From a virus, in IMG/VR virus record IMGVR_UViG_3300024520_000027, positions 1-37,777 of that record: DNA of 37,777 bases; one strand, written 5' to 3'. The notes beneath the pieces are model-generated. The model worked only from the letters and a program-made list of their open reading frames with translations, was not told the origin of the DNA and did not search any database. Within the stretch, counting starts at the first letter, position 1. Each line of letters opens with the position of its first letter. Shown here piece by piece: positions 1-37,777 of this stretch. Both the position numbers and the translations under genes were made by a program.

Positions 1-127
1 AGAACTCCGGCTACTGGTTGAGCGTTATTTCCTGTTGTGAAATCTCGCAGAGGTTTTTGCACCGCCGCTGCTACTGAACTTGGCTTCACAGATCCGTGCG
101 TCTCCAAGTGCAACCTAGCCACAGCTA
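1..127. repeat. Left copy of an exact 127-bp terminal direct repeat (same as 37651..37777). Indicates a circularly closed or terminally redundant genome with 37,650 unique bp.
   Basis: Direct comparison: bases 1..127 (agaactccggctactggttg...caacctagccacagcta) recur base for base at 37651..37777. Confidence 0.95.
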
Positions 128-461
128 TGGCTTCATTGTGCCATGAGCGGTCCGAGCGGAATCTCTGCTTGCAGCGGGGACACCATGCCCCCGCAGGATT
201 CAACACGCCGCAGGCCGTGCACCGCGCTCGCTTGCCGTCCTTGTGCCGCACGGGAATACCCTCTTTGATCAGCTCTCCGTCGTCGCTCATCATCCCTGCT
301 GAAAACAAGTCTCGCTCCCAACGACGCACCGTGGACACGCTCACCTTGAATCTCTCCGCTGCCTCTTCGCGCGTCTCCTCGACGCCTGTCGATCTGTACA
401 CCCAGAGCGCGATCGGCCCTGGATGCAGACCGAGGTCGAAGAGTGGTCCGTATTCACTCAC
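1..461 (-). CDS. N-terminal part of a junction-spanning CDS encoding an HTH plus CxxC-N9-CxxC zinc-ribbon DNA-binding protein (about 179 aa once the ends are joined).
   Basis: My own minus-strand translation in a frame absent from the ORF track, because its stop lies off the left edge. GTG at 461..459 overlaps the TGA of ORF 454..816 (GTGA). It reads VSEYGPLF..EEAAERFKVSVSTVRRWERD..RCTACGVLNPAGAWCPRCKQRF..AIAVARLHLETH. G/C-rich third codon positions. The 127-bp repeat joins it in frame to ORF 37572..37772. Confidence 0.6.
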   Translation of the reverse strand, partial: MSEYGPLFDLGLHPGPIALWVYRSTGVEETREEAAERFKVSVSTVRRWERDLFSAGMMSDDGELIKEGIPVRHKDGKRARCTACGVLNPAGAWCPRCKQRFRSDRSWHNEAIAVARLHLETHGSVKPSSVAAAVQKPLRDFTTGNNAQPVAGV

Positions 462-816
462 CCATTACATCCCGAAGGTCCCCGAGTCGCAGCACCGCAT
501 TCCTCGGATATCCTTCGTATTTCGCGAGATAGCTTACGGCCCATCGATGGAGACCCCAAGCCCGCTTAAGGATTTTCGCGTTTTCTGCGGTATCTCGCCC
601 CCGATCGCACATAACACAGACGGTTACATCGTCGGTATCCATAAGCCGCAAATCGTCTCTCAGCGTCCACGGCCCTGGGGATGCCACAGGGGGTTCAAGT
701 TGCTCTAGGATCTCCGTGAGCACACCAAGACACTTCCAGTCGCTTTCCGTCGCCTCGCAATAGAGGTCGTCTATCAGTTCTCGTGCTCGCTTCATTGACA
801 GTTTGATCTCAGTCAT
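454..816 (-). CDS. Hypothetical protein (PGPW...ENA motif family).
   Basis: 120-aa ORF. ATGA overlap with the upstream gene and GTGA overlap with the downstream gene. Motif SPGPWTL...TAENAKIL resembles that of ORF 32692..33066. Confidence 0.7.
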   Translation of the reverse strand: MTEIKLSMKRARELIDDLYCEATESDWKCLGVLTEILEQLEPPVASPGPWTLRDDLRLMDTDDVTVCVMCDRGRDTAENAKILKRAWGLHRWAVSYLAKYEGYPRNAVLRLGDLRDVMGE

Positions 817-1172
817 TTTTGCCCCATGTAAAAGTTCATCACGTCTTCAGGACGATACCGTGGATGGCCCGAAGGAAGTCGGAAATACGGGATGCCGTCG
901 TCTTTTTTCCGCCACGTATTCAAGGAGCGCGTAGAGACTCCTAGAACTTTTGCTACTTCGGCCGAGGTCATCGCCTCGTCGTTCCGGCAGCGAGCACGCA
1001 AACTTTTCAGCACCCCTTTTCCTGCCGGCCCACCTTTGACCAGCCTTTGGTAGTAGCCTAGCCAACTTGATGACCAGCTCATGCTTGCGTAAGCATCCTC
1101 GACCAAGCCCCAGAGCCGTTCGTTTTCAGCAAGAAGCTTCAAATCATTCCGCGTCATCTTCCACCTCTTCAA
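813..1172 (-). CDS. Excisionase/MerR-type helix-turn-helix DNA-binding protein.
   Basis: C-terminal MTSAEVAKVLGVSTRSLNTWRKKDDGIPYFRLPSGHPRYRPEDV matches the Xis/AlpA-like HTH pattern. Confidence 0.7.
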   Translation of the reverse strand: MKRWKMTRNDLKLLAENERLWGLVEDAYASMSWSSSWLGYYQRLVKGGPAGKGVLKSLRARCRNDEAMTSAEVAKVLGVSTRSLNTWRKKDDGIPYFRLPSGHPRYRPEDVMNFYMGQK

Positions 1173-1213
1173 GAAGGTTTTTGGCCGGCGACTGCGGCAC
1201 TTGTGACGATTGT

Positions 1214-1477
1214 TTATGGTCTTGTATCTTCATCTTCCACCTTCAATCTCCACGCCTCGAGGATGGTCAGGCGCTTGTCCAGCTCCGTCATCCTCCGCAT
1301 GATTGGCATGCTGTCGCCGCCAAGAAACACCTCGATAAGCCGCTGGGCGAAGACGGGCGTAATGTGCCCACCCTCTTCCCAGCGTGCCACTGTGCGAGGA
1401 CCGGCGCCTATGGCTTCAGCAAACGTCTTCACGCTCATCCCGCATCGCTGCCGTATATCTCGCACGTCGATCTTCAT
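1214..1477 (-). CDS. XRE/Cro-CI family HTH transcriptional regulator.
   Basis: RQRCGMSVKTFAEAIGAGPRTVARWEEGGH is a typical XRE HTH. 87 aa. 4-nt overlap with the upstream annealase gene. Confidence 0.8.
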   Translation of the reverse strand: MKIDVRDIRQRCGMSVKTFAEAIGAGPRTVARWEEGGHITPVFAQRLIEVFLGGDSMPIMRRMTELDKRLTILEAWRLKVEDEDTRP

Positions 1478-2046
1478 ACAGCCTTGCCCAACTCTTCAGC
1501 CCGCGCCTTGCATGCCTGCATGAACGTCTCCACTGCAGCAGCGTCGAGCGTTGGCTCGTTTTCCGCGTAGAATGCACGTACTTCGCCGACCGTCGAAAAG
1601 TCCTTCAGCTTGGACATCAGAGGCATCACAGTCGCCACCTTCATCTGCTTCTGCTCGGCCTTGGGCTTGTCGCTGATGTCTCTTGGGATGTCCTCGCCCG
1701 CGTACAGAGACAGGCCGATCCCGGTATGCACCGCGATTGCCTTTGTTAGGCAGCGCTGCGCCGACACTTCAAAGTCCGCCGAGGTTGGGTTTTGCACAGC
1801 CTTCATCGAGTGGTTGCGCACTGCGTGCGTCCACAGGTATTCGTCACCATCCACCTCGAAACCCGTCGTGACCATCGCCGTTCCGTTAATATCACTGTAC
1901 TCTGGACGCACAGGGCAGGCGCCTGGCCACTTCTTTTTCAGCTCAATCCAGGCGTATACCCAAGAGAGGTACGAATACTTCCCCTTCTTCTTGATCTTGT
2001 CTGAGACGTCCTTGCCGTACAGATCGATAAAACTCTCGTTCTTCAT
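1474..2046 (-). CDS. Single-strand annealing protein, Sak/Rad52-like (DUF1071 type).
   Basis: YSYLSWVYAWIELKKKWP ... RCLTKAIAVHTGIGLSLYAGEDIP matches the Sak/DUF1071 signature as I remember it. Start chosen at ATG 2046 (MKNESF), which forms an ATGA overlap with the stop of the nuclease gene. Confidence 0.8.
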   Translation of the reverse strand: MKNESFIDLYGKDVSDKIKKKGKYSYLSWVYAWIELKKKWPGACPVRPEYSDINGTAMVTTGFEVDGDEYLWTHAVRNHSMKAVQNPTSADFEVSAQRCLTKAIAVHTGIGLSLYAGEDIPRDISDKPKAEQKQMKVATVMPLMSKLKDFSTVGEVRAFYAENEPTLDAAAVETFMQACKARAEELGKAV

Positions 2047-2657
2047 TTGATTGCTCCGTGGTTCAGGTGATAGTGCAGGAGGATCTTCAAATACTCCTCC
2101 CGCCATTCTGACAGATCGTCAAGGATTACTTCTTTGTGCCCCTCACCTTTCTTGCTGAGGTACACCACTCGCGCCCGTTTCACCTTGACTCCAAGCGCTT
2201 CTTCTGCCAGCAGCGCATATGCACCGCCAGTCTTAATCTTGTCCTCTCTTCGCGGGTTGCCTGTCTTCCAGTCGACAACCTCAAAGCCTTCCCCGAAATC
2301 TGCACATAAGTCCATAGTGCCGCCCACGCGCAACTTATCGCTCAGAATACGGCGTTCGACAGAGATAGGCCAAAAGTCCCCGACCTCTTCTTTCCATTGT
2401 TTCCAGGCCGTAATCGTCAAAGCAACCCTTGGCGCGTACGCCTCTGGCACGGTGTCCGGCTTGAACGAATCCGAGCAGAATGACGCAAAAAAACTATGCG
2501 CAATTGTGCCTATTTCCGCAGCTTCGACAATGTGTGGGAGATCGGGAAGCCCCCCAGGCTTCACGGTCTCGGACACCCGAGCGTATTTCTTGCCCTCGGG
2601 AAACTCCTCGCTTGTCTTCAGGTAGTACCCGCTGAATGCTTCAATGGTTTCGGTCAC
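2043..2657 (-). CDS. PD-(D/E)XK exonuclease (Cas4/RecB-like), partner of the annealase.
   Basis: GGTMDLCADFGEGFEVVDWKTGN carries the D...E-V-V-D-W-K motif. Start chosen at GTG 2657, which forms a GTGA overlap with the stop of 2654..3025. The longer ORF reaching 2738 overlaps that gene. Confidence 0.7.
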   Translation of the reverse strand: MTETIEAFSGYYLKTSEEFPEGKKYARVSETVKPGGLPDLPHIVEAAEIGTIAHSFFASFCSDSFKPDTVPEAYAPRVALTITAWKQWKEEVGDFWPISVERRILSDKLRVGGTMDLCADFGEGFEVVDWKTGNPRREDKIKTGGAYALLAEEALGVKVKRARVVYLSKKGEGHKEVILDDLSEWREEYLKILLHYHLNHGAIK

Positions 2658-3025
2658 AGCCCCACCGCCTTCAGGAGCGCCATGCTGCCGTCGCACAGGC
2701 ATTCTCCCGGCAGCCGACCACTGCCGCACATGGGGCACCCGCCTTGGCCCTCAACATAGTTCTCCAAGGTCGCCGTACACTGCCCTAGCACCATCGCTGA
2801 GCGCGTGTACATCGTCTCATACTCTCTCGCCTCCGCGACAGCCGCCACCGCCCTAAACGCCATCTCAAAGCTCCTCAGCACCTCCACTCCATGCCCAGCC
2901 GCTTGCTCTTCCTGCGCGCTGATACAGCACCTCTCAGGCTCTGTGGAGCGTCCGATGAACGGCTCCCCGCACGCTCCGCAGCTTCTGGGCACATACAAGG
3001 TCTCTTCCTGGATTTCTGCCAACAT
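2654..3025 (-). CDS. Cys-rich (zinc-ribbon-like) hypothetical protein; first gene of the early operon.
   Basis: 123-aa ORF with SCGACGEPF and CPMCGSGRLPGECLC. GGAGG lies 5 nt upstream of ATG 3025, and a promoter-like element lies just upstream. Confidence 0.7.
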   Translation of the reverse strand: MLAEIQEETLYVPRSCGACGEPFIGRSTEPERCCISAQEEQAAGHGVEVLRSFEMAFRAVAAVAEAREYETMYTRSAMVLGQCTATLENYVEGQGGCPMCGSGRLPGECLCDGSMALLKAVGL

Positions 3026-3054
3026 TCAAGCCTCCGTGAATCGCTTCTGCTTTT

Positions 3055-3083
3055 TGTATAAAATGGCACCCTGTGCATGTCAA
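3055..3083 (-). promoter_or_regulatory. Sigma-70-like promoter for the leftward early/replication operon.
   Basis: Minus strand reads TTGACA (3083..3078), then 17 nt, then TATACA (3060..3055). This is about 30 nt upstream of the GGAGG/ATG of gene 2654..3025. Confidence 0.55.
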
Positions 3084-3381
3084 CAAAATAGATGGGCGCC
3101 GGAGAGTGATGCGCATCACGGCGGAGAATCCGCTCGGAGACTACGCTTTCCGAATGGATACACATACAGCTCAGATTTTGGAACTGCAGAAAAGCCGCAA
3201 CAGAATGGCAGTGCTCGCTTTGTCGATGGTTGCGTGCGTGACGTTTGGCGCTGGCTTGGCGACAGGCTCTCTCTTGTTCAATACAAGAGTCGAGGAGAAG
3301 CTCGTGTTCATCGAGGACGGAGAGCGGCTTGAGGGCCTTCAGGCCTCCCTTGCCCGCATCGACTATGGTGCCGGGCGCTAG
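3073..3381 (+). CDS. Possible small membrane-anchored protein; the only plus-strand ORF in this spacer. Start uncertain.
   Basis: The C-terminal 58 codons from MAVLALSMVACVTFGAGLATGSLLF have G/C-rich third positions and one hydrophobic helix. No clear SD. The end overlaps the stop of the convergent 1317-aa gene. Confidence 0.35.
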   Translation: MHVNKIDGRRRVMRITAENPLGDYAFRMDTHTAQILELQKSRNRMAVLALSMVACVTFGAGLATGSLLFNTRVEEKLVFIEDGERLEGLQASLARIDYGAGR

Positions 3382-6300
3382 TCTCTCGTCGTCGTCTGAC
3401 CTACGGTATATTGCAATAGGATGCGAGCGGTCTCTTCCTCTATCCACTTGCTTGCCGCGTCCTCACCTTGTGCTTTTTCTACGCGTGGAAACTGCGCACT
3501 GAGCGCGGCGATTGCAGATTCCATGGCTTGCGCGTCCTTCGCTTCATTCTTGTCTACCTCGTTGCGCGCGAAACCACCGAAGGCGGCCTTACTAAGCGCA
3601 TCCCAAATGCTCATCTCGTTGCCCCGGATGTCCTTGCCCATACCTTTGTCGTCCAGGCTACGCGCCACCGGAATCACCTTGTCCAAAAGATGATAGGCGA
3701 GCGCCGGAGAATACTGTTTGAGTAACCACATCGCGCGACCTTGATTCGGTGACACTATCGGCCTGCGCAGATGAGAATCGTAGTCTATGATCATCAACGG
3801 CACGGCGGAAATAGGCCCAGGCTTTGAGGTCCAGACGTCGCTGTATTTGTCCTTGCCAAACGAGCTGCCTTTTTCTAGAGAGAGGGTTTGCGACGGAACT
3901 GATGGCATAAACCGACGGAAGTCGTAATCGTAGTTCTCCGTGAGTGGACCAGAGCCGGCTGCGCGATACCGGGGTTGGTTCCTCATGCGCCTTTTTGTTT
4001 CTTCGTCGGCGACGTCATATCCCGCGTCTTCAGTCTTCATGGCCAGCGACATTTTAACCGGCTGCTTCGCAAACCGGTTGATCGTTTGACCTGTCTTCTT
4101 CCAGGCAAAGCGGGTGAACGGAAGAAAGCCGTAGGTGTCTAGCTTGTCCAGCAACAGTGGTGTGTCTCTGTAGTCAAAGTGATGCTCGAGCACATGCTCG
4201 TGCGCGATGCGGCGCAGCTCCGGGTCCGTAAGCGCCTTGTCCACGCTGATTTTGTATTGTTTCGCGCTTCGCCGAATACTTCTCTCGTAGAACTGGTGCA
4301 TTGAGGACTCATCACCGTGACGCCAAAGCTTCGTGGCGAACTTGGCCGGCCGATTCTCCGAATAGAGCCAGCGGGCAAAACCTGAAACCTTCGAAGCCCA
4401 GGCGCCATCGAAGCCACCGCCAGCCTTGACCAATTCAGAAGCCGTACGCCCGCCAGTATTCCCGACCTCTCTCAAGTCTGCGTGCTGAATTATGCCGTCT
4501 TCTTGCATCGCTTTATAGAACTTGTCCCCGCTTTTGCCCGACCCTCTGCCGACTCCAAAATGCCCCTTCAGCAAGGCCGACGGGCTCCCGTTGTCAAGGA
4601 TGTGCGCCAACGTGTTGTCTCCAAGCTGCATAAAGTGAGAGCTTGGGCCGAGAATGACCTTGGCCGACTTCCAGCCAAGAACACTTTCACGCAAGGCTGC
4701 GGCATAAACATCGCTTGTTTTCTGAAAGGCTCGGAGACGAACCCAGTCGTTGCGTTTTATGTAGCGGCCACCGAGAGCACCAAACTCGTCTACATCGAAT
4801 CCGGGTATGTTCTTCTTTTTTATCAACACGTAGCCTGGCGCCGGGGCGTCTAGAGTGTGAGGAAGTATGTCCTCATACAGCTTGAACTTCGCCGCGACAC
4901 TTCTCACGGCAGCCTGGCGGATCTGCATAGCCTTGTCTATTTCCAGGGCTCCGGCTTGCATACGCTCTTCGATGGTCGCGTGTTTTCTCAGGCTTGCCCT
5001 CATCCCCATACCCAGGTCAAAGCCCTTCGCCTTCGGCAGCATTGAGCTGAGGAACACCTGCTCATCGCTCATGGCCGCCACCTTGCCAAGCTCCCCGGAG
5101 ATGAGACCTTTCTTTCTCATTATTCTTTCGACCGCTTTGCGGTGCTTCTTTTTGAGCTTCCCCAAGCGAACGTCCGGAATGTAGTCGGGAGCATTCTGCC
5201 TAAACGTACTCATCTTCAGCAGCGATTGACCGTTGCCGAGGTTGACGTTCTGCATCTCGTCGGCGAGGTCGAGGAACAGCTTTCTTCCGTACTCCAGCTC
5301 TTTCCCTGCTTTTTGGATGAACTCGGGCGCATCAGGCGAGATGACGACTTTCACGTCCTTCGCTTTTGGGTGAAGAACGAACATGGCTTTGTGGCTCTCG
5401 ATGGGAAGTCCGTCGACCTCAAAGGTGACCATCTTCTTCCTCATCGACGCAGCCAAAAGCTGCGCCTTGTTGTCATTCTTGCCGAAGTATTCACTGCGCA
5501 AGGCATCCAGCGCTGCTGGCTCTTCCTTGGCCCGAGCCAAGAACTCGCGCGCTTCTTCCTCTGACATTTGCCGGCGAGTTTCTTCTTTGTGGGCCTTGTC
5601 TACCTTTTTCGCAGGAGGGCGAAAGCTGGACTTGGTGCCCATCGTGTCAACGTCATCGAGTATCGCGAGCGGCCCGTCCCCCAGTTCCTTTTCAGTAAAC
5701 TTCGACTTCAGATAAAGTTCGTTTTTATCCCACGCGCTTATATTCGGACCATCCTCTCCATACTTCAGCCTCGGGGCTCCTGGTATGGTGTCGTCGGTAG
5801 CGAGGGTGGAAGATGGCCCTTCTTGCTTCGACGGCAGCGGCTCGTCGACTTTGGACAATGCGGGGTCGACTTTTCTTGAGGCAAGCTCGGCCTTCCGAGA
5901 GACGCTGTAGGAACCTGTCGGTTCGCCTGCGGATGACTTAACCGGGCGCGGCGGTCTGTCGAAGTTTGTTCCTTTCGGAATCGGATCGTCTACGGCCTTG
6001 GCCATAGCTTCGGAGACGGGAGTTTTGGACGGGGACGAAACCTTAGAAGCTTTTGAGCCCGCCGCCGCAGCCCTCGACGCAGGCCGCACCCCCGAAGCAA
6101 TCAGCAGCTCAATCTCGGCCGCATCATTAATCAGCTCTGCTCGTATGTCCTCAGCGCCGTCGAGGGTGCGCGACTCAAGGTGTCTCGCGTATTCAATCTT
6201 CTGTTCTGGGGTGAAGTCCTTAAATATTTCTTCGACTTCCTTTTTTCCTCTAAAAATGTCGGCGTCGAGCTTCTGCCGGAACTTCTCCAGCTTGGTTCTC

Positions 6301-7331
6301 ACGGCAGTGGTCACTCCGACATTCCGGTCCACGAGCCATTGAGCGCCGGTAACGCCCGCGTCCCCAGCTTTCGCGGCCGCCTCGTTCAGCTTCGCTGCCT
6401 TTGCAGCAAGGGGGACGGAGAGCTTGCCGAGCCACGACGTCCCCTCAACATGCGCCAACGCAGCCGCCCTGAACGCTTCCGGCGCCTGCTCGATGGAGCG
6501 CTTCATCACCTTTTTGGTGACCTTGGTTATGGTGTTGCGACGAAGAGCCTCCGCAACCCCCGCAGAAGCTATCTTCCCCGCCTGCATTCGACTGCCTTTG
6601 GACGCCAAAGCTGCGGCTTTGGCTCCTGCCGCTGCTGGCAGAGCGACTCTGACAGCGGGAGCCAGGTTGGCGACGTACTCGAAAGGGTTATCGTTCATCG
6701 CTTTGATTGGGTGGTCGACGAACTTCTCTCCGCTCTCGAGTAGGAGTTTGCCCATCATATTCGCGAACTCTGTCCCGTCCTCGACAAGGTTCTTGGTCGC
6801 AAGCTCCTGGCCTTTCCTCATGGCCAAACCGTAGTCTTCACCTTCGCCGTAATATCGACGCCCAAACTCATCGGCGACGTCGTCACCGTACTTGTCCATT
6901 CTACTGGCGGCCATCCCAAAGGTCTTGACGAGACCCGACGCGGCCTTGCCTATGCCGACAACCGCTCCTGTATACGGATCTGTTTGCTCTTGAATTGCCG
7001 TATCTGTCTTCGCCCTATCGCCTTTTTCTGCGATCTCAGCAAGCTCTTCGTCGCTCTTCCACTTCCGCGCCGTAACGGCTTCGTACGCAGCGTGGTCGTT
7101 GTCACGCTCCTCACCTACGATTTCGTGGGCGGTTGTCGCGAGGCTGTCGTAAACCATCGCCGGGCCCCGGAGGGCCTCGCTGGCGTAGGCGTACCAAGGC
7201 GTCTCCTCACTCTCGGGTGCAGACCCTCCTTCGACTCTGGCCATAGCCTCGTCTAGAGATATGCCCTTCTTCTCTTTTTTTTCAGGCGCAGATCCTTTCT
7301 CTATCTCAGCCATAGCCTCGTCTAGGTTCAC
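3378..7331 (-). CDS. Giant virion-block protein (1317 aa), candidate internal/ejection protein. Function unassigned.
   Basis: Uninterrupted ORF. GTG start in a GTGA overlap with the upstream gene. Last gene of the virion block. Ala-rich helical N-terminal third. Duplicated N-terminal motif LDEAMA-x-[IV]E-x-GSAPE. No catalytic motif recognised. Confidence 0.85.
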   Translation of the reverse strand: MNLDEAMAEIEKGSAPEKKEKKGISLDEAMARVEGGSAPESEETPWYAYASEALRGPAMVYDSLATTAHEIVGEERDNDHAAYEAVTARKWKSDEELAEIAEKGDRAKTDTAIQEQTDPYTGAVVGIGKAASGLVKTFGMAASRMDKYGDDVADEFGRRYYGEGEDYGLAMRKGQELATKNLVEDGTEFANMMGKLLLESGEKFVDHPIKAMNDNPFEYVANLAPAVRVALPAAAGAKAAALASKGSRMQAGKIASAGVAEALRRNTITKVTKKVMKRSIEQAPEAFRAAALAHVEGTSWLGKLSVPLAAKAAKLNEAAAKAGDAGVTGAQWLVDRNVGVTTAVRTKLEKFRQKLDADIFRGKKEVEEIFKDFTPEQKIEYARHLESRTLDGAEDIRAELINDAAEIELLIASGVRPASRAAAAGSKASKVSSPSKTPVSEAMAKAVDDPIPKGTNFDRPPRPVKSSAGEPTGSYSVSRKAELASRKVDPALSKVDEPLPSKQEGPSSTLATDDTIPGAPRLKYGEDGPNISAWDKNELYLKSKFTEKELGDGPLAILDDVDTMGTKSSFRPPAKKVDKAHKEETRRQMSEEEAREFLARAKEEPAALDALRSEYFGKNDNKAQLLAASMRKKMVTFEVDGLPIESHKAMFVLHPKAKDVKVVISPDAPEFIQKAGKELEYGRKLFLDLADEMQNVNLGNGQSLLKMSTFRQNAPDYIPDVRLGKLKKKHRKAVERIMRKKGLISGELGKVAAMSDEQVFLSSMLPKAKGFDLGMGMRASLRKHATIEERMQAGALEIDKAMQIRQAAVRSVAAKFKLYEDILPHTLDAPAPGYVLIKKKNIPGFDVDEFGALGGRYIKRNDWVRLRAFQKTSDVYAAALRESVLGWKSAKVILGPSSHFMQLGDNTLAHILDNGSPSALLKGHFGVGRGSGKSGDKFYKAMQEDGIIQHADLREVGNTGGRTASELVKAGGGFDGAWASKVSGFARWLYSENRPAKFATKLWRHGDESSMHQFYERSIRRSAKQYKISVDKALTDPELRRIAHEHVLEHHFDYRDTPLLLDKLDTYGFLPFTRFAWKKTGQTINRFAKQPVKMSLAMKTEDAGYDVADEETKRRMRNQPRYRAAGSGPLTENYDYDFRRFMPSVPSQTLSLEKGSSFGKDKYSDVWTSKPGPISAVPLMIIDYDSHLRRPIVSPNQGRAMWLLKQYSPALAYHLLDKVIPVARSLDDKGMGKDIRGNEMSIWDALSKAAFGGFARNEVDKNEAKDAQAMESAIAALSAQFPRVEKAQGEDAASKWIEEETARILLQYTVGQTTTRD

Positions 7332-8386
7332 TGAGATGACCCCATATTCATGCGCTGGATGGCACGGGCCATAGCCTGCCTAGTGTCGAGGCTCGGATTC
7401 TTCTTCTTTTCTTCTTGGGCAAATTCCACGATTTCGGGAGGCAGATTGTCTAAATCTACCCTGAACTGCGCGGCCATAATCTCGAGAGGATCTTTTTCGC
7501 CTTCGCCCTCGCCTTCGCCCGTGGCGCCGCCGGGCTCTGGTGGCGGTGCGGTCGGAGGAGGCATCAGGCCGAGATCTTGATATCTCTTGACCTCTTCCGC
7601 GCGAAGACGTCTCAATTGATCGCGAGCCTCTACCGCGTCGGCAAGCCATTCTGTCCTGCTTTTTTTGGCCCCTTTTATAATGCCTGTCGGCTTTTCCTGA
7701 ATGCCTCGAGCCTTGTTCGTGGCCGTCCTGAGAGTCAACTCCCACTTTTTGGTGTCACGCTTGATCATCGCAAGTTCTGGGTCTTTCGACGTCTTGGAGC
7801 CCTCTCCCTCTTTCGCTCTCTTCTGCCTCGCCCGCGACTCCGCTCGTCGACGTGCAGCGCTGGCGAGGTCTGACTTGTGCTTGTCTGCTTTCTGCTTCGC
7901 CGTAACAGTTTCCGCTGCTCGGGCGCGTTTCAGCTCTGCAAGGTCCAGCGTTGCCTGGCGTTTAGCCATAGCTGTGGCTCGTGGTCCGTAGGCCTCCCTC
8001 GAATCATGCTCGGCCTCAACCCCTGCAAACTGCTCGCGCGTCGGAGGCCCAACCTCCGGCGCCGCATTCGGGCCGACGTTCGGGGTCATGCGCGAGCGCT
8101 GTTTCATGGCCTGCTCAAGCTCATACCTGTCCCCGGCCCGGTCATGCCTCTCGCCGGCACGAGATGCTTCGGCAATAGCTCGCTGCTGCTGAGCCTCTGC
8201 TCTGGCCTCTGCTTGCTCTTTCCACACGTTCTCTTTCTCTTGCTGAGCGCGTTTCTCCTGTAGTTGAGAAAGGTTCATGAGCAGACCGGAGATCTGCCCC
8301 ATGCCTTGCTGCGATTGCTGTTGGAACTGCTGCGCTCTACGGCGCCGCAGATCTTCTAGTGCCAAAAGAACTCTTGGATCGGTCAT
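7328..8386 (-). CDS. Highly charged coiled-coil-like protein (352 aa), candidate internal virion protein.
   Basis: ORF rich in E/R/K/Q/A (QQSQQ.., RAEAQQQRAIAEASRAGERHDRAGDRYELEQ). ATGA overlaps on both sides. Confidence 0.75.
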   Translation of the reverse strand: MTDPRVLLALEDLRRRRAQQFQQQSQQGMGQISGLLMNLSQLQEKRAQQEKENVWKEQAEARAEAQQQRAIAEASRAGERHDRAGDRYELEQAMKQRSRMTPNVGPNAAPEVGPPTREQFAGVEAEHDSREAYGPRATAMAKRQATLDLAELKRARAAETVTAKQKADKHKSDLASAARRRAESRARQKRAKEGEGSKTSKDPELAMIKRDTKKWELTLRTATNKARGIQEKPTGIIKGAKKSRTEWLADAVEARDQLRRLRAEEVKRYQDLGLMPPPTAPPPEPGGATGEGEGEGEKDPLEIMAAQFRVDLDNLPPEIVEFAQEEKKKNPSLDTRQAMARAIQRMNMGSSQ

Positions 8387-9441
8387 TTCTTCTTATACCT
8401 ACGCTCTCTCTCGGCCCTATTTCTGGCGGCCTGCTCGTTTCCAACCCAAGGATCTATCATCACCTCGTTAAACCCATCTTCGATGTCATGAAGAGAATCT
8501 CCGCTCACGTTATAATCCCAGATGCCCTTATCATGGTCATACCGACCAAGGTCGATACCGCCGTCATCAGCGGGATCTCCCGGATCAGAACCATCGCCGC
8601 TGCCGGGGATCTGGCTCTCTAGAAATGCATTCCAAAGCTTGTCATTCGAATCTGTTCGCCCCTCGTGCCAATCCTGAGCGCCCTGCAAACGATTCTCCGT
8701 CATGCCCTGCAAACCAAGACCGCCAGCAACGCGCACGCGATCAAGCTCCTCGCCGCGAGCGCCCGCATCAAGATCGAAACCGCCCTTGGCTATACTCTGG
8801 CCCATCCTTCGACGCATGTCGCCTTCGACGGCACCCATGGCGCCCGAGGCACCCATGCCGAGGCGCCCCATACGAGCGCGCTGGTTTCCGAGCTGCTGAT
8901 TGTATTGCTCCTCCATGATCTCACGCAGAAGAGCCTTCTCCTCTTCGGTGTCTCGCGGACCGCCGAGCATTTCCGTGATTCTTTTTTCTAGCTCCGTCTG
9001 AAAGTCACCAGTCTCGCCACCACCGACATCGCCACCGCCACCGCCAGCGCGCTCGTCACGAATGGCGTCAATATAGCTGCGAGCAGCGTCGTTCATCTGC
9101 GGAGGGCCTCGACCGTCGCGAATAGCGTCAACATGGCTGCGAGCAGCGTCGTTCATTTGAGGCGGGCCTGTCACGTCCTGCATCACCGTCGCCTGCACGC
9201 CTTGCGGCTGCACAACTTGTCCGTCATCCTGGTGCTGTGTGTATGGATTCGGCGGAGGCTGCTGTGGAGGCATCTGCTGCTGTGGTGGAAGCTGTCCTGC
9301 CCCCGCTTGCGGAGGCTGCGCAGGATTGAGAGCCATAGGCTCGGGAGACGGTGCTCCACCGTATGCACCGAACTGTCGAGGGCGTTGAGGACTCGCGGGA
9401 GTTCTCGGTGCCTGGGAAAATGATCGTTTTGTGTATGGCAT
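8383..9441 (-). CDS. Pro/Gln/Gly-rich protein (352 aa) with an internal 20-aa tandem repeat, candidate internal virion protein.
   Basis: AAGGAGA lies 5 nt upstream of ATG 9441. Contains GPPQMNDAARS[HY][VI]DAIRD twice, plus a PQ-rich N-terminus. Confidence 0.75.
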   Translation of the reverse strand: MPYTKRSFSQAPRTPASPQRPRQFGAYGGAPSPEPMALNPAQPPQAGAGQLPPQQQMPPQQPPPNPYTQHQDDGQVVQPQGVQATVMQDVTGPPQMNDAARSHVDAIRDGRGPPQMNDAARSYIDAIRDERAGGGGGDVGGGETGDFQTELEKRITEMLGGPRDTEEEKALLREIMEEQYNQQLGNQRARMGRLGMGASGAMGAVEGDMRRRMGQSIAKGGFDLDAGARGEELDRVRVAGGLGLQGMTENRLQGAQDWHEGRTDSNDKLWNAFLESQIPGSGDGSDPGDPADDGGIDLGRYDHDKGIWDYNVSGDSLHDIEDGFNEVMIDPWVGNEQAARNRAERERRYKKK

Positions 9442-9450
9442 CGTTTCTCC

Positions 9451-10929
9451 TTATGTCCAAATCAAGACTACGTAAGCCTTCAAGATGTTGTCGCTGCCGC
9501 CTGTGGTCGGATTAAACTGAACGGTCCAATCCCTGGCCGAGTTGTCAGGGTCATCATAGTCTTGTGTCTGGTTGACGGTTTTCGCGCCACTCACCTTGAT
9601 GTCCGCGTCAGACGTAGTCAGCTCAACACTCTTGAGGGGAGTCCCGGCCTCGTTGTCGAGAACAAAGTCAACAACCGTGCCCACGGTATCCGAATAAAGA
9701 AAAGCATAGAGGCTGTCCAGCCGCTTTCCGCTAGCTGCAATCGCACTGTATTGATAATAGGCAGACCCGAAGTTGGCATTCAGCCAGTTTCTTCGGTCGA
9801 TAACTTCAATGCGCAACTGCTTATCGTTTGTCGTATCCGACAAATCCGCAGCCGTCACATACGCCGCGAAATCCGCAGCTACGGCTGTCGCGTCCGGGGT
9901 CACACCATCTTTGTACGTTGTCGGAGTCCACGATGGTTTTACGCCATTGGAGCCGAGATGCCTATCGTGGCGAATATAAACCACGAGATACCCGCCAAGA
10001 AGAGTTGCCGCTGTTCCTGCTGTGACGGTATAAACCATCTCCTCACTGTGCGGAACGGCGAGAATGGTTCTGTTTTGAGTTCTGCCGCAATGAGGCGTCG
10101 CTGTCGCTGTTGCCGTAAAAGTGTTGGTCTCTGACGTCACAGAAGACATAGACACAGTCCAGGGTGCCGTCGCGCTGCACAGGTAAGCGTCTACACCTAC
10201 GATGTCGTAAGGGTAGGGGCTCTCGATGCGCACCGTCCCTATTTCATCGTTATCAGTTTCGTCTATGTACTGCCGAAAGGGCACGACATAATGTGAGTAT
10301 GTCCACCGTGAATCGATGTCTCGGTCGAGGTCACCCTTCAACTTCTCGAGCGCGGTATTCAGCTCATGGGGAGAGAGCGTTGCTGCGGTCCTGAAGTCCC
10401 ATGCCTTCCATGGCAGACCCGTGCGAGGACGCGTCTTAACGCGAGCCGTCAACCAGAACTGAACCTTCGTATGCGTTCCGGCACTCGTCGACACAATGAG
10501 TCTGTAACGGATGCCCTTGAGAAGGAATATCTTTGTGCCTGTGGCCAACTCATAGGAAGTCCGCGCATCATGGGTTCCCGCTGCTGAGTGTGTAACCGAT
10601 GCGGTTACGGTCTCCTCTAGCATGTATTCATCGTCGGCGGTGCCGGCGTCATCAGTCACGATCTCAAGAGTGACGGTTGTCGTCGACGGCGTAGTGTCGC
10701 TAGTGCGAACCTGCGCGGCAACCGTACGCAGCTCCATGTCGTCTTCCGGAACAAACTCAACACTACGCAGGGCCTCGATGATGCCCGTGGTCGCGAGAGC
10801 CTCGACTTCCAGGCCGATCTGAAAATCCTTGGCGCGAGCCTGCGCAGCCGTGGTGAGGGCCGTGATATTCGATTCACACGCAGCGTCAAGGTTGGCGGCA
10901 GTAATAGTCTGCCCTGAGGAAATGGTCAT
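9451..10929 (-). CDS. Tail-associated structural protein (492 aa), beta-rich.
   Basis: Large T/S/V-rich ORF inside the coupled virion block (ATGA overlap with the upstream gene). Function inferred from position only. Confidence 0.6.
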   Translation of the reverse strand: MTISSGQTITAANLDAACESNITALTTAAQARAKDFQIGLEVEALATTGIIEALRSVEFVPEDDMELRTVAAQVRTSDTTPSTTTVTLEIVTDDAGTADDEYMLEETVTASVTHSAAGTHDARTSYELATGTKIFLLKGIRYRLIVSTSAGTHTKVQFWLTARVKTRPRTGLPWKAWDFRTAATLSPHELNTALEKLKGDLDRDIDSRWTYSHYVVPFRQYIDETDNDEIGTVRIESPYPYDIVGVDAYLCSATAPWTVSMSSVTSETNTFTATATATPHCGRTQNRTILAVPHSEEMVYTVTAGTAATLLGGYLVVYIRHDRHLGSNGVKPSWTPTTYKDGVTPDATAVAADFAAYVTAADLSDTTNDKQLRIEVIDRRNWLNANFGSAYYQYSAIAASGKRLDSLYAFLYSDTVGTVVDFVLDNEAGTPLKSVELTTSDADIKVSGAKTVNQTQDYDDPDNSARDWTVQFNPTTGGSDNILKAYVVLIWT

Positions 10930-12365
10930 GCTCGCCTCTTCCGACTCTGGCCGCCGAGGACAATGGACACGTCGACGGACATGCGCGTCAAGGGATTGAG
11001 CGCGCCCACCTCCACCTGTGCCTCGTCGGTTCTCACCGCGAAGTCAGCGGATGCGGATTGAATAGGTGCGGTACGAAAGAGGGTGGCACCGTTCCATGTG
11101 CTCGTACCCAAGACGACGCCAACTTGGGTCGGCGTCTTGGTGCTCACGACCCCGTTCACCGCTATCTTGGCTGTCGTTCCGTCAACCCCGAAATGCACCC
11201 GCCGAATGACGTTGGAGGATTCGGGAGACAGCTTGAAGGAGCCGAGCATGATGGCTGAAGGCTGAGTGCCGCCTGCCGTCGTCTGCGTGCCGTCGAAGTT
11301 TCCGCCATAGGCATAGACACCGTCCTGCGTCACGAGAAGCTCATCGCCTTCGGTGGTGCGCAGGGTGCCCTGGATATGGGCCTCTTCGCCGGCGTGGGTC
11401 ATTGTCCACCACGAGCCAAAGCCGGCAGAGAGGTCTGCCATCAGAAAGGCGGAGTCCGTGGTCAGGTTGATAATGGGTCCGTGCTCTCCGTCGTGCATCC
11501 GCGCATACGTGCGATAGTCCGCAGTCTCGATTGCATTCGCGGTGCCCGAGGAGATTCGTGGCTCAGAGATGTTGTTCTCCTCCGTGCCTTCGCGGTCAAT
11601 GACTCGGTACCCGCGCCGCGTGAGCCCGTACACGCGCCCGTGCGCGACCGCCGTCCGCCGAAAGTCGTGGGTCGGATATTCCGACATCTTCTGCCAGCCG
11701 CCTTGAACGATGGTTGTAGCTGCCGCGTCCCAAGGCCACGCCCACACTCCCGAGGTGCTGCACGTCACAAGGTTGCCCGAGCCGTCTTGGTGCAGTCCGT
11801 AGATGTTACCGGGACGAGGCACCGCGTTGGCGCCGATGAACGTGCGAGGGCTGCCGCCCGTTGAAGTGACCGCGTCCGAAACATAGACTGTAGCCCCGCT
11901 ACAAATCACAACACGGTCTTGACCCCAGGCCATGCACAGGCCTCGAGGGATATCGATGTGCGTGTTGCCGCTGTCGGACGCGACCTTCACAGCCTCTTTG
12001 ATGCCCCCGCCGACGACGCCCCAAAGCGTCGGAAAGTCGGGGCTGGAGATGATGATCTGCTCCAGCACCATCGCGTGAGAGACCGCACGAGGCCTGCGCT
12101 CAGAGGTCACGCTCAGAGACTGCACCTGCACGAAAGCATCATCGTAGATGTTGACGTTGACGTCGGTGTCGTCGCTGTTGGAGACATCCACGATGTAGTG
12201 CCACACCTCCTGCGTATTGACGTTGTCCACAGTAAAGCAACCAACGATCTCTCGGTTGGTTTCCGCAGCCTTGAGCAGCCTCAAGCCTGGGCGCACGGCA
12301 AGGTCACCGCCGGAAAGCATCCAGCAGTTTCTCTTGCTCAGCATCTTTACGGGTACGTCACTCAT
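10926..12365 (-). CDS. Tail-associated structural protein (479 aa), beta-rich.
   Basis: ORF with ATGA overlaps on both sides. Function inferred from position only. Confidence 0.6.
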   Translation of the reverse strand: MSDVPVKMLSKRNCWMLSGGDLAVRPGLRLLKAAETNREIVGCFTVDNVNTQEVWHYIVDVSNSDDTDVNVNIYDDAFVQVQSLSVTSERRPRAVSHAMVLEQIIISSPDFPTLWGVVGGGIKEAVKVASDSGNTHIDIPRGLCMAWGQDRVVICSGATVYVSDAVTSTGGSPRTFIGANAVPRPGNIYGLHQDGSGNLVTCSTSGVWAWPWDAAATTIVQGGWQKMSEYPTHDFRRTAVAHGRVYGLTRRGYRVIDREGTEENNISEPRISSGTANAIETADYRTYARMHDGEHGPIINLTTDSAFLMADLSAGFGSWWTMTHAGEEAHIQGTLRTTEGDELLVTQDGVYAYGGNFDGTQTTAGGTQPSAIMLGSFKLSPESSNVIRRVHFGVDGTTAKIAVNGVVSTKTPTQVGVVLGTSTWNGATLFRTAPIQSASADFAVRTDEAQVEVGALNPLTRMSVDVSIVLGGQSRKRRA

Positions 12366-13096
12366 ACGTTCAACGGCTCCGTTGTCCCGCCTGTGGCATC
12401 CACAATATAGAGATCAGTGGCATCCACTGTAGGCACTCCACCGGTAATGATATTCGCCACGATGACACCGCTCGAGCCGCCAGACGTGTCCACGCTGCCG
12501 GCGATAAGGTTTTGTGTTATTCGAGCGTAGAGACCTGTGACGATGTTTACGTCGCCATAAAGCAGGCAGCCGCTAACTACGACACCGAGAAGACCGCCGG
12601 CACTGATAGCTGTTCCTGGTGACGTTGTTACACTCGTAGTGTTCGTCACCCTCAGAACACCCGTGTCTTTGCTGTTCCCATCAATGACCTGGTCTGCAAG
12701 AAGCCTGCACTCGTCGAGGGTCACCTCACTGTAGTTTCCGGCGTACTGAAGAAATAGGGCGATATAGGTGCCATCCTGTGCCTCGGCCTTAATGTTGCGA
12801 AACGTCAACTGCTCCCTGTTTGTAGACGAGCCGATAGAAAACAGCGGGGTTATGCTGGCCGCGACTCGCAGCCTGGCGAAACCCTGTGCCTCTAGAATCA
12901 AAGGACTGGAAGTATCGACGCTGATGGTGGAGGTGATGAGAATATCCTGGGTGATAAGGATCCGCGCAGGACGCGGGCGCGCAATCACGCTAGCAACGGC
13001 TCGCCTTAGACTCGCCTCATCGTGAACCGGGATGTCATACTTTGTGCCGCCAAGAGACGGGAGCACAGACCGTGAACGGCCAAACCTGCCACGCAT
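12362..13096 (-). CDS. Possible parallel beta-helix (tailspike/fibre-like) protein.
   Basis: Repetitive short beta-strand pattern: ILITQDILITSTISVDT.., GVLRVTNTTSVTTSPGTAISAGGLLGVVVSGCLLYGDVNIVTG. Confidence 0.5.
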   Translation of the reverse strand: MRGRFGRSRSVLPSLGGTKYDIPVHDEASLRRAVASVIARPRPARILITQDILITSTISVDTSSPLILEAQGFARLRVAASITPLFSIGSSTNREQLTFRNIKAEAQDGTYIALFLQYAGNYSEVTLDECRLLADQVIDGNSKDTGVLRVTNTTSVTTSPGTAISAGGLLGVVVSGCLLYGDVNIVTGLYARITQNLIAGSVDTSGGSSGVIVANIITGGVPTVDATDLYIVDATGGTTEPLNV

Positions 13097-13099
13097 GTT

Positions 13100-13759
13100 T
13101 CACCTCAGTTTCTGGGTCACATACAGGAACTGCGAACGATGGTCATAACGCCACCGCAGCCATTCCGAGTACCAGCGTGCCTTCGAAGGAAACCGCAGGG
13201 AACGCGGAGTATCCACGCTCTCCATGACGCTCTCCTTCAACTCCCGCTCAAGATCGTTCAGGGCCTCGTTAATGGCCCCGTCCTTGACCAAAAGGAACTT
13301 GGCCGCCCTTGCGCATACCCAGTTATCGAAATCGTCCCAGGAGCCAAGCTCCGTCGCCCCATCGCCAATCAAAGGATGAGTTGTAGTGGTCGAGAGTGTA
13401 GGCTTGCGCATTACACTCAACTCAACCGTTCTCGCCGTGAGGTCTGGAGCCCCAAGGTCTTGGTTCTGGACACCGCTCAGCGCGTATCGCTGAGTGCCCA
13501 CCACAATCGCCACGTTATTCAACAGGAGCGGATTGTAGCTCGAGAGATCAACGCCGCCAGTGGAGGCGCTGGTAGTAGTGGACACGGTCTCGTTGAACCG
13601 ACGCCCACCTTTTCTTGCGTACTTCTCCAGACACGAGCTGATAGCAGACCGCAGAGCCCTGTCGATATCGCCTGCGTCGGTCGTTGTCCACCGTACGGCA
13701 TCGCCATCGTCAACATGGTCCTGGACTGTCGTCCGAGCTTGGGCCAGTGTTAGAGACAT
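13100..13759 (-). CDS. Candidate head-tail adaptor/connector protein.
   Basis: 219-aa ORF two genes downstream of the capsid gene. The N-terminal pattern LTLAQARTTVQDHVDD....W resembles head-completion proteins. Call is positional. Confidence 0.45.
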   Translation of the reverse strand: MSLTLAQARTTVQDHVDDGDAVRWTTTDAGDIDRALRSAISSCLEKYARKGGRRFNETVSTTTSASTGGVDLSSYNPLLLNNVAIVVGTQRYALSGVQNQDLGAPDLTARTVELSVMRKPTLSTTTTHPLIGDGATELGSWDDFDNWVCARAAKFLLVKDGAINEALNDLERELKESVMESVDTPRSLRFPSKARWYSEWLRWRYDHRSQFLYVTQKLR

Positions 13760-14136
13760 ACTCTAATCTTTCCGAGGTTCTTAAAGTCTTTCTTGAACTC
13801 AAGACGCGCTTCCTCGATAGCATCCAGAGTTTCTTTCTTTTTCTTCGCTTTGCGTAGCTCAAACTGTAGGAACCATCGTTTCTTTTCGTGCTGGCGAAGA
13901 CGCTGATTCATGATCTTCGTCAGATTCCAATCATGAGTCGGCTCTCCAAACGGAATGATCAACTCATCCAAAATGGAAAAGCCCGCCCTTGGCAGGGCGA
14001 ACTTAATCGGTTTCTTCCAGGCGACGTGAATCTCGCCCTTGTCGACTTCATACCAAGTGAGATCATCACGGTCCCATTCAACCGCAAGCTCCTCGATCTG
14101 CTCTTTCATCGATTCGGGCGAGATTCTACGACGCAT
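13750..14136 (-). CDS. Lys-rich hypothetical protein, visibly lower in GC than its neighbours.
   Basis: 128-aa ORF. GAGGTAGG SD-like sequence before ATG 14136. Basic tail RKAKKKKETLDAIEEARLEFKKDFK. Confidence 0.65.
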   Translation of the reverse strand: MRRRISPESMKEQIEELAVEWDRDDLTWYEVDKGEIHVAWKKPIKFALPRAGFSILDELIIPFGEPTHDWNLTKIMNQRLRQHEKKRWFLQFELRKAKKKKETLDAIEEARLEFKKDFKNLGKIRVCL

Positions 14137-14145
14137 ACCTACCTC

Positions 14146-15342
14146 TTATCCGGTGATGCCAGACATACGACCGGTGCCGGAGCGTCGCTCAACCCGAAGG
14201 TTGTACGATCCCCAGAACTGACAGTCCCAAACGAGACGATCCGCACTGACCTGAACGCTTGCCTTGGAATAGCCACCCTTTTTCGCGCCATCAGTATCGG
14301 CCGCGAACTCACGGAAGCAGTGGAGCTTGACGTCTTCCTTCTGGTGAAGGTAGATGTCGCCGTCGCCAATGTTCTCATCAGTGACGATCGGACGACCGTC
14401 AAAGGTGAGCTTCATGCCGTACTCATCCATCTTACCCGAAGTGTACCGAATCTCAGCGACGTGATCTTCGTAGATCCGCTGCTCGTTGAGAGCGTTACAC
14501 AGCAAGTGAGAGAACTTCTTCCCACGCTTGCGAGTGATCATCGTCGACACGTTCTTGATGACCGCATTCGAAACAGCGCCACCAACAGCCTTCAACTGGC
14601 CACGCCAATCGTAGGTTGCCTGAGACTGACCGTAGAGCGAAGCAGCAGCAGTGACGTCCGCCATCGAAGTCATTGCCTGATCTTTCGACCCCTCGTGACC
14701 GAGATAGAACACGTCCGTGGTTGCCCACGCGCCGGTAGCACCAGCGACAGCAGCTACGGTAGTGATGGTGCTGTTGGCACCATCATATCCGAGAGCCACA
14801 TCCTTGACACGGAACGTCTCTTTGAAGGTTCCGCCCGCGTTGTAGCGAGACACAGACATCCCGTTACGAAAGCCCGAGGGATCTGTAACCTGGAACGAAG
14901 TGTCACTATCGGCAGTCGGAATGCCCGTTGTATGGGGCGAACCGATGGAGCTGTCGAAGATGAGCCGGCCGAGGGTGCGACCAAGGTCACGCCCAACGCT
15001 TTCCATCTGCTCAAACACCAAATCGATGCCGTCCTCTTTCGAGGATGCGAGTTCCGCAGCCTGGCGCGGAATGTACATGCGAGCGAAGATAGCCTTCGGC
15101 TGGTACGTGAGCTGAGTCATGTCAACTTCATCACCGGCCGGCAGCGAGCCCGCATCTGCGATTGCAGCCGTCGACGCGAAGCCGCCCGACTTGATATTCA
15201 CGACACCGAGCTTATCGGCCTTCGTGATCTTTGTGAGTGCGCCCGAACTGACGAACTCCGACTCGAGCTGAGTTTGCGGAACCAACACACTGTTGGTGTA
15301 CCGCCCGACGAGGCTCGCCACGTCGCTTACTGTGATAGACAT
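14146..15342 (-). CDS. Major capsid protein.
   Basis: 398-aa ORF directly after an acidic scaffold-like gene. AGGAAAAG SD-like sequence. Size and composition fit an HK97-fold capsid protein. Confidence 0.7.
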   Translation of the reverse strand: MSITVSDVASLVGRYTNSVLVPQTQLESEFVSSGALTKITKADKLGVVNIKSGGFASTAAIADAGSLPAGDEVDMTQLTYQPKAIFARMYIPRQAAELASSKEDGIDLVFEQMESVGRDLGRTLGRLIFDSSIGSPHTTGIPTADSDTSFQVTDPSGFRNGMSVSRYNAGGTFKETFRVKDVALGYDGANSTITTVAAVAGATGAWATTDVFYLGHEGSKDQAMTSMADVTAAASLYGQSQATYDWRGQLKAVGGAVSNAVIKNVSTMITRKRGKKFSHLLCNALNEQRIYEDHVAEIRYTSGKMDEYGMKLTFDGRPIVTDENIGDGDIYLHQKEDVKLHCFREFAADTDGAKKGGYSKASVQVSADRLVWDCQFWGSYNLRVERRSGTGRMSGITG

Positions 15343-15363
15343 CTTCTTTTCCTAGGGACCTTC

Positions 15364-16311
15364 TCAGTCCATTGACTCAAGGAACGCCGATGCATGGCCG
15401 ATGGGATCGTCCTTAAACGATGCAGGCACGTAGGCGCTGCTCTTCCCTGGTTTGACCGTCGACGGTGCTCCTCGATTGAGTTCTTTTTGTTTCTGAGAAG
15501 CGTCTAGGGCGGACTTTGTTTGATCGAAGCTACGCTGAGCCACAAGCATCTTCGCAACCGTTTCAATGGTTGGCAGAGGATTGCCTGGCTCGGTAGCCAT
15601 TACACGCACCATGTATTCACGACCAAGCTCCGCTTCCGGAACTCCGTGCTCACTTGACATCTGGCGCACATCGGCACCAACCTTGTCTCGGAGCTGTCGC
15701 TTTTGCGTCTCCACCTTCCATGCTTGCTCTCGCGCTGTCTCGTCGGTGCGGGCTTTCTCTTGCTCGGAAAGCCGCTGCTCCAACTGCGCGATACGCATTT
15801 CTCGTGGATCGATATCGTAGTCACCTTCTTCCAAACGCTTGGATACGTCCGCGAGCTGCTGTTCCGCAGCTTGAGCGCGCTCGTACCAAATGTTTGTTTC
15901 AGACTTCCACTCTTGTTCTTGACGCGTGAAGTGTTCGACCTTTGCTTTCAGGGAATCAGCTTGCTGACGTGCTTCGTCGCGCTGCCCCTTAAGCTTCTGG
16001 TGTCCGCTTTTCTTTTTCTTCTCAGGTTGAGGTTCAGCTTCGGAGTCCGCTTTCACTTCCTCTTCTTCTGTGGCCTCGGCTTCTGGTTCTTCTTCCCCTT
16101 GCTCTTCGGCTGGGGCTGCTTCGATATTCTCCTCTGCCTCATCGGCGGGAGCTTCGATATCTGCTGTCTCGGGCTCTGGTTGAGCCTCGACAGCTTCGGC
16201 GTCTCCACCGACATTGATCTCATTCAAAAAGTTAGCGGCCTCGGCGAGTGGCACCTTGAATCCGTCGGGACTCGGTGCCTCTACTGCTCCTGGCTTGGCT
16301 TCAATAGTCAC
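15364..16311 (-). CDS. Scaffolding protein.
   Basis: Very acidic N-terminus (EAEATEEEEVKADSEAEPQPE) followed by a long coiled-coil-like region. Lies immediately upstream of the capsid gene. GTG start. Confidence 0.55.
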   Translation of the reverse strand: MTIEAKPGAVEAPSPDGFKVPLAEAANFLNEINVGGDAEAVEAQPEPETADIEAPADEAEENIEAAPAEEQGEEEPEAEATEEEEVKADSEAEPQPEKKKKSGHQKLKGQRDEARQQADSLKAKVEHFTRQEQEWKSETNIWYERAQAAEQQLADVSKRLEEGDYDIDPREMRIAQLEQRLSEQEKARTDETAREQAWKVETQKRQLRDKVGADVRQMSSEHGVPEAELGREYMVRVMATEPGNPLPTIETVAKMLVAQRSFDQTKSALDASQKQKELNRGAPSTVKPGKSSAYVPASFKDDPIGHASAFLESMD

Positions 16312-16321
16312 AAATCACCCC

Positions 16322-16852
16322 TTAGAAAGTCTTGGACTTCACAAGCTGAATGCCGAAAGTCAGCGAACTGAAAGTCAGCGCCGTTGATGCGGCGTTGTGG
16401 TTCAAGGTAACCGTCTCGCCAACCGCCAGGTTCTCGACATACGTTTCATGGGTGAACCCGTGAACGTCGTTGGTCGCGATATCGACAGTCAAGCTACCAA
16501 CAAGAGCCGGAGATTCAGTCTTCGAAGACCGCAACCACTCAAACGTCCCGCCAATTTCACCAGCGGCGGAGGTCACTGCCGCACAGTAGAACAACCGATA
16601 GTCGCCGGCCTTCTCGATCGTGGCAATACCGGTGAGCAGATCAAAACTGACGTTCGATGCGTACTGTTGGGTCATATCCGTGCCAGTGGTCTGCGTGTTG
16701 CCCATGACAACATTGGAGCCCGTACCGGTTACGATTGCGCCCGCGCCACTGATGCAAAGGATTGCGATCTCGGAGTAGGTTTCTACTCCGTTAACCTTGT
16801 CATCGTATCTATTGAGGTTTCGCACCCCACTACAACTGTTTCCTGCTGCCAT
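16322..16852 (-). CDS. Beta-sandwich protein (C1q/BclA-C-terminal-like by eye), possibly a decoration or fibre protein.
   Basis: 176-aa ORF with ATIEKAGDYRLFYCAAVTSAAGEIGGTFEW. AGGAAGAAG SD-like sequence before the ATG. Confidence 0.4.
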   Translation of the reverse strand: MAAGNSCSGVRNLNRYDDKVNGVETYSEIAILCISGAGAIVTGTGSNVVMGNTQTTGTDMTQQYASNVSFDLLTGIATIEKAGDYRLFYCAAVTSAAGEIGGTFEWLRSSKTESPALVGSLTVDIATNDVHGFTHETYVENLAVGETVTLNHNAASTALTFSSLTFGIQLVKSKTF

Positions 16853-16930
16853 TTTCTTCTTCCTTTCACCTGCGCCGCAGGTTTCCTGTGTGGCCGACTC
16901 GAAACCCGAGATCGGCCAGGTTGAGACTCA

Positions 16931-17269
16931 TCACTTTTTTGCGATGGCCCTCTCCGCGAAGAATGCCTTGGCCGCAGCCGTCTCAGTCTTCGTGAGTTTG
17001 CGTCCGAGCTGATCAGCCAAGAGCTTCAAAGCGATCCGAGCCTTATCGTCAGCCTCAGTCTTCGTCTCTTCGGAGATTTTCTCTGTCGCGTTATAGACGA
17101 AAATGAGAGCCCCTTTGAGCGCCGTGATGTGCTCAGCCCTCAGCTTCGCGTTTAGGAACGCCGCGCCCTTCGTGGCGAGCCAAGAACCGAGGACGGTGAA
17201 GACCAGCGTGAGAGCGGCCAGAATCATGGGCAGCGCGTTGGCTGCTGCTACAGAAATCGTTTCGAGCAT
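16931..17269 (-). CDS. Holin-like protein (LL-H holin family-like).
   Basis: One N-terminal transmembrane helix (ALPMILAALTLVFTVLGSWLA) and a charged helical tail. Adjacent to the endolysin gene. GGAG SD upstream. Confidence 0.5.
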   Translation of the reverse strand: MLETISVAAANALPMILAALTLVFTVLGSWLATKGAAFLNAKLRAEHITALKGALIFVYNATEKISEETKTEADDKARIALKLLADQLGRKLTKTETAAAKAFFAERAIAKK

Positions 17270-17287
17270 GCTTTTCTCCAGTGTCGC

Positions 17288-17773
17288 CTAGGTTATGAGG
17301 CGGGGCTTGATGTCTACTCTCGCGTACCCAGTAATGCTTCTATCGGCTCTCCAGCGCCCTACGCTGGAAACCTTGTTGCCCCAGTTCCCGTCGTATGAGC
17401 GCACACGAGTGGGGCCTACAGAATGAACGATACCCATATGCCGTCCGGGGCCCATATCGCTATCGCCGCGCTGATCTAGAAACAGGATGTCGTTGGGCTT
17501 CGGAGGCTTTGAACGCATATCGTGAGCAGGGAACCACAGGTTCCGCTTCTTCATAATCAGCTCGAAAGCATCCACTTTCCGCATCTGATAGTATTGGCCG
17601 GTTTCCTCATGAAGAGGAAAGCCGGCCTTCTCGAAACACCAGAGGACAAACCCGGCACACCAAGGCAGCTCATCCCCACGCATGTACCTCTCCGCAGGTA
17701 CACCGTCGTTCTTGCCTGTGGCTTCTGCGACCATGGCCGAATGCTCACCGCTGGCTACCTCTGCGGGCGTCAC
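17288..17773 (-). CDS. Endolysin, CHAP/NlpC-P60-type peptidoglycan hydrolase.
   Basis: Nucleophile motif PWCAGFVLWCFEKAG, His motif GRHMGIVHSV, and a distal YDGNWGNKVS motif, as in phage NlpC/P60-like hydrolases. Confidence 0.75.
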   Translation of the reverse strand: MTPAEVASGEHSAMVAEATGKNDGVPAERYMRGDELPWCAGFVLWCFEKAGFPLHEETGQYYQMRKVDAFELIMKKRNLWFPAHDMRSKPPKPNDILFLDQRGDSDMGPGRHMGIVHSVGPTRVRSYDGNWGNKVSSVGRWRADRSITGYARVDIKPRLIT

Positions 17774-18072
17774 TCGACGCTCTCCAGCTTCTGGACGCGC
17801 CGGTCAAGATCTTCCAGCTTGTGAGATGCGCCGGGCCACGTGCGCTCCCAGAATGCCCTCATGCGCGCATCCTGATTCTCCTGCCACTTGTAGACGCGCT
17901 CGACCTGCTCCTCAAGCCTGTCCACACTGTGGACGAGCTGAGCTACCTCGTCCTTCGGGTTGCTGGCGAGAGAGAGCCCGCCGCCTACGCCGCCACTGCC
18001 TACAAGCACAGCAATGATTAACGCCAGCGTGCGAGGGTTCAGCTCGAGCTTGATAGGTTCGCGCTCGCTCAT
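17770..18072 (-). CDS. Transmembrane plus coiled-coil protein (i-spanin-like or lysis accessory).
   Basis: Start chosen at ATG 18072 (ATGA overlap). Hydrophobic segment LALIIAVLVGSGGVGGGLSLA followed by a helical region (VDRLEEQVERVYKW..LEDLDRRVQKLE). GTGA overlap with the endolysin gene. Confidence 0.5.
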   Translation of the reverse strand: MSEREPIKLELNPRTLALIIAVLVGSGGVGGGLSLASNPKDEVAQLVHSVDRLEEQVERVYKWQENQDARMRAFWERTWPGASHKLEDLDRRVQKLESVE

Positions 18073-19847
18073 TCTGACTCCGCAATGGCGCCCCACGACC
18101 CGTAATGGAGCGTGGAGCTGCCAGAGTTGAAATCATCAGCCACGACGGCGGAGCTGTTGACGCTCCAGTCTGTTTCGTCGAATGTGACGGTTATAAGTTC
18201 GTGGCCGCTCGTGTGCGTATAGGTGACCTCGGTAGCGCCGCCAGGATCAAACGTCATACTTCCCGCGTTCGGCATGCCCCAAAAACCCAAAAGGTAACCG
18301 TTCTGACTCTGCGGTACCGGGTCAAATGTCGCGTGCATGGCCCAGCTTCGATCCATAAAGTTATCAGCAACGTCAACATTTCCTTCGTAATCCCTTTCGA
18401 CGACGAGACACTCCACGTCCACAAAACTGAAATCAGCCTGATCCGACTCCCCTTTATTGTATGACGCGCTAAGCGCGCCACCGGGCCGGTAGAAAGAATA
18501 GACAGAGTCCCCATCCGATGCCGGCGCGAACATGGTAACGCTGTTGCTCGGTGTTGTATTGTGTCGTTGCCACGAGTCGGCGCCCGAGGCCGTAAACCCC
18601 GCGACCCACTCATCGTTTGAGTTTGTAAGGGTGTGCGTGAAATCGCCGCCGCCAGTAGTGACGACCCCTAGGGCAAGAGGAAAAACTCCTGCGTCATCTC
18701 TCCAAATCCCGTGGATCATCCCCACACCGGTCGCGTTAGAGCCGACCATGCGCATATGGTACCCTTGCTGTGACTCGATGCCGCCGTCCATTGATCGATA
18801 CACCGCGTAGACGTGCGCGGTGGATGAGCCCACGCAGATATTACCGTGCACAGGGGCGGTCGTGGGGGTTTGCCACGTAAGAGGAGACGTTTGGCCACGC
18901 CCGCAGCGCATCGGAGAGTTACCGTTTCCGTTGACAGGATCCCCGGATACCGCATGGCGCGTGCCCAAAATGCGCTGGGTGTGTGTGCGGCCATAGTATG
19001 ACATCTGATGGCTAGTGGTGTCGGCGCCAAACAAGATGCCGCTATTCGCAACATACGCGCCGTCCGCAGTGGCGAAGGCGGCCGAATATGTCGGATCGTA
19101 TTTGTCGCCGGCCGTGCCGGTTGTCGTGAACGTCTCACCTAGGGTCCAGGACTGAGACGCGATGATCTGCTGCGCTGCCGCAACAACGATCACAGTATCG
19201 GACGACTCGCTATAGTATATTTTCTTTGACGTGGTCTTGGTTCCGCATCCATGGATGGTGCCCGTGTGAGTGCTCCAACACGTTGGTTTGCTCCAGAGCG
19301 GCTTGCCCGTCGTGGCATTAAATGCGAACAAGACAGAGGCGGCAGCGCGGTTCGCCGTGAACGACTCCGAAAGGTCGTCAGACGCTACGGGATCGTAGGC
19401 AGTAACTGCGGTTGTCGATAACGTGTCTATCTTTACGCCGACATGGACAAACACCTTGCTGTCTGCGGCAATCGCGCCAAGAAACTCTATCCCCTCTTCC
19501 TGATTATCCTCGATGGTGGTGCTCCACTTGACGCCGTCCACGTCATAGACGACCACCGCGATGCGATAGACAGTTGCGTGAGCCGTAAGCGTGGCGTCAT
19601 TGGTCACGCCGCCGAGCACCAGGTCGTTTCCCTTGAACTTGGCCGCGAGGAAGGCCTCACCGTTGAATGCCGGCAGCGCGCGCTCCGTCGATGGCCAGCC
19701 TGGAATAGACGGTACCGCTGCCGCAGGCTCGCCCAGGGCACCAACGCCACCGTTGATCGCGCGCCCTAGATCAGACGTGCGGAAACCCGACGCGTAGGCA
19801 GCACCTACGACGAGAAGAGCCGCCGCAAGGACGAGCGCTCTCTTCAT
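18069..19847 (-). CDS. Exported beta-rich protein (about 592 aa) with an SPase-I-type signal peptide.
   Basis: Start chosen at ATG 19847 (TAATG overlap). Begins MKRALVLAAALLVVGAAYA|SGF. The rest is T/S/G-rich and beta-like. Confidence 0.7.
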   Translation of the reverse strand: MKRALVLAAALLVVGAAYASGFRTSDLGRAINGGVGALGEPAAAVPSIPGWPSTERALPAFNGEAFLAAKFKGNDLVLGGVTNDATLTAHATVYRIAVVVYDVDGVKWSTTIEDNQEEGIEFLGAIAADSKVFVHVGVKIDTLSTTAVTAYDPVASDDLSESFTANRAAASVLFAFNATTGKPLWSKPTCWSTHTGTIHGCGTKTTSKKIYYSESSDTVIVVAAAQQIIASQSWTLGETFTTTGTAGDKYDPTYSAAFATADGAYVANSGILFGADTTSHQMSYYGRTHTQRILGTRHAVSGDPVNGNGNSPMRCGRGQTSPLTWQTPTTAPVHGNICVGSSTAHVYAVYRSMDGGIESQQGYHMRMVGSNATGVGMIHGIWRDDAGVFPLALGVVTTGGGDFTHTLTNSNDEWVAGFTASGADSWQRHNTTPSNSVTMFAPASDGDSVYSFYRPGGALSASYNKGESDQADFSFVDVECLVVERDYEGNVDVADNFMDRSWAMHATFDPVPQSQNGYLLGFWGMPNAGSMTFDPGGATEVTYTHTSGHELITVTFDETDWSVNSSAVVADDFNSGSSTLHYGSWGAIAESE

Positions 19848-20248
19848 TACGGCTGTCCGCGCCCTGCGAGGCAAACAAGAACGACGTCGCTCGCATCTTC
19901 ACGAAGACAATGAGTCGAGCCGTTAATCGCGATAGTTGAAACGATGGCCCTGGCGCAACCGCCCACCGGAAAGCACAGATCGTCATTGTCGATATTCGCA
20001 TCCCCGAGACACACACACTCCGCGCTGTCGTCAGGAGTTTCCTTTGACAGGCCGCAAGTGATCGCGTGAGGAGACCGGCTCCACGTCGCAGGATCGATAT
20101 GCGTAGCCGTAGAACCGCACGTCACCTCGAAAGCCGTCGTTTGCGGCACATACACTGCCTCAGCCTTTGGAGGCCATCCCGCCTCCGTGATACCGATACC
20201 TACGATAAAAGCCGTCACGATTGCGACGAGCCAAGTTGATCTTTTCAT
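19847..20248 (-). CDS. Small Cys-rich exported or membrane-anchored protein.
   Basis: MKRSTWLVAIVTAFIVGIGITEAG is an N-terminal hydrophobic segment. The remainder contains multiple Cys. ATGA overlap with the portal gene. Confidence 0.65.
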   Translation of the reverse strand: MKRSTWLVAIVTAFIVGIGITEAGWPPKAEAVYVPQTTAFEVTCGSTATHIDPATWSRSPHAITCGLSKETPDDSAECVCLGDANIDNDDLCFPVGGCARAIVSTIAINGSTHCLREDASDVVLVCLAGRGQP

Positions 20249-22200
20249 TGGAACGAACCTCCCTTGGGCAGAGGCGGCTGTTGCCTACTTACCTGCGCCG
20301 GAGGTGACCCTTTTGGAGGGGCCCTCTGCGGTTGAGGCTGAGGCTGCTGCTGTTGCATCTGCATCTGTTGTTGTTGTTGGAACTTACGGACTGAGGAATC
20401 CAGCATCTGAAGCGCCTGTTGCGCTTCTGGGTGAATCTCTAGAGCTGTTTGGATTTCCTCAATCATGACCGGCGCCGGAACTGACCCATCAAACTGAGGG
20501 GGTGCTCCTTGAACCACGTTTTCGATAAGCTTCTGCGCCTGAAAGCGCGCAGCAGCTTCATCACCTGTAGCGTTCAACCCAGTCTCGCGAAGCTCTGAGC
20601 CCGCCTCGAGAGGGGTGTATCCACGCTGTACATCTTCGTCGACGCCGGGAGCGGCAGACGCACGCCATCTTTCGGTGCCTGCGGTCGGCTCCAGAATCAC
20701 ATCGACACCTTCGATGTCGGATCCTTTGAAGGCTATGGCTGAAAACTGCGAGCCCATGCCGCCGATCTCGATCATCCGCTCTTGCGCAACGTATTGCTGC
20801 GCGAGCTTTAGAGTTTGGGACCATGCCCTTTTCAAACACTCGCCCATGTTGCGAGCAGCCATGGCCAGCTTCTGAGAATCGAGTTGCTTGACGTAGGCCA
20901 CAGCCTTGCCTGCGGTACCTGACTTCATCGCCTCGGCACCGGTCAGCATCTCGTTCAAGCCGAAGACGTCGAAGAGAAACTCTCGGTCCTTGTCCACGTC
21001 GGCCACGAGCGCCTGCATCGACTCGTGCGGAGGGCCAAGCCATTTGATGGAGCGCATATGCTCGCCATCGTTGACCTTGATGATCTGGTTCGCATTCTGC
21101 CATTCGTTGGCCACGTAATCGGGCGCGAGGAGCTTTACGTTCTCGCCGATCTGCCTGCGCATCTGACGCGCAAGAGAAATGCTCTCATTGATGCCGCGCT
21201 GTAGAGACACCGCGTCATCGAGATGGCTCGTTGCATGCGGAGAATCGGACTGCGGTCGAATCTTCCAGACGCACAGAGGGATCTCGCCATGCAGATACGG
21301 AAAGTCCTCGGCCGAAACCACATGCCCGCCCGCAATGACCGCATACAGGCCCTTCGGAACTCGTGGACCGGGACGATACCAGATCTCCCAAATCTCCACG
21401 CCTTCAAGCTGGATGCCGGAAGTCGTATCGAACTTCTCAAGCGCTGGGTCCTCCTTGATCCCCGCCTCGAGCAGCATGTCCTTGGCTTCGTGGTAGCCGC
21501 CACAGCGGCGAAAGCCACAGCCCATGCTATCGCGCTCGTCTTCAACGGGGTCCGTCAGATACCCAAATATGGTTACAAGGTCCCAACGCAGGTCGCCGGC
21601 GCGCTCTTCGCTCTCGACCATAACAGGCTCATCTGTTTGCGGATCGACCTGAGGAAGCCCAGTCTCCTCATCGATATGGGGCACCTTCAAAAAGGGGCCC
21701 GCGTCCGGGTCCCACGTTGGCTTGATAGCGATGGAGCCATGGCACTGAGCCAGGACCGCAGCCCGCATCATCATCGCGTCAAGGTCAATCTTCTGATGCA
21801 AATACTGAATCAGCGAGTTCGCCATCTCTGTGGCTGCCGCGTCGTATCGCGAGGGATCGGATGGCCAGCCTTTGACCGTAGGCCGGTCCTCGAGGATGCG
21901 CGCAGCATACGAAAGGACGTTGTTCGAGACGTAGTTCAAGGACACACGAGGCAGGGCATTGTCGTCGCCCCAGATTGCGTTATCGACCTTCTCATCTACG
22001 ATGTCCACGAACTGCTTGCCGTGGAAATACTTCTCGTTGAGCATGGCGCTCGGGAAGCGCTCGCGAGCGTGGGGCTCGTGATTCTTCTTCATCTCGTCAA
22101 GCAGCTCGAGCACCGTCAGCGCGTCGCGCTGGGTGCGGCCGGTCTTGATTTTGATATCGCGCCGGTCGTCTTCCGCGAACTTCTTGGAGTCGAACTGCAT
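20245..22200 (-). CDS. Portal protein.
   Basis: 651-aa ORF one small gene downstream of the large terminase. Size and position are typical of a portal. Gln-rich C-terminal tail. Confidence 0.7.
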   Translation of the reverse strand: MQFDSKKFAEDDRRDIKIKTGRTQRDALTVLELLDEMKKNHEPHARERFPSAMLNEKYFHGKQFVDIVDEKVDNAIWGDDNALPRVSLNYVSNNVLSYAARILEDRPTVKGWPSDPSRYDAAATEMANSLIQYLHQKIDLDAMMMRAAVLAQCHGSIAIKPTWDPDAGPFLKVPHIDEETGLPQVDPQTDEPVMVESEERAGDLRWDLVTIFGYLTDPVEDERDSMGCGFRRCGGYHEAKDMLLEAGIKEDPALEKFDTTSGIQLEGVEIWEIWYRPGPRVPKGLYAVIAGGHVVSAEDFPYLHGEIPLCVWKIRPQSDSPHATSHLDDAVSLQRGINESISLARQMRRQIGENVKLLAPDYVANEWQNANQIIKVNDGEHMRSIKWLGPPHESMQALVADVDKDREFLFDVFGLNEMLTGAEAMKSGTAGKAVAYVKQLDSQKLAMAARNMGECLKRAWSQTLKLAQQYVAQERMIEIGGMGSQFSAIAFKGSDIEGVDVILEPTAGTERWRASAAPGVDEDVQRGYTPLEAGSELRETGLNATGDEAAARFQAQKLIENVVQGAPPQFDGSVPAPVMIEEIQTALEIHPEAQQALQMLDSSVRKFQQQQQMQMQQQQPQPQPQRAPPKGSPPAQVSRQQPPLPKGGSFQ

Positions 22201-22203
22201 CGG

Positions 22204-22632
22204 TTAGCGCCGCATCGCCATATAAGCCTGAAGCGCCTCGAGTTGCCGCGCCTTCTCCATGTTTTGCTCTTGGTACGGATCCATATTCCGATCTGCACCG
22301 TAGTTGAGCCCGCCGCCGGCCATGCCACCAACAGCACTCCCGATGCCACCGCCGATCGCAGCAGCGGCAGGAACAGTGATGGGCGCTCCGGGGCCACCCG
22401 CGAGACCAGCGATAGCGCCGATGCCTGTGCCAATAGCACCGCCCGCCAAAGGTGCCAGACCTGCGAGCATCCTCAGAAGCTCAGACTGCTCGCGAGCGTT
22501 CTTTTCTCTTTCTGGGTCGGGGCGGCTGTTGGCGCGGCCCATGGCGTCAATAACGCCCTGGTTCCTGCCTGCAAACTTGTCGCGGTATTCATCTCGCCGG
22601 TCGTTGAATATTGGCAAAGCAACCTCCCACAT
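22204..22632 (-). CDS. Glycine-zipper-like small protein.
   Basis: GLAPLAGGAIGTGIGAIAGLAGGPGAP..AAAAIGGGIGSAVGGMAGGGL. No obvious SD, so the start is less certain. Confidence 0.55.
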   Translation of the reverse strand: MWEVALPIFNDRRDEYRDKFAGRNQGVIDAMGRANSRPDPEREKNAREQSELLRMLAGLAPLAGGAIGTGIGAIAGLAGGPGAPITVPAAAAIGGGIGSAVGGMAGGGLNYGADRNMDPYQEQNMEKARQLEALQAYMAMRR

Positions 22633-22670
22633 CAGAAGCGTATGATGCAGGGGGAGATGTCTACTCTACC

Positions 22671-24197
22671 CTAGTCTCGCCAGCTCGATCCCGACCTATC
22701 AATGCGATGGTCAAACTTGAGCCGATCGTCTCCGGGCCGCTCGGGCTCTGTATATGGCGCCGAATCGATAGCCAGCAAAGCGAAGCCACAGGCCATGAGA
22801 AGGTCCTTTTTGCCGGTGAAGCGTCCGAGGTTGTCTCGAGCGATGTCCTGGCATTCCTCAGCCAGGGCCTCAGGACCGAAGAGGGTCCCGTCCTCCACGT
22901 TCCGCTTTGAGCGCAGCAAACCAGCCATAGCATTCTGCTGCGTCGTATGGTGTTTCTGCACATGCAGTCCCCGGCGAAAGGCTTGTTGCCTTGTCGCCTC
23001 GCCAATGCCGTTGTCCTCGATAATAGCCACAGGCACGCGACGTGTATCGTGCGTGTTGTGGAGCTTTATAGGGGGCGGAATGACGGTGGTGTAGAGCTTC
23101 TGGATGCGCTCGATGATGAGCACCAGATCATCGATCCAGGCTGCGCCAGACACAAAGCTGGCGCAGATTTCCCGCGTCTTCTTGTCAAGCACGACTATGG
23201 CTGAACGGTCCTTGTCCTTGCCTGTGGCCGTATCAACCCCAATAACTACATGCCCACACGTATCCTCCAGGGTCTTGTACACCTCGATGGTGTACATATC
23301 TGTCTCGCCCTTGACCTCTTCGGTTCCCACGGGATTTGTGACCCTGGGAACGGCGCGGATGAACGCGTCTTCGGACATGATGAAGAGATGAGCTTCGATT
23401 TGCGGAAAGAGGTGAAACGCCTGGACGATATCCCCGCCACAGATCGAGTCCACAGCCCACATAAAGAAAGCGGCCGCGCTTCGGTCGGTGAATCCTTCCT
23501 TCTGGAGCTTCGTCCACTGCTCGCCTGTGATTGAGTTCGGGTCTCGCCTGTACTCGACATGGTCCTCCAGCTTGAAGAAGTGCTTGAAGAACTCGTTGTC
23601 AGTGATCCACAGAGCCTTGCAGAGCGGGTCCTTCACATCCATCGTGGTCTCGATGATGTTCTGACCTTCGTGGCTGAGAGACGGCATGATAGAGCCGTAG
23701 GCATCCGTAGCTCTCGGGATGTAGGATATCTCCGTCCAATGCAGCCGATGATAACTCAACGACGAACCTGCACGGTTGCCGCCTCCCGAGAACCACTCGA
23801 TGCTTGAGCCTCCGGGAAACCGAAGCGTGTCAGCGCCTCCACCAGAGGCGCGCTTGCGCTTGACATTTATCCCGAGCTGATTGGCAAAATCGTGACACTG
23901 ATCTTGTCGTGCTGTGGCTTTCGCGTCCGTGTCAATGATGCCCCCGCATTTGACTTTGTGCCCCTCAGCATCACACTTCAGGGCCCAAAGGACGTCAGTC
24001 CAGCAGAAAGCCGTCGACATATAGACCTGCCGAGGCTTGGCTAGATACAGCCAATCATGCTCCTCTTCCAGCTTCCAGGCATACTCTTGCTCTGCCGAGG
24101 GCACCCACGGAATCCGTGCCCCCGACACCTTGTCCGTGATCTTGATGCCCTTGGCCAGCGAAGACACGACCTCGGCCGTAAGCCGAGGGAGAGTCAT
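22671..24197 (-). CDS. terL: Terminase large subunit.
   Basis: 508 aa. N-terminal ATPase-like region (LYLAKPRQVYMSTAF) and a C-terminal RNase-H-like nuclease motif (HVVIGVDTATGKDKDRSAIVVLD). Confidence 0.85.
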   Translation of the reverse strand: MTLPRLTAEVVSSLAKGIKITDKVSGARIPWVPSAEQEYAWKLEEEHDWLYLAKPRQVYMSTAFCWTDVLWALKCDAEGHKVKCGGIIDTDAKATARQDQCHDFANQLGINVKRKRASGGGADTLRFPGGSSIEWFSGGGNRAGSSLSYHRLHWTEISYIPRATDAYGSIMPSLSHEGQNIIETTMDVKDPLCKALWITDNEFFKHFFKLEDHVEYRRDPNSITGEQWTKLQKEGFTDRSAAAFFMWAVDSICGGDIVQAFHLFPQIEAHLFIMSEDAFIRAVPRVTNPVGTEEVKGETDMYTIEVYKTLEDTCGHVVIGVDTATGKDKDRSAIVVLDKKTREICASFVSGAAWIDDLVLIIERIQKLYTTVIPPPIKLHNTHDTRRVPVAIIEDNGIGEATRQQAFRRGLHVQKHHTTQQNAMAGLLRSKRNVEDGTLFGPEALAEECQDIARDNLGRFTGKKDLLMACGFALLAIDSAPYTEPERPGDDRLKFDHRIDRSGSSWRD

Positions 24198-24514
24198 CCT
24201 CCAGACCTCGCGAGCGCGGCCCTCAACTCCTTCATGTCGCCAGGGCTGGTTCCGTCAGGATGACATTTGTCGACCCGCACCGCCCACTCAAACACTGGCC
24301 TCATGACATCCAACTTCCGGCGCATTGTCCTTACGTCCTCGAGAGATGCACTGTGTGCATAGTCGCCGGGCTTAATATCACACACCTGTGACGCGTCGAG
24401 CGCCGCGATACCGCAGCCCGCTAACCGAATACGTTCGCGCTCACACTCTTCTTCGGACGCCCTCAGCGCCGCGCGTAGGCACTTGTTTTCCACCTCAAAA
24501 TCTTCATCTTTCAC
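24194..24514 (-). CDS. Hypothetical protein.
   Basis: 106-aa ORF. GTG start. ATGA overlap with terL. Confidence 0.6.
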   Translation of the reverse strand: MKDEDFEVENKCLRAALRASEEECERERIRLAGCGIAALDASQVCDIKPGDYAHSASLEDVRTMRRKLDVMRPVFEWAVRVDKCHPDGTSPGDMKELRAALARSGG

Positions 24515-24559
24515 AGGACAAGCTCTTTTCCAGCCTCTTCGTGACGGCCCAAATACGGC

Positions 24560-24688
24560 TCATAACAGATACCTTCCGAGAGCGAACACCCCAAGACCCA
24601 AGGCGACCGTGGGCAAAATGAACCGAATTGCAAGAAAAAGGAGAGTAGTGCCAAGAATGACGATCGCAACAATGTCTTCTGCTTTCAT
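24560..24688 (-). CDS. Possible 42-aa double-hydrophobic-segment micro-protein.
   Basis: My own translation: MKAEDIVAIVILGTTLLFLAIRFILPTVALGLGVFALGRYLL*. ATGA overlap with the stop of 24685..25323. Third-position GC is lower than in neighbouring genes. Confidence 0.3.
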   Translation of the reverse strand: MKAEDIVAIVILGTTLLFLAIRFILPTVALGLGVFALGRYLL

Positions 24689-25323
24689 TTCGAAACCGCC
24701 TTCATAAGGTTGCGCTTATACGTTTCGTTAGCGTCTTCGAGGATGGCGCGCCTCTCAGTGGCGTCGATGCCGGGGTCCTCTTCGATATCACCCCTTTCCT
24801 TCAGGCGCTCAAACACCGCTTCTGTCTCTTTTATCTCGTCGATTCTGGATGTCTCTCCTTCGGCTTCAGTCTCTTCAGTCTCTTCAGTCTCTTCAGTCTC
24901 TTCTGTTTCTTCGATTCTGGATGTCTCTCCTTCGGCTTCAGGCCACCCCTTTCTAGCGTCTTCAGCATTCAACCACGCCATGATGATGTGGTTGCCCTTG
25001 ACGAGACTCAGCCTGTCTTCAGGGTTGTTGATGTCGACTCCGTCCGAAGCTGCGGAGATGTGCATCACGAGCATCCCAGGCTTCAAACCCTCTACGTCAT
25101 CCGCAACTGCTACTACCTCCTGAAACGGTGCGTCTCCGGGGTCATCATGCTGCTCTGGAAGGACGAGGCTCGACTCCCCTCCAATGATATCATAGTTCGT
25201 GATTGCTCGAAGCAACACACGACCGTTCATTGGCTTTCCCGTGCCGTTTTCAATGGCTTTCAGAATGACAGGCGAAACGCGCACGGTGCGTTCTGGCGAT
25301 AGATAATCCTTGAAACGGCTCAT
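24685..25323 (-). CDS. GroES/Cpn10-like N-terminal domain fused to an acidic ETE-repeat tail.
   Basis: NGRVLLRAI..IIGGESSLVLPEQ..FQEVVAVADDVEGLKPGMLVM..LSLVKGNHIIMAW resembles the GroES pattern. It is followed by EAEGETSRIEETEETEETEETEETEAEGETSRIDE. Confidence 0.45.
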   Translation of the reverse strand: MSRFKDYLSPERTVRVSPVILKAIENGTGKPMNGRVLLRAITNYDIIGGESSLVLPEQHDDPGDAPFQEVVAVADDVEGLKPGMLVMHISAASDGVDINNPEDRLSLVKGNHIIMAWLNAEDARKGWPEAEGETSRIEETEETEETEETEETEAEGETSRIDEIKETEAVFERLKERGDIEEDPGIDATERRAILEDANETYKRNLMKAVSK

Positions 25324-25865
25324 TTGGACATCCTTTTCTTGTTTTTCTCTTGGTCCATCTTCCGAGGCCCTTTTTTTATCTGTGCTTTTCCCTTCTTTTT
25401 CGGTGAGATTGCGAGACCGCGAAACTTGGCTATTTCGGAAACTAGGTTCTCGTTTTCTGCCCGGCGCGCGTCTACGAGTTCTTGGAGTTCGTCTGTATCG
25501 GCATCGAGTTCCGCAATTTTCTTCTCGAGATGCCTAATCTTCGCCCACCGAGAGGTGCAGAGGAGACTCAGCTCCTCAATCGCCTTGTCCTTCATATCCG
25601 GCTCTTTACTGTGGCCCATGGCATACGCCTCGATGAAGGGCGAATCCTCAGCCACCGAAAGAGCCTGTGTCGTACCTTCGGCTACAAACCCCATATTTGG
25701 GTCCCTCGCGAGCGATCGGATCGCCCTATGAACATTCCCGATATGGGTCCCAAGCTTCTCAGACAGCTCCTCTGCTGTGGCTCTTCCGTCCCTGAGCACC
25801 ATCATTCCCACAAGCTTATATGTAGGATCCATCCTCTTCTTCTCGAAATCGGCTCTTGAACACAT
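25320..25865 (-). CDS. Winged-helix DNA-binding protein with a coiled coil (small-terminase candidate).
   Basis: MarR-like segment ATAEELSEKLGTHIGNVHRAIRSLARD, then a heptad-like region and a Lys-rich tail. Lower GC by eye. Confidence 0.45.
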   Translation of the reverse strand: MCSRADFEKKRMDPTYKLVGMMVLRDGRATAEELSEKLGTHIGNVHRAIRSLARDPNMGFVAEGTTQALSVAEDSPFIEAYAMGHSKEPDMKDKAIEELSLLCTSRWAKIRHLEKKIAELDADTDELQELVDARRAENENLVSEIAKFRGLAISPKKKGKAQIKKGPRKMDQEKNKKRMSK

Positions 25866-26350
25866 CAGTTCACTTCCATTTCTGTCGCCAAGTCTTGCTT
25901 GACGCGAGACGGCAACCGTTTAAACAGCTCGTAAAGCTGGCCCGAAACGCCATCGGACCCTTTCTCCGTATCATGAAACTGCAACGCAACCCTAGCGATA
26001 GCTCCAACAGCCTGAACTTGCTGTGGCGTCCATCGCCCAGAATCCATATTCCTCAGCGCTGCATCCAGCAAACGAGGGACTGCGGTGCGATCCAGAAGCG
26101 TATGCTCCGCTGAAAGCTCCACATCCGCGTCCTTGCATCTGTCAGAGGTAGGAACGAGCCTCCCTTTGCTCTGCTTATAGTTGGAGATTGCCGCACCGCG
26201 CTTTCTCCCTGCGGTTTGAACCCTCCTTTGGTCCTTGTTCTTGCTATGGGCGATGCATCGAACCTTCCCATCATCGTCCTTTTTGCCCCATGACTTACAT
26301 GGGTCCCCTTTGACGGTGTGTGCTATGCACCTGTTTTTATACGTTGACAT
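25865..26350 (-). CDS. Basic zinc-ribbon-like DNA-binding protein; first gene of the late block (alternative small-terminase candidate).
   Basis: RCIAHTVKGDPCKSWGKKDDDGKVRCIAHSK is a duplicated C-x-A-H..G..C motif seen in N-termini of some phage DNA-binding or small-terminase-like proteins. GGGAG SD upstream. Confidence 0.45.
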   Translation of the reverse strand: MSTYKNRCIAHTVKGDPCKSWGKKDDDGKVRCIAHSKNKDQRRVQTAGRKRGAAISNYKQSKGRLVPTSDRCKDADVELSAEHTLLDRTAVPRLLDAALRNMDSGRWTPQQVQAVGAIARVALQFHDTEKGSDGVSGQLYELFKRLPSRVKQDLATEMEVN

Positions 26351-26563
26351 GCCCAGAACTCCCTACCCATAAACCATTGAACCTTATCGACGATAGAGAC
26401 CACGGTGTACCCTCCCCCGTCCTACCTAAGTCTGTATCATTATCGACGTTTAGGCACGTCTAGCGTACTGCGGGATGCACAGGGAGGATAAAAGGCAGTG
26501 GGGGGGGAGGTCCATCTCATGGACAACCCCAATAACAACCCGCATTGATTCATGGTTTTGCGT

Positions 26564-26613
26564 GCGGTCACATGTGACGGTCACACATGGGTCATGTGAC
26601 GGTCACACATTTG
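26564..26613. promoter_or_regulatory. Operator/enhancer-like array of overlapping palindromes in the divergent control region.
   Basis: 12-bp perfect palindrome GTCACATGTGAC (26567..26578). TGTGAC-G-GTCACA at 26573..26585 and 26595..26607. 18-bp direct repeat catgtgacggtcacacat at 26571..26588 and 26593..26610, giving a 22-bp period. Confidence 0.7.
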
Positions 26614-26688
26614 GATTTCATGTCATTGGGATGAGGAGGACATGGTGTGCATCCCATCCCCTTCCCAATGCCTGTGCGAAAAAAAAGC

Positions 26689-26704
26689 TGGCACGGTCCT
26701 CGCA
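26689..26704 (+). promoter_or_regulatory. Sigma-54 (-24/-12)-like promoter for the rightward operon.
   Basis: cTGGCACGGTCCTCGCA versus the consensus YTGGCACGrNNNTTGCW, with one mismatch (TCGC instead of TTGC). Lies 49 nt upstream of ATG 26753 and is preceded by an A8 tract (26679..26686). Confidence 0.45.
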
Positions 26705-26752
26705 AACTAGAAGCTCACAATCGGAAGCGGGCTTTGCCCCAGGAAGAGCATC

Positions 26753-27139
26753 ATGAAGACACAAGACTATACACAAGAGGAGCTTCTTGCCCTGAGACCA
26801 TGGCCTGAAAGCGAAGAAAGGAAACTAAGCCGCATCGCAACCGACCTCTTTCGGTATGACCACGGACCAAGACCCACGGCTTTGGTCAGAGACAACTGCG
26901 GGGCCTGTGCTTTGCAGGGGTATAATCGCCTACCCAAAAGCGAAGGAGGTGGTCTCAACTACGCAGGATGGAAGCGTGTCTTCATCCAGTCCAACACCTT
27001 CATCTCTCGCAAAAAAGTTCTGGCGGCTCTGGCGAGCGAAAACAAGGCCTACGTCCGAGCGTTGCGCCGTGACCTTGTCACCTTCGGGCACAACCATCGG
27101 CGCACGGGAGTCGTTCATGGCCGCGAGCTTCTAGACTGA
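26753..27139 (+). CDS. Hypothetical protein; first gene of rightward operon 1.
   Basis: 128-aa ORF. CCCAGGAAGAGC SD box precedes the ATG, and the same box precedes the next small ORF. Confidence 0.7.
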   Translation: MKTQDYTQEELLALRPWPESEERKLSRIATDLFRYDHGPRPTALVRDNCGACALQGYNRLPKSEGGGLNYAGWKRVFIQSNTFISRKKVLAALASENKAYVRALRRDLVTFGHNHRRTGVVHGRELLD

Positions 27140-27223
27140 GCGCTTTGGTGGGTTGAGCGCATCAACCCATCACCAGCCATAGCGGGAGACGGCCCCGCAC
27201 TTACAACAAACCCAGGAAGAGCT

Positions 27224-27301
27224 ATGACAATCGCAATCTGCCTCTCAGCACTCGGACCCGTCACCATCGCACTCCTCGGCGCCTACGTCAGGAGCCTCTA
27301 A
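27224..27301 (+). CDS. Possible 25-aa hydrophobic micro-protein.
   Basis: My own translation: MTIAICLSALGPVTIALLGAYVRSL*. Preceded by the CCCAGGAAGAGC box. G/C-rich third positions. TAATG overlap with the next ORF. Confidence 0.35.
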   Translation: MTIAICLSALGPVTIALLGAYVRSL

Positions 27302-27480
27302 TGAGCATCCGTACCCACACCAAGACATGGGTCACCGTCGAGGGTGTCCTCGACATTATCCGCTCACCCATCACCAAAGGCTGGCTCGTGCTCATGAGGG
27401 GCGAATCGGGCCCGGTGTACCTCGAAACCCACACGTCAAAAGCGAGAGCGTTGACGTACGCAATGGAGGCGCTCTCATGA
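27301..27480 (+). CDS. Hypothetical 59-aa protein (below the ORF-track length cutoff).
   Basis: My own translation: MSIRTHTKTWVTVEGVLDIIRSPITKGWLVLMRGESGPVYLETHTSKARALTYAMEALS*. Strongly G/C-rich third positions. ATGA overlap at its end. Confidence 0.55.
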   Translation: MSIRTHTKTWVTVEGVLDIIRSPITKGWLVLMRGESGPVYLETHTSKARALTYAMEALS

Positions 27481-27548
27481 AGCGAGAATCAATCGAAGAT
27501 ATCATGCGAGGCGAACAAGTACGCCACACGAATCCTCAGGAGAGAGTC

Positions 27549-27890
27549 ATGAAAACACCTATCGTCTATTCCTGCACCGACCTCGGCTACCTACGCATGG
27601 CACTGCATCCCATGCCCCTTGAAGCTCCGTGGCTATCACACAGGCCGAGCCTGCCCTTTCGTGTAGTGTTTATATACCCGCGCCCCCAAGGCTCTCGGCG
27701 CCCCCAAGGCTCTTGGCGCTACTCATGCCATGGAGCCGACACTGACGCCACAGCCTGCGCATTGTGCTTTGTTTCCGGCGAGTCCGGTTGTGAGTGCGAA
27801 GGCAGGTGGAGTGCTGGTCGCTGTATCACAAACGACGATAATAATGACGAGGCCGCTATTGCATGGCTGCTTAAAGGAGAAGAACAATGA
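27549..27890 (+). CDS. Hypothetical Cys-rich protein, paralogue of ORF 37302..37571.
   Basis: Start chosen at MKTPIVY (AGGAGAGAG SD) by alignment with MKELIAY of the paralogue. Shared blocks are R[MI]ALHPM, FRV[VI] and WL[LF]xGEEQ*. An in-frame upstream ATG at 27478 is an alternative start. Confidence 0.65.
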   Translation: MKTPIVYSCTDLGYLRMALHPMPLEAPWLSHRPSLPFRVVFIYPRPQGSRRPQGSWRYSCHGADTDATACALCFVSGESGCECEGRWSAGRCITNDDNNDEAAIAWLLKGEEQ

Positions 27891-28162
27891 AACAATGTCC
27901 CGACGAAAACCCACGAAGAGTTGCAGAAGACACCGTTGACGGTTGGTGGATAAGCACCGTCCATCTTTTTGCAGACCATGGCTTTGGTGGCCCTCCGCGA
28001 TGGTTTGAAACGATGGTCTTCAAGTCGTCGCCAGACGAAGGCGAATACGGCCGTGACCATCATTGTGAGCGCTACGAAACACGAGCCGAGGCGGACCGTG
28101 GACATCAAGAGATTGTGCGCGCGTTAACGGCAGGTGAAAAGCCAGAAGGCTGGTGCGAATAA
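27887..28162 (+). CDS. Hypothetical protein (WISTV..FETMVF motif family common in phages).
   Basis: 91-aa ORF. ATGA overlap with the upstream gene. Motif DGWWISTVHLF...RWFETMVF...RYETRAEADRGH. Confidence 0.7.
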   Translation: MKQCPDENPRRVAEDTVDGWWISTVHLFADHGFGGPPRWFETMVFKSSPDEGEYGRDHHCERYETRAEADRGHQEIVRALTAGEKPEGWCE

Positions 28163-28244
28163 TCACAGCCAACAACGAGAGAAGGCGGCCCTAAAGCCGC
28201 CTCTCTCTGTTAACGTATGTTAACGAATCCCGTTTTCGTTAACG
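28122..28244. repeat. Cluster of four GTTAACG motifs.
   Basis: GTTAACG at 28123..28129, 28209..28215, 28219..28225 and 28238..28244. The first and last are the 8-bp palindrome CGTTAACG. Confidence 0.8.
28177..28207. terminator. Bidirectional stem-loop terminator between convergent genes.
   Basis: gagagaaggcggc-cctaaa-gccgcctctctc forms a stem of about 12 bp with one bulge. Lies between the stop at 28162 (+) and the stop at 28239 (-). Confidence 0.6.
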
Positions 28245-28664
28245 CTTCAACCTCACACCCTTTTCCTCTTGTCCGCGTCTACTGTTCTCTGCCAGCGTCA
28301 CTGCTTCAAGGTGGTCCGGGTTGACACAGTTCCGCTCACGACAAAGGTGGTCAAGCACAAGGCCGTCGGGTATCTTCCCCCGCAGCTTGTCCCACGCATA
28401 CCTATGCGCATACCATTTTTTCCCATCGGCTTCGAATCTGCCATAGCCCTCGTCCGTGCCCGCTTGCCATAGCCAGCAGCCCGTCTCTGGCATGAACCGC
28501 AGCTTTGCCAGGAACTTGCCGTCAAGCAGCGTAGGGTCTGGCTTGGGTAGCAGTGCCCGCTCCACCTTGCGGACTAGAGATCCTACCTTTCGCGCATGCT
28601 CGACGATCTTATCTTCTATCGTCGCTATCTCGCGCAGCGTTTCGAGAACTTCAGGCTGCTTCAC
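28239..28664 (-). CDS. HNH homing endonuclease.
   Basis: [60 protein letters not shown] is the classic phage HNH pattern. GTG start. Confidence 0.85.
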
Positions 28665-29124
28665 TGGTGCAACTTACGTTTTCTGGCATACTTGTTGCTT
28701 GCGGGAACTCTTTGGCCAAGCACTCTTGAATCTCAATGGCTGGGAATCTGTCGGGGTGCCAGCCCATGGTATACCCCCAGGCTTCAATCACGTCCTTGCC
28801 TGTGGCCAGCATGCGGCCAACCTCAGCAGCAGTGTAATGTGGACGCTCTGCGTCTACATTCATCTTGTCGCAAGTTCTATGCCATAGTTTCGTCTTCAAT
28901 GTTTCGTCTCCAGCTTCAGGTAGAAGAGTTGCTCGGCTTCTCCCACATTCTGGGCAAAGCCACAAGCGATCATCCCATATTCTCGCTCGGAGAGGAACAC
29001 GATTCCACGGCTCGTGTGGATCGGCACTGTGTATGGAGATGTCAATACGTACGAGTAGCCAGCCATAGGAATAGTCTATGGCACACCTGTGGCTGTCTGC
29101 TACGAGTCCTCGCCCCGACCGCAC
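28651..29124 (-). CDS. Hypothetical protein with an HTH-like C-terminus. Start uncertain.
   Basis: 157-aa ORF from a GTG inside the palindrome at 29124, or 70 aa from ATG 28863 ([31 protein letters not shown]). Contains LCPECG. Confidence 0.45.
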
Positions 29125-29132
29125 CGATCATG

Positions 29133-29156
29133 ATCGGGCGAGGGAATCGAACCCCC
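29133..29156 (-). pseudogene. tRNA 3'-half-like fragment (T-arm plus acceptor 3' strand).
   Basis: Minus strand reads GGGGG-TTCGATT-CCCTC-GCCCGAT, a canonical T stem-loop. I could not fold any matching 5' acceptor strand, D-arm or 7-nt anticodon loop upstream. Confidence 0.5.
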
Positions 29157-29261
29157 AGGTGCACGCACCTCCAGAACACTGGACCCGCCTAAATGTCGCC
29201 GCCCACCATTAGCAACGAAGTGGAGACATCCAAAACGGTCGGCGGACGACGACACCTCAAT

Positions 29262-29333
29262 CTACAGAATGTTTACAGAATGTACAGAATGTTTACAGAA
29301 TCTACAGAATGTTTACAGAATGCACAGAATGAT
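29262..29333. repeat. Iteron array: seven copies of [TC]ACAGAAT[GC].
   Basis: Copies start at 29263, 29274, 29283, 29294, 29303, 29314 and 29323. Spacing alternates 11 and 9 bp, giving about 3.5 copies of a 20-bp unit. The segment is locally AT-rich. Confidence 0.9.
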
Positions 29334-29342
29334 ACAAGCTAA

Positions 29343-29359
29343 GCCCGCAATAAGCGGGC
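29343..29359 (-). terminator. Stem-loop downstream of the tRNA gene.
   Basis: gcccgc-aataa-gcgggc. On the minus strand it is followed by TTAGCTTGTATCATT. Confidence 0.45.
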
Positions 29360-29386
29360 GAAGCTGTGGCTGTTAGCCTGATCATT

Positions 29387-29463
29387 TGGTGGACCGTGAA
29401 GGATTCGAACCTCCGACTTTACGCATATCAGACGCATACTCTGCCGGGCTGAGTTACCGGTCC
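29387..29463 (-). tRNA. tRNA-Ile (anticodon GAU), with CCA encoded.
   Basis: Hand-folded cloverleaf: GGACCGG-TA-ACTC-AGCCCGGCA-GAGT-A-TGCGT-CTGATAT-GCGTA-AAGTC-GGAGG-TTCGAAT-CCTTC-ACGGTCC-A-CCA. U33 and A37 flank GAU. There is one G.A mismatch at the base of the acceptor stem and two G.U pairs in the anticodon stem. Confidence 0.75.
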
Positions 29464-29684
29464 AAACAATGTCATTCCGAGAGCCACTTGCGACGCTCAC
29501 GACTCCCTTTGGGGTCGCTGCTCGCTGTTGAATAGTAGTTATGGTCCCTGCATGAGTACGATGCAGACAATCGCTCTTTGTCTGGGTACGTATCAACTAA
29601 ATAAGTAGCACGGATCGTGCCAAGTGTACAGCTTTATTTTATTCGGGATTCAGGAACAGCGAACGGGAGTAGTGCTATGGCTGG

Positions 29685-29966
29685 ATGAGTCAAGATGCAC
29701 GCATGGATATTGATTTGGCCGACGTCGTTTGGGTGCTGCTCACAATGCTCGCTGCTGGGATGCTGGAGCGCACTGCGCACCACATCGTAGACATGATTTG
29801 GGGGCGCAACGGAGAAGGTTCTCTTGTCGACGCACACGAATCGCTAGAAGCTCTCGCAAGGCACTTGGCAGCCTTTGATGAACGTCTTACAGAGCTAGAA
29901 GAACTCCTTGAAGGTGCCGAGAAGGTGCCTGTGGCTGAACCGGCCCCGAAGAAGAAGAAATCATGA
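29685..29966 (+). CDS. Membrane-anchored coiled-coil protein; first gene of rightward operon 2.
   Basis: 93-aa ORF with hydrophobic VVWVLLTMLAAGML, then LEALARHLAAFDERLTELEELLEGAE and a KKKKS tail. Confidence 0.65.
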   Translation: MSQDARMDIDLADVVWVLLTMLAAGMLERTAHHIVDMIWGRNGEGSLVDAHESLEALARHLAAFDERLTELEELLEGAEKVPVAEPAPKKKKS

Positions 29967-30139
29967 TGCTTGTACTGCCCATCCTCGCCCTTGCCATCGT
30001 TGCCGGGGAGCTTTGCCTCATCGGTGTGGCCTCTGTAATGGCCTGCCAGGGTTCTGACATCAGCCGCCTGCTTGACGACACACCCTCGGGCTACGACTAC
30101 CTCAGACGCGAGCTGAGTGCCCCTCCGAGCGGCTCGTGA
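29963..30139 (+). CDS. Possible 58-aa membrane micro-protein.
   Basis: My own translation: MMLVLPILALAIVAGELCLIGVASVMACQGSDISRLLDDTPSGYDYLRRELSAPPSGS*. ATGA overlap upstream and GTGA overlap downstream. Confidence 0.5.
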   Translation: MMLVLPILALAIVAGELCLIGVASVMACQGSDISRLLDDTPSGYDYLRRELSAPPSGS

Positions 30140-30918
30140 GCTTCAAACAGTGGTTCAACGCCAGGCTCTTGCGGCCTGGCTCAGAGTTTGACGTTGACGT
30201 GGCTATGGGTCGCCTGGCTTTTGCCAAGCACATCAGCAAATTCGGGTACGTTGAGGGCATCAACACCACGGAGGCGGAGGTCTGGAGCCCTGGAGGTGCG
30301 TATACTGGATTCCTCACCGCTGCTTCGGCCGTCCGTGTCAAGGCCGGGGGCGACGCCGAGGACGATGACGGTGCGGTTGGAGCCAACTCGATCGTTGTCC
30401 AAGGCCTGAACGAGGAGTGGATTTTAACGGAGGAAACCCTCGCTCTAAACGGAACCGGGGCCTCATCTGCGACGACTACGACGTTTATCCGAGTGTTTCG
30501 CTCATGGGTGGCAGACACAGGGGCATATGCCACACCCTACAACACTGCCGCAATCACCATCGAAACAACAGGGGGCGTCGTTGTCGCCTCGATACCTGCG
30601 GGAGACGGCCAGACTTCCATGGCGATTTACACCGTACCCGCCAACCGCCAGTGTTTCGTACGCGATGATTTTATCAACGTGAGTTCCACAAAAGCCGCGA
30701 ACGTGCACCTATGGCAGCGCCCGAATGCCGACACAGGCACGGCGCCGTTCTCGTCTCGCCGCCTGGTGCGAATGTATCACGGTATCGGGTCCCCGGCCGC
30801 ATCGCCAAACAGTTGGGCGTGCCTCCCCGCAAAGACGGATGTGTGGTTTACGGCTGACGCTGTATCCGGTACGGCTGACGTCAGTGTGATTCTCAACCTG
30901 CTTGAAACGGACGCGTGA
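30136..30918 (+). CDS. Beta-rich 260-aa hypothetical protein (possibly virion or receptor-binding; unassigned).
   Basis: GTG start in a GTGA overlap. Motifs GYVEGINTTEAEVWSPGG, IVVQGLNEEW and GDGQTSMAIYTVPAN recall a phage structural family that I cannot name with confidence. Confidence 0.7.
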   Translation: MSFKQWFNARLLRPGSEFDVDVAMGRLAFAKHISKFGYVEGINTTEAEVWSPGGAYTGFLTAASAVRVKAGGDAEDDDGAVGANSIVVQGLNEEWILTEETLALNGTGASSATTTTFIRVFRSWVADTGAYATPYNTAAITIETTGGVVVASIPAGDGQTSMAIYTVPANRQCFVRDDFINVSSTKAANVHLWQRPNADTGTAPFSSRRLVRMYHGIGSPAASPNSWACLPAKTDVWFTADAVSGTADVSVILNLLETDA

Positions 30919-31022
30919 AAGACTTCGTCCTGATCACTGCTGCGTATCTAGGACTCTTTGCCGCCATGCTCATAGAGGCTGCCCTAGCAGCCGCGCTTAT
31001 GTGCCTATGGCTGAACGGATAG
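30915..31022 (+). CDS. Possible 35-aa hydrophobic micro-protein.
   Basis: My own translation from the GTG in the GTGA overlap: VKDFVLITAAYLGLFAAMLIEAALAAALMCLWLNG*. Confidence 0.35.
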   Translation: MKDFVLITAAYLGLFAAMLIEAALAAALMCLWLNG

Positions 31023-31023
31023 T

Positions 31024-31224
31024 ATGAACCAAGCACCTAGAAACCTCGGCCTTGTCTTCGACGGTCTCTACGAGGCGCTGTGCGAAGATGCCTTGACTCA
31101 CGTGTCCAACTTCCGAACGGAAACGGAGGCAAGACAGATCGCTCGGTACCTTGAGCGCATCGGTGTCAAGTCCCAAGTCCACCGCATGGGTGAGATAACG
31201 CAGCTCAAGATTCACATTGGTTGA
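31024..31224 (+). CDS. Hypothetical 66-aa protein.
   Basis: ORF-track entry. Its ATG lies 1 nt after the preceding stop. Confidence 0.55.
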   Translation: MNQAPRNLGLVFDGLYEALCEDALTHVSNFRTETEARQIARYLERIGVKSQVHRMGEITQLKIHIG

Positions 31225-31363
31225 TGTCTGGCTCCAGCGCTCGCCATACGTAGTGCTGGGCCTGGGCTATCTGCTGGGCGTCGGCTGGGTTATGGGTTCG
31301 CTCATCGCGGAGACGCTGGCAAGAGGTAGGAAGGCCACTGCTAACCGCCGGAAACGGGGTTAA
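31217..31363 (+). CDS. Possible 48-aa membrane micro-protein (TTG start).
   Basis: My own translation: (M)VDVWLQRSPYVVLGLGYLLGVGWVMGSLIAETLARGRKATANRRKRG*. Its TAA sits in GTTAAC, sharing the TTAA with the stop of the convergent gene. Confidence 0.25.
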   Translation: MVDVWLQRSPYVVLGLGYLLGVGWVMGSLIAETLARGRKATANRRKRG

Positions 31364-31641
31364 CGCGTGGAATCGCCCCTCTCAAGGTAACCACAAGATT
31401 CAGAGCACGTCTCGAAAACACAGTTGAGATCGAGGTCATCAATGCGGCCCTCTTTGGTGAGGGCCTCAGTGCACACGTCTGCCGAGGTTACACACGCAGG
31501 ACCGAACCCGCTCAGCTCTTTGTGTTCCGCCAGACACTCGCAACACTGCCGATGATCGGCCTCGGTATAGCGTGGAGCGCATGATTCCATCGGTAAAACA
31601 ACGCATATAAGCGAACAAATCAAGGCCAAGTGTTGCAACAT
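31360..31641 (-). CDS. Small Cys-rich secreted protein; last gene of the early block.
   Basis: MLQHLALICSLICVVLPMESCA is an N-terminal hydrophobic leader. About ten Cys follow (QCCECL, ACVTSADVC, NCVFETCSESC). Confidence 0.6.
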   Translation of the reverse strand: MLQHLALICSLICVVLPMESCAPRYTEADHRQCCECLAEHKELSGFGPACVTSADVCTEALTKEGRIDDLDLNCVFETCSESCGYLERGDSTR

Positions 31642-31704
31642 ACTACAACTATAGCTGTCGCGTCCCTAGTTTTACTTCTTGCGCGCCGCAGGTTTTCCGC
31701 TCGA

Positions 31705-32016
31705 TCACGATCGCCTCCGCGTGGTGGTGCTCACTGTGGCTATGCCATAGCCATAGCCATCGCCATCGCCATAGCCATAGCCATTGCCATCGCCATCGCC
31801 GTTGCCATCGCCATTGCCATCGCCATCACCATCGCCATAGCCACAGCCATTGCCTTCGCCATAGCCATAGCCATTGCCATAGCCATAGCCATAGCCATGG
31901 CCGTTGCCGTTGCCATAGCCGTTGCCATAGCCGTTGCCATCACCATCGCCACAGCCATTGCCGTAGCCATAGCCATTGCCATTGCCATAGCCGCTGCCAT
32001 TGCCGACCGCCCTCAC
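31705..32016 (-). CDS. (Gly-X)n repeat protein, copy 1 (103 aa; X mostly Tyr/Asn/Asp).
   Basis: GTG start inside TAGTGAGGGCGGTCGGCAATGGC, overlapping the upstream stop by 1 nt. GGAGG lies 8 nt upstream. Head MRAVGNG, uninterrupted G-X alternation, tail GIATVSTTTRRRS. Confidence 0.6.
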   Translation of the reverse strand: MRAVGNGSGYGNGNGYGYGNGCGDGDGNGYGNGYGNGNGHGYGYGYGNGYGYGEGNGCGYGDGDGDGNGDGNGDGDGNGYGYGDGDGYGYGIATVSTTTRRRS

Positions 32017-32309
32017 TATGTCCGCCTCCGTGTGGTGGTGCTCACTGTGGCAATGCCATCGCCATAGCCATCGCCACGGCCATAGCCATAGCCATTGCCA
32101 TCGCCATAGCCATCACCATTGCCACAGCCATTGCCATCACCATCGCCATTGCCACAGCCATTGCCATAGCCGTTGCCGTTGCCATTGCCGTAGCCGTTGC
32201 CATAGCCATTGCCATAGCCATAGCCATCACCATCGCCATAGCCATCACCATAGCCATCGCCATAACCATAGCCTTCGCCATTGCCATTGCCATTGCCGAC
32301 CGCCCTCAC
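32016..32309 (-). CDS. (Gly-X)n repeat protein, copy 2 (97 aa).
   Basis: Same start context (TAG/GTG 1-nt overlap with the 109-aa gene). Same head MRAVGNG and same tail GIATVSTTTRRRT. Confidence 0.6.
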   Translation of the reverse strand: MRAVGNGNGNGEGYGYGDGYGDGYGDGDGYGYGNGYGNGYGNGNGNGYGNGCGNGDGDGNGCGNGDGYGDGNGYGYGRGDGYGDGIATVSTTTRRRT

Positions 32310-32638
32310 TACACACCCCAGTCGTTATCAACAGGTACGCGGTGAATGATCGACCCCGACGGCACCTCGACAGGCTCACTCATTTTCTTCAGCGTCACTT
32401 TGTCGCTGCCCGGATCGTCAATCATCCCGGCAAACCCTATCTTCTCCCAGCGCAAAACGTGTATGGCGTTATCCAGCCGCACAAAGCCATCACTTGTCAA
32501 GCTTTGGTCTCCTGCGAATATCCAGCCACGGTCAATGACGAGCACCACGCGGCCCTCCTCAATCGCCGGGGCTGACGCGCCGCCGAGCAGTGATTGCAAT
32601 TGCTTGATTTGTCCTAGAGTTAGATCGTCAATGTTCAT
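32309..32638 (-). CDS. Conserved-looking phage hypothetical protein (RGW-[IV]F-xG motif).
   Basis: 109-aa ORF. AAGGA SD upstream. GRVVLVIDRGWIFAGDQ...VRLDNAIHVLRW resembles a widespread phage family of unknown function. Confidence 0.7.
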   Translation of the reverse strand: MNIDDLTLGQIKQLQSLLGGASAPAIEEGRVVLVIDRGWIFAGDQSLTSDGFVRLDNAIHVLRWEKIGFAGMIDDPGSDKVTLKKMSEPVEVPSGSIIHRVPVDNDWGV

Positions 32639-32691
32639 TTGTTTCCTTTGTTTGTGGATAGAATCTACACGACTTGGGTATAATCTGGGTA

Positions 32692-33066
32692 CTATTCACC
32701 CCATGCTTTCTTGACGATAGTACAGAGGTCTTCAATGTGCCCGTTATCATCCGACGGCGCGTGTAACCACGTCTCCGCCCACTCAAGAAACGCGGGGGCC
32801 TGGGATAACAAATTGGCGTTGGCGTGCATCTCGTATTTTCTGATGGTGCGCGAGCGACTGCAACCGGCGATTAGGATGCCGTCACAGGTCCAGACCTCCA
32901 AACCCTGACGCCGCCACGGCCCAGGCGTATACCCAAACCTCCGCGCGCTGAGTTGCTCACACAGAGAGTGCAAGACCCCATCAGACTCTTTTCCGCCTGC
33001 GCCATCGCTGCCCGTTTGCAACACTTGGCGCATGGTGCGCGCCTGGTCTTTTGTCAGTGTGATCAT
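32692..33066 (-). CDS. Hypothetical protein (PGPW...ANA motif family).
   Basis: Start chosen at ATG 33066 (MITLTKDQ), which forms an ATGA overlap. Motif TPGPWRRQG...HANANLLSQAPAFLEW. Confidence 0.65.
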   Translation of the reverse strand: MITLTKDQARTMRQVLQTGSDGAGGKESDGVLHSLCEQLSARRFGYTPGPWRRQGLEVWTCDGILIAGCSRSRTIRKYEMHANANLLSQAPAFLEWAETWLHAPSDDNGHIEDLCTIVKKAWGE

Positions 33067-33866
33067 TTCGCCTCTCCTACGTATTCCCAGCCTTGGTTGA
33101 GCGGAACCCGGTCGCGCAGTTTCAATTCCCAATTATCTGTGAGATGTGCGCGCGAATTCTCAACTAGCAATACCTCCTCGCGTGTGTCGATGACGTTGGA
33201 GTACTCCCCGGAACACCCCCATATTTGCCCCGGCTTCACCCACGGCCTCTCGTCCTCGCCGGGGAGTACGCGCTCCCAACAGCAACGCGTTTCTAGGATG
33301 TGGTCCTCAAAGTTTGGGTGTTTCATATAGGCGCCGCCGTTTGCCGTCCGGTAGTCCGAGCGTGTGAATACATGGCCAACGCTGTCCTCTTCCATTCCGC
33401 CATCGTCAGGATCCCATCCAAGGTAGCGGTACCTCTCCGGCACTGCTGGGGCTTCGTCTCGCTCTGCCTCAACCTTGGCCCACGCCTCCGCCTTCTCTTC
33501 TGGTGTCGGTGGTGCAGGTTCCCCCACGTCCGCTACCGCCGTTGACGTTGCGAGACCGCCAGCCCTTATATTCACCACCGTGAGCGGTTCCTTGAGTTTG
33601 ACCGATAAGAAGCAGTCTCCGTCATCGGGCGCTACGTATGTCGGTATACCAAACACAGATCCCACGCGAGGCAACAGCTTGTTGAGGTGCTTAGCCGTAA
33701 TACCCCCGCCCTTCGATGCGTCGCTATCCCACCACTCATCCTCCGGCGCCATCGCCCGGCATTTCGCAATCTCCTCCGCACTTGCCGTGCTCACGCTACT
33801 GTGCATCTTGCCGCCCTGGACCGGGCGCATGGCCGTTTCTATCCACTTCCCCTGTGCATCTCTCAT
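33063..33866 (-). CDS. Hypothetical 267-aa protein in the replication module.
   Basis: ORF with ATGA overlaps on both sides. No motif recognised; an AEP-like primase was considered but is not supported. Confidence 0.7.
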   Translation of the reverse strand: MRDAQGKWIETAMRPVQGGKMHSSVSTASAEEIAKCRAMAPEDEWWDSDASKGGGITAKHLNKLLPRVGSVFGIPTYVAPDDGDCFLSVKLKEPLTVVNIRAGGLATSTAVADVGEPAPPTPEEKAEAWAKVEAERDEAPAVPERYRYLGWDPDDGGMEEDSVGHVFTRSDYRTANGGAYMKHPNFEDHILETRCCWERVLPGEDERPWVKPGQIWGCSGEYSNVIDTREEVLLVENSRAHLTDNWELKLRDRVPLNQGWEYVGEAK

Positions 33867-34165
33867 TTCTCACTCTCCTTCGTAATCCCCCAAAAAGTGA
33901 GGTGATTAGCGGGTTTAATCTCATCACGCGACGCGTTGCGCTTTATAGCCTCCCCTCGGCAGCCAGGACACACACATTTCCCCTTTTCGTCCTCATCGCC
34001 GCGCAAAACGGCGTCAGGCAGCCACTCGGCACCAGAGAAATGCTTTTCACATATCGGGCAAGGCAACCAAAACCAGCCACACCGACGCGCAATGTCCCTC
34101 CGCACTTGCTCGGGAAGTATTTGCCACATCTTTTCAATGGTACGCTCGGCACTACGGCTTCTCAT
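33863..34165 (-). CDS. Zinc-finger-like small protein.
   Basis: Start chosen at ATG 34165, preceded by AAGGAGAG. Contains LPCPICEKHF and CVCPGCRGE. Confidence 0.65.
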   Translation of the reverse strand: MRSRSAERTIEKMWQILPEQVRRDIARRCGWFWLPCPICEKHFSGAEWLPDAVLRGDEDEKGKCVCPGCRGEAIKRNASRDEIKPANHLTFWGITKESEK

Positions 34166-34175
34166 AACTCTCCTT

Positions 34176-35561
34176 CTAGAACACGTCGCGGGCATGAAAG
34201 CTCGCAGTCGGTGCGTGAAACCGCATGTCGACGGTGCCGGTTGCACCGTCTCTCTGCTTGACGAATATGATATTTACGAGGTCTTTCTCATCTTCAGGGC
34301 ACCCCTCGCGCAGGTAATACTCTGGCCTGTAGAGCATGGCGATGATGTCCGCGTCTTGCTCGATGGAGCCCGAGTCGCGAAGGTCGCTCATGATGGGGAT
34401 CGGTGGCTTGCGTAGCTCGACCGCCCTCGAGAGCTGGCTCAGCAGAATGATTGGCACGTTGAGTTCCTTTGCCAGGTTCTTGAACCCCTTCGTGATAGCG
34501 CCTACAGCATAGTTCATATTCGCAGCGTCGAGGCCGCCCATGATTTGAAGGTAGTCGACGATGATGCAGCGGTGCCCGTATCGTTCCACTTGTGCCCGTG
34601 CTCGCTGTGCGATGTCGGCGAACGTCAGCCCAGGCATGTCGCAGATCGTCAACGGTCTCTCCGATAGCTCGCCCGCAGCCCCGGCAAAGTCAACGTGCTG
34701 TTGGCCCGAGAGGTTGCCCGTGCGAATAGCGCCGAGAGGTATCCATGCGCGTTCGGCTATCATGCGATTCGCAAGCTGTTGCGCCTTCATCTCCAGGCTG
34801 AAGACGGTGCAGCCATAGCCTTGCTTCGTCATGTTGTTGGCCACGCCTGTGATAAGTGCGGATTTGCCCATCGACGGTCGTGCCGCAACGATGACAAGGT
34901 CGCCGCCTCGAAAGCCACCGTCGAGCTTTTGATCTACAGCCGCGAAGCCCGAAGGCACGATCGCTCCAGTCTCACCGAGCGTGGCCGATGCTGCGGCAAA
35001 CACAGACCGTGCTTCCTGCATATCCTCTGACCGCTGCCTCTCGATGGCGCGCAGACCGTCTGCCAAATCCTCATGAATGTGTGGAAGACCCTTGCCTTGC
35101 CATGTCGTGCGCAGAGCTATGGCTAGAACCTCCGCAAGTTCTCTTCGCTCCCACGCATCTCTGATCTCCCGAGCAAACACCGGCTGCGCTGCCACCGACA
35201 CGTCCCGATCCAGCTCTTCCTGGAAGCGTCTCTCTTCGAACTCGCCGTCAAAGGGCTGCCTGTCCTTCAGCCGCGAGAGAAGAGGGATGATGTGCACCGC
35301 CTCTCCCGTCGTGCGCATGTCCTGCAACTCCGCCCACGCCTGCGCCAGCATAGGGTCAACGAAGTGCTCGGCACGAAGGCCGACGCCATCAGCTTCATTG
35401 ATAGCGTCGACCCCCTCAGCCACAGCACACGCCACGGCATTCACCTCGGCCTCTCGATTTGCTGGTACGCCAAAACCGCTTTTCAGTTCGCGCAACCTTC
35501 TGTCGCTGGCCGACTCACGACCGGCTTGCAGTGCATCAACGAGAGCGCCGAGGTTCGCCAT
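34176..35561 (-). CDS. dnaB: Replicative DNA helicase, DnaB family.
   Basis: Walker A in DLVIVAARPSMGKSALITGVANN, plus FSLEMKAQQLANRMIA, IIVDYLQIM, ILLSQLSRAVE and SDLRDSGSIEQDADIIAMLYRPEYY. Confidence 0.95.
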   Translation of the reverse strand: MANLGALVDALQAGRESASDRRLRELKSGFGVPANREAEVNAVACAVAEGVDAINEADGVGLRAEHFVDPMLAQAWAELQDMRTTGEAVHIIPLLSRLKDRQPFDGEFEERRFQEELDRDVSVAAQPVFAREIRDAWERRELAEVLAIALRTTWQGKGLPHIHEDLADGLRAIERQRSEDMQEARSVFAAASATLGETGAIVPSGFAAVDQKLDGGFRGGDLVIVAARPSMGKSALITGVANNMTKQGYGCTVFSLEMKAQQLANRMIAERAWIPLGAIRTGNLSGQQHVDFAGAAGELSERPLTICDMPGLTFADIAQRARAQVERYGHRCIIVDYLQIMGGLDAANMNYAVGAITKGFKNLAKELNVPIILLSQLSRAVELRKPPIPIMSDLRDSGSIEQDADIIAMLYRPEYYLREGCPEDEKDLVNIIFVKQRDGATGTVDMRFHAPTASFHARDVF

Positions 35562-35899
35562 TAGAAGGGAGCCTTTGCTTCGTCAGCTTTGGCTCCAACG
35601 AAAGTGATATTCCGAGCAACAAGCTCGGTATATCGCTTCTCCTCACCGTCCTTCTCATACTTGCTTGTTTGCAGCTCACCCTCGACGAGAGCGCCGCTGC
35701 CCTTCTTCAAATACTCCTGTGCAAGCTCGGCCGTCTTGTCGAAACAGACGCAGTTGAACCATTCCACGGTATCCTCTCCACCCTTGCGCCCATTCACTGC
35801 CACAGGAAACTTCGCCACGGCTTTCCCCGACGCTGCGATGCGTGTCTCCGGGTCTTTGCCTAGATTGCCCATGATGATCACTTTATTATATCCGCGCAT
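35561..35899 (-). CDS. ssb: Single-stranded DNA-binding protein.
   Basis: NKVIIMGNLGKDPETR...VEWFNCVCFDKTAELAQEYLKKGSGALVEGELQT is an OB-fold SSB pattern. Acidic/hydrophobic C-terminal tip ..DEAKAPF. Confidence 0.9.
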   Translation of the reverse strand: MRGYNKVIIMGNLGKDPETRIAASGKAVAKFPVAVNGRKGGEDTVEWFNCVCFDKTAELAQEYLKKGSGALVEGELQTSKYEKDGEEKRYTELVARNITFVGAKADEAKAPF

Positions 35900-35950
35900 T
35901 CTCTCATCCTTTCGCGGCTCCCGCCGCCTTTGTTACGCGCCGTTACGGCG

Positions 35951-36262
35951 CTAGTCATCCTCTATTCGAATCGTCCAGTGTGATGTCTGCACATATTCAT
36001 TGTTCTCGTACTTGTGAGAACCGCCATCTATCAACCGATATCCCTGATAGTATTCGTTCGGGATTTCGCCCTCTTTCGCCATCTGCACCTGCACGATATG
36101 CCCTGTGTCTTTGCTTTGACGAGCCGCCAGCGCGTGTCTTAGTTGGTCGCTCATACCAACGCTCACGATACTCACATCCATCATCCTTAGATCTTGCAGG
36201 GCCGCCTCTAGGCGCGACAACCCGTCAAACATCTTTTTTTCCTCTTCGTATTCATCGCTCAT
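35951..36262 (-). CDS. Hypothetical 103-aa protein.
   Basis: ORF with an ATGA overlap to the upstream gene. Confidence 0.65.
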   Translation of the reverse strand: MSDEYEEEKKMFDGLSRLEAALQDLRMMDVSIVSVGMSDQLRHALAARQSKDTGHIVQVQMAKEGEIPNEYYQGYRLIDGGSHKYENNEYVQTSHWTIRIEDD

Positions 36263-36468
36263 TTTTTCCTCCGTCCTCGCGCGGTGACCTCGTCACCGAA
36301 GAGGATGTTGAGTACCCAATCTTCGTTCATCCCTAGTCTTTCGGATATTGCCCTCACGCCATACCCGTCCTCGTTCATCTCTATTACTCGTCGACGCCTG
36401 TGTTTGGCTACGCCCAGGAGCCCTTCGGCCATGCGTCTCATCGATTCTTTCGCTTCTTGATAGGTCAT
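36259..36468 (-). CDS. Small HTH protein (sigma-70 region-4/resolvase-HTH-like).
   Basis: NEDGYGVRAISERLGMNEDWVLNIL. ATGA overlaps on both sides. Confidence 0.55.
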   Translation of the reverse strand: MTYQEAKESMRRMAEGLLGVAKHRRRRVIEMNEDGYGVRAISERLGMNEDWVLNILFGDEVTARGRRKK

Positions 36469-36809
36469 TGGATCGCCCAGCGCCAGGACTGTTCGTAGAT
36501 TTCCAAAAAGTCCGACAGCTTGATAAGTACCTCGGGCTCCTCACGGTCCCACTTGCAGATTGCCACTGCCATCTTTCCCGCAGGCACATGCTCCTCGGCC
36601 TGCCGCAACGCCGTCCGAATACTGCCCGCCTTCCAGCACTTGCACTCAACCCACAGCACAGGATGCGTGACGTCAGGGTCTACATCGCCACGCTGATACT
36701 GTGGCAGACGACGGATTTCTTTCTCTGCTCCCGGTGTCGCGGCTCTCAGGAGCCGTGCCACCTTCTGTTCCCACGCGCGGCCCTTTGTCCTTGAATGTCG
36801 ACCTCCCAT
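36465..36809 (-). CDS. PD-(D/E)XK-type nuclease, Holliday-junction-resolvase-like.
   Basis: TKGRAWEQKVARLL ... GDVDPDV ... LWVECKC fits an E...D...E-x-K arrangement. Confidence 0.5.
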   Translation of the reverse strand: MGGRHSRTKGRAWEQKVARLLRAATPGAEKEIRRLPQYQRGDVDPDVTHPVLWVECKCWKAGSIRTALRQAEEHVPAGKMAVAICKWDREEPEVLIKLSDFLEIYEQSWRWAIQ

Positions 36810-37021
36810 TATGCCTCTCCTTTTTGCTCGTAGACGATTTCCGACAAGGTCACGTCAGGGACAAAGGTCAGCGTGCTTGTGGAGCGAGGACCGCAGTTCG
36901 TTACAACGCGAATCACAGTACCGTTTCCAACGCTGGCCGAGTGCGTGTATATCGTCGCCGCCCCCAGACTCTCTGTTGCCAGCAGCACCCATTCCCATTT
37001 CATCTTCCATTTCGTTTTCAT
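36809..37021 (-). CDS. Hypothetical 70-aa protein.
   Basis: Start chosen at ATG 37021 (MKTKWKMKWEW), overlapping the upstream TGA by 1 nt. The longer ORF reaching 37087 overlaps the upstream gene. Confidence 0.55.
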   Translation of the reverse strand: MKTKWKMKWEWVLLATESLGAATIYTHSASVGNGTVIRVVTNCGPRSTSTLTFVPDVTLSEIVYEQKGEA

Positions 37022-37305
37022 CACACCACCTCTGACGCTTCTTCGCCGTACGCGGTATCTCGTACGATCTGCGCCGCTGCCGCACATACTCGGTTGCGCT
37101 CCATCGTGTCATATTCCGAGTCTTGCATGCAGTCATCGCCCAAGCCCATGAACAGCGCCCCGAGAGATACAAGAAGCATGCCTTGCTGTCCTGACTCCGT
37201 GTAGTGCTCTTGCACAAACTCGTTGATCCCGTCGATCACCTTGCTTGCAACCTCGTGCGTATCAATCGCCAGATTCTTTGCGTCCACAATAGTTTCTTTT
37301 TTCAT
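37021..37305 (-). CDS. Hypothetical 94-aa protein.
   Basis: Start chosen at ATG 37305 (MKKETIV), in an ATGA overlap within the conserved AGGAGAAGAACAATGAAA junction. Confidence 0.6.
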   Translation of the reverse strand: MKKETIVDAKNLAIDTHEVASKVIDGINEFVQEHYTESGQQGMLLVSLGALFMGLGDDCMQDSEYDTMERNRVCAAAAQIVRDTAYGEEASEVV

Positions 37306-37571
37306 TGTTCTTCTCCTGCAAACAGCCAACGGAAAGCGTTTTCTTCAAACTTAAAAACGTAGCGGTCTCCCTCGCCGGTTGCCCCGTAGTCCTTCCCACG
37401 ACACGAGGTGTGCCAACGACAGTCATAGTTGCCGCTAGTATCGATGACACGGAACGACCATCGTTGGTTGCACGCGGCGACGCCGAAAGGTGGCGAGATG
37501 TCCATAGGATGCAGCGCGATGCGCACTGTGCCGTCATCGGCGAAGGACGTATACGCGATCAGTTCTTTCAT
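37302..37571 (-). CDS. Hypothetical protein, paralogue of 27549..27890.
   Basis: 89 aa: MKELIAY..VRIALHPM..SFRVI..FRWLFAGEEQ*. The ATG immediately follows the TAA of the junction-spanning gene. Confidence 0.7.
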   Translation of the reverse strand: MKELIAYTSFADDGTVRIALHPMDISPPFGVAACNQRWSFRVIDTSGNYDCRWHTSCRGKDYGATGEGDRYVFKFEENAFRWLFAGEEQ

Positions 37572-37777
37572 TTACCAGCCTCTTTTCGCGACAGCGTGTA
37601 CCCGTCGCACTTCAGCCTCGTCAATAAGGCCCGCCTTTGCCAACACCCGGAGAACTCCGGCTACTGGTTGAGCGTTATTTCCTGTTGTGAAATCTCGCAG
37701 AGGTTTTTGCACCGCCGCTGCTACTGAACTTGGCTTCACAGATCCGTGCGTCTCCAAGTGCAACCTAGCCACAGCTA
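37572..37777 (-). CDS. C-terminal part of the same junction-spanning HTH/zinc-ribbon CDS.
   Basis: ORF 37572..37772 (..ARLHLETHGSVKPSS..AKRGW*). The frame stays open to the right window edge and continues at 128..461 through the terminal repeat. Confidence 0.6.
   Translation of the reverse strand, partial: AVARLHLETHGSVKPSSVAAAVQKPLRDFTTGNNAQPVAGVLRVLAKAGLIDEAEVRRVHAVAKRGW
37651..37777. repeat. Right copy of the exact 127-bp terminal direct repeat.
   Basis: Identical to 1..127. Confidence 0.95.

Follow-up and report, generated by a model that had tools for sequence, protein, structure and literature searches.

The tails of SmD1, SmD3, SmB and LSm4 are rich in GR/RGG. Acinetobacter Hfq carries GGFGGQ repeats (PMC11617691), and the C-terminal domains of Hfq function in RNA release and DNA compaction (PMC5606850, PMC5499573). 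Among phages, a related sequence has been reported in Iodobacter phage phiPLPE, where (KMGCCG)35 occupies positions 46,046-46,255; the paper calls it only a GC-rich repeat that might serve as a novel att site (Comeau et al. 2012, PMC3391216). This sole published mention of the family treats the repeat as a DNA site.

The DNA analysed here (the window, 37,777 nt of a virus) contains two tandem genes made almost entirely of Gly-X dipeptides, placed behind a gene for a predicted Sm-like protein. PhiPLPE is a member of the same module. Its repeat follows gp84 immediately on the 3' side, and the gp84 product is a DUF6948 protein with 52.7% identity to the homologue in locus L001. No CDS is annotated at the phiPLPE repeat, and its Gly-X frame encodes ...NGDGSGYGDGYGYGDG...GSGSG directly before a stop codon. 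Compared with the window, X is Y, S or D in phiPLPE, the RRRR tail is absent and there is a single copy.

Tandem Gly-X genes and their translational coupling

Table 1. Coordinates of the module and its repeat in the window
Feature	Position	Strand	Description
Small Sm-like beta-barrel protein (predicted), 109 aa, first gene of the module	32309..32638	-	AlphaFold2 fold; N-terminal helix MNIDDLTLGQIKQL conserved
Gly-X repeat gene, upstream copy, 97 aa	32016..32309	-	Head (GTG)RAVGNG, 41 Gly-X dipeptides, tail GIATVSTTTRRRT
Gly-X repeat gene, downstream copy, 103 aa	31705..32016	-	Same head, 44 Gly-X dipeptides, tail GIATVSTTTRRRS
Hexanucleotide tandem repeat GGC-NAT (minus-strand reading)	31744..32297	.	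Spans both arrays; the only break is the tail/head junction
Coupling junction between the Gly-X copies	31996..32029	-	GGAGG, 8-nt spacer, TAG/GTG overlap at 32016, conserved head codons

The region consists of two tandem paralogues of about 100 aa each, as the original prediction had stated (Table 1). Both copies end in GIATVSTTTRRR followed by T or S, and between head and tail Gly occupies every second residue with no break in phase. At the X positions the 97-aa copy has N13 Y13 D10 C2 E1 R1 I1 and the 103-aa copy Y15 N13 D10 C2 S1 H1 E1 I1, which gives about 10 Asp per array and net charges of -6/-7. Together the two copies hold 28 Gly-Tyr-Gly and 26 Gly-Asn-Gly units. Tandem Repeats Finder reports the array with period 6, 92.5 copies, 75% matches and a score of 364; it is the sole such array in the window and cannot be attributed to chance. 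The sequence of the 97-aa copy was also found in an independent assembly (L011), and its head and tail are kept as protein in L012, L014 and L065-L069.

The shared head, the RRR tail and the overlapping stop and start codons described in the original prediction can be read directly in the sequence. A 23-nt motif, TAGTGAGGGCGGTCGGCAATGGC, is present twice, at 32311->32289 and at 32018->31996. The G at 32309 closes the TAG of the Sm-like gene and opens the GTG of the 97-aa copy, and the G at 32016 does the same for the TAG of the 97-aa copy and the GTG of the 103-aa copy, a 1-nt overlap in both cases. The RRR codons create a GGAGG at 32029->32025, 8 nt ahead of the second GTG.

The same arrangement was found elsewhere. 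Across 46 loci, the Gly-X gene starts with ATG (41), GTG (4) or TTG (1), and in 45 of them the start lies between -46 and +28 nt from the stop of the Sm-like gene. The remaining locus is the window itself, where the script scored the downstream copy (+293) and the upstream copy begins on the stop. Relative to the Sm-like gene, 28 loci have the Gly-X ORF in frame +1, 12 in frame +2 and 6 in frame 0, and because this relation varies, the Gly-X ORF must be initiated separately and in a coupled manner rather than reached by frameshifting. A programmed frameshift or readthrough joining the Sm-like domain to the array was rejected on these grounds, each array ORF having its own start. The Gly-X copies are thus translated by stop/start coupling behind a gene of the DUF6948 superfamily. 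A promoter and terminator scan of the region returned nothing exceeding shuffled expectation, and no RNA family from Rfam was matched there.

The operon had originally been proposed to contain the 109-aa gene, both Gly-X copies and a Cys-rich gene. The first three belong together, but the Cys-rich ORF (93 aa, 63 nt downstream of the Gly-X genes) is better regarded as a neighbour outside the module, since it has no family match and no homologue beside related modules.

The predicted Sm-like protein and the distribution of the module

The Sm-like nature of the upstream gene is the decisive context of the locus and was missed in the first reading of the DNA. AlphaFold2 modelling of the 109-aa protein from an alignment of 27 sequences (pLDDT 88.6, pTM 0.72) confidently predicts an Sm-like fold, in which a helix at the N-terminus precedes a five-stranded, strongly bent beta-sheet. 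In Foldseek searches, the best 50 PDB matches of the model were Sm/LSm chains in 50 of 50 cases (E 1e-3 to 8e-3), with TM-scores, normalised by target length, of up to 0.73. Against BFVD, the model matched DUF6948 proteins (E 5e-5 to 7.5e-4) as well as Sm-like proteins.

The 109-aa protein has 35 close homologues and 269 cluster representatives. The Pfam model of DUF6948 (PF22253) does not match the window protein even at E <= 10, and no LSM or Hfq model from Pfam, NCBIfam or PHROG matches it. PF22253 does match the distant homologues in L001-L006 and L009 (1e-8 to 1e-28), and a bridging sequence, P0035, bears it as well. Alignment of the 109-aa family with the DUF6948-bearing homologues using hhalign gave a probability of 97.8% (E 1e-12, 78 columns). 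These results place the protein in the DUF6948 superfamily as a divergent member. Sm-like proteins of the module are neutral to acidic (net -6 to +2), and the -6 of the window protein is atypical for RNA-binding Sm/Hfq proteins.

Loci were drawn from IMG/VR, GTDB MAG contigs and isolated phages, and include phages of Pectobacterium, Ralstonia, Iodobacter and Vibrio. In 47 of the 51 loci bearing a gene of the MNIDDLTL type, a Gly-X ORF is present at its 3' end, which bears out the proposed coupling to the 109-aa gene. Only one array was found away from the module, a (GR)23 in L014 (about 313 kb of non-redundant sequence). The pair is almost certainly a conserved, protein-coding phage module. 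Its recognisable flanking genes are mostly those of early recombination and replication (YqaJ, PDDEXK, RecT, ERF, Sak, SSB, DnaB, Cro). In phages of the Ymer genus the module is a self-contained two-gene unit between tail genes, with a promoter-like site and a hairpin.

The clade of the Sm-like protein co-varies with the X class of its partner array, which could reflect shared ancestry and not co-adaptation. Natural fusions of the Sm-like domain to a Gly-X array were detected in P0121/L070 and P0206; no others were found, and errors of gene calling could account for either. Charge complementarity between the two proteins, examined as a hint that they bind each other, is weak (Spearman -0.24, p 0.08).

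The module is widespread in phages but undescribed. A literature search covering DUF6948, fibroin-like phage proteins and phage dipeptide or hexanucleotide repeats found no paper describing the family, in line with the original prediction, and the paper on the Ymer genus does not mention its Gly-X gene. The architecture is not unique to the window: the module is present in GenBank phages, where the Gly-X copies are left unannotated or are labelled as "hypothetical" or "fibroin heavy chain-like" CDSs (for example, "fibroin heavy chain-like protein" in Ralstonia phage NK-7). When the window sequence itself was compared with GenBank phages, as DNA and as protein, no match lay near the locus, and the DNA encoding the tail had no exact match in IMG/VR. 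Searches of the Gly-X proteins against Pfam, PHROGs, NCBIfam and PADLOC yielded only below-cutoff, composition-driven matches, and those to a TrAA12 linker, a serine-rich protein and an SD-repeat adhesin were discarded as artefacts. Automatic gene callers choose the wrong (Ala-Met) frame or none, and assemblies often break within the array, so that protein databases show little of the family.

Coding frame, composition and length of the arrays

Only one of the six frames is closed across the window repeat, so ORF length is no proof of coding, and the frame was settled by comparison across loci. The choice of Gly codon is locus-specific (GGC 1158, GGT 237, GGG 208 and GGA 40 over all loci), the last base of the X codons is T at some loci and C at others, and CGT, CGG, CGC and CGA are intermixed in the (GR)n arrays. 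The hexamer units seen are GGC-NAT, GGC-NAC, GGG-NAT, GGT-TCC and GGT-CGN; the DNA unit is not conserved and the Gly-X translation is kept. As the Gly and X codons differ across loci, conservation is confined to the Gly-X frame. In the +1 frame, translation gives Ala-Met for the window, Ala-Thr for L012 and L014, Ala-Leu for L002 and Val-Thr for L006, and the Ala-Met frame was rejected as the true gene because its product differs between loci.

The ends of the proteins are conserved as well. Heads in the clade of the window are MRAVGNG, MRPVGNG, MRPIGNG and NRPVGSG (pattern [RK]-P/A-V-G), and the tails include G-T/I-x-TVS...RRRS, GTVTSNLRRRRS, GYGTVSGGRRRRAA and GNVRLSRRRRT, with TV...RRRR kept in the clade. 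The head and tail pairs are RAVGNG...TVSTTTRRR with a final S or T in the window, MRPVGNG...TVTSNLRRRRS in L065, NRPVGSG...TVSGGRRRRAA in L012 and IPVGHG...VRLSRRRRT in L014. These peptides are kept at the protein level over GC contents of 0.44-0.62. In the DUF6948 clade the heads follow M-S/P-x-L-x-K, and many members are nearly tailless, ending in ...GEG, ...GSG or ...GYG directly before the stop. Cross-locus conservation, start positions and the head and tail peptides all show that the genes are real in the Gly-X frame.

It was also considered whether the hexanucleotide repeat is a DNA element (an att site, an origin, a recombination hotspot or a protein-binding array) in which the ORFs are incidental. 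An att site was the suggestion made for phiPLPE (Comeau et al. 2012, PMC3391216), open reading frames are expected by default where five of six frames are open, and at loci using GGG for Gly, (G3N3)n, G-quadruplexes could form. Action at the DNA level only, a possibility raised alongside the original prediction, is nevertheless highly improbable: the repeat unit varies between loci and the encoded Gly-X pattern alone is conserved, the ORF begins at or near the upstream stop in the 46 loci, and heads and tails persist as protein across that range of GC content. Depletion of aliphatic codons, frame-preserving changes in array length and the synonymous Arg codons of the (GR)n arrays also argue against it.

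The X position is restricted. Over all loci (1643 X positions) the residues are Y488 S469 D337 N101 R88 A49 F42, with L2 I2 and V0 K0 Q0 M0 W0. Val (GTY) and Ile (ATY) are one mutation away from the abundant GAY and AAY codons, yet they are nearly absent. Selection thus keeps Gly at every second position, a polar, aromatic or Arg residue at X, and short head and tail peptides. AlphaFold2 modelling of the 103-aa copy from its single sequence gave a pLDDT of 36.4, a weak sign of disorder when only one sequence is used, and no secondary structure; the Gly-X protein is probably disordered.

Arrays range from 9 to 64 dipeptides over the loci. The original prediction had suggested looking for length polymorphism in multiples of 6 nt, and this was found. 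Eight near-identical Pectobacterium/Dickeya phages with identical flanks carry arrays of 162, 204, 222, 222, 222, 252, 258 and 270 nt, all differences being multiples of 6. In one phage recovered from different samples, the array has 19 dipeptides (L065) or 30 (L066/67), a difference of 66 nt. An exception to the 6-nt steps is L069, with a 1-nt deletion within the array. Arrays therefore evolve fast through gain and loss of 6-nt units. The culturable Pectobacterium phages of the Ymer genus offer a natural allelic series of 53-89 aa.

Proposed function and comparison with known systems

The best reading, given not quite an even chance, is that the Gly-X protein acts early in infection as a low-complexity, multivalent partner of the Sm-like protein, a tail supplied in trans. 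A functional or physical partnership between the two is in itself fairly probable, while a mechanism of multivalent assembly or condensation is possible but doubtful. The Gly-X protein would be intrinsically disordered and would correspond to the Gly-rich tail often borne by Sm/LSm/Hfq proteins, here encoded by a separate gene. Tyr/Phe or Arg may serve as "stickers", with Gly and Asn/Ser/Asp providing the spacing, and in the clade of the window a C-terminal RRRR patch may add to assembly. The pair might assemble to a higher order, as a condensate, gel or coat in which nucleic acid may take part. Assembly would belong to the early phase of infection, in step with the replication and recombination genes that usually adjoin the module.

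An alternative, which is unlikely, is that the Gly-X protein is a stand-alone host-takeover or counter-defence effector that blocks or decoys a host component. Poly-GR-like arrays might then bind ribosomes or nucleic acids, acidic Gly-Asp/Tyr arrays might imitate nucleic acid or sequester a defence protein, and the Sm-like gene would merely be a co-transcribed neighbour or a chaperone. The position of the module among small early accessory genes adjoining recombination and replication functions is consistent with this, as is the moron-like layout in the Ymer genus (a two-gene unit with promoter-like site and hairpin between tail genes). X class flips between acidic/aromatic and pure Arg, and arrays are hypervariable among near-identical phages, as expected in an arms race; replication slippage alone, however, equally predicts a hypervariable hexanucleotide repeat. 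Strongly acidic and strongly basic versions share no single fitting target, and the close linkage to the Sm-like gene, together with the fusions to it, argues for joint action. No PADLOC or characterised-family match was found, which is weak evidence because PADLOC covers defence and not anti-defence. Quite unlikely is an inert flexible spacer or tether (an "entropic bristle"), with the head and tail alone functional and the array drifting freely, comparable to the Ser-Asp stalk of staphylococcal Clf/Sdr adhesins. Heads and tails are conserved while arrays of 9 to 64 dipeptides are scrambled, and P0139 gives weak, below-cutoff, composition-driven NCBIfam matches to SD-repeat adhesins. Arrays are also fused, as linkers, to unrelated small domains (DUF7666, DUF6745 and TIGR02996-type), so the array may be a generic spacer needing no Sm-like partner. 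Against this, the choice of X is constrained: Tyr/Phe or Arg is always plentiful, and aliphatic residues and most others are shut out, which suggests that selection acts on the array itself. Many members of the DUF6948 clade are almost without a tail, and the window has two full tandem copies.

Two structural alternatives stem from the original prediction, the silk-like one being its leading structural idea. It is very unlikely that Gly-X proteins form silk-like or amyloid fibres, with two-faced beta-sheets stacking into intracellular fibrils. The strict alternation does resemble fibroin (GA)n/(GAGAGS)n, the relative in L039 encodes GAGAGAGAGS-type repeats, the NK-7 copy was automatically annotated as fibroin-like, and Tyr/Asn-rich sequences are amyloid-prone. 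But AlphaFold2 predicts no strands (pLDDT 36), which speaks against a stable silk-like sheet in the monomer, and the charge densities (-6/-7 in the window, reaching -15 in other arrays and +36 in (GR)n arrays) disfavour stacked sheets. The crystalline repeat of silk is not recovered in the window either, where X is Y, N or D with 0 Ala and 1 Ser. The chance that the arrays form a calcium-binding beta-roll of the RTX type is negligible; its sole support is the loose likeness of Gly-x-Gly-x-Asp runs to GGxGxD. The window arrays lack the GGxGxD motif and any Gly-Gly pair, and the hydrophobic position of the nonapeptide GGxGxDxUx is likewise missing; no match to an RTX family in Pfam was found, and a secretion signal is absent. 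Related arrays can be Asp-free, for example (GR)n and (GA)n, and here too the lack of predicted strands argues against the fold.

If the tail-in-trans reading is extended, many tailed-phage lineages would carry unrecognised, dedicated, hypervariable dipeptide-repeat proteins built of Gly-Tyr/Ser/Asp/Asn, Gly-Phe or Gly-Arg arrays which, with a cognate Sm-like protein, form a condensate, gel or multivalent trap in the infected bacterium, their length and sticker content being tuned by replication slippage and possibly by an arms race with the host. This generalisation is rather doubtful. If true, phages carry a simple, genetically tractable low-complexity system consisting of a dipeptide repeat of about 100 aa and a small folded partner. 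Sticker-and-spacer grammar, selection on repeat length and bacterial condensates would become testable in a virus-host pair, and the C9orf72 dipeptide repeats and FG/FUS-type low-complexity domains would have a natural analogue shaped by selection.

Among known repeat proteins, the fibroin heavy chain of Bombyx mori, (GAGAGS/GAGAGY)n, also has long runs with Gly at every second residue, including some Gly-Tyr. X is Ala/Ser in fibroin and Tyr/Asn/Asp (or Ser, Arg) in phages, and the phage protein is about 100 aa, cytoplasmic, highly charged and predicted to be disordered. The two have periodicity in common and no homology. The staphylococcal Ser-Asp repeats of Clf/Sdr proteins are likewise dipeptide repeats encoded by short DNA repeats and vary in length in frame between strains. 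However, they form the stalk of large, secreted, wall-anchored proteins, whereas the phage repeat makes up nearly the whole of a cytoplasmic protein.

The C9orf72 products poly-GA/GR/GP share with the phage arrays an origin in a hexanucleotide repeat with several open frames, and poly-GR and poly-GA-like types are also present among the phage relatives. Unlike them, phage arrays lie in dedicated ATG/GTG ORFs that have ribosome-binding sites as well as conserved heads and tails and are under purifying selection; the C9orf72 products are pathological and arise by non-AUG translation of an intronic expansion. In FUS-type, prion-like and FG-nucleoporin domains the composition is also G/Y/N/S-rich, with dense [G]Y[G], aliphatics almost absent and predicted disorder, and the Gly-X arrays fit this composition, as the original prediction had noted (aliphatic X essentially absent, pLDDT 36). 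GF replaces GY in L004, L035 and L050. Tyr and Arg are known "stickers" of these domains and both residue types occur in the phage arrays. The phage arrays differ in their strict period of 2, in far more Asp (20 residues in the window arrays, exceeding FUS-type domains) and in being a tiny stand-alone protein.

The Sm/LSm/Hfq proteins differ from the module in several respects. The phage tail is a separate coupled gene, duplicated in the window, its array keeps strictly to the dipeptide register and has a hypervariable length, and the phage Sm-like protein is neutral or acidic and lacks a Pfam LSM or Hfq match. The overall design is nevertheless alike, a small Sm-fold domain combined with a Gly-rich, disordered, repetitive segment. 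Both parts are fused in P0121 and P0206, and the pure (GR)n arrays of one phage Sm-like clade resemble the tail of SmD1.

Repeat genes and the Sm-like gene upstream

The two abutting Gly-X ORFs of the window, in which glycine occupies every second residue, share the head (GTG)RAVGNG and the tail GIATVSTTTRRR[S/T]. From head to tail the alternation is unbroken, with 44 dipeptides in the 103-aa copy (X: Y15 N13 D10 C2 S1 H1 E1 I1) and 41 in the 97-aa copy (X: N13 Y13 D10 C2 E1 R1 I1). The junctions are as originally predicted: the 23-nt motif TAGTGAGGGCGGTCGGCAATGGC is present at both, the first base of each GTG is the last base of the preceding TAG, and the RRR codons form a GGAGG 8 nt before the second GTG. 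The underlying GGC-NAT array is the only one of its type within the window, and no DNA-level relatives of the window were found among GenBank phages.

Features of the window, with strand and basis or position
Feature	Coordinates	Strand	Basis or position
60-nt x1.9 tandem duplication	9054-9169		inside ORF 8383-9441(-)
9-nt x5.4 repeat CTTCAGTCT	24864-24912		inside ORF 24685-25323(-)
20-nt tandem repeat AATCTACAGAATGTTTACAG x3.7	29259-29336		intergenic, adjoins tRNA-Ile(GAT)
tRNA-Ile(GAT) gene	29387-29463	minus	
Cys-rich ORF, 93 aa, hydrophobic N-terminus	31360-31641	minus	63 nt downstream of Gly-X genes
Two abutting Gly-X ORFs, 103 and 97 aa	31705-32309	minus	ORF calling
Hexanucleotide array GGC-NAT, 92.5 units	31744-32297		repeat scan
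Gene for 109-aa putative Sm-like protein	32309-32638	minus	AlphaFold2 model and profile comparison
DnaB helicase gene	34176-35561	minus	family match

The 20-nt repeat beside the tRNA gene could be an operator, an origin or an att-related element.

The 109-aa protein has no direct Pfam or PHROG match. Its N-terminus (MNIDDLTLGQIKQL) retrieved nine IMG/VR loci when used as a query; a Gly-alternating ORF directly follows the homologous gene in all nine, and seven of the homologues carry Pfam DUF6948 (PF22253). Comparison of the window-clade profile (27 sequences) with one built from the DUF6948-bearing homologues gave a probability of 97.8% (E 1e-12). An AlphaFold2 model built on the 27-sequence alignment was confident (pLDDT 88.6) and contained an N-terminal helix and bent strands. 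In a PDB structure search with this model the best 50 matches were all Sm/LSm proteins, and the best viral structure matches were DUF6948 and 'Sm-like domain' proteins. Because the profile, the model and the structure matches agree, the product is treated as a putative small Sm-like beta-barrel; LSM and Hfq sequence models did not match it, and it belongs to the Sm family at the level of fold only. The best-conserved stretch in the alignment of Sm-like proteins is MNIDDLTLGQ(I/A)K(Q/E)L (residues 1-14), which is kept across clades otherwise only about 20-25% identical.

Distribution and genomic context of the gene pair

Further IMG/VR loci, GTDB MAG contigs, isolated phages and metagenome contigs, the last chosen for closer Sm-like homologues (47-60% identical), were gathered. 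A Gly-X ORF lies at the 3' end of the MNIDDLTL-type gene in 47/51 loci. The exceptions are a false positive (L027, an unrelated fusion), a degenerate array (L034), a short array under the threshold (L043) and one locus with no array (L022). Across the roughly 313 kb of non-redundant sequence retrieved, only one other array was found away from the Sm-like 3' position. Two tandem Gly-X genes are present in the window and L012, and one in L014, L065, L068 and L069. The L014 contig, besides its Gly-Tyr-type module, carries a (GR)23 run immediately before, and in frame with, an Endonuclease_7 (PF02945) gene (5044-5553).

Among isolated phages the module occurs in Iodobacter phage phiPLPE (Gly-X ORF unannotated), eight Pectobacterium/Dickeya phages of the Ymer genus (annotated 'hypothetical protein'), Ralstonia phage NK-7 (annotated 'fibroin heavy chain-like protein') and Vibrio phage IKEMa6-1. 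The original statement that no described phage family has this architecture stands as far as publications go, since no paper describing these Gly-X proteins or DUF6948 was found in the literature searched, but the architecture itself is widespread. The sole literature trace is a remark on the phiPLPE DNA repeat, (KMGCCG)35 at 46,046-46,255, suggested as a possible att site (PMC3391216). The 109-aa protein is encoded identically on ENA metagenome contigs, two of which stop inside the array. In L011 (3346-3597) and L010 (3346-3742), corresponding to window 32042-32293, the public gene call is an 83-aa ORF in the Ala-Met frame, and in L010 the array is garbled at the contig end. Because gene callers settle on a different frame and assemblies stop short within the repeat, part of the family escapes notice, and protein databases under-represent it and show it mis-framed.

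The window is a tailed-phage contig encoding a large terminase and a portal protein. Its Gly-X genes come last in a series of short minus-strand genes downstream of DnaB, and the identical ENA contig has an SSB gene immediately upstream. Of the genes that can be recognised up to two ORFs from the module, most serve early recombination or replication or are regulators (YqaJ, PDDEXK, DUF3799, RecT, ERF, Sak, SSB, YbcO, DnaB, Cro/HTH). The pair stands by itself in the Ymer-genus phages (L057-L063, L018), as a two-gene unit on the opposite strand flanked by oppositely oriented tail-fibre and membrane/tail genes; a promoter-like site precedes it by about 40 nt, and it shares a hairpin with the convergent gene. 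Being self-contained, this layout is moron-like, unlike the replication-module position in the window. The operon originally proposed is upheld for the Sm-like and Gly-X genes, which are coupled by overlapping stop and start codons, but not for the Cys-rich ORF: no homologue of it was found near any related module, nor did it match Pfam, PHROG, NCBIfam or PADLOC.

The reading frame used

Five of the six frames are open across the array in the window, so ORF length is uninformative as to which frame, if any, is used. The overlapping ORFs encode Ala-Met, Trp-Leu/Gln/Arg, Ala-Ile and His-Ser/Cys, and Y/N/D changes are synonymous in the Ala-Met frame. Comparison of 46 loci was more informative. 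The Gly-X ORF has its own start codon (ATG 41, GTG 4, TTG 1), placed -46 to +28 nt from the Sm-like stop in 45/46, usually with overlap. (The window was scored by its downstream copy, at +293 nt; the upstream copy starts on the Sm-like stop.) Its frame relative to the Sm-like gene is +1 in 28 loci, +2 in 12 and 0 in 6. Owing to these own starts and varied frames, initiation is separate but coupled, and frameshifting from the Sm-like gene into the array is ruled out.

The glycine codon is GGC, GGT, GGG or GGA depending on the locus, the third base of X codons is T or C, also by locus, and each of the four CGN codons appears for Arg in (GR)n arrays. Translation in the +1 frame accordingly gives Ala-Met, Ala-Thr, Ala-Leu, Gly-Met/Leu or Val-Thr; conservation does not extend to the DNA unit, and the Gly-X frame alone is constant. 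Terminal peptides are conserved as well: window-clade heads are M-R-[AP]-[VI]-G-N-G or NRPVGSG and tails G-T-V-x3-5-RRR[RS] (both at GC 0.44-0.62), and DUF6948-clade heads are M-[SP]-x-L-x-K. The X repertoire is narrow (1643 positions: Y488 S469 D337 N101 R88 A49 F42 G16 H15 E14 C11 T7, L, P and I 2 each, and V, K, Q, M and W 0). A single mutation would turn the abundant Asp and Asn codons into codons for Val and Ile, yet Val and Ile are nearly absent.

Array length changes in register. The eight Pectobacterium/Dickeya phages share the head MSKLIKPEKY (Setonix: MSKLIKPERY), the tail GEG* (Taid: GDG*) and the same downstream hairpin, while the order of X is thoroughly reshuffled. Their Gly-X ORFs measure 162, 204, 222, 222, 222, 252, 258 and 270 nt, and all differences are multiples of 6 nt, the point originally proposed as a check. 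A single phage population had 19 dipeptides in one sample and 30 in another, and L042 and L043 differ by 20 residues. The sole exception is L069, where a 1-nt deletion (2938-2950, GGCACGGC for GGCNACGGC) shifts the frame inside the gene, with head and tail intact, each in its own frame; the deletion reflects a faulty assembly or marks a recent pseudogene. Start codons, codon variation, terminal peptides, composition and in-frame length changes thus agree that the Gly-X frame, as originally read, is very probably the coding frame and that function lies at the protein level. Taken together they answer the test originally put forward to refute this reading.

Character and possible role of the Gly-X protein

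AlphaFold2 gave the 103-aa copy a pLDDT of 36 and no secondary structure, which fits an intrinsically disordered chain, although little weight attaches to a prediction made from a single sequence. The window arrays carry a net charge of -6 or -7; other Y/S/D arrays reach -15, and (GR)n arrays reach +36. The X class tracks the Sm-like clade: the window's DRGWIFAGD clade is partnered by Y/N/D arrays with an RRRR tail, the RTYSAGV clade (DUF6948 proper) by Y/S/D, at times with F, H or A, and the RTVTM clade by (GR)n in 5/8 loci and otherwise by (GA)n, a degenerate array or none. Two natural fusions were found: a DUF6948 N-terminal half followed by an in-frame array (P0121/L070), and a window-clade Sm-like domain preceded in frame by an array with the head SPVGNG (P0206). 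In metagenome proteins, some from Lachnospiraceae MAGs, arrays of like composition (GY/GN/GD) are fused to DUF7666 (P0039, P0043, P0045, P0059; common short tail IQ+IL.F), DUF6745 (P0108) and TIGR02996-type domains (P0129, P0139); another array fusion, P0036, has a window-like tail (SVRSNKRRRPN).

The two genes form a conserved, translationally coupled pair; the arrays evolve fast through slippage, under selection on Gly periodicity, X repertoire and terminal peptides. The Gly-X protein would be a disordered, multivalent low-complexity partner working with the Sm-like protein, a reading with a precedent in the Gly-rich tails that Sm cores repeatedly carry. Tyr/Phe and Arg are known 'sticker' types of low-complexity domains. 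Such residues are kept in the arrays: one class has Tyr/Phe, another has Arg, and the window's clade combines the two. Since Gly and polar residues space them, higher-order assembly may be a reasonable mechanism, though one less probable than not. Speaking against a partnership are the neutral or acidic nature of the Sm-like proteins, the weak charge complementarity and the presence of arrays on unrelated domains as well. That the Gly-X protein is an effector of host takeover or counter-defence acting by itself is rather unlikely, and that it is an inert spacer holding head and tail motifs apart distinctly so.

The silk-like and beta-roll ideas of the original prediction fared poorly. A silk-like sheet or amyloid fibre is improbable: no secondary structure was predicted, and the window arrays contain no fibroin motif and no Ala. 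The chance of an RTX-type Ca-binding beta-roll is negligible and the idea essentially excluded, because the nonapeptide, a Gly-Gly pair and a hydrophobic position are all absent from the window arrays. A DNA element is highly improbable and likewise essentially excluded, as the Gly-X frame is conserved and the DNA unit is not; the five protein-level lines together exclude a purely DNA-level role.

The Gly-X finding is real and widespread, had not been read as protein before, and lends itself to experiments in culturable phages. Eukaryotic SmD1/D3/B and LSm4 carry GR/RGG tails. Acinetobacter Hfq has a Gly-rich tail with GGFGGQ repeats (PMC11617691), and Hfq C-terminal domains modulate RNA release and compact DNA (PMC5606850, PMC5499573). 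The phage module resembles these proteins in combining an Sm fold with a Gly-rich segment, but its tail is encoded by separate genes, keeps a strict dipeptide register and is hypervariable.
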